64,000 nucleotides of DNA from Promethearchaeia archaeon (GTDB taxonomy: Archaea; Asgardarchaeota; Lokiarchaeia; Sigyniarchaeales; SOKP01), in NCBI GenBank assembly GCA_029856155.1, contig JAHQWL010000098.1:1-64000 (forward strand), read 5' to 3'. Below are positions 1 through 64,000 of the stretch, in pieces. The notes below the pieces were generated by a model. It saw only the letters and a program-made list of their open reading frames with translations. It was not told the DNA's origin and searched no databases. Each line of letters opens with the position of its first letter. The stretch's first letter is position 1. The translations under genes were made by a program, and so were the position numbers.

Positions 1-124
1 AGAACGTGGAAGATTAGGGAGGTTGATACCGGAAATCTTGCTCAATTTGAAACTAATATAACGCATTTAGACGGGTTTTAAATAAATTTGTCGAGTGAGT
101 GGGTTTTGACACTTAAGTTTTTTT

Positions 125-991
125 TTATATTAAAGATTTTTCAAATAATATAACACCAAATCGTTCATCTTCGTAATAAGTAAATCCGAGTTTTTTAAGG
201 AGTTCTACTACATCAGATCTGCAAAAAATCTCAAAAATTATAGATTCTTGGGTTTCTAGCTCTTTTTGAATTGTATATTGAATCAAATCTCTCACTGCTT
301 TAGGTTTACCATACACAATCATCCAAACTTCTTGTTCTGAAGGGAGCTCATAATTATGAGATCTTCCAAATTCTATTTTTTGTAAGATAGCATCTTTATT
401 ATATAACCATGAGCCATGTTCATCAGTAATATATTTTAATGGAATATAAGACCAACCAATACAGATTTCATCTCCAGGGCCAATGTCAAATTCCTTATAG
501 AACTTTCTAGCATCTTTAGCTAAAATTTCTTCAAATTTTGGCGCTATTTTTTTAATTTTTTTAATATTATCAGAGTTAGCAACAACAAGATCCATGTATT
601 TTTTATGTTTAAATCCATAAAAATTAGCAAGTGAAATTGAAGCAAAATTTTTTGAAGATGTGTCATATTGGGCAATTTTCATTCCAATTTTTTTGGCATA
701 TTCTATAGCATAATTAAGTTGCATTTTACCAATACCTTGACCTTGATATGAAACTTTTATTCTCCCTCCTTCTAGCCATGCTATATCCTTATCATATAGC
801 TTTACTCTTCCAAATCCTATTAAATCTGTTTTATTCTCGTCTTTAAAAGTCCCATAATTCATACAATCCTTCTCTTGGAGCCACTCATGGATAACATACG
901 GAACATAATCATCACCCTCCCAAATATCTTTACTAATATCTTTTATAGCTGGAATATCTTCATAAGATAATTCTCGGAAATAAACTTTCAA
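125..991 (-). CDS. GNAT family N-acetyltransferase
   Basis: 288-aa ORF; acetyl-CoA motif A 'YQGQGIGK' and 'NFASISLANFYGF'. Confidence 0.85.
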   Translation of the reverse strand: MKVYFRELSYEDIPAIKDISKDIWEGDDYVPYVIHEWLQEKDCMNYGTFKDENKTDLIGFGRVKLYDKDIAWLEGGRIKVSYQGQGIGKMQLNYAIEYAKKIGMKIAQYDTSSKNFASISLANFYGFKHKKYMDLVVANSDNIKKIKKIAPKFEEILAKDARKFYKEFDIGPGDEICIGWSYIPLKYITDEHGSWLYNKDAILQKIEFGRSHNYELPSEQEVWMIVYGKPKAVRDLIQYTIQKELETQESIIFEIFCRSDVVELLKKLGFTYYEDERFGVILFEKSLI

Positions 992-1097
992 GCTAATACT
1001 TTCAAAACTTTAATTAATTTTAAATATAGAACTTACAATACAAATACTATTAAAAGTAGTTAAATTTGCTTAAAAAAATTTTTAAAAATGATCAAAA

Positions 1098-2828
1098 ATG
1101 ACAGAAAAAATGATGGAAAGTAGCCCATATTCGGAAAAAATATGGCTAAAATCTTATGACAAACATGTAAAGTCGGAGATTGATATTGAAATATATTCTT
1201 TAGCAGAAATGATGCGAAGAATAGTGAAAAACTATCCAGATAGTTTATGTTATGATTTTCAAGGTTCTTGTGCAACTTTTCACCAAACCGAGAAATACAT
1301 CAACAGCTTCGCAAATTTTTTAATTCAAAATGGAGTACAAAAAGGGGATAGAGTTGTCATAAATTTACCAAATCTTCCTCAGTTTATTGTAGCGTTATTT
1401 GGAACGTTCTATGCGGGATGCACTGTATCGGGGATGAATTTCCTTTTACAACCAAATGAAATAATTTATCAATTAAAGGATTGTGGTGCGGTAGCAATTA
1501 TTACTCTTGATTCATTTTACGAGGAAAAAGTCAGAGAGGCTCTTTCATCGGGAAAAACCGACGTAAAAATAGTGATTACTACTAGTGCAGGTGATGTATT
1601 AGATTTAGAGCCTAGTATGAAACAACAATTAATTAAAATAGGAAAAATTCCCTATGGAAAAGTTGAACCACTAAAAGGATTTAAATATTTTACATATAAT
1701 GAAATTTTAGAAAATTATTCGGGTGATAAATCCCCAGATGTAATAATTGAACCAGATGATATTTTATTACTTCAATATACGGGAGGGACAACAGGACCTC
1801 CAAAAGGAGCTATTTTAACACATGGTAATTTAATCTCGATTATTCAAATTGTAAATCATTGGTTTGAACCTGCACTTAAACCAGGTGAAGATGTTTATAT
1901 CTCGGGATTTCCATTCTTTCATCTAGCTGGTTTGCAATTTTGCCTGCAGACAATTTCTCAAGGTTGTGCTCAAATTTTAGTGCCAAATCCGAGAGACACA
2001 AACTATATGGTAAGTAAACTGAAAGAATATGAAGGTAAAGTATCCCTTATGTATAATGTTCCAACTCTCTATCTAATGCTTTTACAGAACCGGCGCTTTA
2101 AAAAAGTAGATTTAAGTTCATTTAATGGATATATATCTGGAGCAGCTCCATTTCCTACGGAAAGTATAAATGAATTTGAAGAAGTTGTAGGCAAAGGAAA
2201 AGTCGTAGAAGCTTATGGAATGACTGAAGCATCTCCAGGCGTCACTATGAATCCATATCTAGGAAAAAAGAAAATCGGAACTGTGGGTGTTCCTTTTCCG
2301 AACACAGAAGTAAAGCTAGTAGATGTCACAGATAGAAATCGAGAAGTTTCGTTAGGGGAAGCCGGTGAGATAGCAATTAGAGGTCCTCAGATATTTAAAG
2401 GTTATTGGAATAAACCCGAGGAAACAGAGAGCGCACTTGTTGATAGTTGGTTTTACTCTGGTGATGTAGGCGTTATGGATGAAGATGGATACATAACTAT
2501 AGTCGATCGCACGAAAGATATGATTATTGTGAGTGGGTATAAAGTATTTAGTGTAGAAGTAGATGATAAAATGAATAAGCATCCCGCAATTGAACTCTGT
2601 TCATCTGTAGGTATTCCCGATCCAGATCGTCCTGGTTCTGAAATGGTTAAATTATATGTATTGTTAAAAGAGGGATATAAACCATCCGAAGAAATTAAAG
2701 CAGCTATTCTAAAATTTGCTCAAGAAAACCTAGCTAAATATAAAATACCAAAATTCATCGAAATCCTCAAGGAAATGCCACTAACTTCGATAGGTAAAGT
2801 TGATAAAAAATTTTTAAGAAATAAATAA
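1098..2828 (+). CDS. fadD: Long-chain-fatty-acid--CoA ligase (AMP-binding family)
   Basis: YTGGTTGPPKG AMP-binding signature, YGMTE, SGDVG..DEDGYITIVDRTKDMI, terminal GKVDKK. Confidence 0.9.
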   Translation: MTEKMMESSPYSEKIWLKSYDKHVKSEIDIEIYSLAEMMRRIVKNYPDSLCYDFQGSCATFHQTEKYINSFANFLIQNGVQKGDRVVINLPNLPQFIVALFGTFYAGCTVSGMNFLLQPNEIIYQLKDCGAVAIITLDSFYEEKVREALSSGKTDVKIVITTSAGDVLDLEPSMKQQLIKIGKIPYGKVEPLKGFKYFTYNEILENYSGDKSPDVIIEPDDILLLQYTGGTTGPPKGAILTHGNLISIIQIVNHWFEPALKPGEDVYISGFPFFHLAGLQFCLQTISQGCAQILVPNPRDTNYMVSKLKEYEGKVSLMYNVPTLYLMLLQNRRFKKVDLSSFNGYISGAAPFPTESINEFEEVVGKGKVVEAYGMTEASPGVTMNPYLGKKKIGTVGVPFPNTEVKLVDVTDRNREVSLGEAGEIAIRGPQIFKGYWNKPEETESALVDSWFYSGDVGVMDEDGYITIVDRTKDMIIVSGYKVFSVEVDDKMNKHPAIELCSSVGIPDPDRPGSEMVKLYVLLKEGYKPSEEIKAAILKFAQENLAKYKIPKFIEILKEMPLTSIGKVDKKFLRNK

Positions 2829-2844
2829 TTTTTTTGATTTTTTT

Positions 2845-3450
2845 TTAATTATTGTTTTTGTATTTGTTCTTATAATATCGTCTATAAAGGTTATAATGCA
2901 AAAAAAATGCTATAATAGAATGAGCAATTATACATGGGAGAAATCCAAAAGAAAAAAAAATATATCCAAGATATAATCCTAATAAAAATGGAAAAATCAG
3001 ATTGATCAATAGAATTTTTAAATTCTTAGAAGAAAACCAAGTATGGATGTGATAAAAAGAAAAAGCTAAACTTGAGATTAAAATTATTAAGATATTTTGT
3101 ATATTTAATAATGAATTTAAAATACCAATAGAATAATATCGGAAAATCAGCTCTTCCATCAGCATTGTTATAAGGAATAAAATCCATATAACAAATTTAT
3201 TGTTTTTATGAATTAATGTGTTTATCACATCGTGTTTTTTAATTAATTCAAAAATTTGATCATTATAGGCGAAAACCTCTATTATAAACCCTAAAAAAAG
3301 AAGACCAAATGCACCGAGAACTAAAATTAAAAGCGAAATTAAATTGATCATTTTAATTAGAAAATATTCAATAAAAACACCAAAGAATAATGGAATCATC
3401 AGTATTATTGTTATTATGCAAATAATGATGTATTTTCTAAAATTATTCAC
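2845..3450 (-). CDS. CPBP (CAAX/Abi) family intramembrane metalloprotease
   Basis: EELIFR, FSFYH and IIAHSI motifs; hydrophobic helices. Confidence 0.85.
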   Translation of the reverse strand: MNNFRKYIIICIITIILMIPLFFGVFIEYFLIKMINLISLLILVLGAFGLLFLGFIIEVFAYNDQIFELIKKHDVINTLIHKNNKFVIWILFLITMLMEELIFRYYSIGILNSLLNIQNILIILISSLAFSFYHIHTWFSSKNLKILLINLIFPFLLGLYLGYIFFSFGFLPCIIAHSIIAFFLHYNLYRRYYKNKYKNNN

Positions 3451-3484
3451 AATTCAATAAACCTAATCATTAATTAAGGGGAAT

Positions 3485-3769
3485 CTAACTGGGATAATCA
3501 TTCTTGGAGCCCATAAGTGTAGTAGTTTCCTCAATCCACTGAGATAAATCTTTATCTACCCTACAGAAAGTGATAATTTTATCAATATCTCTTAGGTTTG
3601 AAAATGAGCACTCAACAATCACATCCCATCCTCCATATATGGGAGTTGCATAAGTTATTTTCCAATCCTCATCTGGTTCAGTAGATTTTAAATCAGTTAA
3701 TTTTTCAACAACTTTCCATTCTGTACCAATTGCTTTCAGACGAATCAAGATGTATCCACGATAATAAAT
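3485..3769 (-). CDS. Small Lrp/AsnC ligand-binding-domain-like protein (start probably ATT 3769; ORF track gives TTG 3748)
   Basis: GYILIR...IYGGWDVIVE..ETTTL pattern of stand-alone RAM domains; SD-like AGGTG 6 nt before ATT. Confidence 0.6.
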   Translation of the reverse strand: MYYRGYILIRLKAIGTEWKVVEKLTDLKSTEPDEDWKITYATPIYGGWDVIVECSFSNLRDIDKIITFCRVDKDLSQWIEETTTLMGSKNDYPS

Positions 3770-3913
3770 TTCTTACACCTATGATTTATATTTATTCAGG
3801 CTTATAAGGCTCTTTAGAATTACTATCATTAATTTAAGTTTAAATATATTTAAGTAATTTAATGTTTCTATTATAAATTGTTCTATTAAAAAAATTAAAG
3901 GGATATTACAGTT

Positions 3914-5431
3914 ATGTCAGATTTATATAACAAATTAGAGAAGATAGTTGCTGATAAATTCATTTCTAATGATATTTATGTACGCCATGCGTATTCACGA
4001 AATGTAGATATAGTTTTACAAGGAGTTCCCGATATTGTTATAAGACCAAAGGATGCCCAAGAGATTTCAGAGATTCTTAAAGTTGCAAATGAAGAAAATG
4101 TACCTGTTATTCCGCGTGGAGCTGGAATTTGTGAATTTGGGGGTAGCAAACCCATTGGAGATAACGGTATTGTCTTAGATCTGAAAAGAATGGACAATAT
4201 TCTAAACCTAGATGAAGAAAATCTTATTGTAACTGTTGGAGCAGGAATTTCATGGGGTAAATTAAACGAATTTCTCTGTCAATTTGGGTTATATACAGGA
4301 TGTATGGGTCCAGGATCAGGAATGTCTGCATCAATTGGAGGTGGTATCTCACATCATTCAGTAGGTGGTGGAGGTTGTGCTAAGTATGGTGCCTGTACAA
4401 ATCAATTGGTTTCGTTAGAAGTTGTTTTACCCACTGGAGAGATTATTGAGACTGGATCTCAAGCAAATAGATTTTCAAAACTGCCATTCAATAGATTTGG
4501 CAATGGTCCAGATTTAGCAGGAATATTTTGCGGCGATAATGGAATATTTGGTGTTAAAACAAAAGTGTCATTGCAAGTCTTCCCAAAACCTGAATATGCT
4601 GAATATAAAACATTTCAATTACCAAGAAAGGAAAGAGAAGTTTCCGCTAAGATTTTATCTGAAATCCGACACAAAGGAATTGATGTTTATGATGCGATGT
4701 ATCTTATGGATCTTCTTGTGAGAATTTATACACAGGAAGGTGTTATGCCTATGTGGAATCAATTAAAAAAGAAAAGAGGAATTATATTCTATACTGTAGA
4801 GGCAAATACAGAAATCGAATTAGCTGAAAAAGTTAGTCAATTGGATAAAATTATGCAAGATAATAAGACTGAATATCTAGGATCAGAAATATCTGAAGGT
4901 AATATTGCAAGATGGCACTATGAGGAGCAAGGTCATTGGCAATTCTACCACAATTTATGGGGAATATTTCCTACAATGCAACCGTTAACAGCAGAATGTT
5001 TTTGTCCAATTAATATATATCCTAAAATTATGGATGATATTGATCAATGGGATATGGAACATGACGGGGATATGCGAAAAATATTTGAAGTTGCTGGTAA
5101 TCGTCCTATTGCAGGAAGTGGTCCTATTCTACTAATTGATGGGAATAATGTGGAGATTACATGCGGTTTTGCCAGTTTTGGGAGTTATATTAATGGAGAA
5201 ATTCATGATTTTATTGATGATTTAAATCTTGCCCTCTGGAAATCTTTGTTAGAAAGGGTAACTAAACACGGGGTGCAATGGTACATGATGGGAGAATTCA
5301 TGTCTCGTTTAATGGTGGATATTGGAGCTTATTCAGAAGAATTTTACAAATTAATGAAGTTAATTAAAAAAACTATCGATCCAAATATGATTTTAAGTAG
5401 AGGAAAGTTTAATTTTTGGGGTGATAAATGA
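3914..5431 (+). CDS. FAD-binding oxidoreductase, GlcD/D-lactate dehydrogenase-like
   Basis: PDIVIRP..VIPRGAG, ASIGGGI, LEVVLPTGEII, C-terminal IDPNMILSRGK. Confidence 0.85.
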   Translation: MSDLYNKLEKIVADKFISNDIYVRHAYSRNVDIVLQGVPDIVIRPKDAQEISEILKVANEENVPVIPRGAGICEFGGSKPIGDNGIVLDLKRMDNILNLDEENLIVTVGAGISWGKLNEFLCQFGLYTGCMGPGSGMSASIGGGISHHSVGGGGCAKYGACTNQLVSLEVVLPTGEIIETGSQANRFSKLPFNRFGNGPDLAGIFCGDNGIFGVKTKVSLQVFPKPEYAEYKTFQLPRKEREVSAKILSEIRHKGIDVYDAMYLMDLLVRIYTQEGVMPMWNQLKKKRGIIFYTVEANTEIELAEKVSQLDKIMQDNKTEYLGSEISEGNIARWHYEEQGHWQFYHNLWGIFPTMQPLTAECFCPINIYPKIMDDIDQWDMEHDGDMRKIFEVAGNRPIAGSGPILLIDGNNVEITCGFASFGSYINGEIHDFIDDLNLALWKSLLERVTKHGVQWYMMGEFMSRLMVDIGAYSEEFYKLMKLIKKTIDPNMILSRGKFNFWGDK

Positions 5432-6668
5432 AATGAGTAATTTAAAACATTTAAAAGAAGAATGGAAGGCAGTGTTTTCTTGTATGGGATGTGGCGATTG
5501 TGGATATGCTATAAGACCAGCTGTAGGAAGATACTTAACATGCCCCGTGAAAGAAGCAAAAGGAGAAGAAGGATTTGAGATTTACTTCTCCAGAGGGAGG
5601 ATGAATATTCTTAAAAGCCTTTTAGAAGGTAAGATCCATTTAAGTAAAGAGCTCGCTAAATGGGTATACCAATGTTCAGAGTGTGGTAATTGTACTGAAG
5701 TTTGCCATATGACCCAAAATGAAAACATTATTCTTCCAACATGTAAATGGATAGATCATGTGAAAGTTTGGGACGCATTGAGAAAAGACTTAATAGAAGC
5801 TGGTTTTGCACCCCTCGATCGCCATAGAAATATTGTTGATTATATGAATAATGATACAATGAAAAATCCTTATGGAGAGGAAAAAACTAAAAAATTCGAA
5901 TGGACAAAAGAATTCCCTGAGATAAAAGACAAAGGTGAATTTATATTCTTCGGAGGTTGCACAATGCCTTTAAGACAAGTGGATACATTGAAAAATATGA
6001 TGAAAATCTTAACAGTTACTGGTAAAGAGATTGCAATGTCGAAGGATGAATCGTGTTGCGGTTCTATAGCTTTACGCATAGGAAATGAAAAATCTGTCCT
6101 TGAAACTTTAAAGCATAATGTAGAAGAATTTAAAAAAATGGGAGCTAAAACGTTATTTACTGCCTGTGCAGGATGCTACAGAACTTGGAAAAAAGACTAT
6201 CCAGAGTTGTTAGGGGAAGCTTTACCTTTTGAAGTGAAACATATCACAGAAGTTTTAACTGATATGTTGAATAACAATGAAATTCCTTTTAAAACAGAAG
6301 AAGGAGAAAAATTAAAGGTAACATACCATGATCCTTGCCATCTCGGTCGGCATATGGATTTATACGAGATTCCTCGTGAAATCATATCTAAAATCCCTGG
6401 AATTGAACTTATCGAAATGAAAAGGAATAGGAAAAATGCTTGGTGCTGTGGAGCGGGAGGAGGTGTAAAAAGTCAATTTCCAGATTTAGCTCTTGAAATT
6501 TCAAAAGAAAGAATTAGAGAAGCTGTAGAATCTGGAGCTGATATATTAACAACTAGTTGTCCGTTTTGTATAGGAAATTTAAAAGATGCATATAAGGAAA
6601 TGGCGCGAGATGTTCAAGAAAAAATAAAACTGGTTGATATTATAGATTTATTAGCTTCTAAAATTTAA
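5421..6668 (+). CDS. Fe-S oxidoreductase, GlcF/HdrD-like (4Fe-4S plus two CCG domains)
   Basis: CxxCxxC motifs, ESCCG, ACAGC, TYHDPCHLGR, WCCGAGGG, TSCPFC; overlaps the upstream FAD subunit. Confidence 0.88.
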   Translation: MINEMSNLKHLKEEWKAVFSCMGCGDCGYAIRPAVGRYLTCPVKEAKGEEGFEIYFSRGRMNILKSLLEGKIHLSKELAKWVYQCSECGNCTEVCHMTQNENIILPTCKWIDHVKVWDALRKDLIEAGFAPLDRHRNIVDYMNNDTMKNPYGEEKTKKFEWTKEFPEIKDKGEFIFFGGCTMPLRQVDTLKNMMKILTVTGKEIAMSKDESCCGSIALRIGNEKSVLETLKHNVEEFKKMGAKTLFTACAGCYRTWKKDYPELLGEALPFEVKHITEVLTDMLNNNEIPFKTEEGEKLKVTYHDPCHLGRHMDLYEIPREIISKIPGIELIEMKRNRKNAWCCGAGGGVKSQFPDLALEISKERIREAVESGADILTTSCPFCIGNLKDAYKEMARDVQEKIKLVDIIDLLASKI

Positions 6669-6793
6669 GCAATAAATTCTGTTAAAAATTAGGTTCATTT
6701 TTTTCTTATACTCAAGTTTAAATATATTTTTTGTTATTTTTTATAAAAAGAACTCATAATTGTCTATAAAAAATCATTTATAGTGTTTCTAAA

Positions 6794-7708
6794 ATGACAA
6801 CCAAGATAAGTTTAATAGGGAAACCTGAAGTTGGAAAAACAACAATCAAAAAGGTAATTCTCGAAGGAGAAGACCCCAGCAAGTTGATAATATTCCCCCT
6901 TGAAGCTACAATAGGGATTCAATATTCTGTGCATGATTTTATGGATTTAAAGATTAGTTTATTAGACACTCCTGGTCAATCACTTCCATTATTATTAGAA
7001 GATGAAGCAAAACAAATAATGACATTTGGAGATACGAGCGCGATAATTTATATTTTCGATTATCCTACTTGGATCGAAAATTCTCAAGATATCATTAACG
7101 ATATTAAAAAAATCTATGAAATTAAAAAAAAAATAGAAGTGGATGCGAAGATTATCTTATTTCTTCATAAAATTGATCTCCTAATTAATAAGAAGATCGG
7201 TAGCATGCTTACTTTAATTAGAAGACAAGTAGTAAAACAATTAAACCTACCCGAGGAATTACCGATTTATTTTACTAGTCTACATCCTAATTTAATTTAT
7301 ACTGTTTATAATGCTATTTCAGATATATTTAGTAACTTTTCAAAAGATTCTTCAAATCTAAAGGAAATTATTAAAAAAATCATGAATGGTTCATCGAAAA
7401 CAATGTGTGTTGTTTCTAATCAAAAAAATAACCTAATTATTCAAGTTTCTACTCCTGATTTTGATGCTAGCACACTTTATTACTTATATGAAGTTATTTA
7501 TCAATTTAGTAAATCAACAGAAGAAATCCATTCCAAAAGTAAGTTTATAAATGCAGGTTCGAAAATATTATACATGTTAGGAGATGATATCAGCAAATTT
7601 AATTCAAATTTCAAGAATATAATGTTTTTCTCAGAGATTTTGGAAGAAAACGGGCTGCATAAGCTATTAAGTGATGTAAAAGAAAATTTAAACCAAAAGT
7701 ATAATTAA
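6794..7708 (+). CDS. Small GTPase, Rag/Gtr-like, with C-terminal extension
   Basis: G1 GKPEVGKT, G3 DTPGQ, G4 LHKID (HKxD as in Rag GTPases), G5 FTSL. Confidence 0.75.
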   Translation: MTTKISLIGKPEVGKTTIKKVILEGEDPSKLIIFPLEATIGIQYSVHDFMDLKISLLDTPGQSLPLLLEDEAKQIMTFGDTSAIIYIFDYPTWIENSQDIINDIKKIYEIKKKIEVDAKIILFLHKIDLLINKKIGSMLTLIRRQVVKQLNLPEELPIYFTSLHPNLIYTVYNAISDIFSNFSKDSSNLKEIIKKIMNGSSKTMCVVSNQKNNLIIQVSTPDFDASTLYYLYEVIYQFSKSTEEIHSKSKFINAGSKILYMLGDDISKFNSNFKNIMFFSEILEENGLHKLLSDVKENLNQKYN

Positions 7709-7733
7709 ATAAGAAATTATAAGGAAATAAAAC

Positions 7734-8789
7734 ATGTTAAGACAAGTTTATATAATTTTTAATGATGAAATAATTTATCAAAGGAATTACGCTAAAGGTT
7801 TAGACGATTCTCTCTTTACAAATGTCTATATGAACATTAAACAATCAGCTTTTGGAAAATTTTCTGAAGAAACTGCATCATATGAATTTTTTAAGGTAAA
7901 TCTTTCATATATTGTTGAGAAAAGTTTATCTCTAATCATTTTATTTGTAACAGGATTAGGGGATGATTTTAAGAATATTAAGCCCCAATTACATAATTTT
8001 CAAAAAGAATTTTTAGATTTCTATGGTGATAACCTAAAAAATGGCAGTGTTTCAATAATCCCAGATATTTTTAACCCAATAGTTGATAATATCCATAGAA
8101 ATTTAAAACCAAAAATATCGATTGTGGGATTTTCCGGAGTTGGAAAGACCACAACTACTAGATTGATAAAATCAGAAGAAATTCCGATGCAGCATATTCC
8201 CACAATTACAGGTGAAGTTGCAACTATAAAAATCGGCAAGTTACACTTTTTTCTTTGGGATTTTGCCGGACAAGACCAATTTGACTTTCTTTGGGAGAAG
8301 TTTATAAGAGGAAGCGATGCTGTACTCTTAATGACCGATTCAACTTTAGAAAACTTAGAAAAAAGTAAATTTTTCTTTGAATTAGTAAATAAAACAATCC
8401 CGTATGCTCGCTTAGCAGTAATAGCCAATAAACAGGATCTCCCCGAAGCAATGAAGATTACTGATATAGAAAGATTAATGGGACAAAATACTTATTCTAT
8501 GATTGCTATTGACCCAAATAATAGACCAAAAATGATCCGGATAATAGCAGATCTTTTAGATATGGATGCAAAAGTATCACCATTGCTGAAACCTATTTTT
8601 GAAAGAGATATATTAATGGATCAAGCTCAAGATGCTTTGGAACAAGGAGACTTTAATAAAGCTATAGAAATTTTTGAGAAAATTAGTACTATTTGCCTTG
8701 AACTTGGAGATGATTCACTTTCTATTGAACTTCAAGAAAAAGCCCAAAAAATAAGAAGCATTTTAGGATCATTACCAAGTTCTAGTTAG
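7734..8789 (+). CDS. Longin-like domain + Arf-like small GTPase + C-terminal helical domain
   Basis: G1 GFSGVGKT, G2 PTIT, G3 WDFAGQ, G4 ANKQD; ~120-aa N-terminal beta/alpha domain. Confidence 0.8.
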   Translation: MLRQVYIIFNDEIIYQRNYAKGLDDSLFTNVYMNIKQSAFGKFSEETASYEFFKVNLSYIVEKSLSLIILFVTGLGDDFKNIKPQLHNFQKEFLDFYGDNLKNGSVSIIPDIFNPIVDNIHRNLKPKISIVGFSGVGKTTTTRLIKSEEIPMQHIPTITGEVATIKIGKLHFFLWDFAGQDQFDFLWEKFIRGSDAVLLMTDSTLENLEKSKFFFELVNKTIPYARLAVIANKQDLPEAMKITDIERLMGQNTYSMIAIDPNNRPKMIRIIADLLDMDAKVSPLLKPIFERDILMDQAQDALEQGDFNKAIEIFEKISTICLELGDDSLSIELQEKAQKIRSILGSLPSSS

Positions 8790-10430
8790 ATTTTGAAGAA
8801 ATACTAAAACCTCTTTTTTTCCAATCGGGACGAAATTAGTGCGAAATATTATCTGATTACCTTTAAATGGTAAAATAAATTTCATTTCCAAAGTTTCTTG
8901 GGTTTCGTGGGCTTTTTCTATCTTAATAAGTGCGTCTTCAGCAATATACTTTGGTAAAAACTCGTAGATACTCTTTCCTATGAAAGTTTGAGATGAATTT
9001 TTCAGGGCAAATATTTGTTCTAATTTTTTATCTAATTTGATGTCTTGAAAGATACCATCAGTTGAAATTCTAAAAATTGAGAATGGAATATGGTTAAGAA
9101 GAATAGCATTTTGTGCCTCACTATGCTTTAAAGCGTCTTGATTTTGCATTTTTTCTAAAGCAGTTCCTATTTCTAATCCGATTGTGATTATTAATTCCAT
9201 ATCTTCAATGCCTAGATTCCTTTTTTCTTTTAGAAGCATATTAATGCTACCTATTATTTTAAATTTAGAAAATAATGGAATTACCGCTCCAAAAACAAAT
9301 TCAAATCCTCTAAAAAATTTCTTCAGAATATCAGGGAAGTTTTGATTAAATAATGCAACCCCTTGGGTAAAAACAATTTTAAAAGGACTCTCAGAAATGT
9401 CCAGATTATCATTTTGTTCAATAAAAAATTCTGGAAATCCTTTACACACCTTGATTTTGGCAATATTACTAGATTTATCTAATAAATAGATACAACATCC
9501 TTTTAAATCTAATAAATCTCTAATACTATCTACAGTTTTTTTTAATAAATTATTTAAATCATCCGTTTGATTGGCTATACTTATGAAAGTGTTTAATATA
9601 TCAATTTTTCTAGCATGCTCCTTCAGTTTTTCCTCAGTTATTTGTATATCAGTGAGATCGTGAAACAAATATTGAATAAAAAACTCCTCTCCCAATTGAA
9701 TCTCATTAATATTCACTTCCAGATATAATTGGGAACCCGAAGATTTTTTTATCCTTGATATAATAGGTGGTGGTTGATCTATTAAATGTTTTACTATATT
9801 TGGGTCAATTAATCCCTCATTAAATAAATCAAGTTCTAATGCTTTAATCCCAACTATTTCATCTTTAGTCATTTCAACTAATTTTTCAGCTTCTAGATTT
9901 ACATCGACAATAGTACCCATATCACGATTTATTATGAATATAGCATCACGTGCTGCCTGAAATAAAGCTTGATATCGATGTTCTGCCATTTCTAAAGTTT
10001 GAATTACGGGCTTAATAGATTCAAAATAAGAAAAAAAGAAACTCTCAATTTCCTTAAGTTTATTAACATCTGCTTTATGATTTTTAGGTTCATAATCAAA
10101 AGCTAGGTAAGCATCTTCAATATTTATAAGATAATTAGCAAAGCCTTCAAGAAGTTTATTTGCCAACATTAAACTTATTTCAGTTTTAATATCAGTTATA
10201 ATTGTAACTAAAAAGCTTTCATACCCTCCCCTAGCAAACTTATTGGGCTGTTTAAAGAAGAGATTTGCAGTTTTAATTGCCTTAAATATGTGAATAAACA
10301 CTCCTTTTGTTGGGAGCTCTATTAGCGAAGGAATATCTTTTATGAGTTCGTCATTTAATGATTTTGGAGCTTTTAAAAAAATACTAGGTCCAAAAAGAGG
10401 ATCAAAACGAACAAGCAGGAATCCAATCAA
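8772..10430 (-). CDS. uDENN/longin-like N-terminal domain fused to PAS-GAF-PAS sensor domains
   Basis: N-terminal 'FDPLFGP'; PAS 'YQALFQAARDAIFII..IVDVN...HDLTD'; GAF 'VIPLFSKFKIIGSINM'; no kinase output domain. Confidence 0.7.
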   Translation of the reverse strand: MIGFLLVRFDPLFGPSIFLKAPKSLNDELIKDIPSLIELPTKGVFIHIFKAIKTANLFFKQPNKFARGGYESFLVTIITDIKTEISLMLANKLLEGFANYLINIEDAYLAFDYEPKNHKADVNKLKEIESFFFSYFESIKPVIQTLEMAEHRYQALFQAARDAIFIINRDMGTIVDVNLEAEKLVEMTKDEIVGIKALELDLFNEGLIDPNIVKHLIDQPPPIISRIKKSSGSQLYLEVNINEIQLGEEFFIQYLFHDLTDIQITEEKLKEHARKIDILNTFISIANQTDDLNNLLKKTVDSIRDLLDLKGCCIYLLDKSSNIAKIKVCKGFPEFFIEQNDNLDISESPFKIVFTQGVALFNQNFPDILKKFFRGFEFVFGAVIPLFSKFKIIGSINMLLKEKRNLGIEDMELIITIGLEIGTALEKMQNQDALKHSEAQNAILLNHIPFSIFRISTDGIFQDIKLDKKLEQIFALKNSSQTFIGKSIYEFLPKYIAEDALIKIEKAHETQETLEMKFILPFKGNQIIFRTNFVPIGKKEVLVFLQNLTRTW

Positions 10431-10684
10431 ATAATCTCACAAATATATTCTTATAATCGGGATCTTTAAGTAATAATAGAATCATAAAAATTTATTGTTA
10501 TATATTTATTTTTAAATAGTGGTTGCCCGAACTTTTATCATTAAATTCTAAAGCTTACTTAAAAGATAACGATTATGGCTGATGATTTTATATTAATTTT
10601 AAATTTTTTCAGTTTTAAGACAGTCAATCTCCTTTTATAATTTTATAGGGAAATATTATAAAAGGATTATATTTTTACATTATC

Positions 10685-11365
10685 ATGGAGGATTTGAATA
10701 TATATTTACAACCAACAGAATTTTTTGATTTTAATAGAAAATCCGTGAGTAGAAAAGCTTTTGAAATTACTAACGGTCTAACTTCCGAAAAAGAAAAGGC
10801 TATTGCTCTTTTTTATTGGGTGAGAGACGAAATTAAATATAATATGTTAACTTATGTACCAAATGTACCGGCTAATTTTAGAGCGAGTGTAACCTTGCGA
10901 CGCAAGAATGGTTTTTGTATTTCAAAATCCATACTTTTATCCTCTTTTGCTAGAGCAATTGGAATTCCTGCTCGTATTCATTTAGTGGACCTAATTAATC
11001 ACTTAATTTCTCAAAAAGTAATTGATTTTATGGGCACTAATGTAATGTATGTACACGGTTACAGTGAATTCTACTTAAAAGGTAAATGGATAAAATTAAC
11101 ACCTTCTTTTGACCCGAAAACTGCAATCAAAGGAAAGTTCCTTCCAATGGTTGAATTTGATGGAGAACATGACGCGATTTTTCCTAAATTTGATAATGAA
11201 GGTAATCAATTCGGAGAATATATTGCTGATAGAGGTGTACATGCTGATTTACCGCTTGAAGATATTGATAAAGTTTTCGAAGAGAATTATCCTTCCTATG
11301 CTCTCTATAAAAAAGGATTTAATCCAAATCAAATAAAAGAAAAAACTTTAACATATAGGAAATAA
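10685..11365 (+). CDS. Transglutaminase-like domain protein
   Basis: LFYWVRDEIKY, GFCISKS (catalytic Cys), HGYSEFYL.GKWIK. Confidence 0.85.
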   Translation: MEDLNIYLQPTEFFDFNRKSVSRKAFEITNGLTSEKEKAIALFYWVRDEIKYNMLTYVPNVPANFRASVTLRRKNGFCISKSILLSSFARAIGIPARIHLVDLINHLISQKVIDFMGTNVMYVHGYSEFYLKGKWIKLTPSFDPKTAIKGKFLPMVEFDGEHDAIFPKFDNEGNQFGEYIADRGVHADLPLEDIDKVFEENYPSYALYKKGFNPNQIKEKTLTYRK

Positions 11366-11375
11366 ACCAATAAAT

Positions 11376-12293
11376 TTAACTAAAAGAACTTTCTTCTAAT
11401 CCTAATTCTTGTAAAAAGATTTTATATTTGCCTAATTTTCCACCATAATTTCCAGCAGAAATTTTTATTAAGCCATCTTTGTCTATAATCCCTTCAATTA
11501 CTTTTAACATTGTCTTTTTAATAGTATCAAGATCTAAAGCATTAAACACAATTTCAGGAATTGAATAAACTTCATCAGGGACCTTAAATTCTTCAATGGG
11601 TACTTTATTCTTTAATGTGGGGCAATATGGATGATTTGTTGTAGGGCCAATTTCGGGAAAATTTGTTTCTATTTTAGATCCTGCTGAACATACATCAAAT
11701 GTAGTACATACGTTATCAATTTCAGCTATGATTTTAACAGCTTCCCGTCCAACTTTTATACCTGAATCAACTGAATCACATAATAAGTATAAATTTCCAC
11801 CCATAACTCCTTTAGCATATGTAAGCTCTTGTTCTATTAAGAAATCATAGCCCATCATGAGTGGAATAGAAATCATATTTCGATTAAATTTAATTATAAT
11901 TTTCTCATAACCATCTCCACAATGACCCACATTATTCATAATATTAAATTTCATTTCAGCTTTATATGGATAATAATCAAAAACAGCTGTAGTTGGAACT
12001 ACTAAAATACCTTGTCTCATTCGCCTACCTAATTGGTCGTAAAACTTAGTACTAGCATTTTTACTCGTGCCAGTAACCCATAATTGTACAATTGCACCCA
12101 ATCTACCATCAATAGTCTCACTTTCAGAAAGCCACCTAACAATACCTCCTTCAGCGTCCCCAAATACTGTTGATGGTAAAGCAGTAAATGCATTAGCCGC
12201 TCTATTTAAAAACTCAGCATCTTGAGCAGTTACCAAAAGTTGACAACATAACCCCTCAAAAGCTTCACAATAGGTATCATCTACAATAGCCAT
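11376..12293 (-). CDS. ftr: Formylmethanofuran--tetrahydromethanopterin N-formyltransferase
   Basis: DDTYCEAF, GDGYE, GVMGGN, SAGSK, TTNHPYCPTL, ISAGNYGGKLG. Confidence 0.92.
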   Translation of the reverse strand: MAIVDDTYCEAFEGLCCQLLVTAQDAEFLNRAANAFTALPSTVFGDAEGGIVRWLSESETIDGRLGAIVQLWVTGTSKNASTKFYDQLGRRMRQGILVVPTTAVFDYYPYKAEMKFNIMNNVGHCGDGYEKIIIKFNRNMISIPLMMGYDFLIEQELTYAKGVMGGNLYLLCDSVDSGIKVGREAVKIIAEIDNVCTTFDVCSAGSKIETNFPEIGPTTNHPYCPTLKNKVPIEEFKVPDEVYSIPEIVFNALDLDTIKKTMLKVIEGIIDKDGLIKISAGNYGGKLGKYKIFLQELGLEESSFS

Positions 12294-12411
12294 AGTATTT
12301 TCACATTCATTTCTCTACTCAAAAGATAAATACTTAGGTTTAACATTATTACTTATTAAGTCTAAAAAATATAATTAATTACTAAAATTAAACTATCAAG
12401 GATTTGATAAA

Positions 12412-13335
12412 ATGCCAAGAGCAATAGTTTTATACGAAATTGACAAGTCTTTCGGACCAAACATATTAGCTGAATATTATTTAAATCAAGATGATAAAAT
12501 TCCACAAACAGTACTAAAGGAATTTTCTGAAAAACTTGGTAAGAAAGAATTAGCAAATATAACTGTCCGAAAAGATAATAACCGATATTATTCTAGCAAA
12601 ATTAACGCTGAATCTATTAATAAAGATAATCTTTATATTAGCTTTATCTTAGAAGAGGGAGAAGATCTGGTCTCATTAAAAAGTTTTTTTGAAAATATTG
12701 AGGATAAAATTGTTGAAAATTTTTCAAGTGATAAGAAAAAGATCAATTTATTCCTGCAAGGTGCTTTAAATTCAATTTTGAGTTTAATCCAGAAATTAAA
12801 AGAACCTAAAATTATAAAAGAAACTATCAATGAGAGAACTAAAAAAATGCTTGATGATGGTAAACTTACTGAAGCACGAGAATTAATAGATCTAGGAGAA
12901 GAGATTCCTAAAAAACTTGCGGCTGAGGTAAAGCTTGCTGAACAGTTCTTAATTGATAAATTTTATAGAAAAGCAAAAAAGAGTTTTTTAAAAGCAGCCG
13001 AATTAGCTCTATTAGTACAAGAAGATGAAATTGCTGCATTCTTAGAACATAAAGGAGAACAGGTAGGATTGTTTCCTGATTTAATAAAAGAAAGCGATAA
13101 TTTACATAAAGAAATTATGAAAATTTCTAATGATTTAGGTAAGATTGGATTAAATTTTTATAATAACTACATTGAACCAATAGATAGATTGGTTGAAATT
13201 TCACATATTTTTGAAGATCATGAACATATTGAAGTTTTAACAAAATTAAAAAACGATACTCAAAGAGCTTCTCGATTAGCGAAAGAGATAAACGATGTAG
13301 ATGAAAAAATAAGAGAACTTATAAAAAAAATTTAA
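12412..13335 (+). CDS. uDENN/longin-like N-terminal domain + helical (TPR-like/coiled-coil) protein
   Basis: N-terminal 'LYEIDKSFGPNILAEY'; helical C-terminal half. Confidence 0.55.
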   Translation: MPRAIVLYEIDKSFGPNILAEYYLNQDDKIPQTVLKEFSEKLGKKELANITVRKDNNRYYSSKINAESINKDNLYISFILEEGEDLVSLKSFFENIEDKIVENFSSDKKKINLFLQGALNSILSLIQKLKEPKIIKETINERTKKMLDDGKLTEARELIDLGEEIPKKLAAEVKLAEQFLIDKFYRKAKKSFLKAAELALLVQEDEIAAFLEHKGEQVGLFPDLIKESDNLHKEIMKISNDLGKIGLNFYNNYIEPIDRLVEISHIFEDHEHIEVLTKLKNDTQRASRLAKEINDVDEKIRELIKKI

Positions 13336-13345
13336 AATTTTAAAA

Positions 13346-15136
13346 TCAATTAAATGTTTCTTCTTCAGATGGAGTTTCTTCAACTGGAGGCTGATATTCT
13401 CCAATATCCTTGAAAATTATTTTACAAATATCCCAACCTTTTTCTGTTGGATATTTTAACGCATTTGCAACCAACTTTTCTCCAATTTCATTATCTAACT
13501 CCACTTTAAAAATCTCTGGTGTATTATTCAACATTGACTCGAATTTTGCTCCACTGCTACCAGTAGGAACGATTAAGATTCCAAAATCAATTGCTTTTAC
13601 ACTAATAGCATCTTTTAATCGTTTAGCAGCATAATACCCTGCTACTCCTGCACTTCTATCAAATGTTTTAATCGATGGAATCTCAAGTCCATATTTTTTA
13701 CCTTCTGTTTCGATTAAAGCTGCTAATGTTTGTCCTCTTTTTCCAAGCATATATTTAAATTCCATCTGAGTCTTGAATTTTTTGCTTTTTTCTTCTCCTA
13801 CCATATTTATATACTTTAAAGTAGCTCCCGCAACGGATTGAGGATTTACATCAATGGAATATTCTTCTTCTGCTAAAATATCTTCAATTGTCTTCTTAAT
13901 AACTTCACGTGGCTTGGAAAAATCAATTACTTCTTCTTCTTCAATTTCTGCTTTAGGTTTTGCTGTTGCAACTATATCCGCCCCAATTTCCAATAATTCA
14001 TCAACCGTCATTTCTTCCATAACCACCTTATCTATAAACCTTCGGCAAAGTTTAATAGAGTTCCTTGGATTTCCTTGTGTCTTCTCAAATATCATTTCAA
14101 TTAATTTCTCATTCAATGGAAATAATGGATATAAAGGGGGGTTTAGATTATTATCTTCCCAGAATGCTTCCATAGATTTTGAGAAATATATTTTTAAATC
14201 ATTTAGACTAAATGGTTTTAATTCTTGTTCTGGTTCCATTCTTGATCTGAGTGGAGCATCTGCAATCTCTATGATTCTAGGCCAAATTTCTTTTAAAACC
14301 GCAATTGTAATAACTAATCCTTTGACTTCATTGTATAATCTCTTCAGAATCTCTAAAAACTTTCTTTCAGCAGCTTCTCCTAACATACGATAGGGTGATT
14401 CAAGTTCATCAAAATAAAGGATAAGAACTTTATCTAAATTCTCTGTTATGATTTTAATCATTGCAAGGCAAACATCATCCTCCTCTACAACAGAGTTTAT
14501 TCCCAATTCACTTAACTCCTCATCTTCTAAATCCTCACCAAGAAGCCATCTTTCTGCAAGTGCTTTTTTGCTTTTATCTAACTGATAAGTTACTAAAGCC
14601 TTGACACAATCTGCAAACACTCCCGGGAATTCTCTAATTCCTTGTTGAATGACTTCTTCAATTTTAGGTTTTTGGAAAATTCCCTTTTTCATTCCACCCC
14701 ATCTTCTCATTAATTTCTCAGAAACAATATCAAGTAATTCTGCACCAAGCTCCTCAATTATACAGGTATAAACATGGAGTAAAACGCGAATACTTGCTGG
14801 AGGACTTGGAACATAAACAATAGTCCAATCAGTAGACGTAGCAAATTTACTTGCATCAATTTCTTCTGATTCTCCTTCTCCTTCAAGTTTTTTTCTATTT
14901 TCTCTTTCTTTATCCTTAAAAGAATGATAAGCATGTGTTTTACCAGTACCGGCTGATCCTAATATAGGAATTAATCTACTTGATCTATCCCTATAAGTTT
15001 GTTGTACCAGTCTATATACTTCTCGATCAATATAACTTCGAGGTCTTGATATATCAACTTTATCTGGTATGTCCCCTCTCGATACAAAATTTGAAAAGGG
15101 TAAGATTGGACTCTCGCGTAACACGTCAAGATACAT
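13346..15136 (-). CDS. P-loop AAA+ ATPase of unknown function
   Basis: Walker A GSAGTGKT, Walker B LILYFDE, sensor-2-like GNPR. Confidence 0.8.
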   Translation of the reverse strand: MYLDVLRESPILPFSNFVSRGDIPDKVDISRPRSYIDREVYRLVQQTYRDRSSRLIPILGSAGTGKTHAYHSFKDKERENRKKLEGEGESEEIDASKFATSTDWTIVYVPSPPASIRVLLHVYTCIIEELGAELLDIVSEKLMRRWGGMKKGIFQKPKIEEVIQQGIREFPGVFADCVKALVTYQLDKSKKALAERWLLGEDLEDEELSELGINSVVEEDDVCLAMIKIITENLDKVLILYFDELESPYRMLGEAAERKFLEILKRLYNEVKGLVITIAVLKEIWPRIIEIADAPLRSRMEPEQELKPFSLNDLKIYFSKSMEAFWEDNNLNPPLYPLFPLNEKLIEMIFEKTQGNPRNSIKLCRRFIDKVVMEEMTVDELLEIGADIVATAKPKAEIEEEEVIDFSKPREVIKKTIEDILAEEEYSIDVNPQSVAGATLKYINMVGEEKSKKFKTQMEFKYMLGKRGQTLAALIETEGKKYGLEIPSIKTFDRSAGVAGYYAAKRLKDAISVKAIDFGILIVPTGSSGAKFESMLNNTPEIFKVELDNEIGEKLVANALKYPTEKGWDICKIIFKDIGEYQPPVEETPSEEETFN

Positions 15137-15358
15137 CTCCTTATCATCATCTGAAAGTTCAGAATAAATTTTAATCTCCTCTCCGTTTTTTAGTTTTAAA
15201 TAATATAGTTTTTATGTAGAATAAATTTATTAATCCAAACAATTTTTTCTAGAATATAAGCTAATTAGTTTTTAGCTATTATAATATTTAATTAATAATT
15301 TTGCCTATTAAATTTAATTGATATTAATACGTCATATACCTTTTAGAGGGTAGCAAGT

Positions 15359-16030
15359 ATGCCAAAAAAAAATAGAGATAAAGATGAGGATGAGGATGAA
15401 GATGAAGAAAAAAAGGATCCCTTTGATTTTTTTAGATTCTTTGAGGACCCAAATAAGTTTTTCAGTGATCCAAATAAATTCTTGATAGATCCAAACAAAC
15501 TATTTCAATCTAAAAATTTTCGACACATGTTCAAAGAAATATTTGAGAAAATCATGGAAAATTTACCATCAGAATTTCAAAACCTATCCCCCGAAGATAT
15601 CATGAGAGAATTTAATAAGAATAAATCCAGATTTGGTTTTCCAATTACTTATGGGTTTAATATTAACATTGGTAAAGATGGTAAACCAACTATAGATTCT
15701 TTTGGGAATGTTAAAGCAAAACCTTATTCAGGAGATCCAGAAGTTAAAAATGTTAGAGAACCAATGACAGAAGTTAATGAACAAGGTGACCAGATAATAA
15801 TTATATGCGAAATGCCTGGTATTACGAGAGATGAGATTGAATTAAAAGCAACTACTCATTCATTAACAATAACCACGAAATCTAAAGATAAGGGTAGGAA
15901 CTATTATAAAGAGGTTGAGTTACCTTCAGCAATCAATTCAGATTATGCACGAGCTAGATATACAAATGGAATATTGGAAGTAAAATTGAAAAAAATTGAT
16001 GAAAAACAAACTGATATCAAGATTGATTAA
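15359..16030 (+). CDS. hsp20: Archaeal small heat shock protein Hsp20
   Basis: YGFNINIGKDGKP..FGNV, REPMTEV, EMPGI, YTNGILEVKL, C-terminal IxI. Confidence 0.9.
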   Translation: MPKKNRDKDEDEDEDEEKKDPFDFFRFFEDPNKFFSDPNKFLIDPNKLFQSKNFRHMFKEIFEKIMENLPSEFQNLSPEDIMREFNKNKSRFGFPITYGFNINIGKDGKPTIDSFGNVKAKPYSGDPEVKNVREPMTEVNEQGDQIIIICEMPGITRDEIELKATTHSLTITTKSKDKGRNYYKEVELPSAINSDYARARYTNGILEVKLKKIDEKQTDIKID

Positions 16031-16178
16031 ATTTGCCTTTTATAATATAATCTTTCATTATCTAATTGAGTTCTATTTTTAAAAATTGTTTAAATCAATC
16101 TTAATAATTTTATACAAATCTTTATTAATTTCCTTAACACATAAAATCTTAATCAATTTTAAATTGGTTGGAAAAAAA

Positions 16179-17192
16179 ATGTCTGAAAAAACAGAATTTT
16201 TATCAAAAAGAGCTTTATTGGTTATTGGAATTACATTTTTAGCGATATTAATTGTTGGTTTAATTTTATTGGCTACCGGACTAAACTTAGCCTTTTATGC
16301 AGAGAGTTCTACTGTAAGAGCTATATTTAAAGCAATAACTTATCTTGGTGAACCTGTTGTATTTATAATAGTCATAGCAATATTGTATATGGCTTACAAT
16401 AAGAAATTTGCTAAAAATTTAGCTGTTGTTTTATTATTCTCTCATTACCTTAATCAATTGTGCAAATCAATATTTCAGGATCCTCGACCATCAACAAATG
16501 TTGGTGATGAGTATGGTTTTGATGATCCATCATATGGATTTCCTTCCGGACATACGCAAAACTCAACTGTTCTTTGGGGATATTCAGCTAAAGAATTTAA
16601 GGATAAATATAAATATAATAATGTTCCAATTATTCCAATCATTCTTTCAGTTATAATATTCCTTGTTGCAATTTCAAGAATAATCATCGGAGTACACGAT
16701 CTTCAAGATATAATTGGAGGATCCTTAATTGGTATTGGAGTCTTGTTATTATTAATATACACAGAACCATTTTTCTCAGAGCAATTCAGCAAGTTAAATT
16801 TTATTGCAAAGATAGTTTTAACAGCCGCTGTCGCTATTATATTATTTATTATTGGAACTATATTATTTCCCAATGCTGGCGTGGGATTAGTTGTACCGCC
16901 TGTCCTTTATGTTGATGATGGTGCTTATGCTCAAATAGGAGGCGCACTATTAGGTTTTGGTATAGGATATCTATTGGAGCAAAAATATGTTAAATATGAT
17001 CCCTCACAACTAACAAACAAAAAGAAAGTAATAAATATTGTAATAACTATAGTTGTTTTGCTAGTCGTATTCGTACCATTTGAATATGTTTTAACAATTA
17101 ATAGTGTTTATTATCGATTTGCCAGATATGCATTTGCTACATTTATATTAGGGTATGTAGTTCCTTTAATTTGCACAAAAATCAATAAATAA
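16179..17192 (+). CDS. PAP2 family membrane phosphatase
   Basis: K....DPRP, FPSGH, SRIIIGVHDLQD; start moved to ATG 16179. Confidence 0.9.
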   Translation: MSEKTEFLSKRALLVIGITFLAILIVGLILLATGLNLAFYAESSTVRAIFKAITYLGEPVVFIIVIAILYMAYNKKFAKNLAVVLLFSHYLNQLCKSIFQDPRPSTNVGDEYGFDDPSYGFPSGHTQNSTVLWGYSAKEFKDKYKYNNVPIIPIILSVIIFLVAISRIIIGVHDLQDIIGGSLIGIGVLLLLIYTEPFFSEQFSKLNFIAKIVLTAAVAIILFIIGTILFPNAGVGLVVPPVLYVDDGAYAQIGGALLGFGIGYLLEQKYVKYDPSQLTNKKKVINIVITIVVLLVVFVPFEYVLTINSVYYRFARYAFATFILGYVVPLICTKINK

Positions 17193-17245
17193 TTTTAATT
17201 CTTTTTTTTTCATTTTATTTAAAATTGAATAAAAAAAATCAAAAT

Positions 17246-17404
17246 TTACACAGCTATTTTTACCCCTCTCCGGGCTACTTCTTTTAGAAGAAGGCGATTT
17301 ACAAATTGTTTGTCGCTTTTGCTAACCTCATTGTGAGGAGTTATTATCTCGTTAATATAAATATCATCCCGTTGAGGATGAGGCATTACTTGTTCGAGGT
17401 GCAT
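17246..17404 (-). other. Stand-alone small transcript: 52-aa leaderless ORF and/or structured ncRNA
   Basis: ATG 17404 to TAA 17246; BRE/TATA at 17429-17443; several short hairpins; T-tract downstream. Confidence 0.45.
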
Positions 17405-17428
17405 CTTAATTAAGTGAAAAAAAAGTGA

Positions 17429-17443
17429 TTTATAAAATTTCCT
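17429..17443 (-). promoter_or_regulatory. Archaeal BRE+TATA box
   Basis: Minus strand AGGAAA-TTTTATAAA ending ~24 nt upstream of ATG 17404. Confidence 0.5.
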
Positions 17444-17481
17444 ATTTATTATCTGAATAAAAAGAAAAATAATCCATATAT

Positions 17482-18459
17482 TTAAATTCCATTAAGTTTA
17501 AATTTATAAATCGCAATTTCCATATTTTGTACAAATTCTCGACTTATTTCATGACCTTTAGTAAAAATTTTATCAAATTTAAATCCTGCTCTATTCTTAT
17601 GTCCTCCACCTTTATACGTTCTCGCTAATTCCCGGCAATTAACATAATCACTATGTATAATTATTTCGTTATATCGAAAGTCAATCCCGATATAACATTT
17701 TATCTCTGTAAAGTGATCCTTTAATACAGATACTATTTTTCCCCCACCAAGTGTGGCAAAAGAAATTAAAATTTTGCCAAAATCTTTAATTTCTATTATT
17801 TTTACATGATTTAAGGCAAATTCGGTTTGTTTATTTTCCCATTGTTTTACTTTCACTAATTCTTCATCAAACCAAGGGTCTTCAAACTTTCCAACAGACA
17901 TTAAATCAACAATTTTTTTCTTAACATCATCTAATTCATATCCTCTGTTGTAAGCAATAATTGATTGAAGATTGGATGCAACTTCATACTTTTTTGTTTG
18001 GAAATCTATATCTCTAGAAAATTTAGCAATCTTATTAGCAACAAAATCATCTGGTAAATAATGATCTTTAATAATTTCGGCGGTACATCTCTTTGGATCA
18101 TTGAGATAAAGTTTAATTAATTTTTGAAGTTCTTCTTCATTGTTTTTATCTATTATGTGATGATCAAACCAAAGTATTTCACAATAGTTGTCTTCCGCCT
18201 TACTAAATAGAGAGAATAATTCTCTGAAATCATCGTTAAAACCAATATCAGAAATAATAAATTGTCCTTGTTGCAAAGGAACGTTATTAATTATTTGTTT
18301 TACAATAGTTATGAAATTTGTATAATGAGCATAATATAATTTCATTTCTTGAGCTTTTTCTTTATTAGAATGAGTGAAACATCTTTTAATAATTGCTTGT
18401 GAACCTAATCCATCAAGATCTAATTCATGAGTAATAGAAACAATCATTTTTTCTAACAT
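17482..18459 (-). CDS. DHH family phosphoesterase (DHH/DHHA1)
   Basis: THELDLDG, ISD, WFDHH, GGGHKNRAGF. Confidence 0.88.
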   Translation of the reverse strand: MLEKMIVSITHELDLDGLGSQAIIKRCFTHSNKEKAQEMKLYYAHYTNFITIVKQIINNVPLQQGQFIISDIGFNDDFRELFSLFSKAEDNYCEILWFDHHIIDKNNEEELQKLIKLYLNDPKRCTAEIIKDHYLPDDFVANKIAKFSRDIDFQTKKYEVASNLQSIIAYNRGYELDDVKKKIVDLMSVGKFEDPWFDEELVKVKQWENKQTEFALNHVKIIEIKDFGKILISFATLGGGKIVSVLKDHFTEIKCYIGIDFRYNEIIIHSDYVNCRELARTYKGGGHKNRAGFKFDKIFTKGHEISREFVQNMEIAIYKFKLNGI

Positions 18460-18504
18460 GTTTAAAATAGTAATTTATAATATATTTTTAGAACAAAATA
18501 TTTT

Positions 18505-18957
18505 TTAAAATAAGTCTAATAATGATTTAACTTTTTCTCTTCCTTCGATATTCCCAATACACTCTAGAATTCTTTTGGATAATTCCTTTTTCTTTTTAAA
18601 ATAAATTTTCATTATATCTTCTAAAGATTTATGAGGATATCTTTCTACTAACGCGAGATCTCTTCTTGAACACCCACTTTGGCGCATACAACAATAAGAA
18701 AGTGAACCAAAACATACAATTTCAGAATCCCAGTTATTTTCTTTCGAGAATTCGTCCTTAATTCGGATAAATTCGTCAGTTCCAAGACCTATCTCATTTA
18801 ATTTTTCATCTCTTCTGCACTTTAACCCAAATGTAAGAGAATAACCCGGTTTACAACAAAATGTTAAAGCACGATAGTCCCCTCCCATACATATTGGTAC
18901 AGGGGCATTATTTTCCCATCCTGGAAGGTTCCTAATTTTATCTTCTTCTAACTTCAA
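18505..18957 (-). CDS. Methanogenesis marker 9-like Cys-rich domain protein
   Basis: WENNAPVPICMGGDYRALTFCCKPG and CFGSLSYCC; start moved to TTG 18957 because the ORF-track N-terminus overlaps the tRNA. Confidence 0.7.
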   Translation of the reverse strand: MKLEEDKIRNLPGWENNAPVPICMGGDYRALTFCCKPGYSLTFGLKCRRDEKLNEIGLGTDEFIRIKDEFSKENNWDSEIVCFGSLSYCCMRQSGCSRRDLALVERYPHKSLEDIMKIYFKKKKELSKRILECIGNIEGREKVKSLLDLF

Positions 18958-19024
18958 ATTATTCTCAAATAGCCTAATTTTTAATAATCCTATATAAATA
19001 TAATAAGAGGGCTCGGTACGGGAA

Positions 19025-19054
19025 TTATTCCGAAAAGAATATGTTTCTTTCCGT
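19025..19054 (-). other. tRNA intron 2 (30 nt, position 58/59, T loop)
   Basis: Central helix GUUC/GAAU, bulges AA^A and AA^U, 9-bp inner helix CGGAAAGAA/UUCUUUUCG. Confidence 0.87.
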
Positions 19055-19066
19055 TTGAACCCGTCT

Positions 19067-19096
19067 GTCCCCGGTTGTAAGGATATTTTCAAACCT
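19067..19096 (-). other. tRNA intron 1 (30 nt, position 45/46, variable loop)
   Basis: Central helix CCCU/GGGG, bulges AG^A and AC^A, inner helix GGUU/AACC. Confidence 0.85.
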
Positions 19097-19199
19097 CTAG
19101 GGATTCACAGTCCCCAATACTAACCACTATACGAACCGAGCCATAGTTTTTTTTTAATTATAAATCTAAATGTTTACTTATAAAAAAATTTAATTATCC

Positions 19200-19772
19200 C
19201 TATTGTTTTTTACTTACTATAGAAATTATATAGTTTAGACATTGATTAATTGCATCATCCAGTTTTCCAGAATTATCAATAATTAAATCTGCTTCTGGAA
19301 ATAATTGATAACCTTTTGCTCGTTCTATTCTTTCTTCTAATAATTCTGATCTTTCCCTTCCTCGAACTTTTAAACGTTTTATGGTTGTTTCAAGAGGTAC
19401 ATATATGAAAACTATTTTAAGATTCTTATAAATTTCTCGTGTTTTTTTCAAAATTGACCGACTTACATTAATAATAACGGGGTGTCCATCTTTAAGAAAA
19501 TCCTCAATTTTTATAGGAATTCCATAGGATAAACCATAAATTTGCCATTTAAATGCAAACATTCCTTTTTTATCCATTTTTTTGAAATCTTCTGGAGATA
19601 TCGAAAAATTTTTTTCAGTTTCGGAAGGTGGTCGAGTAATGAATCTTTTTGGTGCATAAATCTGTTTCAAATAAGGCGGATAAGCTTTAATAACACCTGA
19701 AATTATTGAATCCTTACCAGAACCAGAGTTTCCTACAATTAAAAATAATGTACCTAGGAAATTTTTTATCAT
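19200..19772 (-). CDS. phnN: Ribose 1,5-bisphosphokinase PhnN-like (guanylate kinase fold)
   Basis: VGNSGSGKDS, RFITRP, FAFKWQIYGLSYGIP, NVSR, RGRE, IDNSG. Confidence 0.75.
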   Translation of the reverse strand: MIKNFLGTLFLIVGNSGSGKDSIISGVIKAYPPYLKQIYAPKRFITRPPSETEKNFSISPEDFKKMDKKGMFAFKWQIYGLSYGIPIKIEDFLKDGHPVIINVSRSILKKTREIYKNLKIVFIYVPLETTIKRLKVRGRERSELLEERIERAKGYQLFPEADLIIDNSGKLDDAINQCLNYIISIVSKKQ

Positions 19773-19927
19773 TTACTTATTGGAAATAATAAAATAATAA
19801 AATTAAATCCATCTAAAAAACAATTAAAATATAAAGATCATAAAGACTTATAAGATTGATTTATGTTAACAATCTTGAAAAAAATATAATAAGTTTAAAA
19901 TAAAAAAATAAATATTTGCCTTTAGAA

Positions 19928-20350
19928 ATGGCCAAAAAAAGTAATAAATCAGAATCAAAGATTTCAGATATTCCCGAAAGTTATCAGAGATACGTAGACG
20001 AGATTCATATTATCTCCAGGAAAAAAAAGGGGGGTTGGGTTACAAATAAAGAAATTGCAGAAAGCCTTCATGTAGAACCGGCTTCCGTGTCGGGAATGTT
20101 AGAAAAATTAAAAAATAAGGGTTTAATCAAATGGGAACCAAGAAAGGCTATTAGATTAACTGAAGAGGGTAAAAAAATTGCTTCACAATTAGATGAAATT
20201 CATTCTCTCCTTTATCAATTTTTTGAAGAAGTTCTAAAAATAGAAAATCAAGATGTTATTGAAAATCTATCTTGTGAAATAGAACATCATATTACTCGAG
20301 GTGTTAAAGAATCATTAGAACAATTTCTTTCAAAATACTTAGATGATTAA
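19928..20350 (+). CDS. DtxR/MntR family metal-dependent transcriptional regulator
   Basis: EIAESLHVEPASVSGMLEKL HTH, LTEEG, CEIEHHI. Confidence 0.88.
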   Translation: MAKKSNKSESKISDIPESYQRYVDEIHIISRKKKGGWVTNKEIAESLHVEPASVSGMLEKLKNKGLIKWEPRKAIRLTEEGKKIASQLDEIHSLLYQFFEEVLKIENQDVIENLSCEIEHHITRGVKESLEQFLSKYLDD

Positions 20351-20415
20351 TTTTAATTATAATCCTTAATTCAATGATGCAAGTACCTTAAAATATTTCC
20401 TCAAATGCATTTAAA

Positions 20416-21174
20416 ATGTCTGATAATTTAAAAGAAAAAGTAAGATTAGTAGATATAATATTTGAAAACTTTTCTAACTTTATTGAATTGAAAGATTTTA
20501 GATCTTTTTTACTATTTACTCTAACTAGTCAAGTTCCAACTAATATATTAGCTCAAATCGGGTTAGGAGGTAATAAAGAAGTTATAAACTTACCTTATAA
20601 TCCTCTATTTAATATTTATTATCAGAAAATTAATTTGATATCAGCAGGGTCTTTAATAATTTACGTAAAGAACGAGCCTATAACTGATAAATTTACATTA
20701 GAAAAAGATCATCAAATAATAAAAAATTTTCTAACTGCTAATGAAATGAATCTAGCATTTCGAGGTAAAGAAAAATTTCTCCTCCCGAAGATTAGTGATT
20801 GCTCAGCTTATAATAACAACGGAAAATCTAATTTAACAATTAAAGTTGACGATCTATTCCATTCATTAGAAAGTTTCTTAGCAGTAGCGGAACCAAATTT
20901 GCTCTTTGTTGTAGATGCTACTAATGAATCAGAATCTGATATATTATTTACGTTTAACATGGTGCCAGAGATATCCGGTCATATCGATCAAAGGGTTCTG
21001 AAAATCGATGTTTTTTTTGATAAGGACCATAAAACAAGAGATAAAACCTATTTAAAAAGAGAAGAAGATTATACAATAAAATTTTTAAATGATATCAAAG
21101 AAATAAGTCATGCAGATACATATAAGTCAGCTTTTTCATTAATACTGCATGTAAAATCATTTTCAAAACCATAG
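20416..21174 (+). CDS. Hypothetical protein
   Basis: 252-aa ORF, no motif recognised. Confidence 0.7.
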   Translation: MSDNLKEKVRLVDIIFENFSNFIELKDFRSFLLFTLTSQVPTNILAQIGLGGNKEVINLPYNPLFNIYYQKINLISAGSLIIYVKNEPITDKFTLEKDHQIIKNFLTANEMNLAFRGKEKFLLPKISDCSAYNNNGKSNLTIKVDDLFHSLESFLAVAEPNLLFVVDATNESESDILFTFNMVPEISGHIDQRVLKIDVFFDKDHKTRDKTYLKREEDYTIKFLNDIKEISHADTYKSAFSLILHVKSFSKP

Positions 21175-21422
21175 TATGACTCAATTCTTTTTATTTCTTT
21201 CATCTTGATTTAGAATGTTAGATATAAAAAATATATATTAGTGTATTAATACTATTATTGCATTTATTAGATAGTTGATAGAATTATATTCGTTAACAAT
21301 TAAGCGATTAATACAATTAAAGGATTAATATAATCAATTTATATATCATCCGACAAAATATATTAAATATAATATTCAGTATTCAGTTTAATTTTAAATA
21401 TCATGTAAAAAGGGTTGATAAA

Positions 21423-21626
21423 ATGAAGATTATTACAATAAATTTACCAGAAAAGTATTTGCAAGCAATTCAAATTTTAAATGACATGGGGGTTTATCCT
21501 TCCCGGAGTGAGGCGATAAGAATTGCTTTGAATGAATTTTTAGCGAAAGAATTAAAAATGTACAACGATCTCGATGATCATAGCTTTAAAATGCTTATAA
21601 GAAGCAAAACTAATAAAAAAAATTAA
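21423..21626 (+). CDS. Ribbon-helix-helix (CopG/MetJ) protein
   Basis: MKIITINLPEKYL...GVYPSRSEAIRIAL. Confidence 0.88.
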   Translation: MKIITINLPEKYLQAIQILNDMGVYPSRSEAIRIALNEFLAKELKMYNDLDDHSFKMLIRSKTNKKN

Positions 21627-21781
21627 TCTTATCTCTTTTTTTCATTTTAGAATTTAAATCTCTAGGTTTTAATGTATTATCTTTAATTCACTTGATTTCC
21701 CAAAATGAATTAATTAAAAAATTAAATAGAAAAAAGACATAATAAAATTGATCTATTAATATCTAAAATTGTTAACGAATC

Positions 21782-23050
21782 ATGAAATATTTAAAATCTA
21801 CGCAAATACTGACTTTATTAACTCTTTTCTCAAGTGCCTTGTTTAGCATAATAAGCCCCATGGCAGAAGAGATTTCTTTTACTTTGAATTTTAATGAAAA
21901 TCAAGTACCATTCATAAATTCAATGTTTTTAATAGTTGGTGCTGTTAGTTCTCTTATATGGGCAATTTTAGGAGACAAAACTTCAAGGAAAGTATTACTT
22001 GTTATTTCAACCCTCGAATGGTCAGTTCTCACGCTACTTACAATTTTCTCTACTAATTTTCTTTCTTTATTAACATTTCAATTAATTACAGCAATAGGAT
22101 TTGGGGCAGCATTACCGCTAATCTTCTCCTTAACAATAGATTTAGTTGATCCAAAAAACCGCGGAAAAAAATTTGGGACTTTATCAGCTGTTTATGTTTT
22201 AGGTAATGGATTAGGACAAATCCTTTCGGGATTCTTAATAGATTACTACACATGGCAAATGCCACTTTTAATTATTTCTATAAGTGGGTTTGTTTGTACG
22301 GGATTGTTATTTTTAGTTAAAGAGCCTTTAAGAGGAAGCACAGATGACCTCTATAAATCAATTGAAGAGGGTGCTCTTGGAATAGGATATAAAATTAAGA
22401 TAAAAGACCTTAAGCAAATTTGGAAAATCAAATCAACTTTATGGATATTATTATTGAATTTTACCATGTTTATCTCTATAGGTGCCATATCATCATTTTT
22501 TATTTCAATGTTGAAAAATGATTTTGATCTGACTTCAACTATAGCAACTTTAGTATTAATTTTAGTATTTGGTTCTCAAGTTCCCGCAGGGCCTCTCTTT
22601 GGTAAATGGGGAGATAAAAAATATGAGACTGAAAAGAAAGGAAGGATGAAAGTTGTGCTAATATGTCTTTTATCTGGCTCAATTTTATATATTATAGCTT
22701 ATTCACTATTTTTTATTTCGACAGAATTACCTTTTATTATTATGTTTATTATCCTTACAATAGGAGGTGCCTTTTTATTCGGGGGTATTGACCCGTTAAC
22801 GCAAGCTACTCTCGGAATCAACCCTCCACAGATTAGATCAACAATTTATTCTATCAATTATTTGACCTACACTTTTGGACGTAGTATAAGTTTACTACTT
22901 CTTGGCCAATTCTTCATTATCTTTAATAACTTTTATAGTCCAGGTTATTTGATTTTATCGATAATGGCTCTATTATGCTCGTTAACTCTTATCCCTATTT
23001 TAAAAACACTACCAAGAGATATTGAGAATATAAAATCGAATATAATTTAA
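21782..23050 (+). CDS. MFS transporter
   Basis: ~12 TM segments; motif A 'ILGDKTSRK', 'RGKKFG'. Confidence 0.88.
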   Translation: MKYLKSTQILTLLTLFSSALFSIISPMAEEISFTLNFNENQVPFINSMFLIVGAVSSLIWAILGDKTSRKVLLVISTLEWSVLTLLTIFSTNFLSLLTFQLITAIGFGAALPLIFSLTIDLVDPKNRGKKFGTLSAVYVLGNGLGQILSGFLIDYYTWQMPLLIISISGFVCTGLLFLVKEPLRGSTDDLYKSIEEGALGIGYKIKIKDLKQIWKIKSTLWILLLNFTMFISIGAISSFFISMLKNDFDLTSTIATLVLILVFGSQVPAGPLFGKWGDKKYETEKKGRMKVVLICLLSGSILYIIAYSLFFISTELPFIIMFIILTIGGAFLFGGIDPLTQATLGINPPQIRSTIYSINYLTYTFGRSISLLLLGQFFIIFNNFYSPGYLILSIMALLCSLTLIPILKTLPRDIENIKSNII

Positions 23051-23078
23051 TTTACTTTTTTTTATATAAAGAATTATC

Positions 23079-23786
23079 ATGGAAATAAAGACTGACTTGT
23101 GTATAGGGTGTGGGCAATGTATAATTATTTGTCCAGTTCAAGCTATAAGACTAATAGATAATAAAGCGATAATAGATCAGGATCTATGTGTTGAATGTGC
23201 AGTGTGCTATCGAGATGCGGGATGTCCTGTTAACGCAATTAGGTTGAAGCGATTGAAGTGGCCAAGAATAATTAGGAGTCCATTAAGTAATGTAATGGCT
23301 ACCCATAAAATTACAGGGATCCCCGGAAGGGGTACTGAAGAGATGAAGACTAATGATGTAACAAACCGTTTTAACACTAATGAAATCGGAGTTTCTATTG
23401 AATTAGGTAGACCCGGGGTGGGGGCTCACCTTAGAGATATTGAACTTTTCACTACAAAACTTTCTAGAATTGGTGTTGAATATGAAGAACAGAGTCCAGT
23501 AACAGCAATTATAATTGATAAAGAAGGTCATATCAAAGATGACATTAAAGATGAATTTGTTCTCTCAGCATTTATTGAATTAAAAATACCTAGAGAGAAA
23601 ATTAGTCAGGTTTTACAAATAATAAGAGATGTAGAAGAAGAAATTGATACAGTATTTACTGTTGGCATAATTTCAAGGGTAAAAGAAAATAACTTTGACC
23701 CTATCGTAAAGATATTATCACAACAAGGATTTGAAATTAAACCTAATGCAAAAGTCAACATTGGATTAGGTAAAATATTGAAATAA
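23079..23786 (+). CDS. 2x[4Fe-4S] ferredoxin domain fused to uncharacterised domain
   Basis: CIGCGQCIIICP, CVECAVC..CP; GRGTEEMKTNDVT, ELGRPGVG. Confidence 0.8.
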   Translation: MEIKTDLCIGCGQCIIICPVQAIRLIDNKAIIDQDLCVECAVCYRDAGCPVNAIRLKRLKWPRIIRSPLSNVMATHKITGIPGRGTEEMKTNDVTNRFNTNEIGVSIELGRPGVGAHLRDIELFTTKLSRIGVEYEEQSPVTAIIIDKEGHIKDDIKDEFVLSAFIELKIPREKISQVLQIIRDVEEEIDTVFTVGIISRVKENNFDPIVKILSQQGFEIKPNAKVNIGLGKILK

Positions 23787-23802
23787 GAAGGTAAGGGGAA
23801 TA

Positions 23803-24396
23803 ATGACACATTCATTACATAGAAAAGGCAAAAAAGCAGATTTACAAAAAGATTATGTTATTTTAGCTATGCTAGCTAAAGGAATCAATGATAAATTTCC
23901 TGATTCGCGCCATAGGTTAATACAAATTGGTGAAATTCTAAATGAATATAATCCTATAAATATACTTCCTAAAGAACTTTGGAAGGTTTCTCCTGTTATC
24001 ACAGCAACTTATACTGATATAAAAACTGTGAAAAAACTAATAAAAACTCTTAAAAAAGAAGATTTAGGGATCTCTATCGTTGTGAGTGGATTACTTGAAG
24101 AAATTCAAAAGATGGCATCCAAAATTGATCTAAAATTGCATACCGTCCATTATTCTTTAGGTATCTTTGGGAAAAAAGAGTTACTGCCTTCAGATAAAAT
24201 TTTAGAAATTACAACAATGTGCGGGCATCATTGTATCTCACCGCAATCTGTTTTGTATTATGTGAAATTGATTAGAGATAAAAAAATCTCGGTAGAAAAA
24301 GCAGCAGAAAAATTAAAAAAGCCTTGTGTTTGTGGAATTTTCAATCTCTCTAGAGCTGTGCAAATCCTTAATATAATAGCTAAAGATTCTTCTTAA
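23803..24396 (+). CDS. Conserved Cys-motif protein, partner of the upstream Fe-S protein
   Basis: MTHSLHR, LGISIVVSG, TMCGH, CVCGIFN. Confidence 0.7.
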   Translation: MTHSLHRKGKKADLQKDYVILAMLAKGINDKFPDSRHRLIQIGEILNEYNPINILPKELWKVSPVITATYTDIKTVKKLIKTLKKEDLGISIVVSGLLEEIQKMASKIDLKLHTVHYSLGIFGKKELLPSDKILEITTMCGHHCISPQSVLYYVKLIRDKKISVEKAAEKLKKPCVCGIFNLSRAVQILNIIAKDSS

Positions 24397-24517
24397 TTTT
24401 TAAAATAAGTAATTCATATCTCAAGATATAAATAGTCAATTAATTTATTTTCAATTAGAAAAAAAGGAATTCAAGTATTATATTCATACAACGAAAATAG
24501 ATATAAAGGTAAAATTA

Positions 24518-25156
24518 ATGAAAATAGCAATTATAGGAACAGGAAGATTAGGGAGTACTTTAGGGAAAATTTGGGCAGAAAAAGGACACATGATTATGTT
24601 TGGCTCTCAAGATCCCCAGAAAGCAATAAAGTTAGCTAATTCAATCGGATTCAATGCAACTGGAGGAACATATGAAGAAGCTTCAAAATTTAGTGAAATA
24701 ATCATTCTAGCAGTTCCATGGTCAGGCGCAAAAGAATCAATCAAAAAAGCTGGAGATTTAAAAGATAAGATTATTGTAGATTCTACTACTACTGCTGCAC
24801 CCCATTTAGGAGGACCTTTAATAGTACCTACTCCATCTGCTGCAGAAAAAGTTGCAAAATGGGCAGTAGGCGCTAAAGTAATAAAAGCAGTTCATACTAT
24901 TGGAGTAGATAGTTTAACTAAATTACAATTTGGTTCCCAACAAGCAAGTTTATTTGTTTGTGGTGATTATTTGGACGCAAAATCAAAATTGAAGCAATTA
25001 GGACTCGATCTCGGTTTTGAAGTTATTGATGTTGGACCACTTACAAATGCTAGACTTATCGAACCTTTAGCAATGCTTTGGATTGAATTAGCTTATAATC
25101 AAGGAATGGGGACAGATATTACCTTTAAATTATTAAGACGTAGGAAGGCAAAATAA
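24518..25156 (+). CDS. NADPH-dependent F420 reductase family oxidoreductase
   Basis: IAIIGTGRLG, ILAVPW, CGD, GFEVIDVGPLTNARLIEP. Confidence 0.82.
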   Translation: MKIAIIGTGRLGSTLGKIWAEKGHMIMFGSQDPQKAIKLANSIGFNATGGTYEEASKFSEIIILAVPWSGAKESIKKAGDLKDKIIVDSTTTAAPHLGGPLIVPTPSAAEKVAKWAVGAKVIKAVHTIGVDSLTKLQFGSQQASLFVCGDYLDAKSKLKQLGLDLGFEVIDVGPLTNARLIEPLAMLWIELAYNQGMGTDITFKLLRRRKAK

Positions 25157-25315
25157 CTAATTTACTAATTTAATTTTTCTCTTTTCTATGTCATTTTTTT
25201 TTGCGGTAGATTTCAGTTAAGTTATAACTTTAACCTATAAAATAAAATTAATTTAAAAATTATAAATAATCATAGGTAGATTATATTTTAATAAATATTG
25301 ATTTATGAATGAGAT

Positions 25316-26365
25316 ATGCGAGTTGCTAGATATTATAGTAATAATGATGTAAGGACTGACGATATACTAAAACCAATAATCGGTCCAGGAGAATTCATGG
25401 TTAAAGTAAAAAGATCGGGAATCTGTGGATCTGATATACTAGAATATTATAGAAAAGCAAAAATGAAAAAGTTGGGAGTAAGCTCTTTGATTTTAGGCCA
25501 TGAGATTGCTGGAGACATAGTAGAGAAAAGTGAGTCTATAAAACACCTTAGTGTAGGAGATCGTGTTTTTGTATCGCACCATGTGCCTTGTTTTGATTGT
25601 CATTATTGTACACAAGGACACCATACAGCATGTAGTTTACTTCATAACACAAATTTTGATCCTGGTGGTTTCGCTGAATACGTCAGGGTACCTAAAATCA
25701 ATATAGAAAAAAGAGGCGTATATGTATTAGATAATAATGTCTCATATGAGGAAGCCGTTTTTATTGAGCCATTAGGATGTGTTTGTCGAGCACAACGTTT
25801 ATCAAATGTTAAAAAAGGGATGACTGTTTTGATTTTAGGATGTGGGGCATCGGGGTTATTACATGTAAAATTAGCAAAACTTAGAGGTGCTAAAAAGGTT
25901 ATTGCAACTGATATTAATGAATTCCGGTTACAAAAAGCACTGGAATTTGGAGCTGATGAAGTTTTTAACGCAGGTAGAGATCTACCAAATGAAATTAAAA
26001 AGATCAACAACTATATATTAGCTGATATCGTGATAGTTTGTACGGGAGCTTTATCAGCAGCAAACCAAGCATTGGAATGTGCTGCACCGGGAAGTAAAAT
26101 CATATTTTTTGCGGTTCCAGAACCAGGGATAAACTTAGAAGTTCCGATAAACCGATACTGGAGAAATGAAATTACAATTCTGACTTCTTACGGTGCGGCT
26201 CCAGAAGACCTTGATGAAGCATACAATTGGATACTCTCAAAGAGGATTAATGTTGTAGATTTAATTACTCATCGATTCCCCCTCAGCAAAGCTGGTGAGG
26301 CATTTAGAGTAGTATGCGAAGCTGGTGAATCAATTAAAGTAATTTTTGACATGGAACTAGATTAA
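25316..26365 (+). CDS. Zn-dependent (sorbitol/threonine-type) dehydrogenase
   Basis: GICGSD, GHEIAG, CxxCxxC..C, GCGASG, LITHRFPL. Confidence 0.9.
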   Translation: MRVARYYSNNDVRTDDILKPIIGPGEFMVKVKRSGICGSDILEYYRKAKMKKLGVSSLILGHEIAGDIVEKSESIKHLSVGDRVFVSHHVPCFDCHYCTQGHHTACSLLHNTNFDPGGFAEYVRVPKINIEKRGVYVLDNNVSYEEAVFIEPLGCVCRAQRLSNVKKGMTVLILGCGASGLLHVKLAKLRGAKKVIATDINEFRLQKALEFGADEVFNAGRDLPNEIKKINNYILADIVIVCTGALSAANQALECAAPGSKIIFFAVPEPGINLEVPINRYWRNEITILTSYGAAPEDLDEAYNWILSKRINVVDLITHRFPLSKAGEAFRVVCEAGESIKVIFDMELD

Positions 26366-26381
26366 TATCTTGAAAATTCGA

Positions 26382-27344
26382 TTATTTAAATTGATTGCTT
26401 CTCTGGATATGCTTTCGAATTATCCAAGATTCCCATAAACTATATATCTCAAATAAAAAATCTTTTAATTTTTTTTTTGGGAAAAATATATCCATTTTAA
26501 GTAATTGACTAACAACCTCATCTTCTGATAACTTAGAAGAGTTTGATATTTTTAACGCATTATCAACTTTTTTTTGATTCTCATTAATCTTAGTTCTCAT
26601 ATATTCAAAAGGGGTTGTATCTGGATTTTTTACTATATAAGAGTGGCTTGAAGTTAAAAATTTCGCGTAATTTAAAAAAATTGACTCTGCTTGATTAATA
26701 TCTTCAATATATTGCGAAATTGAGGCTTCTTTAAATCCATACCAAGGACCAAAACCATCAATCTCAGGTTTTGGTTTATCAAATCCAAGGCAACTAATAT
26801 GAAACACCTTTTCTTTAGGTATTAAGAATCCAACGTGGGATCTCGAATGCCCGGGAAATGAGATTGTCTCTACTACTAAGTTCTCAAATTTTAGTGTTTC
26901 ACCAGATTTGAAAGAATTTATATAGTTACAGTTATGAAACCCATTTATTTTTCCAAATTTTTCAATAGTAGAATACTCTAAAGTTTCGTTAAAACCAAAA
27001 CCTCTATAAAAATTACGAAGATCAAGCAAATAATTCGCTTCCGGGGTTGGAGCATGGATATTAACTCCAAGTTGCTCCCAAGCATATACATGAGAAGTAT
27101 GGTCAATGTGTGCATGGGTACACACATAGTTTGAGACGGGACCATATATATCATTCAAATTTTTAATATATTTAGGTTCGATATTTAAATCAAGTGCTAT
27201 CGTTTTTTTATTTCTAGCTTCTTTAGGTAAAATTAGAAGCCCATCACAACAAGAAAATAAAAAGGGGACTTTTTTTTGATGGATTAGTAAAATGTCTTCT
27301 GTTACTTCCCAGATTTCAAGATTATCTATTATTGGAAGAGACAT
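26382..27344 (-). CDS. MBL-fold metallo-hydrolase
   Basis: THAHIDH, PGHS..H, SSH. Confidence 0.8.
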   Translation of the reverse strand: MSLPIIDNLEIWEVTEDILLIHQKKVPFLFSCCDGLLILPKEARNKKTIALDLNIEPKYIKNLNDIYGPVSNYVCTHAHIDHTSHVYAWEQLGVNIHAPTPEANYLLDLRNFYRGFGFNETLEYSTIEKFGKINGFHNCNYINSFKSGETLKFENLVVETISFPGHSRSHVGFLIPKEKVFHISCLGFDKPKPEIDGFGPWYGFKEASISQYIEDINQAESIFLNYAKFLTSSHSYIVKNPDTTPFEYMRTKINENQKKVDNALKISNSSKLSEDEVVSQLLKMDIFFPKKKLKDFLFEIYSLWESWIIRKHIQRSNQFK

Positions 27345-27460
27345 GGATGTATTATTTCTTGATATTTATCCAAATTGTAATATAAAATAAATAAAACTTT
27401 AATAAGTTGACTTTCATAAAATTTAAGTCAATTTAAAAGAATAATGAACATATTATCATA

Positions 27461-28597
27461 CTATTTGAAAGCATATAAAATGTAGTATGGAGTAAGATAT
27501 AATCCTTTCTTGGAAAAAAGGTTAATAAAATAATTTGTTAATTTTGAGATAGGATTATATATCGACGCAATATTTAGATTTATCTTAGGAATAAATTTCT
27601 TGGTTGAAAGATTATATCTACTTTCATAAACTCCCGCTATTACTTGGCCATCAAAATTGTGTCGGGTAAAAAACTCTAACAATTCATATGGGTTCATTAA
27701 CCCTTCGGCCCAGTTTCCTGTAAAGGGATCACAAGTATTTGAAGGAAACCTTTTCTCTCTTTCTGAAGGAACTTTTTTCAAATCTAAATATTTTAAAACA
27801 CAATCTTTAATATCCTTCTCAATCAGTCCCCTTGTTAACCTCGTTAAGAGTTTTAACTCTTCAAAATTTAGTCTATTTTCTGATATTTTAAGAATGAGTT
27901 CCTTTCTTATTTTTGCATAGGCATCTAAGGTATATCCTTCTTTATGTCCAAATTCCTTCTTTCTATCAATAAACTCACAATTATGATGGTGAGTTTTTAT
28001 TCTTTTTTTTATAATAGGATTATATGGATTAGCTCCTGATGCTAATACAAGACTTAAATTTTTTTGAGGTAAGTTTATTAGCCCCTGAAAAAATGATTCA
28101 ATATTATAAATATGTTCAATAACATCATAAGATCCTACAACATTGCATTATATAGATTTATCTTTAAGGTAACTTATAATGTCTTGTATTTCACCTAAGA
28201 GATACTCGTCTGCAATATTTCCTATTGATTTAGCAATCTCTTTAGCATCATAACACGAAATTTTGTAGACATCATTATATAAAACTGTACCAATTCCGAT
28301 CTCTTTCGCTAATAATGAAAATATGCCAGAACCGCCACCATATTCAATAAACACAAAATCTTCTAAAGAGTTCTTATAATTTCTTAAGCAAAGAGTTAGT
28401 AAAAAACAATATCGTTGCAAAGTTCCTTTTAAATTAGAGATTGATTTCCCAAAATAATTAGCCATATAATCTGAAATATTTAAGGATTTTATTTCTAAAT
28501 AATATAATTTATAAAATAAGTTTTTAGCTGCTAATTCAATCTCATCTAAGAGTTTTCGATTTTTAGGTATATATTTAGATTTTAATAAAAATTCCAT
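27461..28597 (-). pseudogene. Class I SAM-dependent methyltransferase with one in-frame TAA (28148-28150)
   Basis: EYGGGSG motif I; frame continues after TAA (CNVVGSYDVIEHIYN...) without another stop into ORF 27461..27781; 379 codons in total. Confidence 0.75.
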
Positions 28598-28630
28598 GAT
28601 TATTATAAAAAAAAATATTTAATGATAGAA

Positions 28631-29425
28631 TTAGAGTCCTTTTGGACCTTGTTTGTATATTTCATAAGCTTCATCTACAGAAGCATTATTATGAACTATC
28701 TCACGAACAGCTTTAATCATTCCAATAGGAGAATCGCTTTGGAATATATTTCTTCCCATGTCTACGCCGACAGCTCCTTTGTCAATTGCATTCTTTGACA
28801 TCTGTAAGGCATCAATTTCTTCAATTTTTTTTCCTCCCGCGATTACCACAGGTGCGGGACAGATACTTGTTACTTCCTCAAAGTTTTCACAATAATAGGT
28901 TTTTACAAAAGTAGCACCCATTTCTGCGGCCATTCTACTTGCCATCCCTAGATATCGTGCATCTCTTACCATTTCTCTGCCTACAGCAGTCACTGCTAAT
29001 GTAGGAATGCCATATTCTTGACCCCAATTTACTAATTTTGAAAGATTCATTAAGGTTTGCTTCTCATTTTCTCCGCCTACAAAAATTGAGCAAGTAATGG
29101 CAGATACATTTAATCTTATCGCATCATCAATAGCAACATTTATTTCTTCATTAGAGAGTTCCTTTAACATTGAAGCTCCCGCTGATACTCTTAAGACAAT
29201 AGGTACATCAATTTCAGAAGGTACACAATTTCTAAGCATTCCTCTTGTTAGCATAAGAGCATCAGCATATTCAAATAATGGTTTCATATCTGTGAAACAT
29301 TTTAGTTGACCGGGAACGTTTCCAAAGTATCCATGATCAATTGCTAACATAACGCAATGCCCACTCTTTGGTTTAATAATTCTGTTAAAGCGGTTCTGAA
29401 ACCCCCAGTCTCCCACTACAACCAT
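28631..29425 (-). CDS. lsrF: LsrF-type thiolase (DhnA class I aldolase family)
   Basis: DWGFQNRF, MLAIDHGYF, VKTYYC, PVVIAGGKK, GVDMGRNIFQS. Confidence 0.9.
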   Translation of the reverse strand: MVVVGDWGFQNRFNRIIKPKSGHCVMLAIDHGYFGNVPGQLKCFTDMKPLFEYADALMLTRGMLRNCVPSEIDVPIVLRVSAGASMLKELSNEEINVAIDDAIRLNVSAITCSIFVGGENEKQTLMNLSKLVNWGQEYGIPTLAVTAVGREMVRDARYLGMASRMAAEMGATFVKTYYCENFEEVTSICPAPVVIAGGKKIEEIDALQMSKNAIDKGAVGVDMGRNIFQSDSPIGMIKAVREIVHNNASVDEAYEIYKQGPKGL

Positions 29426-29543
29426 TTTTAATTCCCTTTTTAATAGTTTTAATATAATTTAAGATTATTTTTTTAAATAAATTAATGATCTCTATTTTAC
29501 TTTTTCTAAAAAACACAAATAAGTAAAGTATATACAAAAATAA

Positions 29544-30392
29544 TTAAATCACGCTTAAGAATTCTCCAACTCTGTTCTTAATTTTTGAAACGATCTTTTT
29601 TGAGATGTTCCGTCTAATAAACTCTTTAATCAAGTTTAAGTGATAAGTACTAGTTTTTTTAATACTTAGAGCTTTAGAGATTTTAACTGCTAGATCGTCT
29701 TCATAAATTTGATCAACTTCTTCTAGAATTGAAACAGTATAGTGCACTTCCTTTATCAGGTTAGATATATCTTGTTGTAGGAGTTTTAATTGTTCTTCTT
29801 CATCAATTATTTCTAAAGCTCTCTTAATAATTTGTTCCTCGAATTTTAATTTGATTGACCACGGAGTCTGAAAAATATGTTGAGATGTATCCAATATTAA
29901 AGCATCTTTATCCTTAACTTTAATTTTATTAATATCGGGGTCTTCAATTATATAGATAGTTTTGCTTCCCCTATAGGTCTCTGGTAATAGATTATCTCCA
30001 ACTGAATTTAATAAAGCTTCATCATATTGGAAATTTTCATCTTTTATAACATAAGAGGGATAATTAAATATTTTTCCATGTATAAGACTGAAAATTCCAT
30101 AAATTCCAAAAATTTGTATTAAGTTCTTAAGATTTACCCTTCCAGCAGTTTCCCTATCAACTATAGGTGAAACCGTATCCATCAGAATGTCGATTTTCTC
30201 ATACCCTCTTATAATCCCTTTTGTATCTACAAAGACGATAAATTGGTGTTCAGGACATACAGCATTGATTGGGATTTGAATTTTAATTGACCCAAATTTT
30301 TTTTGAGAGAATATTGCCTCAGGAACGTTTACATTTTTCACTTTCCCACATGTTGGGCATACGACTTCGAGAACCTTAAATGTTTCAGCCAT
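29544..30392 (-). CDS. Hypothetical protein with N-terminal Zn ribbon
   Basis: CPTCG...CPEHQFIVFVD..IRGYEKID. Confidence 0.7.
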   Translation of the reverse strand: MAETFKVLEVVCPTCGKVKNVNVPEAIFSQKKFGSIKIQIPINAVCPEHQFIVFVDTKGIIRGYEKIDILMDTVSPIVDRETAGRVNLKNLIQIFGIYGIFSLIHGKIFNYPSYVIKDENFQYDEALLNSVGDNLLPETYRGSKTIYIIEDPDINKIKVKDKDALILDTSQHIFQTPWSIKLKFEEQIIKRALEIIDEEEQLKLLQQDISNLIKEVHYTVSILEEVDQIYEDDLAVKISKALSIKKTSTYHLNLIKEFIRRNISKKIVSKIKNRVGEFLSVI

Positions 30393-30511
30393 ATTGCAAT
30401 CTTATAAATTATTATTTTAACTATAAATAAATAGATAAACTCTACAAAAAAATTTAATGAAATTCCCACAATTCTAAAATCTAGGTTTAAAATTAAAATC
30501 TTGTAAATTTA

Positions 30512-31222
30512 CTAATTAAGGAGCTTGAGAAATTCCTTTTTCCAAATCTGATAATCCATTACATAGTTGAAGCCGCAAACAGTATCAAATTCTCTTTTTT
30601 CAATTATTTTTTTTAACCTTTTTGCTCCTTCCTTGGTTGATTGTAAGGAACCATAAGGATTTAATATAAAAATCTGATCTAATGGGATTAAATAATCACA
30701 GATAAAAATTATATCTTCAAAAATATAAAAAGTGAATCCTCGCGTATGTCCATTGATATGAAATGCTTCTATTCCAGATAAATTAAAATCTTGAGTAAAT
30801 TTTTTATCAAAAGGATGTAACTTAGAAAGTAAATGTTCAGAATCATGTTTATGAATCCATATAAAAGCAGTATAATATCCTCTATAAAGGTTTGATGCGC
30901 CAAGAAAATGTTGGTGTGTGAATAATATTTTATCCATTGGTTCTAAATCTTTAGAGAAGGTAGAAGGACAATCAATCCAGATTCTCTTATTATCTATTTC
31001 AATACTATAAGTAGAATGATCAAGTCCTAAAGGCGGATATGAATTTAAGCGGAAAACTTTATCGTTAACTCTTGAACTCAGAATTTTATGCATTTGGGAA
31101 CACTCTTCTGCAGTTATGAAATTTTCATTAGAGGAACCACAGAAAGGACAAAATTGAAAAAAGTGCCCTATCATATTATAACCACATCTTTTACATACAT
31201 ATTGTCTTTGGAGGTCTGTCAT
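30512..31222 (-). CDS. Rubredoxin-like domain + degenerate MBL-fold protein
   Basis: CKRCGY..CPFCG; FTHQHF, GHTRG. Confidence 0.72.
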   Translation of the reverse strand: MTDLQRQYVCKRCGYNMIGHFFQFCPFCGSSNENFITAEECSQMHKILSSRVNDKVFRLNSYPPLGLDHSTYSIEIDNKRIWIDCPSTFSKDLEPMDKILFTHQHFLGASNLYRGYYTAFIWIHKHDSEHLLSKLHPFDKKFTQDFNLSGIEAFHINGHTRGFTFYIFEDIIFICDYLIPLDQIFILNPYGSLQSTKEGAKRLKKIIEKREFDTVCGFNYVMDYQIWKKEFLKLLN

Positions 31223-31327
31223 TTATCTTGATTTGTCTGAGATTATCTAAATATTAATAAAACTTCATTTGGATTATTTCTTATTGCATATATTAAAATT
31301 TTTTTTATATATTAAATTGGTAAAATT

Positions 31328-32614
31328 ATGAATATTAACGTTTCTGAAGAAGATTCGAAATACATGTATGACTTTGTACAACAGGTTATTGACAAAATAG
31401 GACCAAGAATGTCATGTAGTTCACAAGAAGCAGAAGCTGCAGAATTTATCAAGAATGAGCTTGAAAACTCCTGTGATGAGGTCTCAGTGGAGAGATTTGT
31501 ATGTCATCCAAAAGCATTTTTAGGTTGGATTAAGCTGGACATGTTTATGATCGTAATTTCGATTCTCCTTTATTTTATGAGCCAAATATTTACAGAACAA
31601 TTTTGGTTATTGCTTATAGCATTGATATCTTTTCTTTTTGTATTATTACCGTTTTTAATTATGTGGGAAGAATTCTTCAATTACAGAGAGTTTATTGACC
31701 CATTGTTTCGTAAAAAATCCTCACAAAATGTTATTGGCAAATTTAAATCAGAAGGTGAGCTAAAGAGAATTATTATTTTTTCAAGCCATATGGATACCGC
31801 TGTTGAATTTAAATTGATGAAACTTTTGGGATGGAAATTTATACCTATAGCATTTGGAGTAATATTTCTCATGCTAATGTGGTTGGTCCTTTCATTTTTA
31901 AATTTAGCCTTTATATTGATTGGATTCGTTAGCTTGAAAGCAATTTTTCTGAACATTATGATTTGGGCTCTTATTATTGGAAGTCCTTTTATTATACTCC
32001 TCTACTTTTTCGTACCATTGGGAGATAAGGGGAATGTGGTACCAGGTGCGACAGATAATTTAAGTAGCTGTTCAGTTATTCAAGGATTGGGACGATATCT
32101 AAAAAGAAATAAAGAAATTATCCCATCTAAAACGGAGATAAGATTGATTAGCTTTGGGTGCGAAGAAGTTGGTTTGAGAGGAGCATATCGCTATGTAGAA
32201 GCTCATCATAATGAACTAAAAAAGTATAACGCTCTTGTCGTAAATATGGATGGACTTGAAAAGCCGGATCATATATTTATAATAGAATTCGAACCTACTA
32301 CTAGAACTTGGCACTCTGAGGAGGTAATTCAAAAATTATCAAGAGCAGCAGAAATTGTAAATATTGAAGCAAAACGAATAGGTTCGGGAAAATTAGAAAA
32401 AGTATTGGGACGCTTGACTGGGGGCTCTGATGCTGCGGCGTTCTCAAAAGCAGGTATTAAAGCCGGATTTATAAATGCGGCTGATTGGAAAAACCGTTCT
32501 AGTTACTACCACCAATCTGGAGATACTATTGACAAAATTGAAAAGGGAACTTTAGAAAGTATATTAAAAATATGTATAGCTTTTTTAACAAATGAATCAA
32601 AATCTCAAGATTAA
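31328..32614 (+). CDS. M28 family peptidase with inserted TM helices (copy 1)
   Basis: SHMD, GATDN, GCEE, NMD, GSDA, YYH. Confidence 0.85.
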   Translation: MNINVSEEDSKYMYDFVQQVIDKIGPRMSCSSQEAEAAEFIKNELENSCDEVSVERFVCHPKAFLGWIKLDMFMIVISILLYFMSQIFTEQFWLLLIALISFLFVLLPFLIMWEEFFNYREFIDPLFRKKSSQNVIGKFKSEGELKRIIIFSSHMDTAVEFKLMKLLGWKFIPIAFGVIFLMLMWLVLSFLNLAFILIGFVSLKAIFLNIMIWALIIGSPFIILLYFFVPLGDKGNVVPGATDNLSSCSVIQGLGRYLKRNKEIIPSKTEIRLISFGCEEVGLRGAYRYVEAHHNELKKYNALVVNMDGLEKPDHIFIIEFEPTTRTWHSEEVIQKLSRAAEIVNIEAKRIGSGKLEKVLGRLTGGSDAAAFSKAGIKAGFINAADWKNRSSYYHQSGDTIDKIEKGTLESILKICIAFLTNESKSQD

Positions 32615-32689
32615 GTTTTTATAATTTCATTTTATTTACATTTTAATCTACGATCAAATTATAATTAAAAGAAAAAGAAGGGATTTTTT

Positions 32690-33994
32690 TTGCAAATTGA
32701 AATCTCAAAAGAAGATTCGGAATATATGTATGATATCATCAAAAAAATAATTGATGAATGTGGTCCGCGAATGCCTTGTAGTCCACAAGAAGCGAAAGGT
32801 GCAGAACTTATAAAAAGTGAACTTGAAAAAACTTGTGATGAGGTAACTATTGAACCTTTTACCTGTCATCCCAGAGCTGCTTTAGGTTGGATAAAAATAG
32901 ACCTAATATTAGCTTTGCTATCATTCAGCTTATTTCTATTAATCAAATTATTTCTAGATTCATATTGGATATATTTTTTATCAATCTTATCAACTTTATT
33001 AATATCTTTAGCATTGTTAATCGCTTGGGAGGAATTTTTTAGTTATAAAGAGTTTATAGATCCAATATTTAAGAAAAAGGGGTCTCAAAATGTTATAGGT
33101 AAGATAAAACCTAAAGATGAAATTAAAAATATCATAATTTTTTCTGGACATCATGATAGTGCTTTACAATTTAATCTTCTAAGATATTTAAAGTATGGCT
33201 ATGAGGTAATTATATTTTTGGGTCTTGGAATTCTGTTTTTTTGGTTTTTCGCATCTCTATTTTTTATAATTCTTTCCATATTCACATTTTTATTAGATCT
33301 TACTTTGATATATCAATCTTTCTTTAATTTAGTAATTTGGTTATTAATAATTGGAGCTGTACCGCTCACAGGTTTATTTTTCTTTGTAACTCCCGGCAAA
33401 AGAGCAAATAAGGTTCCTGGTGCAGTTGATAACTTAAGTGCAGTTGCAATTATATTAGGTGTCGGAAGATATCTGAAAAGCCATAAAGAAATAATACCTA
33501 AAAACACTGAAATAAGAATAATATCATTTGGAAGTGAGGAAGCTTTTTTAAGGGGGGCTTTCCGCTATGTGGAAGCTCACTTAGAAGAATTACAAAAATT
33601 TGATGCAGAATGTGTCAATTTGGATGCAATTCAAAGTACCAATTATCTTACATTTTCAGATAAAGAACCAACAACTAGAACTATTCATAGCGAAGAAGTT
33701 GTTCAAAAACTAATCAATTCGGCTAAGTTAGTTGGAGTTAAAGCAAATATTGCTAGTTTAGGAGGAGGAGGTTTTCTTGAAAAAATAGCGGGCTTAATGG
33801 GTGGAGGTACTGATGCTGCTGCTTTTTCAAAATCAAAAATAAAAGCTAGTACTATTACAGGTTTGAGTTTAATAAAGATGGTCCATTTTTACCATCAAGA
33901 AACAGACACCCCAGATAAAATTGAAAAAGGAGTGTTAGAAAGTGCATTAAAAATATGCATAGGATATTTAGTAAATGAATCTAAAAATTATTAA
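32690..33994 (+). CDS. M28 family peptidase with inserted TM helices (copy 2, tandem paralog)
   Basis: GHHDS, GAVDN, GSEE, NLD, GTDA, FYH; colinear with copy 1. Confidence 0.85.
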   Translation: MQIEISKEDSEYMYDIIKKIIDECGPRMPCSPQEAKGAELIKSELEKTCDEVTIEPFTCHPRAALGWIKIDLILALLSFSLFLLIKLFLDSYWIYFLSILSTLLISLALLIAWEEFFSYKEFIDPIFKKKGSQNVIGKIKPKDEIKNIIIFSGHHDSALQFNLLRYLKYGYEVIIFLGLGILFFWFFASLFFIILSIFTFLLDLTLIYQSFFNLVIWLLIIGAVPLTGLFFFVTPGKRANKVPGAVDNLSAVAIILGVGRYLKSHKEIIPKNTEIRIISFGSEEAFLRGAFRYVEAHLEELQKFDAECVNLDAIQSTNYLTFSDKEPTTRTIHSEEVVQKLINSAKLVGVKANIASLGGGGFLEKIAGLMGGGTDAAAFSKSKIKASTITGLSLIKMVHFYHQETDTPDKIEKGVLESALKICIGYLVNESKNY

Positions 33995-34105
33995 GATGCA
34001 AAGTTTTTGCTTTTGTATATATTAGCAACTATAAAAAGAATTAGGAGAAGGAGCTTAATTTTCTACCTTTTCCCTTTTTATAAATAATTCAATTATAACA
34101 CTCTA

Positions 34106-36751
34106 TCAAAAATCATCAATTATACTCGGTGCATCAGTTTTCACGACAAATTTAACCAAAAGTGTGATGAGGATTGCAGGAATTAAGCCTAAAAAGCAAA
34201 TTAAAAATACACCTGTTAAAAAAATATCAGAAATGTAAGTATTAAGAAAAATTAGTCCTACAGAATCTATTAAATAATGTAAAATTATGCTGGGTAGAAG
34301 ACTTTTCGATTTGATATACATATATCCAAAAGCAAATCCTAATAATGTTGCATAAGTTACTTGATAAGATACGGAAATTAGAGCAGTAAGAGGATCAATT
34401 CCAATAAGAGTATAAGTAATGAGATTAAAAGTATGACCAAATCCAAATATTACACTGCTAATTATAAGAGATGTTCTTACATGATATTTTTTTAATAGCA
34501 TAGGAATTACTACTCCACGATAAACTGTTTCTTCCCAAATTCCAGGAATAAGCATATATATAAATAAAAACCATCCTAGTCCTGCTAATCCAATTATATA
34601 AGGATTAGGGTTTCCAAATAATATTGATGGGTCAAAAACATAATTTCCAAGAGTAGTAGCTCCTAAAAGTACCACCACACCAAATATTACAAATGAGCCA
34701 ACTCCTAGTAGTATATTTCTTAATAATGGTTTTGTTGCGCTTAAGCGAATTTTTTTAGTATAATCTTTAAAAGAATCACTCTTTTCAGGAAGTTTCATCC
34801 CTTTCGGGATTACATAAAACCCTAAAAGAGTTAAAAATCCAAATATGAAAAAGAAATCGACGAATAATAATGTTGTATAATCATTAATAGTTATAATACT
34901 CTTGAATGGAATTAAAACTAAAAATTTAGCAAACGTAGATAACCACAGGAAAACAACATATAAAACTGTTAGGACTATAGCTCCTATAACTGGCATATTT
35001 CTCAAAGAACCTCCAGTTTTATATTCAGCCGTTTTTTCTAATTTTGGAAACATCCTGTTGAGAATGAACACCATTAGTGCTAATCCAAAAAGACCAACTC
35101 CCCCCAGAACTAATAATCCAATAGTAATACCAAAACCATATATTAAAAAAAATCCAGTTATCAGAAATGCTATAAAAAGTCCAACATCGGATAATAGCAT
35201 TGCGATCCATTTTAATATCTTATTCTCTTTATTTAATTCTTCAATTACGTATTTATATTTCATTTGTCCGAAGAATTTGATTTTTAGTAGAAACATAAAT
35301 AACAGCAAAGTCCACGCAATCGGCAATGTAATTAGAAGTAGAATTATAACAATAACAGATTGTAGTATTAAGGTAAGGACTATTGAAGTTATAGCAAGTG
35401 ATATACTATGAATTGATAGCATTAACAAAATTTTTGCTTTTGCTTGATCTCGTGGAAGAATTGGTAATGAAGCTAATGTTGAGCTACCTGATTCTTCAAT
35501 ATTCAAGAATCCTACTATAAGCATTATTGGTATAAAAAGATATATTAGAAGTATAATTGACCATATGATCAATATTGCTTCAACTGTAATAGTTATCTCA
35601 TTAAATAATCCGGTCATAGTTAGAATCATTATTAATGGATAAAAAATAGGGAAGAATATAAACATAAAAGATTGGATATCTCGAGTAGAAGACACAAGAT
35701 CTTTACGAATATAAGCCTTAATTGGTGAAGTAGGATTTAATTCGAATTGAATCTCCCTTTTTTCTATTTTCTCGGTTTTGATTTCTGATGAAATTGCGCT
35801 ATGTAATGCTCGTTGCGCAACTTTAAAGAGTGCCCATGTTAATACAATACTATACGCAAACCCTGTTAGAGTAGTAAGAATTAAAATAGGATGTACTTGA
35901 AATTGAAGAGTATTTAATGATACTAAAAATCCAGGGGCAAAAAAGAAGGGAATGAGGCTTAAAATAATTATCAAAATGAAAGAAGGGTCGTTACTGGTGA
36001 AAATTTTAAAAAAGCTTTCAACAGCACTTATTCCCCAAGTGAATATAAAACTAGCACCAAACATGATAACAAAATACCCTAGCATCGTCACTATTCTAAT
36101 TATATTCGCATTCTTTGATTTTGCTTTTGACTCTGAAAAAAGAAAACTCATTTTCTCTCCAAGTAACACCAAAATACTAAAGCTGAAAATCATGTTCACA
36201 ATTGAAGTTCCAAGACAAATTAAAAACATTATAAAGTCTTGGGTTATGATAAGCATAATTGTTGGAAATGCTAAGATTAAAATTATTAATGGAATATCTA
36301 AACTGCGAAATAAAGTCATCACACCTAACTTTTTCAAATTCTTTTTAGAAAAAGGTAGCGTCTGCAACCACTTGAAAGCATTACCTGACATAAAAGATCC
36401 AGTTGAAATCATTCCAAACATAAGTGTATACATGAGAGTCATCCCAAAAAAAATCGTAAAGAGAAGCGAAGATACAAAAAGAATTGTATTTATAGTATAG
36501 AGAGCTAAATTACCCCTAATTTGGAAATATGTAACTAATGGTAATAAAGGTAAAAGTAAAAAAAGAATTGAAAAAACAATTTTCAGTGACAAAGCCTGGG
36601 TTTTAATATAATTTTTATTCTTTTTTAGTTTTTCAACAAATTTTGCTTGATGTGCTCCAGCACTAGCCATCTGACTCTCCAAGAAAATCTCATAAATAGG
36701 GTATTTCGCTAAAGAATAGAAAGATTTTTGTTTTTTTTCTTCCATCTTCAT
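34106..36751 (-). CDS. ABC-2-type permease fused to C-terminal CPBP protease domain
   Basis: Many TM helices, downstream of an ABC ATPase; C-terminal WEETVYRG, FGFGH, ILHYLID. Confidence 0.75.
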   Translation of the reverse strand: MKMEEKKQKSFYSLAKYPIYEIFLESQMASAGAHQAKFVEKLKKNKNYIKTQALSLKIVFSILFLLLPLLPLVTYFQIRGNLALYTINTILFVSSLLFTIFFGMTLMYTLMFGMISTGSFMSGNAFKWLQTLPFSKKNLKKLGVMTLFRSLDIPLIILILAFPTIMLIITQDFIMFLICLGTSIVNMIFSFSILVLLGEKMSFLFSESKAKSKNANIIRIVTMLGYFVIMFGASFIFTWGISAVESFFKIFTSNDPSFILIIILSLIPFFFAPGFLVSLNTLQFQVHPILILTTLTGFAYSIVLTWALFKVAQRALHSAISSEIKTEKIEKREIQFELNPTSPIKAYIRKDLVSSTRDIQSFMFIFFPIFYPLIMILTMTGLFNEITITVEAILIIWSIILLIYLFIPIMLIVGFLNIEESGSSTLASLPILPRDQAKAKILLMLSIHSISLAITSIVLTLILQSVIVIILLLITLPIAWTLLLFMFLLKIKFFGQMKYKYVIEELNKENKILKWIAMLLSDVGLFIAFLITGFFLIYGFGITIGLLVLGGVGLFGLALMVFILNRMFPKLEKTAEYKTGGSLRNMPVIGAIVLTVLYVVFLWLSTFAKFLVLIPFKSIITINDYTTLLFVDFFFIFGFLTLLGFYVIPKGMKLPEKSDSFKDYTKKIRLSATKPLLRNILLGVGSFVIFGVVVLLGATTLGNYVFDPSILFGNPNPYIIGLAGLGWFLFIYMLIPGIWEETVYRGVVIPMLLKKYHVRTSLIISSVIFGFGHTFNLITYTLIGIDPLTALISVSYQVTYATLLGFAFGYMYIKSKSLLPSIILHYLIDSVGLIFLNTYISDIFLTGVFLICFLGLIPAILITLLVKFVVKTDAPSIIDDF

Positions 36752-36759
36752 CAGTACCG

Positions 36760-37560
36760 TTAATTTTTCATTTTAAAAGATGCTCTTAATTTTTTTATAA
36801 TCTCATTAACTGAAGTGTCTTGTTCAGTTAATCGTAAGAATACATCCTCTAAACTTGCCCCTAATTTGTTAGCTTGCTGACGGAGTTGTTCCAAGGTTCC
36901 AATTCCCACTATTTTTCCTTTATGTATGATACCTATTCGGTCACATAAATCTTGAGCAATCTCCATTATATGTGTTGAAAAAAGAACTGAACCACCACTC
37001 TCTGTATGGAGATCTAATATAGATTTAAAAACCCTTACAGATTTCGCATCAAGACCCGCAATTGGTTCGTCCAAAATAAGTAAATCGGGTTCATGGAGTA
37101 TTGCGGCAATTATTTGTAGTTTTTGTTTATTACCGTGGGATAATGTAGCAATCAATTGTTCATAATAGTCAATTGCTTCCAGGCTCTCCATGTATTCTCT
37201 TGCAAGTTCTGTAGTCTTTGATTCATCCAATCTACGGACAGATGCTATAAAATTAAATAAATCTTTTGGCGTTAATGATTTAAAAATTAATGGTTCCTCA
37301 CTAACATACCCTATACGACGTTTAATTTCAACTTCATCACGTTCTGGGTTCATTCCAAAAACACTCATTTCACCTTCATTCGGTTCAAGGAGTCCTAATA
37401 GAAGCTTTATCGTAGTGGTTTTTCCTGCTCCGTTAGGACCTAAAAGGCCAAAAACCTCACCCTTTTGAACATTAAAAGAAATACCATCAACCGCTTTAAC
37501 TTCTCCAAAATATTTCTTTAAATCTTTAACAACAATTATTTCATGATTAGACATTTTCAT
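36760..37560 (-). CDS. ABC transporter ATP-binding protein
   Basis: GPNGAGKT, LSHGNKQK, LILDEP, STH. Confidence 0.93.
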   Translation of the reverse strand: MKMSNHEIIVVKDLKKYFGEVKAVDGISFNVQKGEVFGLLGPNGAGKTTTIKLLLGLLEPNEGEMSVFGMNPERDEVEIKRRIGYVSEEPLIFKSLTPKDLFNFIASVRRLDESKTTELAREYMESLEAIDYYEQLIATLSHGNKQKLQIIAAILHEPDLLILDEPIAGLDAKSVRVFKSILDLHTESGGSVLFSTHIMEIAQDLCDRIGIIHKGKIVGIGTLEQLRQQANKLGASLEDVFLRLTEQDTSVNEIIKKLRASFKMKN

Positions 37561-37948
37561 TCATTTAAATTGATTCTTTAAAATAAATTTTTTTAAAAAA
37601 GACTATATATTTCCTTATATATTTACATATAATATTATATTTAAATATTGATAATAAGCATATAATTAGTGCTTTCGATGAAATGAACTTATTTTTATAA
37701 TATATATAGATATATATATCAATATCACATTTAATGTAATATTATCGCTTAAAATAATTTTTTACATCTGTTTTATTACGTGGAGGATTTCCTATTAAGA
37801 TAAATTTTAATGTCCTTCACTTAAACGAATTGGCCAAAATACTATTGAAATTTTCGAAATTTTTCTATTTTCTTTTAATTTTTCTATTATTAATAGCTAA
37901 ACACTCAATTAACGCCATTGCCAATAAACATTAAAATAATTTCTATGA

Positions 37949-39493
37949 TTAACGGAAGATCGGTGGTAGAAGCTGTAGATAGTCCTTATCCATTATTGCA
38001 CTGGCACAAATAAACCCAGAATGGGTAGCAGCTTCAATTCCTCCTTCATTAGTGCGTGTCCCATAAGTATCTCCGGCAAAATATAGTCCCTTGATAGTTG
38101 GACATTTTATATCCACCCACTCGTCCTCTGGGTGCCTCCACAATATACAAGTATCTCCAACGGTGAATAACATAAATTCCAGAGCCTCTCTCCAGCCTGA
38201 GAATGCAGTATCCAAAAATTTCAACATTCTATCTATCACAATATTCACTTTTTTCTTATCATGTGCCTCACTATCTAAAATACTGCTAGCCATTCCCGCC
38301 AGATACTTCCCTTCAGGAGCGGTTGTAGGTGCAATATTAGACATACTTACTATATCAAGAGGAACATTACCTCTGAACAATCCTTCCTTCTCTGGGATCA
38401 ACATGGAAGTATGGTAAAAAGTCCTAGGGTCAACCTCGAGTTCACAAAAAGTATTCAACGGTTTAGATAAACCTATTTGCGCAGCAACCATGGCGGTATG
38501 AATTACTTTTTTAGTTAATTTGACAAAATCTGTAGGTAATAAATCCTCAGGTAAGAGTTTTAGCAATACTCGTGGCGGAGTAGTACAAACAATCAATGGA
38601 GCCTTTATTTCTACTATTTTACCATCAATCTTAGCTATAACGCCGATAGCTCTTCCATTTTGGACGATAATTTCATTGACTTGAGCATTAGTAACAATAT
38701 CACCTTGAGCATCTCTGACGACACTTGCAAAACCCTCAACAATAAAACGATGCCCTGGTGCCCCCGCAAACGCCCAAGAACCGTCTGTTATATGTACTCC
38801 CATTTTTTGAACCTGTAAAAATACCTTTAAATTCTCTCCAGCGGAGTTCAGAGCTGGATCGTTGATGATCGTCTGGAAGGTCCCCATAGCATAATGGAAT
38901 TCTTGTGCGAGTTCATTTTTAGTTATACCGTTTATGTAATCTTTCAATGTTACGTGGTCCAATTTCTCAGCTTCAGCTATTGAGTGAACTTGGAGCTTTC
39001 TTTTATGGATATTCACCATCTCAGCGTAATCTTCATCGCTCATCCAACCATACTTGGATCTTCTGTCTATTATATGAGGTTTCCAATCATGATCATACCA
39101 TACGAAACCTACATTAGGATAGAAAATCGAAGCTTTGTTAAATAGGGCTAAGGCGTGGCTAACCCGTCCTCGATTAGTATACCAAGCACCCCTACCCCCC
39201 GATTCAAACACATAACCATTAAGCATCTTGTTCTTTATGAGTGTGTGGAGATCAGGTTCTGTCCTATCGACAACCCAAGAGTGAGCGGATTGCATTAAGG
39301 TTTTACGAAATTTATCTGCATCCTTAATACTTTCCCCTCGGAAAGATGTAGCACGTCCCCCTATCTGTGAAGATCCCTCAAGGATGAGAACCTTCTTGTG
39401 TTCCATATTGGATAAAATTGCACCAACAACTGATCCGGCTATACCACATCCTATGATTATGACATCATAATCATTCGAAATTTTTTTAGACAT
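37949..39493 (-). CDS. NAD(P)/FAD-dependent oxidoreductase, phytoene dehydrogenase-like
   Basis: YDVIIIGCGIAG, IGGRA, GLYFAGD; start ATG 39493 after SD AGAGGAG. Confidence 0.8.
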   Translation of the reverse strand: MSKKISNDYDVIIIGCGIAGSVVGAILSNMEHKKVLILEGSSQIGGRATSFRGESIKDADKFRKTLMQSAHSWVVDRTEPDLHTLIKNKMLNGYVFESGGRGAWYTNRGRVSHALALFNKASIFYPNVGFVWYDHDWKPHIIDRRSKYGWMSDEDYAEMVNIHKRKLQVHSIAEAEKLDHVTLKDYINGITKNELAQEFHYAMGTFQTIINDPALNSAGENLKVFLQVQKMGVHITDGSWAFAGAPGHRFIVEGFASVVRDAQGDIVTNAQVNEIIVQNGRAIGVIAKIDGKIVEIKAPLIVCTTPPRVLLKLLPEDLLPTDFVKLTKKVIHTAMVAAQIGLSKPLNTFCELEVDPRTFYHTSMLIPEKEGLFRGNVPLDIVSMSNIAPTTAPEGKYLAGMASSILDSEAHDKKKVNIVIDRMLKFLDTAFSGWREALEFMLFTVGDTCILWRHPEDEWVDIKCPTIKGLYFAGDTYGTRTNEGGIEAATHSGFICASAIMDKDYLQLLPPIFR

Positions 39494-39623
39494 TTTATCT
39501 CCTCTTTTTTTATAATTATTATTACTTACTGCCAAATAAATACTTATCTTTGCATAGTACATTCGAACTCCAAGAATTTGAGCATTATTTTAAGAAATTA
39601 ACAAACTATATTAATGAGTTTTT

Positions 39624-40577
39624 TTAATTTCTTTTCTGATTAACAATAATTATAATTGAGATTATTATAAGAATTGTACCGAGTAAATGTGCCAATGTGA
39701 AGTTTTCTCCAAGAAGAATTGTTGCAAATATAGCTGAAGATATTGGAGTTGGTGCAAAAATTGTAGTTGCTTTTGATATGTCTAAATATGATAGTGTTTT
39801 ATACCAACATATTAATCCTGCCCCGTAAACAGCCCCCATCAAAAAAAAGAATGATAAATTATCCGGATCAAAAAAAATTTTAAAATCTGGAGTAAAAATA
39901 ATTAGATATGTTAAAATTAGAATTACACCAGAAATAATATTTCTTATAAAAACCATTTGTATTGGTGTTGCTTCTTCCCTATTAAATAAAGGTTTTGTTA
40001 ATGTATGACCAAAAATCCACATGAACGAAATTAAAAGGATAATTCCTACTCCAATTAAAATTTCATGATTGATTTCGACTAAAGTAAAGAATTGAGTAAT
40101 ACCAATCGCTAATCCAAGAAACAATAAAACGGAAAATATAATCTGTAGTTTTGTAATTTTTTCTTTTAAGATAATATAACCTAAAATTAAAGAAAAAAAG
40201 ACTGTGGTTTTCTGCGTTAAGGATCCATTTATTGCTCCTGCTAAATCATATCCAACAAAAAACAATACTTGATTTACAGCAAAGAGCAAACCAATACCCA
40301 TTAATAAAAAAAAATTCTTTTTCCAACCTTTAAAAAGATGGGCACTAATAGCCTTTTTCCCTAGATTATTTACATTTTCGTGCTTTGAATGCGTTACTTT
40401 TATTTCAATTAACATAATGGGAAAGAAAATTAGAGTTTCGACCAAACAAGTCATTGCTCCTGAGAGATATGCATCAACAGCAGCTGGTCTTAAAAGAGCT
40501 ACTATCGGTTGTAATCCTACAAAAATGATTCCTACAAAACCAGTTATTAATCCTTTTTTAATATTCTTATCCGTCAA
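39624..40577 (-). CDS. DMT/EamA family transporter
   Basis: ~10 TM segments; ILKEKI and LLGENF repeats. Confidence 0.85.
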   Translation of the reverse strand: MTDKNIKKGLITGFVGIIFVGLQPIVALLRPAAVDAYLSGAMTCLVETLIFFPIMLIEIKVTHSKHENVNNLGKKAISAHLFKGWKKNFFLLMGIGLLFAVNQVLFFVGYDLAGAINGSLTQKTTVFFSLILGYIILKEKITKLQIIFSVLLFLGLAIGITQFFTLVEINHEILIGVGIILLISFMWIFGHTLTKPLFNREEATPIQMVFIRNIISGVILILTYLIIFTPDFKIFFDPDNLSFFFLMGAVYGAGLICWYKTLSYLDISKATTIFAPTPISSAIFATILLGENFTLAHLLGTILIIISIIIIVNQKRN

Positions 40578-40814
40578 AATATTGATTTAACCAATTAATA
40601 ATTTATTTATTGCAAGTTTAACATACAATTAGTATTTTTTCTTATGTTTATTTCGAAATCGTTTTAATTTTCTTAAAATGGGATAATTTAAATGTAAAAA
40701 TCAGGCTTTAGATGTTTTTTATTATTCAATATAGTTCTAATTTTATTAAGTAAAATTTAATTGATTAGGAAAATTAAAAAAAAGAACTTTTTAAATAAGT
40801 GGATGTGAATAATC

Positions 40815-41630
40815 ATTACTAGTAATTTTGCGATACAAACCAAAAACCTTACGAAAAAATTCGGTAATATCGTAGCTGTAAATAATCTGAATTTAAAAAT
40901 TCCTTATGGCAAAACATATGGTCTTTTAGGTCCTAATGGAGCTGGTAAGACTACTACAGTTAGAATGTTAAACGCTATAATTTCCCCTACCGAAGGAACT
41001 GCGCAAGTTGTAGGATATGATATTATAACTCAAAGCAAACAAGTTAAGATAAACTGTGGTTTTTTACCAGAATCACCAGGACTATATCAAAAGTTAACAG
41101 CGAAAGAATTCCTGGAATTTGTAGGTGAGTTATATTATCTCCCAAAAGAAATTATCTCTACCCGTATTGAAGATTTATTGGGTATCTTTGATTTGGAAGG
41201 GCGTGAGAATGATCTTTTAGAAGGATACTCAAGAGGTATGAAGCAAAAAGTATGTCTATGTGCCGCGTTAATACAAGATCCCAAAATAATTTTTTTAGAT
41301 GAACCAACTTCTAATCTAGATCCAGCAGCAGCTAGAATGGTAAAAGATTTAATCTCCGATCTCGCTAAGAAAGCTGATAAAACTATATTCATTTGCACTC
41401 ATCTCCTTGATGCCGCAGAAGAATTATGTGATTTAATTGGAATTATTGACAAAGGGGAATTAAAAGTTGAGGGAAGCCCAAAAGAAATTATTGACTCCGT
41501 AGGTGCAAAAGATTTAGAAGATGCCTATTTGAAAATAATGGGTGTTTCTAAAATTGAAGATTTATTAGCTTGGAGAGAAGAAGTACCGGCTAATATCGAG
41601 AAAGATAAGAAAAAGAAAAAGAAAAAATAA
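40815..41630 (+). CDS. ABC transporter ATP-binding protein (probable non-AUG start at 40809-40815)
   Basis: Frame open from 40809 and includes IQTKNLTKKFG..GLLGPNGAGKTT (Walker A) upstream of the ORF-track ATG 40965; YSRGMKQK, FLDEP, CTH. Confidence 0.9.
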   Translation: MTSNFAIQTKNLTKKFGNIVAVNNLNLKIPYGKTYGLLGPNGAGKTTTVRMLNAIISPTEGTAQVVGYDIITQSKQVKINCGFLPESPGLYQKLTAKEFLEFVGELYYLPKEIISTRIEDLLGIFDLEGRENDLLEGYSRGMKQKVCLCAALIQDPKIIFLDEPTSNLDPAAARMVKDLISDLAKKADKTIFICTHLLDAAEELCDLIGIIDKGELKVEGSPKEIIDSVGAKDLEDAYLKIMGVSKIEDLLAWREEVPANIEKDKKKKKKK

Positions 41631-41643
41631 TAACTGGATAAGA

Positions 41644-43239
41644 ATGGCTCTTTGGAAAATAATTGCTAAAAACGAAATAAAGCTCAGAACTAATAAATTT
41701 CGAAATCATCGGGTATTTTTTTTCATTATATTGTACTCATTTTTCATATTTTGGGCTTTCTTCTTAGCTCCAATGCTTTTTGACTTATTTATGCCTACAT
41801 TGGCAGAAATTATTCCAGATATTAATTTAGCAGTCGCGTTAATTATTGAATATGTATTGATGGCTTTTTTTTTATCTGTTTTCATATATCCTTTAAACAG
41901 TATTTATAGGAAAATTGAAATTGGGTTCAAGGAAATAATACTAGCATCACCAGCAACACCAGGTGATATTTTCTTAGGTGAAATCATAGGAAAATTACCA
42001 ATTTATTTAGGGGGTGTTTTGCTTTTTACTCCAATAATAACAGGAATGCTCAACCCTATTATTAATTTGAGTCTAATTCAAAATATAATTATCTATGTTT
42101 GTGTTTTTGGATTAGTTTTATTTGCAACTTTATTAGGCTCCATTATTGCCGCATGGTTAGAGCATAAAATAGCTAAAAGTGATCGAGCAAAAGATTTGGG
42201 AAAAATACTGTTATTTCTCCTCTCTATTGCAATGGTTGCGATAGTGTATACTCTACAATTTTTATTTGAATATCTTATATCAAATCCTGAATTAAGGAAT
42301 TGGGTAATGTTCTATCCTTCTTTATGGTTTTCTAATATTATTTTATATTTTATTGACCCAAGCTTGATAAGTAGATATATTTTAAACATATGGTTTAGTG
42401 TAGCACTAGTCATAATTATTCCACTGATAATTTTCTTAGTTGCTTATAAAAAAGCAGAAACTTTTTTTAGTGTGGAAGGAGGTATAGAAAAAATATCCAC
42501 TGTGATAGAGCGAGAAAATGTTTTTTACAAATTAACTAGGAAATTATCGGGGCATAAATGGGAAGGATTAATTATAACTCAACTAAAGGAGTTTTTAAGA
42601 AGACGAGAAAGTATAATGAAGTTTGTATACTTAATAGGAATAGTGGGTGTTTTAGGAGTACTTTTCTCAACCTTAGGTTTGGATTATTTAATTGGTCAAT
42701 CAATATTAATTGCTATGATTATCATTATAGGTGGAATAATGTACGGGCTAATGTTTGGAAGTTATATATTTGTTGGAAGTAAAGACTTAATTTGGGTATA
42801 TAAAAGATCTCCTCGTAATATACATGCTTTGGTGTTTTCTTATCTTTTAGCAATGTTAATCTTTAATATATTAATAGCATTAGGTCTTACAATTTACTTT
42901 GCTTTCCTTCTCAAATTTGATCTTTTTAATTTTATATTTTTCTTTAGTTTCTATTTAATTAATAGTGAAGTAGTTATTTCTCAAGCAGTTGGAATCCAAT
43001 GCTTAAGCCCTGCTTTTGAGGAAAAAGGTAGTTCGATGACAGCAAATAATCTTTTTTTAATGGTTCTTCAATTGATACCTTACCAATTCGTACTCATGTT
43101 TATTATACTTGCTTTTGATGTGCCCACTTCTCCAATTTTAGCCAGATTCCACTATCTTATGCCTTTATTATTGATTTCTATTGCAAGTGCAATTCCCCTT
43201 TTAATTTTCGGATTAAGAAAGTTAAGTAAAATAGAGTAA
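41644..43239 (+). CDS. ABC-2-type permease
   Basis: Multi-TM protein directly after an ABC ATPase. Confidence 0.72.
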   Translation: MALWKIIAKNEIKLRTNKFRNHRVFFFIILYSFFIFWAFFLAPMLFDLFMPTLAEIIPDINLAVALIIEYVLMAFFLSVFIYPLNSIYRKIEIGFKEIILASPATPGDIFLGEIIGKLPIYLGGVLLFTPIITGMLNPIINLSLIQNIIIYVCVFGLVLFATLLGSIIAAWLEHKIAKSDRAKDLGKILLFLLSIAMVAIVYTLQFLFEYLISNPELRNWVMFYPSLWFSNIILYFIDPSLISRYILNIWFSVALVIIIPLIIFLVAYKKAETFFSVEGGIEKISTVIERENVFYKLTRKLSGHKWEGLIITQLKEFLRRRESIMKFVYLIGIVGVLGVLFSTLGLDYLIGQSILIAMIIIIGGIMYGLMFGSYIFVGSKDLIWVYKRSPRNIHALVFSYLLAMLIFNILIALGLTIYFAFLLKFDLFNFIFFFSFYLINSEVVISQAVGIQCLSPAFEEKGSSMTANNLFLMVLQLIPYQFVLMFIILAFDVPTSPILARFHYLMPLLLISIASAIPLLIFGLRKLSKIE

Positions 43240-43250
43240 AAAAAATTTTT

Positions 43251-44675
43251 TTATAAATTTTTAAGTGCAATTTTTTCTAATTCCCTATTTAAATGTTCAT
43301 CAATAGGAACTATGGAGGCTTTATCTAATAATTTAGAAGCTTGGTCTTTAGCCCTTCTTCTAACAGATTTAGAACCGTTCTGTTTCCAAGCATCACGCGT
43401 CATTCTATCTATTATTGGGCTTGGAAAGTATAATTCTTTTTTAAAATATTTCAGGGTTGATGGATGGGATAAAAGTTCTTCTTTATCTGCATAATCTTTT
43501 AGAATTTCTGAAGCAAAGGGAGATCCATGATCTTCAATACCTTGAATTAATCTTTTTACCATTCCTACTATTTCATTATCAATAATTAATTTCTCAATAC
43601 TTTGGGTTGATTCAAAATCAAGCATTCCAGGACCAGAGATCATGTTAATCCCTGCTAATCCTGCTAATAGAGCTCCCATGCCAGCTTCAAAACCTGCTTG
43701 ACCATCGGGTACTTTCGAATCACTTAAGCCCATATAAGCGTGTGTGGGTAATTTTAAGTATTTACCCATTTCAACATCTCCAAGATTTATCATCATCGTT
43801 TCTATTGCACCCATTGGCGTTGTTGCTGTCTTAACATCTAAGACAGCGGGAGAGCCCCCCCAAATTAACGGAGCCTCTCGTTTGGTTAACTGAACTATTA
43901 CAACCCCTGCAAGACATTCCGCACAGTGTTGAGTAATCGATCCGATCAAGGTGATTGGGGCACTAGCTCCAGCTAATGGCATTGAAACGAATTCAGAGGG
44001 GATCATACTTTTCGCTGCATCAATTAATGATTGTGTAGTTAGATCTGACCATTTAAGAGGGGGACTTGGACATGCATCAAATATTGCTAGTGGTTTTCTC
44101 GCTAAATCGTCTTCCGATGATCTACACGCCAGTAGAATTTCTCGCATGATCGAGAAACTTTCTTTTCGGAATGTTCCAGTAATGACAGGTTTATAACAAT
44201 TAGATAACGCGAGATATAATCTGTGCCAATCTTGAGCTTCTTTTGGTACATCGTTATAAATTAATGCTGTACTTTGAGCATCGATATATTTCAATTGCTC
44301 AACTACTTTTGAAAATCTAATGAAATCTTTTGATATAGCTTCTCTAATATCCCCGGTTTCCTCATCAAGTATGAAAATTGCAGCAGATCCGGGATCAAAA
44401 TTAACATTATCTTCCTTCAAGGTAATATGTTCATTACCCTCTCGATCATAAAGAGTAATTTCACTGGGTACAGTTTCTAAACATGTATTAATTAAATCTG
44501 GTGGGAGAAAATATCGTGAACCCTCATGATTTATACCATTTTGATTAAATAATTCAATTGCTTCCTGATTCTCTATAAATACTCCTTGGGTTTCGAGAAT
44601 CATTTTAGCTTCTTCCAAAATCATTTGTTTATGTTCTTCATCTAATATTTTTATCTTTGGTCTTAAAATTGGCAT
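43251..44675 (-). CDS. Trimethylamine methyltransferase (MttB) superfamily, non-pyrrolysine
   Basis: SPPLKW, GASAPITLIG, GLSDSKVPDGQAGFE, GPGMLDFE..IDNEI; no in-frame amber codon. Confidence 0.9.
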   Translation of the reverse strand: MPILRPKIKILDEEHKQMILEEAKMILETQGVFIENQEAIELFNQNGINHEGSRYFLPPDLINTCLETVPSEITLYDREGNEHITLKEDNVNFDPGSAAIFILDEETGDIREAISKDFIRFSKVVEQLKYIDAQSTALIYNDVPKEAQDWHRLYLALSNCYKPVITGTFRKESFSIMREILLACRSSEDDLARKPLAIFDACPSPPLKWSDLTTQSLIDAAKSMIPSEFVSMPLAGASAPITLIGSITQHCAECLAGVVIVQLTKREAPLIWGGSPAVLDVKTATTPMGAIETMMINLGDVEMGKYLKLPTHAYMGLSDSKVPDGQAGFEAGMGALLAGLAGINMISGPGMLDFESTQSIEKLIIDNEIVGMVKRLIQGIEDHGSPFASEILKDYADKEELLSHPSTLKYFKKELYFPSPIIDRMTRDAWKQNGSKSVRRRAKDQASKLLDKASIVPIDEHLNRELEKIALKNL

Positions 44676-44703
44676 TTATTTTTACTCCTGATCTTATTTG
44701 TTA

Positions 44704-45582
44704 TTAGAGTGAATTAATAATTTTGCGGATTTCCTTAATTGTTTTTGGAGATGTACCACAACAACCCCCTACAATTTTAGCTCCAAATTCGATCATTTCA
44801 CGAATGTCATTAGCAAAATCTTCTACGGGTTGTTCATAATAAGTTTTACCACTTTTAACAACGGGCTGACCCGCATTAGGTTTTATAGATAGAGGTTTAT
44901 TAGTAAAATTTTTAGCTGTCTTTAGTAATTCAAGCATATCCTTAGATCCCAACGTACAATTTGCTCCAATTACATCAACGTTTTCATTATTCAATGCTTC
45001 TATACATTTTTCTAATGAATCTCCCATAATAGTAAAAAAACCCCTTTTAGTCATTTTATAAGTGATTGATGCAATTAACGGTTTTTCAGAAACATCTCGT
45101 ACTGCTTTTATTGCTGCTAACATTTCTTCAAGATCTGAAATTGTCTCAATATGCCAAAGATCAACCCCTTTTTCTAACAATTTTGCTTGGATCGAAAAAC
45201 TAGAGTACCATTGATCCCTAGAGGCATTTCCTACTGGTGGTCTAAATTCGCCCGTTGGGCCAATATCTCCTACAATTAAGCCTCCAAGAGGACGAACTAT
45301 TTTGATATTTTCTAAAGCATTATCGATAATCTCTTCAATTCGATTTTCAAGATTGTGATGAGATAAGTTCAAAGGAGTTGAACCAAAAGTATTGGTCTGA
45401 CACATATCTGAACCTGCATTATAATATGATTGATGGATTTCAGAGATTACATCTGGCTGTTCAATATTTAAAATATCTGGAATTTTTCCGGATTCTAATC
45501 CTCTTTTGATAAGTTCACTCCCAAATCCACCATCAAAAAGCACGATCTTAGAATCATCCTTTAACCAATCATGGAATGTCAT
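44704..45582 (-). CDS. Homocysteine S-methyltransferase domain protein (MetH N-terminal module)
   Basis: FDGGFGS, TNTFG, IETISD, GANC, PNAG, GGCCGT. Confidence 0.9.
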   Translation of the reverse strand: MTFHDWLKDDSKIVLFDGGFGSELIKRGLESGKIPDILNIEQPDVISEIHQSYYNAGSDMCQTNTFGSTPLNLSHHNLENRIEEIIDNALENIKIVRPLGGLIVGDIGPTGEFRPPVGNASRDQWYSSFSIQAKLLEKGVDLWHIETISDLEEMLAAIKAVRDVSEKPLIASITYKMTKRGFFTIMGDSLEKCIEALNNENVDVIGANCTLGSKDMLELLKTAKNFTNKPLSIKPNAGQPVVKSGKTYYEQPVEDFANDIREMIEFGAKIVGGCCGTSPKTIKEIRKIINSL

Positions 45583-45611
45583 TTTATCATCCTCTATGAA
45601 TAAAATAATTT

Positions 45612-46259
45612 TTATTTATCTAAAAGAGATTTAACTAATCTGACAGCATCAATAGCATTTTCAGCAAAACCATCAGCACTGCATTCTTCTACCCAAGAAT
45701 TTGTTACAGCAGCGCCACCTAGAATTACTTTGAATTTGTTAGCTAGATTTTTTTCTCTTAAGAGTTCAATAACTTTTTTCTGACCAGTCATAGTGGTTGT
45801 TAATAGAGCAGAAACTCCAATGATATCTGCTTTTTTTTCAATAGCTTCTTCTATAATTTTTTCAACAGGAACATCAGCTCCTAAATCGAAAACCTCATAC
45901 CCGTAAGCTCTTAACATTGTCGCTACTATTGTTTTTCCAATTGAATGAATATCACCCTCGATGGTAGCTATTACAACAACCCCAAGGGATATTTTTTCAG
46001 ATGCGTCATGAAGATAAGGAATTATCAACTCCAAACAATTTTGCATTATTTGAGCACCTCGCATTAATTCCGGTAAGAAGAATTCACCTTCTTCCCATAA
46101 CTCTCCAACTTTCCGAATTCCCGCTGCAAATCCCTTTTCAATGACTTCAAGCAATTTCATTTTTTCCCTAACGGCTTTATTTGCATATTCAATAGCTTTT
46201 TCTTCATCTAAATTTACTATAGCATCTGATATATCATTATAAAAATTCTCTTTTGACAC
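45612..46259 (-). CDS. Corrinoid (B12-binding) methyltransferase protein
   Basis: GEFFLPEL cap, GDIHSIGK, SALLTTT, ILGGA. Confidence 0.92.
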   Translation of the reverse strand: MSKENFYNDISDAIVNLDEEKAIEYANKAVREKMKLLEVIEKGFAAGIRKVGELWEEGEFFLPELMRGAQIMQNCLELIIPYLHDASEKISLGVVVIATIEGDIHSIGKTIVATMLRAYGYEVFDLGADVPVEKIIEEAIEKKADIIGVSALLTTTMTGQKKVIELLREKNLANKFKVILGGAAVTNSWVEECSADGFAENAIDAVRLVKSLLDK

Positions 46260-46412
46260 TTAAATCTCTCCAAAAAATTTGTTAAATCACAATTAAAATA
46301 TTATTTATTTACATTTAATAAATTAGAAAAACCTTATTGTTGAATAGAAAAAAATATTTGCTAACTTTCTTTTTAAAATTTAGTTTATAATTAATAAAAT
46401 TCAAGTGATTTG

Positions 46413-47777
46413 ATGTCAATGAAGTTTTCAAAAGAACCCATTAGAGGTATGGATGATTACTATCCTTCAGATTTACGTGAAGTTAATTGGATAATTGAAA
46501 CTATAAGGGATATAACAGAAAGATATGGTTATGAAGAATATTTAACTCCACAAATAGAACCCGTTGAAATTTTTGCTGCAAAATCTTCTGATGAATTAGT
46601 TAATGAACAATCATTCATTGTTGAAAAAAAAGAAGGGGAAAGACTTATTTTAATCCCAGAACTTACTCCTTCTTTAGCTCGGATGGTTGCTAAAAAAAGT
46701 CAAGAATTAAAAAAACCTATTCGGTGGTTTTCTGTTCCAACATGCTTTAGATATGAAAGACCCCAAAGAGGTCGACGTCGCGCTTTTTTTCAACCTAATG
46801 TAGATATATTAGGTGAGGAAAGTCTTTATGCTGATCTCGAAATATTTAACATAATTATAGATATATTCACTGAATTTGGAGCTACAGCAGAACAATTTCA
46901 AATTTATTATAATAGTCGAAGATTCATGGATTCAGTTAGTACTTTTATACTTGAAATAGATATAAACAAAATACCTTTAGTTTATAAGGCTTTAGATAAA
47001 TCTGATAAGATGGATGAAGAAGAATTTGAAAAATACTTAATTGATACATTTCAGGATGAACTAATCATCCAAGGTATTTTTAAATTAAAAGATGCGAAAA
47101 GTGTTGATGAATTATTAAGAAAATTTGATAATATTCCTGAAGAATTTTATCAATCTGAAGGGTATCTCGAGATAACTAATTTCAACCGACTATTAAAGGA
47201 AGTTAATCTTTCTAATTATTGTACGTTTTCTTCTGGGACCGTGAGAGGCCTTGATTATTATACTGGAATTATTTATGAGGTTTTTGATACTGGAAAAGAA
47301 AATATAAGAAGTATTTTCGGAGGAGGCCGATATGATGATTTATTATCAATCTTTTCAGAAGAAAAAATAACTGGAACTGGATTTGGCATGGGAGTTTACA
47401 CACTTTCTTTATTCTTGAAAACCTATAGTTTAGTTCCAAATGATATCAAAGAAAAAGATTATAGTGATACAATCTATATAGCATCTATAAATGAAGATAT
47501 GTCAACTTATGCTTTTGAGCTTGCTAGAATCATCCGAGATGAAGATTTTCCGTGCATAATAGATTATAGATTTAAAAATCTAAAAAATCAGCTGAAAAGA
47601 GCTAATGACTTGGGAGTTATTATTGTATTAATCATTGGACCTGAAGAATTGACAGAAAGAACAATTACTATTAGGAACATGGTCTCTGAAGAACAAAAAA
47701 CCGTTGATTTAGATGAATTGATAAATGAAATTTACGATATCATAGATCAATTTGGCAATAACCAATTTGACCAATAA
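46413..47777 (+). CDS. hisS: Histidine--tRNA ligase
   Basis: RGMDD, PELTPSLAR, FRYERPQRGR, RGLDYYTG, GGGRYDDL, GFGMG. Confidence 0.95.
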   Translation: MSMKFSKEPIRGMDDYYPSDLREVNWIIETIRDITERYGYEEYLTPQIEPVEIFAAKSSDELVNEQSFIVEKKEGERLILIPELTPSLARMVAKKSQELKKPIRWFSVPTCFRYERPQRGRRRAFFQPNVDILGEESLYADLEIFNIIIDIFTEFGATAEQFQIYYNSRRFMDSVSTFILEIDINKIPLVYKALDKSDKMDEEEFEKYLIDTFQDELIIQGIFKLKDAKSVDELLRKFDNIPEEFYQSEGYLEITNFNRLLKEVNLSNYCTFSSGTVRGLDYYTGIIYEVFDTGKENIRSIFGGGRYDDLLSIFSEEKITGTGFGMGVYTLSLFLKTYSLVPNDIKEKDYSDTIYIASINEDMSTYAFELARIIRDEDFPCIIDYRFKNLKNQLKRANDLGVIIVLIIGPEELTERTITIRNMVSEEQKTVDLDELINEIYDIIDQFGNNQFDQ

Positions 47778-47858
47778 AAATTTTATTTTATAGGCTATTT
47801 AGATTATCCGACCAAAAAAATTTCAAATTTAATTAACAATAAGGTTTTTAATTAAAAT

Positions 47859-48335
47859 ATGAGAAAAATTAATATTCCTAATTATGGAATAATTACAATA
47901 AAGAACCTATTATTTGATATAAACGGGACATTGCAATTTCAAGGGAAGATCTCACCAGATTTAATAATAAAATTTGAAGACTTAAAAAAAATATACAAGA
48001 TTTATTTAATTTCAGCAGATACTAGAGGAAACTTAAACGAGATTGCTGAAACATTAGATGTAGACTATATCAAAATTAAACCGCAAGGAATTACGGAGGC
48101 TGAAGCGAAAAATAATGAATTAATAAGGTTAGGAAAAAATGTTACGGTTGCAGTAGGCAATGGCAACAATGACGCTTTAATGCTTAAAAATTCGGTTATA
48201 GGAATAATTATAATAGGTAATGAAGGAGCATCAATCAAAAGTATTATGAATAGTGACGTAGCTCTCCCAAGTCCATTAAGTGCGTTAAATTTTCTATTAG
48301 ATGAAAAAATTATGATAGCGACCCTTAGATCATGA
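47859..48335 (+). CDS. HAD family hydrolase (soluble P-type ATPase-like)
   Basis: FDINGT, SADTRG, VGNGNND. Confidence 0.85.
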   Translation: MRKINIPNYGIITIKNLLFDINGTLQFQGKISPDLIIKFEDLKKIYKIYLISADTRGNLNEIAETLDVDYIKIKPQGITEAEAKNNELIRLGKNVTVAVGNGNNDALMLKNSVIGIIIIGNEGASIKSIMNSDVALPSPLSALNFLLDEKIMIATLRS

Positions 48336-48510
48336 TTTCATTCATAATAGTAATATCTAATGTGTTTATCTCAGTTTAAATACTTTTTTTATCACTATAA
48401 GTGTCATTTTCAATTTCTTTTAAAACAATTTCTTTCCTTAATTGATGGAATATTTGTTTCAAAAATGGGCTCTAAAGAAAATTATATGAAATTAAAAAGG
48501 ATCAAGGAAG

Positions 48511-48843
48511 AATGAATCTGCAATCAATACAGATTTTAAATTTATTACCAAAAGTGCAGGTGAAGGAAGTAAAGTTGTTTTTGATTATATATATCAATCA
48601 TTTCTTGAAGACCAGAATTCTTATTATGGAGAACGAGAAATTTATCAAAGGGTCAAAAAAAATGGTGAAAGCTGGACATTTGGAATAGCTAGGGGAGATA
48701 TAGACAATTTTCTTCAACAACGAGGACTAGAATTAATTGAACAAATGGATTCCCATAGGTTAGAAGAGAAGTATTTTCAGGACAAAAACAGCAATATTGT
48801 GGGTAAAGTAAATGGAACACATTATAGTTTATGCAAAAATTAA
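48511..48843 (+). pseudogene. C-terminal remnant of an LCM/TIGR00027-type SAM methyltransferase
   Basis: Start-less open frame ..GEGSKVVFDYIY..GESWTFGI...FLQQRGL. Confidence 0.55.
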
Positions 48844-49063
48844 AGATTAAACTTTTGTGAATTATATCGATATCTGAATGCTTATCCGATATGGTTTTAA
48901 AAATCTTATTGATAATGTGCACAAATTCTAAAAAACATAAGTATATTAAAATAGGTTTTACAAATTATTAATTATTAAAATGCAATGAATGCTATCTATT
49001 ATTTTAATTAATGGAAAAATATGAAATAAAAAATAGATTAAAAAATAAAGAATTGAAGAAATT

Positions 49064-49465
49064 ATGGTTTCTGAACAAATATGGAAAAAAATATGGTTAT
49101 TTTTAGGGATTGTTTTTATAGTAATATCAAGCTTTATGATATTTTTTGCTCCATTACTTGCTTTAATAACAGGAACAAAACCGTTCTCTGATCGTGCTCG
49201 AGCGATGATAAATTTTTTCTGGATTTGGATGTTTATATATAATGGATTAGGGTTCTTACTCCTTTATAAGGATACTGAAAAATATAAAATTTTATTAATT
49301 TTGGCGATTCCAGCAGGAATTACATTTACAACTCTTCAGACTATTTATATTATAATTGGATATTTTGAATTTGTTTTATCTGAAATAATTTGGGCAGTGA
49401 GTTCCTTAATATGGTCAATAATATCTATTTTATATTTTTTCGATAAAAAAAAAAAAGACACTTGA
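49064..49465 (+). CDS. Small 4-TM membrane protein
   Basis: 133 aa, four hydrophobic segments. Confidence 0.7.
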   Translation: MVSEQIWKKIWLFLGIVFIVISSFMIFFAPLLALITGTKPFSDRARAMINFFWIWMFIYNGLGFLLLYKDTEKYKILLILAIPAGITFTTLQTIYIIIGYFEFVLSEIIWAVSSLIWSIISILYFFDKKKKDT

Positions 49466-50205
49466 TGGTGCTAATTGTCATTAAAAACAAACGCAAATTT
49501 GTACAGATTGGATTTACAAATTGTTATTTATTAAAATGTAATGGAGGGTATCTCCTTATCGATGTCGGATATCCTGAAGATTATGAAAAATTCGTTCAAA
49601 AATTAAAAAAGAAATTCAATATTGATATATCAGAAATAAAATATCTGCTTCTCACACATCATCATGATGACCATGCCGGATTTGCTACCGAGCTTTTAAA
49701 AAATACAAAAGCTAAATTAATAGTTCATGAAAAGACTCTCAAAAGACTAAAAATGGGAGCCTCCGAAGAAGAATCAAGACCTATTAACAGAAGAATTAAA
49801 GCAATTTTAGGAATTTTTAGCCGTTTTCATGAATTCAAATTTCCCCCTGTTATTCCAACTGATAAAGATATTATTATAAGAGGCTCTGAAGATAATACTG
49901 ATATTTTAAAAAATCTTGGTATTGAGGGAATAATTATTCCCACCCCCGGACATACAAAAGACGGAATTTCAGTCATTTTATCTGATGGTTCTGTTTTTCC
50001 TGGGGATAATACCATGAATGCGTGGTATTTCAACATTTTCGGAATAAAAAAACGCCCAATTTACGTTCAAGATTTTATATTAATTCTTAATAGTTGGGAA
50101 AAATACATCGAGCTTGGTGGAAAAAAAGTGTATCCTGCCCATGGTAAAGCTTTTGATATCAAAAAATTACAGAAAAACCTTAAAACATTTAGTAAAAATT
50201 ACTAA
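49462..50205 (+). CDS. MBL-fold metallo-hydrolase
   Basis: LIDVG, THHHDDHAG, TPGHT, GD, YPAHG. Confidence 0.9.
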   Translation: MMVLIVIKNKRKFVQIGFTNCYLLKCNGGYLLIDVGYPEDYEKFVQKLKKKFNIDISEIKYLLLTHHHDDHAGFATELLKNTKAKLIVHEKTLKRLKMGASEEESRPINRRIKAILGIFSRFHEFKFPPVIPTDKDIIIRGSEDNTDILKNLGIEGIIIPTPGHTKDGISVILSDGSVFPGDNTMNAWYFNIFGIKKRPIYVQDFILILNSWEKYIELGGKKVYPAHGKAFDIKKLQKNLKTFSKNY

Positions 50206-50247
50206 AAATAGTTGTTTCTGTATAAATTAATAAGTCAAAACATAAGA

Positions 50248-50385
50248 TTGAGTAAATTAGATAATATATTACATATTATTGCAAGTCACCATAATTTAAA
50301 AGAATGGGGTTCTCCAATACAACCAAATTCAATTGAAGCTTGGATAATACACTATGCTGAGAATATCTCTGCAAAAATTGGATAG
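50248..50385 (+). pseudogene. Remnant of a YhaM/Cbf-like HD-domain nuclease
   Basis: ILHIIASHHNLKEWGSPIQPNSIEAWIIHYAENISAK matches the SHH..E(Y/W)GSP..P...EA..H..D pattern. Confidence 0.6.
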
Positions 50386-50563
50386 ATTTTTAGAGGTATA
50401 AAAAGGAATTAATTTTTAATTCAAAAAGGATCTTATGATTCAATAAAAACTAATTGTACAATCATTTAAATTTGATAAAATAAGAAATAAGAAAAATTAT
50501 ATACTTGAATAATACTTTAAGTATATAAGAAATAAAATAAATTTAAACAAAATAAAAATTATT

Positions 50564-50905
50564 ATGAAAACGAGAAATTTGCAAAAATGGGAGAAGTTTG
50601 AAAGCGAGATATGCAAATTTTTGGGTATGGATCATATTGACGGGTCTTGAAAGCCCGATTGTAAAAATCCAAATGATCCAACTGAAATAGCGGAAGCAAA
50701 AAGTTATAGTAGAAATTTCAATGCTTATGACTTAAAGAGAGAATTAAAAAACGCAAAAAATCATGGTGGAAAGAAGATACGGATTATAGTAAAACATGAA
50801 TGCACTGAAAATACCAAAAAATTAGCTGAGCAATTACCAGAAGTAATTCTTAGGTGTAATTGCAATGACCTTTTTAAAATAAGAAGACAAACACTTCATA
50901 ATTAA
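50564..50905 (+). pseudogene. Small Mrr-like PD-(D/E)xK nuclease with in-frame TGA (50648-50650)
   Basis: MKTRNLQKWEKFESEICKFLGMDHIDGS*KPDC...IAEAKSY...; 113 codons before the terminal TAA. Confidence 0.5.
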
Positions 50906-50953
50906 AGAGAAGAGGGATTGTAACTTGATTTTATCATTTATTTTTAAAACTTG

Positions 50954-50994
50954 TCTCATTTATTATTGCAAAGTTCTCATTTATTATTGAAAGT
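50954..50994. repeat. Tandem 21/20-bp direct repeat upstream of pyrF
   Basis: TCTCATTTATTATTGCAAAGT followed by TCTCATTTATTATTG-AAAGT. Confidence 0.8.
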
Positions 50995-51016
50995 TACACA
51001 TTAATCTTTACTAATC

Positions 51017-51937
51017 ATGAATTTTATCGAAGATTTAATTCAATTAATAAAAGAAAAAAAAAGTGTTGTTAGTATGGGACTTGATCCCAGATTGGATAAT
51101 GAGGGTGAAATTCCCCAATACTTAATTGAAGAAATAAAGGATCCAAATAAGATCATAATTGAATTTAATAAAATTTTGATTGAAAATACTTATGATTTAA
51201 TACCTGTCATTAAACCCCAAATAGCGTTCTATGAAAGATATGAAGCCTTAGACGCTCTAAAAGAAACTATAAAATTTGCACATAATAATGATTTATTAGT
51301 AATTTTAGATGCGAAGCGAAATGATATTGGAAGTACATCTGAAGCGTATGCTTACTCCTTATTTAAAAATCTCAATGCCGATGCCTGTACTATTAATGCA
51401 TATTTGGGTTTTGATGGAGTTAAACCTTTTTTAGAATATAAAGAAAAAGGTGTCTTCATCCTTGTAAAAACATCAAACCCCAGCAGTGCAGAATTTCAAG
51501 ATTTATTTAGTATAAGATTAGATGAGATTCCTAATGATATTATGGAGTATAAAGTAGAGAATAGGATTTTAAAGAGGAATTATCTTCAGCTTGCTGAGCT
51601 TATACATGATTGGAGTAAGAATTTAATACAATTTTCTAATTTCACTAATTTAGGTGTTGTTGTTGGGGCAACTTATCCTCGGGAATTAAAAAAAGTGCGA
51701 GAAATTGTAAAAAATTCTTTCATATTAATACCTGGCTACGGTGCTCAAGGTGCTCAAGCGAAGGACATTAAAAATGGTTTTTATAAGAGTGGATTAGGCG
51801 GAATTGTAAACTCTTCAAGAAGCATAATTTATGCATATCATAAAAATAAAAATTATTCTCAAGAGAACTTTGGAAAAGCCGCTAGAGATGAGATAATTGA
51901 AATGAGTAAGAAAATCAACAGAGAAATAATGAATTAA
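51017..51937 (+). CDS. pyrF: Orotidine-5'-phosphate decarboxylase
   Basis: GLDP, KPQIAFYE, DAKRNDIGST, KTSNP, VVGATYP, IPGYGAQG, NSSR. Confidence 0.95.
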   Translation: MNFIEDLIQLIKEKKSVVSMGLDPRLDNEGEIPQYLIEEIKDPNKIIIEFNKILIENTYDLIPVIKPQIAFYERYEALDALKETIKFAHNNDLLVILDAKRNDIGSTSEAYAYSLFKNLNADACTINAYLGFDGVKPFLEYKEKGVFILVKTSNPSSAEFQDLFSIRLDEIPNDIMEYKVENRILKRNYLQLAELIHDWSKNLIQFSNFTNLGVVVGATYPRELKKVREIVKNSFILIPGYGAQGAQAKDIKNGFYKSGLGGIVNSSRSIIYAYHKNKNYSQENFGKAARDEIIEMSKKINREIMN

Positions 51938-51941
51938 TTCG

Positions 51942-52346
51942 TTAAAAACTTCCCCCTGAAGAAGAAAGAAAGGATATAGCTGTTATAAGTGGCACCACAA
52001 CAAAAAACACCACAACAACAGATCTTTTAATACCAATTCTGTGAATTAAATTTATAATATTTACGTCTATAAAGAAAGAAAAGAAAACCACTAATATTAT
52101 TATTCCCGGATCATCCCCAAGTTTCCCAATCATCCCATATAATATTAAAGGAGAACAAATGAAAATAATGACTCCCAATTGAATAACCCAGCTAGCCGCA
52201 ACCCATTTCAGATTTTTTTTTACCTCAGCTTTAGTAATAGCTAAACCAATTTTTAAAAATAACATATCAAAAAGTATCAACATTAGAGCACTAATAATTA
52301 TGCCCATTTGTCCTCCACTAAATTGAAAAATCATTAAACTCACCAA
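51942..52346 (-). CDS. Small membrane protein
   Basis: 134 aa, four hydrophobic segments. Confidence 0.65.
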   Translation of the reverse strand: MVSLMIFQFSGGQMGIIISALMLILFDMLFLKIGLAITKAEVKKNLKWVAASWVIQLGVIIFICSPLILYGMIGKLGDDPGIIILVVFFSFFIDVNIINLIHRIGIKRSVVVVFFVVVPLITAISFLSSSGGSF

Positions 52347-52518
52347 TTAAACATAGTAATTTTGATTTTAAAATATCACTTTATTTATAATAATTTTTAA
52401 CTATAAGAAACATTTTATTAAAACAATTTAAATTTATTTAATTAGTTTAGATTTACATTGATATTGTATTAACTGATTTGGAGGAATTATAAAAAAGATA
52501 ATAAATAGGTAATATGCA

Positions 52519-54498
52519 ATGGTAGAAACTAAAGATGAAACGGTTCAATATGACGAAGAAACACCAAGGATTGCTGTGTTTATATGCCAATGAGGTATAA
52601 ATATTGCTGAAATTATAGATACTAAAGCATTAGTAGAATTTTCAAAAATTCTTCCCGGGGTTGTCGAATCTTTAGATTATATTAGTCTTTGTACTGAACC
52701 TGGTGCTGAGTTCATTAAAGAAAAAATGATTGAAAGTAAAGCAAATAGATTAGTTATAGTATCTTGTACTCCTAAAACTCACGAACCCGTTTTTAAAAGT
52801 GTGTTAGAATCAATGGGAATAGATCCATCTTACCTTGAATTCGCCAATATACGAGAACATTCTAGTTTTGTACATAAAAAGGATAAACCAGGTGCCCAAA
52901 GGGTTGCGGAAGATATAATCCGATCTGCTGTAGCAAGAGCTTCTGTTTTAGAGAAAATTTTGATTAAAGAAGTTGATATAACAAAAACTGCTCTAATTAT
53001 TGGTGGAGGAGTAGCAGGATTATCAGCAGGCATTGATCTCGCTGAAGAAGGATTTGAGGTACATTTAGTAGAAACAAACCCTACAATAGGTGGTAAAATG
53101 GCTAAATTGGATCGTACTTTTCCTACAGATGATTGTAGTATATGAATATTGGGACCAGTAATGTTACAAGCAGCAAGAACACCTGGGCTCAATATGTACA
53201 CGTATAGCGAATTAGAAGAAGTTTCTGGTTTTGTTGGGAATTTTATTGTAAAAATAAGAAAAAAAGCACGGTATATAACAAATGATTGTAATGGATGTGG
53301 CGCATGTTATGAAGTGTGCCCCGCATATGGATATAATGAGTTCAACGAGGGAATGGATTCAAGAAAAGCTATATATGGAGCATTTACTCAGGCAGTTCCT
53401 TCTTTAGCTCAGATTGATATGGACCGATGTATCAAATGTGAATTATGTAAAGGTGTTTGTGAGCTAGATGCAATTGATTTCGATCAAAAAGATATAATTA
53501 TTGAAGTAAAAGTGGGTACAATTGTTGTTGCAACTGGTTGGGATGAATTTGAACCACCAACTGGATATTTAGGTTACAATAAATATCCCAACGTAATTAC
53601 TCAATTAAAACTTGAAAGAATGTTAGCTCCAAATGGACCCACAATAGGACATATAGTAAGACCTTCGGATGGAAAAGAACCAAAGAGAATATTATTCATT
53701 CAATGTGTTGGGTCAAGAGATTTAAACATGAATACATATTGTAGTTCTGGTGTATGTTGTATGATTTCTATAAAGAACAGTAAATTAATTAAACAACATT
53801 ATCCAGAGGCAGATATTTCGGTTGCTTATATGGATATGCGAGCTGCTGGAAAAGATTATGAAGAATACTTCACACTTTCAAGAAAAGAAGGTATTAAATA
53901 TATAAGAACAAATATCAGTAGAATAAAGGAAGATCCAGATACACATAATTTAAAAATAATTATGCAAAATACCTTAGGATCAGGTGGATTAAGAGAATTT
54001 GAATTTGATTTAGTAATACTCTCTGCTGCGATGGTTCCTCCTACTGGTATTAAAAAAATCGAAAAGTTACTTAAATTAGAAACTAGTCAAGATGGGTTCT
54101 TTAAAGAATTTCATGCTAGATTAAATCCTATTGATTCAAAAATTCCCGGAATAGTTCTTGCAGGAGTTAGTCAAGGTCCAAAATCTATAGTTGAATCTAT
54201 AGCACATGGTAGAGCAGCTGCATCTTCAGTTGCTAGACTTATGGGTAAAGATAAATATCGGATTTTACTGATTCGTGGATCTGTTGATAAAGAACGATGT
54301 GCAAAATGTGGATTATGCGAGTTAAATTGCCCATACAATGCTATAACTCTAACGGAGGAGGGAGCTGAAGTGAATGAGATCTTATGTAGGGGTTGTGGGA
54401 GTTGTTTAGCTAACTGTCCTTCAGAAGCTATAACCCTTAGATATTATAGAGAACCACAATATGAAAAACAAATAGATGCAATATTAGAAGAAATATAA
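52519..54498 (+). CDS. hdrA: Heterodisulfide reductase subunit A, selenoprotein (Sec at TGA 52591 and 53143)
   Basis: Single frame ATG 52519 to TAA 54498 (659 aa): IAVFICQ*GINI, IGGGVAG, LDRTFPTDDCSI*ILGP, QCVGSRD, multiple CxxCxxC. Confidence 0.93.
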
Positions 54499-54511
54499 AG
54501 GGGTGAATTGA

Positions 54512-54982
54512 ATGACTCAAGCATCAAATAATGATATAAAAATTTTAGCATTCCTTTGTTGGAAATGAGGGTATGGTGCTGGAGATATGGCTGGAACGAT
54601 TCGAGCACAATATCCCGCTACATTACGACCGATTAGGATCAATTGCTCAGGAAGAGTAACACCATCTTTGATGATGCGTGCAATAGGTAAAGGTGCTGAC
54701 GGGGTTGTTATTGGAGCTTGATACAAGGGAGAATGTGATTATGAAACTGGAAATAAAGTTGCTGAAAGGAATGTCATTTATACACAAGAAATTTTGAAAA
54801 CAATTGGACTCTCCCCAGAACGAATTCAAATGTTTCATTGTAGTGCCGCTGAGGGTACGCGATTTCAAAATGAGGTAACTCGTATTTCAGAAACAATCAA
54901 AAATCTAGGCAGCAATCCTTTAAAAGATTCTAATTCTTCTAAGAAAGAGGAGAAGGAATCAAAAAAGAAAAAAACCGAATAG
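54512..54982 (+). CDS. mvhD: Hydrogenase iron-sulfur subunit MvhD/VhuD, selenoprotein (Sec at TGA 54566 and 54719)
   Basis: 156 aa: LAFLCWK*GYGAGDMAG..RINCSGRV..GADGVVIGA*YKGECDY..GLSPERI..CSAAEG. Confidence 0.92.
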
Positions 54983-55039
54983 AATGACCCCTTCAAGTAA
55001 ATTTTAGTTGAATTGGGACTAACCTTGTGAAGGTTTCGG
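54975..55039 (+). promoter_or_regulatory. SECIS-like element (eukaryote-type AUGA...GA core)
   Basis: AUGA 54984-87 / GA 55017-18; helix CCCCUUCAA/UUGAAUUGG with two C-U mismatches; AAA in apical loop; lower pairings UAG/CUA and CCGAA/UUCGG. Confidence 0.7.
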
Positions 55040-55147
55040 AATTCAATATTTTTAAATTTATATATAAATTTTATATCTTTCTTTTAAGTTTTTATTTTAA
55101 AAACTATTTTCTAATTTACTAATCATTTTTATTAAAGTGAGTTTAAG

Positions 55148-56446
55148 ATGGGAAAAGATCCTGAAAAGCAACTAAAGAAAGCGGACAAACTTTATAAAGC
55201 AATGCAATACAAAAGAGCAGCAAAATTATTTAATACTGTTGGAAATAATTTCTTAGACTTAGGAGATTATAAAACTGCTAAAGAGTGTTTTTTTAACGCC
55301 GCTAAAAGTGCTATTAATGAAGATAAATATCTACGTGGTTTAGAATTTCTAAGGAATGCGGCAAATGCAGCTCTTCTTAATAAAAATTTCTCTGAAGCTT
55401 ATCAATTCTATACTAATGCACTTAACTATGTTCCTAGTTTACACGGTACTTCAGATCGCGATTATCAATTCATATTATTTTCAAGTTTATCTTATTTATG
55501 TTTGTTTTTAGAAGGAAAACAAGAGGAAGGTCTAAATTTAGTGAAAAAGACAAAAACCTTTGTAAATGATATTTATTTTAAAGAAAATTATTTAATCAAG
55601 TTAATTAAGGATTTAACAGTTGCTACAAAAGATATTAAAGAAAATTATTTAAAAAAAATTGAAAATGATTTTGAGAATTTTAAATTTCATGAAGGTGAAA
55701 GTTATCTAGCAAAACTTGCATTAGTATTAGCAAAAACTATTGTCACTTTAAAATCTAAATCGACATTTGATAAGAATGTATACACAACTAATGATATTAT
55801 AAATTTAACTATAAATGTTGATACAAAACCTCTTTTAGATATTTCAAATAGTCCTTTTTATAACTATAAAGTAAAGGAATTAAAAATAACTAAAATTGGG
55901 ATAAAACAGTCAGATAATTTCACAACTTATAAAAAACCTGAATTCCCAATTACTATAATAGCAGGTCAGAATTATCAAATAGATCTGTTATTTAAACCTC
56001 ATTTTCAAATGGAAAAACCTTTTATTGGTCCTATTGTGTTAACTTCTGAATTAGATAGTAATTTAAAATTCTATTATGAAATTCCTGAAACATTTTATCC
56101 AAATCTGATATCTCCTCCTCCCACATTGGATATATCAATAAAAAATTTGAGACCTCCTCTCATTGGTCAATCTTTTCCCTTAGAGATATTTGTAGAAAAT
56201 AAAAGTGAGGGAGATGCCTTAGATCTTAATATAGAAATAGAATTTCCAGAAAATCTTAAAGTAATGAGAGGTACATTGAAAAAACAAATATATTCATTAA
56301 GATCAAATGAAAATATGAAATGGGAAATTAATCTCAAACCACTTGAAGCTGGAGATTATTCTATTAAAATAAAAACAACATTTAAAGATCCAGATCAAAA
56401 TCAAATTGGAGAAATAAAAGATTTCCCGCTTTTGATAAAATTATAA
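55148..56446 (+). CDS. SNAP/TPR-like N-terminus + two Ig-like beta-sandwich domains
   Basis: A-rich helical repeats (AAKLF..AKECFFNAA..AYQFYTNAL); C-terminal GQSFPLEIFVEN...LKPLEAGDY. Confidence 0.6.
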   Translation: MGKDPEKQLKKADKLYKAMQYKRAAKLFNTVGNNFLDLGDYKTAKECFFNAAKSAINEDKYLRGLEFLRNAANAALLNKNFSEAYQFYTNALNYVPSLHGTSDRDYQFILFSSLSYLCLFLEGKQEEGLNLVKKTKTFVNDIYFKENYLIKLIKDLTVATKDIKENYLKKIENDFENFKFHEGESYLAKLALVLAKTIVTLKSKSTFDKNVYTTNDIINLTINVDTKPLLDISNSPFYNYKVKELKITKIGIKQSDNFTTYKKPEFPITIIAGQNYQIDLLFKPHFQMEKPFIGPIVLTSELDSNLKFYYEIPETFYPNLISPPPTLDISIKNLRPPLIGQSFPLEIFVENKSEGDALDLNIEIEFPENLKVMRGTLKKQIYSLRSNENMKWEINLKPLEAGDYSIKIKTTFKDPDQNQIGEIKDFPLLIKL

Positions 56447-56498
56447 ATTCAATTTGTTTTATATATCTCTATCTTAAAATAATAAGTGAGAAAATGAA

Positions 56499-58067
56499 AT
56501 GAAATTAAAAATTAAAGAAATTAATTTTGAAACTGGCAATACAAAAGACATTGTCTTAAATATTAAGGATGCTCGAGAATTAGGACAAAAAGCGGGAGAA
56601 CGCGTTATTGTAAAAAATATTGTATCAAAATCTATTGAAGAAAAATACTGGGTAGCAATAATTCAAATAGATTTCTTAGGTACCATTGTTGAACCTGGAG
56701 AGATTGGAGTATTTCTTAATCTTTTAAGAGAAAAGAAAGATTTAAAAAATGAAATGATTGTATCTGTAAAACCAGCAGATCCACCAAACTCATTTAGATT
56801 CATACAAAAAAAAATAAAAGGACAAAAACTTTCCAGCGAAGAAATTAATAATATTATCTCTGATGCGGTTTCTGGATCTCTCTCACGGATAGATTTAGCA
56901 GCATTCATAACAGGAGTAGCTATTAATAGCATGGATAACGAAGAAATGACTGCTTTAACTCTAGCGGAAACTAGGAGTGGAGAGATCTTTTATTTCGGAA
57001 TGGATGTCTACGATAAACATAGCACAAAAACCTATATTTCATAGGTTTTGTTAAAAGGCGGCGTCCCAGGGAATAAAGTATCTCTAATTATCGTTCCGAT
57101 TGTTGCTGCTGCTGGATTAACTATTCCAAAATCTTCAACAAGAGCCATAACATCCCCATCAGGTACAGCAGATTCAATGGAAGTCTTAGCTCCCATTGCT
57201 TTCAATCCAGAAGAGTTAAAAAGTATTGTATCTGAAGAAAATGCATGTATAATTTGGGGTGGAGCTCTTGAAACAGCTCCAGCAGATAACATTTTAATAG
57301 AAATTGAACGTCCTTTACATATGGATCCCATAGGTCTTATGATACCTTCTATTCTAACAAAAAAGCTTTCATTAGGAGTTAAAAAGCTTGTTCTTGATAT
57401 ACCGGTGGGCGAAGGTACAAAATTTCCTACAATCGATAAAGGAAAACAGTTTGCTTATTTATTTAAAGAAATTGCTGCAAATGTTGGAATTGAAGCAGAA
57501 TGCGCCCTCACATTAGCTCATCAACCTATAGGTCACGCTGTAGGTCCTGCTTTAGAAGCTAAAGAAGCGCTTACATTATTACGTGAATATTCTGCGGGAC
57601 CTAACTCTTTAATAGAGAAGTCTACTGATTTAGCGGGGATTCTACTTGAAATGGGCGGAAATGCTCTAAAAGGTATGGGACAAAGTTTAGCGAAAGAAAT
57701 TTTACGTTCTGGTAAAGCTTATGAAAAAATGAAAAAAATTATCGAAGCACAGGGGGGAAATCCAGAAATAAAACCCGAAGATATTGAGTTAGGACCACAT
57801 ATTAAAGAATTTTTTGCTTCTAAAGATGGATATATAGTTGATGTAAATAATTCAATAATAAATCGAATAGCAAAAACTGCAGGATGCCCTAACTCGAAGA
57901 CTTCAGGTGTAGAAATTATAAAAAAACAAGGTGCAAAAATAAAAGAGGGAGAATTAGTATTTAGAGTTTATTCACATAATCAATCTAAATTAAGAAAGGC
58001 GGAAAAAATTTATAATACAACAGGAGGTCCAATTCGTCTTGGAGGAATGTTGATTGAGAGAGTATAA
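56499..58067 (+). CDS. AMP phosphorylase (archaeal thymidine phosphorylase family), interrupted by a 30-nt intron; 512 aa after splicing
   Basis: ORFs 56499..57044 and 57048..58067 share one frame; DKHST|GGVPGNK, IPKSSTRAITSPSGTADSMEVL, APADN, LDIPVG, QPIG..GPALEA. Confidence 0.9.
57026..57055 (+). other. Putative BHB-type mRNA intron (30 nt) containing an in-frame TAG
   Basis: Central helix UAGC(57020-23)/GUUA(57050-53), bulges AC^A and AA^A, perfect 9-bp inner helix AAAACCUAU/AUAGGUUUU. Confidence 0.8.
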
Positions 58068-58096
58068 ACTAAAATTATATCTTTAAGAATAAGTAT

Positions 58097-59587
58097 ATGC
58101 CTTTAACTCCAAAAGCAATTTATGATGATTTAAAAAATGGTGATTTAGATAAATCCTTTGCGATAGAATTATTAATAACATTAATTGATAATTCAGAGAG
58201 CATTGAAACGCGAATAGAAAGTATCAGAGTTTTAAACAAGATACCATTAAATGATAATCAAACTTTTAAATTTCTAGAAAATTTAATGATTTCAGATTTA
58301 AATGAAAATGTTAGAAAAATTACATGTGAAGTTCTTAAAAATCATTATTTAGAAAAAGTCCTAGTTCCAATATCATGGATGCTTGAACATGAAAAATCAA
58401 TAAACTGTTTATTAACAGGAGTATCTATTCTCGCTGAAATTAATACAAATGATTCTAAATCAATTCTTATAGATAAATTGAATAGTATATACACTAAAGA
58501 ATATAAATATAACTTAAAAGATATATTTAAGATAAAAGATATTGAGAGTTATACAACGCAAGATCTTGCTGAGATCTTATTAAATTTTTATATTACCTCC
58601 TTTTTAAAAGCGAAATATGGTTTTATACATTATGAAATTGATGATATGGGGTTTATTTCAAAATTAGATTTATCTAATGTAGATTCCCAAGGTATATCTT
58701 TGCCGAATTTTCTTGATTCAATTTTTTCTCTTAAATCACTGAAGTATTTTGACTTACGATTTAATCATTTAATTCAATTACCAGAAATTTCAAAAGGATC
58801 AGCTTCTGTAATTTCTATAGATTTAGGTTATAATCATTTAATTAGTCTACCTGATTCTATTGAAAAGTTAAAGTCATTAAAAGTCTTAAATTTAAAATCT
58901 AATAGGTTAAGATCTCTTCCTGACACGTTAGGTAATCTATCATATCTTCAAATCCTAAATTTAAGAAACAATATGCTGAAAAAGATCCCTAGATCAATCT
59001 CATCTCTTAAATCATTAAAGAATTTAGATTTACATGGAAATAAATTAAGTTCCTTTGAAATAAAATTAAATTATTCTATAGAGGAACTTGAATTTGGATG
59101 GAATAATTTTTTAAAATTTCCTACTAATATTAAATATCTTACTTCTTTAAGAAAATTAGGTATGAGTGGAAACAAAATAAAGAAAATACCAAGATGGATT
59201 TCTTTATTACATTCATTAGAAATATTAGATTTATATGATAATGATATATCAAGCTTACCCGATTCGATGGGTGACTTAAAAACATTAAAAATATTAACTC
59301 TACGAAATAATCATCTTTCTACTCTACCTAAATCGTTTATTTATTTAAAAAAACTGAAGACACTTAATTTAAGCTGGAATAATTTCAATTTTTTACCTGA
59401 TTGGATTGGAGAACTTTCTTCATTAGAAGAATTAAATTTATGGGGAAATAAACTTGAAACACTCCCTAAATCAATCAGTTCATTATCAAATCTAAAAATA
59501 TTAGATTTAACTTTCAATAGATTTGAACAAAGTCCAAGATTTTTGAAAGAATTAGAAAGAAAAAATAGACTTATTGTAAAAATTTAA
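58097..59587 (+). CDS. HEAT-like N-terminus + leucine-rich repeat protein
   Basis: ~12 LxxLxLxxNxLxxLP repeats. Confidence 0.88.
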   Translation: MPLTPKAIYDDLKNGDLDKSFAIELLITLIDNSESIETRIESIRVLNKIPLNDNQTFKFLENLMISDLNENVRKITCEVLKNHYLEKVLVPISWMLEHEKSINCLLTGVSILAEINTNDSKSILIDKLNSIYTKEYKYNLKDIFKIKDIESYTTQDLAEILLNFYITSFLKAKYGFIHYEIDDMGFISKLDLSNVDSQGISLPNFLDSIFSLKSLKYFDLRFNHLIQLPEISKGSASVISIDLGYNHLISLPDSIEKLKSLKVLNLKSNRLRSLPDTLGNLSYLQILNLRNNMLKKIPRSISSLKSLKNLDLHGNKLSSFEIKLNYSIEELEFGWNNFLKFPTNIKYLTSLRKLGMSGNKIKKIPRWISLLHSLEILDLYDNDISSLPDSMGDLKTLKILTLRNNHLSTLPKSFIYLKKLKTLNLSWNNFNFLPDWIGELSSLEELNLWGNKLETLPKSISSLSNLKILDLTFNRFEQSPRFLKELERKNRLIVKI

Positions 59588-59613
59588 TTGATAATGAAAA
59601 GGAATGAAATAAA

Positions 59614-59859
59614 ATGGGAAAAAAATCTATTATCGATATAGAAATTAATGAAGATAGATGTACTGGATGTCTAATCTGTGAATTATGGTGTTCTTATACT
59701 AATTATAAGATTTTTAATCCTTCACGAGCAAATTTAAAAATTCAAGATAGATATGGTTTAAGTCCTAAAATTATTTTCTTAGACACTTGTAAGAAATGTG
59801 GTCAATGTGCTCAACATTGTCTTTATGGTGCGCTAAATATTCTGGAGGGATCAAACTGA
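59614..59859 (+). CDS. 4Fe-4S ferredoxin (AOR small-subunit-like)
   Basis: CTGCLICELWC, CKKCGQCAQHC; TGATG overlap with aor. Confidence 0.85.
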   Translation: MGKKSIIDIEINEDRCTGCLICELWCSYTNYKIFNPSRANLKIQDRYGLSPKIIFLDTCKKCGQCAQHCLYGALNILEGSN

Positions 59860-61760
59860 TGGAATGGAAAGGATATACTGGTAAAATAATTAATGTTGAT
59901 TTAACAAATAACAAAATTTCTGTTTCTACAGAGTCTGAAAAAGATATAAAACAATTCATTGGTGGTTTCGGGATGAATTGTAAACTTGGCGCAGATTTAA
60001 CTAAACCTAAGATTAATCCCCTATCAATTGAAAATCCAATTATAATAGGTACAGGACCCATGGTTGGAACAATTACCCCAGGAGCATCGCGAACCGTTGG
60101 CTTTACTAAATTTCCCGCTACTGGAGCAATGGCTAACTCGTGCGGCAGTATGAGCTTTGGATTTAATCTTAAACAAGCAGGTTTTGATCATATAATAATC
60201 ACTGGAAAGGCTGAAAATCCTTCTTATTTATTAATTATTAATGATGATATTGATCTTTGTAATGCGAAAAATTTATGGAATAAGGATATAGTAGAAACAA
60301 CCAATGCTTTATGGAAAAATTATAGCTCTTGTGGAGTTATAGCAATAGGGCAAGCCGGGGAAAATTTAGTAAAATCTTCACTAACTTTAATAGACAAAAC
60401 TTCGACATTTGGACGAGGTGGTTTTGGTGCAGTAATGGGATCGAAAAATCTTAAAGCAATAGTCACTCAAGGAACAAAAGGTATTGCAATTGCATATCCA
60501 AAAGAATTTAACAAACTATACAACAAACTAATTGAACGAATTCGCAGTTATCCTCAGAGAAAGTCATGGATTGATTTAGGAATGCTAAGAAGCTTGCCTG
60601 TTGGAATGCTATTAAATGCGCGGGGTAATAAGAAAAAAGCACGACAATGCGGTGAGCGAGAATATCTTAAAAAGATGAAAAAACGCCGAATTGCATGTCC
60701 TTCATGCCCCATGGCTGATAAGGATATCCTTGAAATTAAAGAGGGAGAATTTAAAGGATTAATAAATTATACTTCATCCGTAATTAATCCGCTTCTTACA
60801 TTCATACTGGAGGGACTGGAAAATTCTGCTCAATGTATTAAAATGTTTGACATTATAAACAGATATGGATTAGATTCACTCACTATTACATCACTATTTG
60901 AATTTTTAGATAGATTATATAAAGAAGGAATTCTCACTAAAAAAAATACAAATTTTAATTGGAATAATGATTTCAAAACAATTATTAAACTAATTGAGAT
61001 GATTGCTTTTAGACGGGGATTCGGAAACCTTTTAGCGGATGGGTGGAAGGAAATAGCTACAAGTTTCGAGAATGTTAAAGACAAAATGCTTACAATAAAA
61101 AATCTCGATGTAATTTTCGAACCTCGATTATTGCGCTTGGGAACTATGGAATTTGAACAAGTAGTAAATCCCAAGGGTGCCCATGTTGCCTCAGGTGGCT
61201 CGCCAACCTATGTTGGAGCTGCTGGCTCCTTAAATAAATTTAAAACCCATTTTAAAAGAATGGGAGTCCCAGACATGGCTATAAAAAGAATTTTTTCACC
61301 TCCATTGAAAGTAATGGGAGTAAATGTGGGGCGGCTTACTCGATATTCTGAAGACTGGTATAGCGTTTTAAGTTCTTTAGGGCTCTGTGCAAGAGCACAA
61401 ATGAATCGCTTTTGGGGTCTTGAATCTGCTACTGCTTTTTATAACGCCGTTACCGGTATTGAACTGCGTTCCGAGGACTTGAGAGAAGCGGGTGAACGGT
61501 CTTGGAACCTCCTTAAATTGTTAAATGTCAAAGAAGGATTTTCCAGAAAAGAAGATAAATTTCCAGATGAATGGTTCAAATCATTAAATTATGGAGATAT
61601 ACAGCTTAAATTTCAAGATTTTTTTGGTGAAACTATAATAACTCAAGAAATTGCAGCACATCTACTTAATGATTATTATGATGAAAGAGAATGGGATATT
61701 ATTACTGGAAACCCAACAAAAGAGAAAATTATGGAATTAGGTTTAGAGGAATATTTATAA
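59859..61760 (+). CDS. aor: Aldehyde:ferredoxin oxidoreductase family protein
   Basis: GYTGKIINVDL, AGFDHIIITGKA, IGQAGENLV, GRGGFGAVMGSKNLKAI, CPSCPMA, YYDEREWD; ATG 59859. Confidence 0.88.
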   Translation: MEWKGYTGKIINVDLTNNKISVSTESEKDIKQFIGGFGMNCKLGADLTKPKINPLSIENPIIIGTGPMVGTITPGASRTVGFTKFPATGAMANSCGSMSFGFNLKQAGFDHIIITGKAENPSYLLIINDDIDLCNAKNLWNKDIVETTNALWKNYSSCGVIAIGQAGENLVKSSLTLIDKTSTFGRGGFGAVMGSKNLKAIVTQGTKGIAIAYPKEFNKLYNKLIERIRSYPQRKSWIDLGMLRSLPVGMLLNARGNKKKARQCGEREYLKKMKKRRIACPSCPMADKDILEIKEGEFKGLINYTSSVINPLLTFILEGLENSAQCIKMFDIINRYGLDSLTITSLFEFLDRLYKEGILTKKNTNFNWNNDFKTIIKLIEMIAFRRGFGNLLADGWKEIATSFENVKDKMLTIKNLDVIFEPRLLRLGTMEFEQVVNPKGAHVASGGSPTYVGAAGSLNKFKTHFKRMGVPDMAIKRIFSPPLKVMGVNVGRLTRYSEDWYSVLSSLGLCARAQMNRFWGLESATAFYNAVTGIELRSEDLREAGERSWNLLKLLNVKEGFSRKEDKFPDEWFKSLNYGDIQLKFQDFFGETIITQEIAAHLLNDYYDEREWDIITGNPTKEKIMELGLEEYL

Positions 61761-61996
61761 AGTATTATAGAATTTTTATAGAAATATCAATGTATGACTC
61801 ATCTTTAGTTTTTGAAAGATAAATATTTTCAATGCTACATAATACCTTTTTATTAAGATTGGTAAAGTATATTCCTTCAGTAATACCACAGGCAATATAA
61901 AAGAAATAAATGAAATCCTTATTATCTTTGAGATATTCAGAATTACTTAACCTAAAAATAGTTTTATTTTGGGATAGTTCCTGAATTGATATATTA

Positions 61997-62113
61997 AATC
62001 TACCTCAGCTTAAGGGGCATGTTAAAATTTTTAAAGATATAGGTCATTTTATTGAAGAAACTAAACCAAAAGAAATTGCTAACGAAATTATTAATGTTGC
62101 TGGATTAGTTTAA
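61997..62113 (+). pseudogene. C-terminal remnant of an alpha/beta hydrolase
   Basis: ..HVKIFKDIGHFIEETKPKEIANEI.. (catalytic-His motif GHFxxExxP); upstream frame broken. Confidence 0.45.
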
Positions 62114-62174
62114 ATTTTTAATTAAATTTACACATTTATAATAAGATTATTATCGAATTATTTGTTAAATTTAC

Positions 62175-63677
62175 ATGAAACTATCTCCTACTCTAATTTA
62201 TAAAGAATTTAAAGATGGAAAGTTAGAAAGACAATCTGCTTTAAATCAATTATTTACCTTAATTAATAATTCAGATGATCCTGATATAAGAGTGGAAAGT
62301 ATTGAAATTTTAGTAAAAATTGGTTCAAAGAATGAAGAAATTTTTAAATTGTTTGAAAATCTTTTAATATCCGATTCACAAGAAAAAGTTAGAATTACTG
62401 CAATAAATGCTATTAAAAATAATTATATCGAAAAAGCATTTAACCCTATGAAATGGGCTTTTCAACATGAAACATCTATAATCTGTCTTATTACAATAAT
62501 ATCTACTTTAGGTGAAATATGTAGCGAAAAAGCTAAATCATTCTTAATTGATAAGATTAAAAATATTGATATTTATGAGTTTAATGAAAGTGTTCAAAAT
62601 CTATTTAAGACCAAAGAAATCCATAACTTCAGAAATGAAGGACTTTCAGCTATATTAAACAATTATTTTGTTATTAAATATTTCAAAAAGGAATTTAAAG
62701 ATATAGATTACATTGTAAAGGATGGCTTAGTCATATCAATAGATTTATCCGGGATTAGTACCCATGTATTTGGATGGAAAATTTTAAGGAGGTTACCTGA
62801 ATTTATTGGAGTTCTTAAGTATCTCACAAAGTTAGACTTAAAAATTAATAGATTAGCGAAATTACCTAAGACCCTTAGTGATCTTGATTATCTTAGATAT
62901 TTGGATCTTAGTAATAATAATCTCAAAAAATTACCAGAATCCATTTGCCTTTTAAATTCACTAGAATTCTTAAATCTAAAATATAATAAGATAGCAGAAA
63001 TTCCTAAATCAATTAGTAACCTAAAAAACTTAAAGACTCTAGATTTAAGACATAATAACCTAAAAATTCTTCCCAATGAAATTTATAATTTAAAATCGTT
63101 AGAATTTCTAGATCTACATGGAAATCAGTTAAAAATTTTACCAATGTCAATAGAAGGACTAAAATCTTTAAAAAGTTTAGAGTTGGGATTAAATAATATT
63201 AAAGAACTTCCGGAGGGGATAACAAATCTTCGATCTCTAAAGAAGCTAGGCTTGGGGGGTAATAAAATATCAATCAATTTTTCTCTTTTGAGTAATTTAA
63301 CGTCACTTACCGAATTAGATCTATATGACAATAATCTTAGGCTACTTCCCAATGAAATTGGATTATTGACGACTTTAGATAAGTTAATTTTAAGAAATAA
63401 TAAACTTACGGATCTACCAGAATCAATTAAAAATTTGAAATCTCTTCAAAAACTAGATTTAAGTTGGAATAATCTCATAGCCCTTCCTGAATGGATAGGA
63501 TCCTTAATTTCCTTAAAAGAATTAAATCTATGGGGAAATAATTTAAAATCTCTTCCATCTTCATTGGGTAACCTCGAATCGTTAAAAATTCTTAATTTGA
63601 ACTTTAATAAATTTATTAGAAAAATCCCAGATTCCCTTAAAGTTTTACAAAATAAAGGATTAAAAATTTATAAATAA
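62175..63677 (+). CDS. HEAT-like N-terminus + leucine-rich repeat protein (paralog of 58097..59587)
   Basis: Same architecture; shared LDLHGN, LDLYDN, LSWNN..LP(D/E)WIG, ELNLWGN. Confidence 0.88.
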   Translation: MKLSPTLIYKEFKDGKLERQSALNQLFTLINNSDDPDIRVESIEILVKIGSKNEEIFKLFENLLISDSQEKVRITAINAIKNNYIEKAFNPMKWAFQHETSIICLITIISTLGEICSEKAKSFLIDKIKNIDIYEFNESVQNLFKTKEIHNFRNEGLSAILNNYFVIKYFKKEFKDIDYIVKDGLVISIDLSGISTHVFGWKILRRLPEFIGVLKYLTKLDLKINRLAKLPKTLSDLDYLRYLDLSNNNLKKLPESICLLNSLEFLNLKYNKIAEIPKSISNLKNLKTLDLRHNNLKILPNEIYNLKSLEFLDLHGNQLKILPMSIEGLKSLKSLELGLNNIKELPEGITNLRSLKKLGLGGNKISINFSLLSNLTSLTELDLYDNNLRLLPNEIGLLTTLDKLILRNNKLTDLPESIKNLKSLQKLDLSWNNLIALPEWIGSLISLKELNLWGNNLKSLPSSLGNLESLKILNLNFNKFIRKIPDSLKVLQNKGLKIYK

Positions 63678-63685
63678 TTAAACTC

Positions 63686-64000
63686 TTATTGAGTCTTATA
63701 TAATTCTATAATCTCATTTACAGTCGTTATATCTTCGGGTCCTTTTTCAGGACGTAATCTTAAAAATACAGGAAACCTCATAGAATAGCCTAACGCAGCA
63801 AATTTATCACTAATTGTTATCTCATCTCCAGTAATTTCGATTACAACCTCTGGTTTTAACCAAATATCGGGTTTATCTTCACATATGACATTTTTTGGTT
63901 TATTAACAACTTTATATTTTTCCATATCTCTAGTTAAAGATTCAGATAATTCATCCGTCAATCCTGAAAAGAAACGAGTAAAAGCTATATAATTCTCGTT
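63686..64000 (-). CDS. lig: ATP-dependent DNA ligase, C-terminal OB domain (partial; runs off the window)
   Basis: SGLTDE, PDIWLKPEVVIEI.GDEITIS, SMRFPVFLRLRPEK. Confidence 0.85.
   Translation of the reverse strand, partial: NENYIAFTRFFSGLTDELSESLTRDMEKYKVVNKPKNVICEDKPDIWLKPEVVIEITGDEITISDKFAALGYSMRFPVFLRLRPEKGPEDITTVNEIIELYKTQ

What the first reader, a model, noticed from the sequence alone, without database searches (positions are those of the whole stretch)
57018..57062. Candidate spliced BHB intron in the AMP phosphorylase mRNA, inside the active-site loop
Seen: two ORFs in one frame are separated by a TAG, and the conserved motif DKHS(T/I)GGVPGNK is broken by exactly 30 nt (DKHST-KTYIS*VLLK-GGVPGNK). 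The insert folds as a 4-bp central helix UAGC/GUUA, a 3-nt bulge ACA, a perfect 9-bp stem AAAACCUAU/AUAGGUUUU with a 5-nt loop, and a 3-nt bulge AAA. The outer helix is weak, so the motif is a relaxed BHB/BHL. Established: archaeal splicing endonuclease (EndA) cuts after the second bulge nucleotide. Applying that rule removes 57026-57055 and gives CAT AGC ACA GGC GGC = H-S-T-G-G, an intact 512-aa enzyme. Protein-coding BHB introns are known mainly from crenarchaeal cbf5. Inference: this Asgard archaeon splices a metabolic mRNA with the tRNA-splicing machinery. Unspliced RNA would give a dead 181-aa fragment, so splicing could act as an on/off switch, reminiscent of non-spliceosomal HAC1/XBP1 splicing. 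Caveat: a one-base-shifted register (AGCA/UGUU) would excise 28 nt and frameshift.
Basis: partly seen in the sequence, partly recalled or inferred. Interest (0 to 1): 0.95.

Follow-up and report, generated by a model that had tools for sequence, protein, structure and literature searches.

The report
tRNA-type mini-intron in AMP phosphorylase gene
The single AMP phosphorylase gene of this Asgard (Promethearchaeota) archaeon is interrupted, inside a conserved catalytic-site motif, by a 30-base hairpin shaped like a tRNA intron. Comparison of 36 genomes indicates that it is cut out of the mRNA by the tRNA-splicing enzymes, a route published so far for one archaeal protein gene (cbf5).

Summary
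The AMP phosphorylase gene (56499-58067, +) carries a 30-nt insert (57026-57055) with an in-frame TAG inside the motif DKHST|GGVPGNK.

An insert of 29-31 nt sits at the same site in 36 of 154 genomes of the order. All 36 are in one family, spread over ten genera.

- Both exons are open in every complete copy, with dN/dS of about 0.05-0.1.
- Inserts of 29 and 31 nt shift the frame, and 13 of 33 distinct inserts leave exon 2 without a start codon. This excludes readthrough, a two-piece enzyme and a pseudogene.
98% of cells pair.
- The third base of the His codon covaries with an intron base (U-A 26, C-G 9; at least 5 switches).
- No outer exon-exon helix exists, so the motif is relaxed (HBh').
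- The genome encodes two EndA paralogues (one with the broad-specificity loop, one without the catalytic His) and RtcB.
- The intron was lost precisely many times, so an obligatory on/off switch is unlikely.

No RNA data could be obtained, so splicing is inferred, not shown. This scan has reported the same kind of intron on other Asgard DNA before.

The parts
56499..57025 (+). Exon 1 of AMP phosphorylase: ATG 56499 through the first two bases (AC) of the Thr codon of DKHST.
   Evidence: ORF. NCBIfam TIGR03327 profile positions 1-165. Aligns to T. kodakarensis AMPpase 4GA5 residues 49-155. dN/dS about 0.05-0.1 for the pairs compared within the family's main clade.
57020..57023 (+). Exon-side strand (UAGC) of the 4-bp central helix H. 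It covers the third base of the His codon plus the Ser codon.
   Evidence: Pairs with 57050-57053 in 100% of cells across 35 sequences. Pair 57020:57053 is U-A in 26 and C-G in 9, with at least 5 switches on the gene tree. The Ser codon is AGY in 36/36 intron-bearing genes but in 22/36 intronless genes.
57024..57026 (+). 5' bulge ACA. The inferred 5' cut is after 57025.
   Evidence: Three unpaired bases between H and h' in the consensus fold. ACA in 33/36 and ACU in 3/36. The cut position follows the published rule, between the 2nd and 3rd bulge residues (PMC2738675). It was not measured.
57026..57055 (+). Inferred intron, 30 nt, containing the in-frame TAG 57042-57044.
   Evidence: Exactly absent from the intronless orthologues. 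29-31 nt in 36 genomes. Every one of 33 distinct versions has a stop in the exon-1 frame.
57027..57049 (+). Intron hairpin h': 9-bp stem 57027-57035/57041-57049 with loop AUUUC 57036-57040.
   Evidence: 97% of cells paired. 8 of 9 pairs keep pairing through changes on both sides. RNAalifold predicts it independently.
57050..57053 (+). Intron-side strand (GUUA) of central helix H.
57054..57056 (+). 3' 'bulge' AAA, with the inferred 3' cut after 57055. It is not closed by an outer helix, so it is effectively a single-stranded stretch 3' of H.
   Evidence: No helix h is predicted. The third base varies A/U/G/C among genomes and becomes the wobble base of the Thr codon after joining, always giving ACN = Thr.
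57056..58067 (+). Exon 2 of AMP phosphorylase: the last base of the Thr codon, then GGVPGNK... to stop TAA 58065-58067.
   Evidence: TIGR03327 profile positions 167-500. 4GA5 residues 167-494. 335-337 open codons in every complete copy. dN/dS about 0.05-0.09 for most pairs.

Best explanation
The 30 nt at 57026-57055 are an archaeal endonuclease-type (bulge-helix-bulge family, relaxed HBh' form) intron in the pre-mRNA of the genome's single AMP phosphorylase gene. In the transcript, the last four exon-1 bases before the Thr codon (UAGC) pair with GUUA near the intron's 3' end to form the 4-bp central helix. A 9-bp intron hairpin stacks on this helix and leaves the 3-nt bulge ACA at the 5' splice site. 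The 3' splice site lies in the three bases (AAA) that follow the helix. The heteromeric splicing endonuclease cuts after the second base of each 3-nt element. It consists of a catalytic alpha subunit carrying the Crenarchaea-type specific loop and a non-catalytic beta subunit. RtcB then joins the exons, and the mRNA encodes an intact enzyme of about 512 aa with DKHSTGGVPGNK restored. Unspliced RNA can yield only a truncated 181-aa product. What is shown: the anatomy, its conservation and covariation, selection on both exons, and the presence of the enzymes. What is inferred: the cutting, the exact cut positions and the ligation. The intron is old, at least as old as the family clade that excludes one genus, and has been lost precisely many times. 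It therefore looks like a tolerated passenger rather than a required regulator.
For: (1) The same site is occupied by a 29-31-nt insert in 36 of 154 genomes of the order, all in family f1 and spread over ten genera.
(2) All copies keep about 170-210 open codons upstream and, in every complete copy, 335-337 downstream. This includes the 29- and 31-nt versions, where the exons are in different frames.
(3) dN/dS is about 0.05-0.1 in both exons for most intron-bearing pairs, at saturated dS of 0.9 or more.
(4) All 33 distinct inserts carry stops in the exon-1 frame, and 13 of them offer no ATG/GTG/TTG for exon 2.
(5) RNAalifold on 35 sequences returns exactly H + 3-nt bulge + h'. 98% of cells pair, 10 of 13 pairs have changes on both sides, and 0 of 500 shuffles reach this. 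Slid registers pair only 29-49%.
(6) The exon-intron pair (third base of the His codon with the last base of the intron-side strand of H) is U-A in 26 and C-G in 9 sequences and is never mismatched. It switched at least 5 times on the gene tree.
(7) Exon codon usage is constrained only where the intron is present: Ser is AGY in 36/36 with the intron versus 22/36 without.
(8) The cut-after-second-bulge-base rule (PMC2738675) always restores Thr-Gly, whatever the third base of the 3' element is.
(9) The genome has two EndA paralogues. One is like the Aeropyrum pernix alpha subunit and conserves K44 and R46 of the loop that confers broad specificity. The other lacks the catalytic His. It also has RtcB. 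PMC5829648 reports (alpha-beta)2 EndA with this loop across Asgard archaea.
(10) A second gene of this genome (Roadblock/LC7, contig C72) has a 30-nt insert of identical architecture. It is absent at exactly the predicted cut points in nine aligned congeners.
Against: There is no RNA evidence. No RNA run was listed, and the one metagenome contig found carries the unspliced form. The motif lacks the outer exon-exon helix of the canonical hBHBh' motif, so cleavage at the 3' site depends on broad-specificity EndA activity. That activity has been demonstrated for crenarchaeal enzymes, not for an Asgard one. The single-sequence folding energy is unremarkable. My genome-wide structure-plus-ORF scan found no excess over frame-shifted controls, so a genome-wide intron count cannot be drawn from it.
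Confidence: 0.85

Rival explanations
1. The insert is removed from the RNA, but by a route other than EndA/RtcB, for example an unknown nuclease or ligase that recognises the hairpin, or a self-processing RNA.
For: The 3' site lacks a closing helix, so recognition is not textbook BHB. No biochemical data exist for Asgard EndA.
Against: What is conserved and covaries is exactly the EndA recognition geometry: a 4-bp helix, a 3-nt bulge and a stacked helix. The published cut rule gives the correct reading frame for the 29-, 30- and 31-nt versions. A 30-nt hairpin has no room for a ribozyme. The EndA alpha subunit carries the loop known to allow such relaxed substrates.
Confidence: 0.05
2. Recoding on the ribosome: the ribosome bypasses the 30 nt (as in phage T4 gene 60) or reads through the stop, so no splicing is needed.
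For: In G000 alone, AAA follows ACA and AAA precedes GGC, which could look like take-off and landing codons. A hairpin with a stop just after the take-off site resembles gene 60 (my own knowledge).
Against: Matched codons are absent in many orthologues, for example ACA GAA...GAT TGG and ACA TAA...AAA GGT. Many versions carry two to four stops, some of them adjacent. Bypass would not explain the exon-intron covariation of helix H. Readthrough is impossible for the 29- and 31-nt inserts.
Confidence: 0.03
3. A split enzyme: the 181-aa N-terminal piece and a 339-aa C-terminal piece (starting at TTG 57048) are made separately and assemble.
For: A TTG lies in frame at 57048. 20 of 33 insert versions have such a TTG.
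Against: 13 of 33 versions have no start codon between the last stop and GGVPGNK. The TTG is a by-product of the stem/H junction (UUUUG). The break would sit inside the conserved motif and add foreign residues. No ribosome-binding sequence fits in the 3 nt between the TAG and the TTG.
Confidence: 0.03
4. A dead gene: a palindromic insertion inactivated AMP phosphorylase and the locus is decaying, or the insert is an assembly artefact.
For: As annotated by ORF calling, the gene is broken by a stop.
Against: 36 independent assemblies carry the insert. Both halves stay open, with dN/dS about 0.05-0.1 at saturated synonymous divergence. The insert keeps its structure through compensatory changes. 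It is the only AMPpase copy in a genome that also has RuBisCO-large and IF-2B-family genes.
Confidence: 0.02

Closest known systems
BHB-type intron in the cbf5 (pseudouridine synthase) pre-mRNA of Crenarchaeota (Watanabe 2002; Yoshinari 2006; Yokobori 2009, PMC2738675)
   Same: A short intron inside a protein-coding sequence that interrupts a catalytic-site codon. An unconventional (relaxed) BHB motif. Predicted cuts between the 2nd and 3rd bulge residues. A hetero-oligomeric EndA with the extra loop. A patchy distribution explained by secondary precise loss.
   Different: A different host gene (a metabolic enzyme, not an RNA-modification enzyme). A different phylum (Asgard/Promethearchaeota). 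A very uniform 29-31-nt hairpin form. Other protein genes of the same genome carry look-alike introns. For cbf5, spliced cDNA and in vitro cleavage exist; here they do not.
Non-canonical tRNA introns with relaxed HBh'/BHL motifs, cut by (alpha-beta)2 or epsilon2 EndA (Marck & Grosjean 2003; PMC3241643; PMC5829648)
   Same: The same recognition geometry and presumably the same enzymes. The own-genome EndA alpha subunit conserves K44/R46 of the specificity loop. Asgard tRNA genes are reported to be heavily interrupted (bioRxiv 10.64898/2026.10.13.758758). ARAGORN finds only 23 tRNA genes here, 11 of them with introns.
   Different: The substrate is an mRNA with no tRNA body. The exon part of the motif is made of codons, so protein coding and RNA pairing constrain the same bases.
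HAC1/XBP1 unconventional mRNA splicing (Ire1 plus tRNA ligase) in eukaryotes
   Same: Non-spliceosomal, protein-only cut-and-join of an mRNA, using a tRNA-type ligase (RtcB in metazoa). The unspliced mRNA gives a different or non-functional product (my own knowledge).
   Different: The nuclease (Ire1) and the recognition motif (paired stem-loops) are different, and that splicing is stress-regulated. No regulation is shown here, and frequent intron loss argues against a needed switch.
Translational bypass of 50 nt in phage T4 gene 60
   Same: A short non-coding gap with a stop and a hairpin inside an ORF (my own knowledge).
   Different: Bypass requires matched take-off and landing codons, which are not conserved here, and it does not predict an exon-intron helix.

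Membership tests
Archaeal splicing-endonuclease (BHB) intron | 4-bp central helix H between the 5' exon and the 3' part of the intron | tested here: met
   57020-57023 pairs with 57050-57053. All four pairs are standard in 35/35 sequences, and two pairs change on both sides. There are at least 5 independent U-A/C-G switches.
Archaeal splicing-endonuclease (BHB) intron | 3-nt bulge at the 5' splice site, flanked by H and an intron helix h' | tested here: met
   ACA 57024-57026 lies between H and the 9-bp stem. The stem is 97% paired, and 8 of 9 pairs have compensatory changes.
Archaeal splicing-endonuclease (BHB) intron, strict hBHBh' form | The second 3-nt bulge is closed by an outer exon-exon helix h | tested here: not met
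   RNAalifold finds no helix between the bases 5' of 57020 and 3' of 57056. By eye, only C57018-G57058 could pair. The motif is the relaxed HBh' form, which is a known substrate class for EndA carrying the specific loop.
Archaeal splicing-endonuclease (BHB) intron | Cuts after the 2nd base of each 3-nt element give a functional product | tested here: met
   The rule is from PMC2738675. Applied to all 36 genomes, it restores ...His-Ser-Thr-Gly-Gly... in frame for inserts of 29, 30 and 31 nt.
Archaeal splicing-endonuclease (BHB) intron | A host EndA able to cut relaxed motifs, and an RNA ligase | tested here: met
   There are two PF01974 genes. One is like the A. pernix alpha subunit and keeps the KPR of the specific loop. 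The other lacks the catalytic His. RtcB scores 570 bits. Enzyme activity was not tested.
Archaeal splicing-endonuclease (BHB) intron | The intron is physically absent from the mature RNA | not testable with these tools
   No RNA run was listed. The metagenome scan returned only the unspliced DNA form.
AMP phosphorylase (NCBIfam TIGR03327; T. kodakarensis DeoA, PDB 4GA4-4GA6) | Full-length match to the equivalog model, including the N-terminal domain | tested here: met
   Exon 1 covers profile positions 1-165 (106.6 bits) and exon 2 covers 167-500 (448.1 bits). Simply added, the scores give 554.7 against a cut-off of 535. PDB 4GA5 residues 49-155 and 167-494 align.
AMP phosphorylase pathway (AMPpase, ribose-1,5-bisphosphate isomerase, type III RuBisCO) | The partner enzymes are encoded in the genome | tested here: inconclusive
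   There are two RuBisCO_large and three IF-2B-family matches, and one pair is adjacent on contig C25. This is family-level evidence only; subtypes were not resolved.
Programmed translational bypass (T4 gene 60 type) | Identical take-off and landing codons flanking the gap, conserved among relatives | tested here: not met
   They are present by chance in G000 (AAA...AAA) but absent in many orthologues.

The most novel reading that the evidence does not exclude
The AMPpase intron is one member of a population of stereotyped mini-introns of about 30 nt (3-nt bulge, 9-10-bp hairpin, 4-bp exon-intron helix) living in the mRNAs of Promethearchaeota. These introns turn over. They are gained de novo: the Roadblock/LC7 intron was seen only in this species among the genus genomes compared. 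They are also lost precisely and repeatedly: at least 12 changes of state for the AMPpase intron. That would mean active gain and loss of introns in protein-coding genes, with obligatory mRNA splicing by the tRNA machinery, in the closest prokaryotic relatives of eukaryotes. Precise loss would imply recombination with spliced RNA, cDNA or intronless alleles.
Probability: 0.5. Interest if true: 0.9.

Novelty: new member of a known kind. Interest (0 to 1): 0.72.

Why it matters
In the papers I could search, endonuclease-type splicing inside an archaeal coding sequence is documented only for cbf5 of Crenarchaeota. Here a central-metabolism enzyme of an Asgard archaeon depends on it, and at least one more gene of the same genome does too.

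Practical consequence: standard gene callers split or truncate such genes, so metabolic reconstructions of Asgard MAGs will wrongly score AMP phosphorylase, and other interrupted genes, as broken or absent.

Evolutionary consequences:
- The data show an mRNA intron whose exon codons are co-constrained by RNA pairing.
- The intron persisted across ten genera and was removed cleanly many times.
- This makes intron gain and loss in the prokaryotic relatives of eukaryotes directly testable.

BHB introns are not spliceosomal introns, so the link to eukaryotic introns is by analogy only.

Tried and rejected
RNA evidence:
- The look-up of sequencing runs (kind rna) listed no run.
- A scan of metagenome contigs with a pattern that accepts both the spliced and the unspliced junction returned one contig, carrying the unspliced form.

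Mobile element or repeat: the hairpin is unique in the window and in the genome. The Roadblock intron is also unique, so no donor copy was found.

Genome-wide scans:
- I scanned the whole genome for H(4 bp) + 3-nt bulge + hairpin whose excision joins two open frames. With thresholds of 50 or 40 codons on each side, and in a looser version for short genes, the counts equalled those of controls with the 3' cut shifted by 1 or 2 bases. Hairpins at gene ends swamp the signal.
- A structure-only count by bulge size also showed no excess at 3 nt.
- These scans therefore give candidates but no valid genome-wide number.

tRNA comparison: the ARAGORN tRNA introns were too few and too uncertain in their boundaries to compare architectures.

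Thermodynamics: the single-sequence fold is not better than shuffles.

Readings considered and rejected:
- Shifted register, 28 nt.
- Stop-codon readthrough or an alternative genetic code (29/31-nt versions; stops of all three kinds).
- Translational bypass.
- Two-piece enzyme.
- Pseudogene or misassembly.
- A single clade of intron-bearing genes. The AU test gave p = 2.6e-54, with the caveat that the group was named after seeing the tree.
Full report
**1. What is in the sequence**

The + strand of 56499-58067 encodes an AMP phosphorylase in two same-frame ORFs, 56499-57044 and 57048-58067, separated by TAG 57042-57044. NCBIfam TIGR03327 (AMP phosphorylase) matches the first piece over profile positions 1-165 and the second over 167-500. 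The Thermococcus kodakarensis enzyme (PDB 4GA5) aligns over residues 49-155 and 167-494.

The break lies inside DKHST|GGVPGNK. The extra 30 nt read AAA ACC TAT ATT TCA TAG GTT TTG TTA AAA.
- UAGC at 57020-57023
- ACA at 57024-57026
- a perfect 9-bp stem at 57027-57035/57041-57049
- the loop at 57036-57040
- GUUA at 57050-57053
- AAA at 57054-57056

Taken alone, the fold is not more stable than shuffled sequence. The hairpin is not repeated anywhere in the 4.1-Mb genome.

**2. Relatives**

Close relatives are MAGs deposited as Promethearchaeota, that is Asgard archaea.

- In 41 related genomes the C-terminal part is always present. In the genus it sits either in an open frame of about 512-519 aa or in one of 340 aa.
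- A pattern search over 154 genomes of the order found an insert of 29-31 nt at exactly this site in 36 genomes. All are in the window's family (ten genera). None was found in the three other families searched.
- A protein search of the family found the gene in 121 of 135 genomes. The short open frames coincide with the pattern hits.
- Intronless orthologues read DKHSTGGVPGNK without interruption.

**3. The gene is alive in every intron-bearing genome**

- All copies keep about 170-210 open codons before the site. Every complete copy keeps 335-337 open codons after it.
- This includes the two 29-nt and three 31-nt versions, whose exons are in different frames.
- Between most intron-bearing genes, dN/dS is about 0.05-0.1 in each exon. 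Synonymous sites are saturated (dS 0.9 or more).
- Every one of the 33 distinct inserts has at least one stop in the exon-1 frame. 13 have no possible start codon for exon 2.

These results exclude a pseudogene, a misassembly, stop readthrough or an alternative code, and a two-piece enzyme. Only precise removal of the insert remains.

**4. The RNA structure is under selection**

- 98% of cells form standard pairs.
- 10 of 13 pairs keep pairing through changes on both sides.
- None of 500 column shuffles reaches any of the five measures.
- Registers slid by 1-3 columns pair only 29-49%.

The most telling pair joins an exon base to an intron base. The wobble base of the His codon (57020) pairs with the last base of the intron-side H strand (57053). 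The pair is U-A in 26 sequences and C-G in 9, and it is never mismatched. At least five switches occur on the gene tree.

Exon codon choice is constrained only where the intron is present. Ser is AGY in 36/36 intron-bearing genes but in 22/36 intronless family members. The 5' bulge is ACA in 33/36, whereas the Thr codon of intronless genes uses all four third bases.

That position is A in 13 of 35 sequences, so this register fails.

**5. Which kind of motif**

There is no outer exon-exon helix. The motif is therefore not the strict hBHBh' but the relaxed HBh' form. The 5' site lies in a proper bulge. The 3' site lies in the three bases following H.

The published rule places the cut between the second and third bulge residues; it is also used for cbf5 (PMC2738675). 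Applied here, it removes 57026-57055. In all 36 genomes it yields ACN-GGN (Thr-Gly). The third base of the 3' element, which varies A/U/G/C, becomes the Thr wobble base.

**6. The machinery**

- The genome has two tRNA-intron-endonuclease genes of about 200 aa.
- One is most similar to the catalytic alpha subunit of Aeropyrum pernix EndA. It conserves the K-P-R of the Crenarchaea-specific loop. K44 and R46 of this loop confer cleavage of relaxed and non-canonically placed motifs (PMC3241643).
- The other has lost the catalytic His, as expected for a structural beta subunit.
- RtcB is present.
- PMC5829648 reports (alpha-beta)2 EndA with this loop throughout Asgard archaea.
- ARAGORN finds only 23 tRNA genes in this 97%-complete genome, 11 of them with introns. 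This fits the reported heavy interruption of Asgard tRNA genes.

**7. History**

On a gene tree of 77 sequences, intron presence is scattered. It needs 18 changes by parsimony, of which 12 are forced by well-supported branches. A tree that holds the intron-bearing genes together is rejected (AU p = 2.6e-54; the group was defined after seeing the tree).

The inserts are clearly homologous and occur in the deepest branch of the family apart from one genus. The simplest reading is one old gain followed by many precise losses, or replacement by intronless alleles. The same was proposed for cbf5. Because 85 of the 121 family genomes with the gene do without the intron, an indispensable on/off switch is unlikely. 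A modulatory role is neither shown nor excluded.

**8. Not a lone case in this genome**

Earlier first-stage notes of this scan listed further candidates in this genome. My own scan rediscovered several.

- **Roadblock/LC7 gene, contig C72.** The 30-nt insert has the same architecture (ACGU / AUA / 8-bp stem / GCGU / AAA). Its exons match Pfam PF03259 positions 2-35 and 42-90. In all nine congeners that I aligned, the insert is absent at exactly the predicted cut points. Most full-length matches among the 30 other genus genomes searched are 30 nt shorter than the query. This suggests a recent gain.
- **ThiS-like ubiquitin-like gene, contig C64.** The terminal IAGG lies 30 nt beyond a stop. Exon 1 covers PF02597 positions 12-71 of 76.
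- **TFS gene, contig C25.** PF01096 is matched only to position 27 of 39. Removing 30 nt restores the second CxxC, although H has only 3 of 4 pairs.
- **AIR-synthase-family gene (C44) and C2H2 gene (C102).** Both fit partly.

My genome-wide structure-plus-ORF scan showed no excess over frame-shifted controls. I therefore give no genome-wide count.

**9. What is missing**

No RNA run was listed. A metagenome scan for either junction form found one contig, unspliced. Cutting, the exact cut sites and ligation are therefore inferred.

**10. Comparison and novelty**

The closest precedent is the cbf5 pre-mRNA intron of Crenarchaeota. It has the same enzyme type, the same relaxed motif, the same cut rule, an interrupted catalytic-site codon and a patchy distribution due to loss.

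This case differs in four ways: the host gene is a metabolic enzyme, the phylum is Asgard, the hairpin form is a uniform 29-31 nt, and other mRNA introns of the same shape accompany it.

The papers I could search describe Asgard tRNA introns and the Asgard EndA type, but no Asgard mRNA intron. Other follow-ups of this scan have reported the same kind on other Asgard genomes. I did not re-test those.

I class the finding as a new member of a known kind. Confidence that it is an endonuclease-spliced intron is 0.85. Interest is 0.72.

Noticed in passing
G000 contig C72:105838-106254 (+) = L097:1501-1917; insert C72:106002-106031: The Roadblock/LC7 gene is interrupted by a 30-nt insert with the same architecture (ACGU/AUA/8-bp stem/GCGU/AAA). 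Its exons match PF03259 positions 2-35 and 42-90. Nine aligned genus relatives lack the insert at exactly the predicted cut points, and most full-length matches among the 30 other genus genomes searched are 30 nt shorter. This suggests a recent gain. No donor copy exists in the genome.
   Followed up: yes
G000 contig C25:12684-12830 (+) = L076:585-735: The TFS (TFIIS-type zinc ribbon) gene stops after ...RRADEGMT. Removing 30 nt (a 10-bp hairpin holding two TAA codons) gives ...GMT-HFITCLKCG and so restores the second CxxC. Its central helix has only 3 of 4 pairs (AAUG/CAUG). PF01096 is matched only to position 27 of 39.
   Followed up: partly
G000 contig C64:3191-3430 (+) = L075:292-531: A ThiS/SAMP-like ubiquitin-like gene ends ...VVILPH. 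The expected terminus IAGG-stop lies exactly 30 nt later, after a CCCC/AUA/9-bp stem/GGGG/AGA element. Exon 1 covers PF02597 positions 12-71 of 76.
   Followed up: partly
G000 contig C44:80953-82389 (+) = L072:554-1990; contig C102:41162-41443 (-) = L074:263-544: Two further 30-nt candidates of the same shape. One is in an AIR-synthase-family gene, where exon 2 starts at PF00586 position 43. The other is in a small CxxC...HxxxxH zinc-finger gene. Only weak or partial family support was obtained.
   Followed up: partly
whole genome G000: ARAGORN finds only 23 tRNA genes in a 97%-complete genome, 11 of them with introns of 9-529 nt. Most tRNA genes are probably interrupted in ways the program cannot see.
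   Followed up: no
L095 (G046) and L096 (G048), genus g12: The AMP phosphorylase orthologues of genus g12 have only 84-86 open codons before the DKHST motif. tblastn finds no match to the first 96-97 residues of the window's enzyme. The N-terminal domain is therefore missing, very divergent, or separated by something else.
   Followed up: partly
G100 contigs C103:5011-6018 and C128:7402-8409: One genus genome holds two AMPpase copies, one uninterrupted and one with the intron. The genome is reported at 9% contamination, so this may be a mixture of strains rather than a duplication.
   Followed up: no
G000 contig C25:8718-10510; contig C98:72695-73537 (outside the window): A RuBisCO large-subunit homologue lies next to an IF-2B-family gene (a candidate ribose-1,5-bisphosphate isomerase) on C25, about 2 kb from the interrupted TFS gene. 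A second, weaker RuBisCO-like gene lies about 15 kb downstream of the AMPpase gene on the window's contig.
   Followed up: no
window 58097-59587 (+): The gene directly downstream of AMPpase encodes a 496-aa protein made largely of leucine-rich repeats (LxxLxLxxNxL pattern). I judged this by eye from the translation.
   Followed up: no
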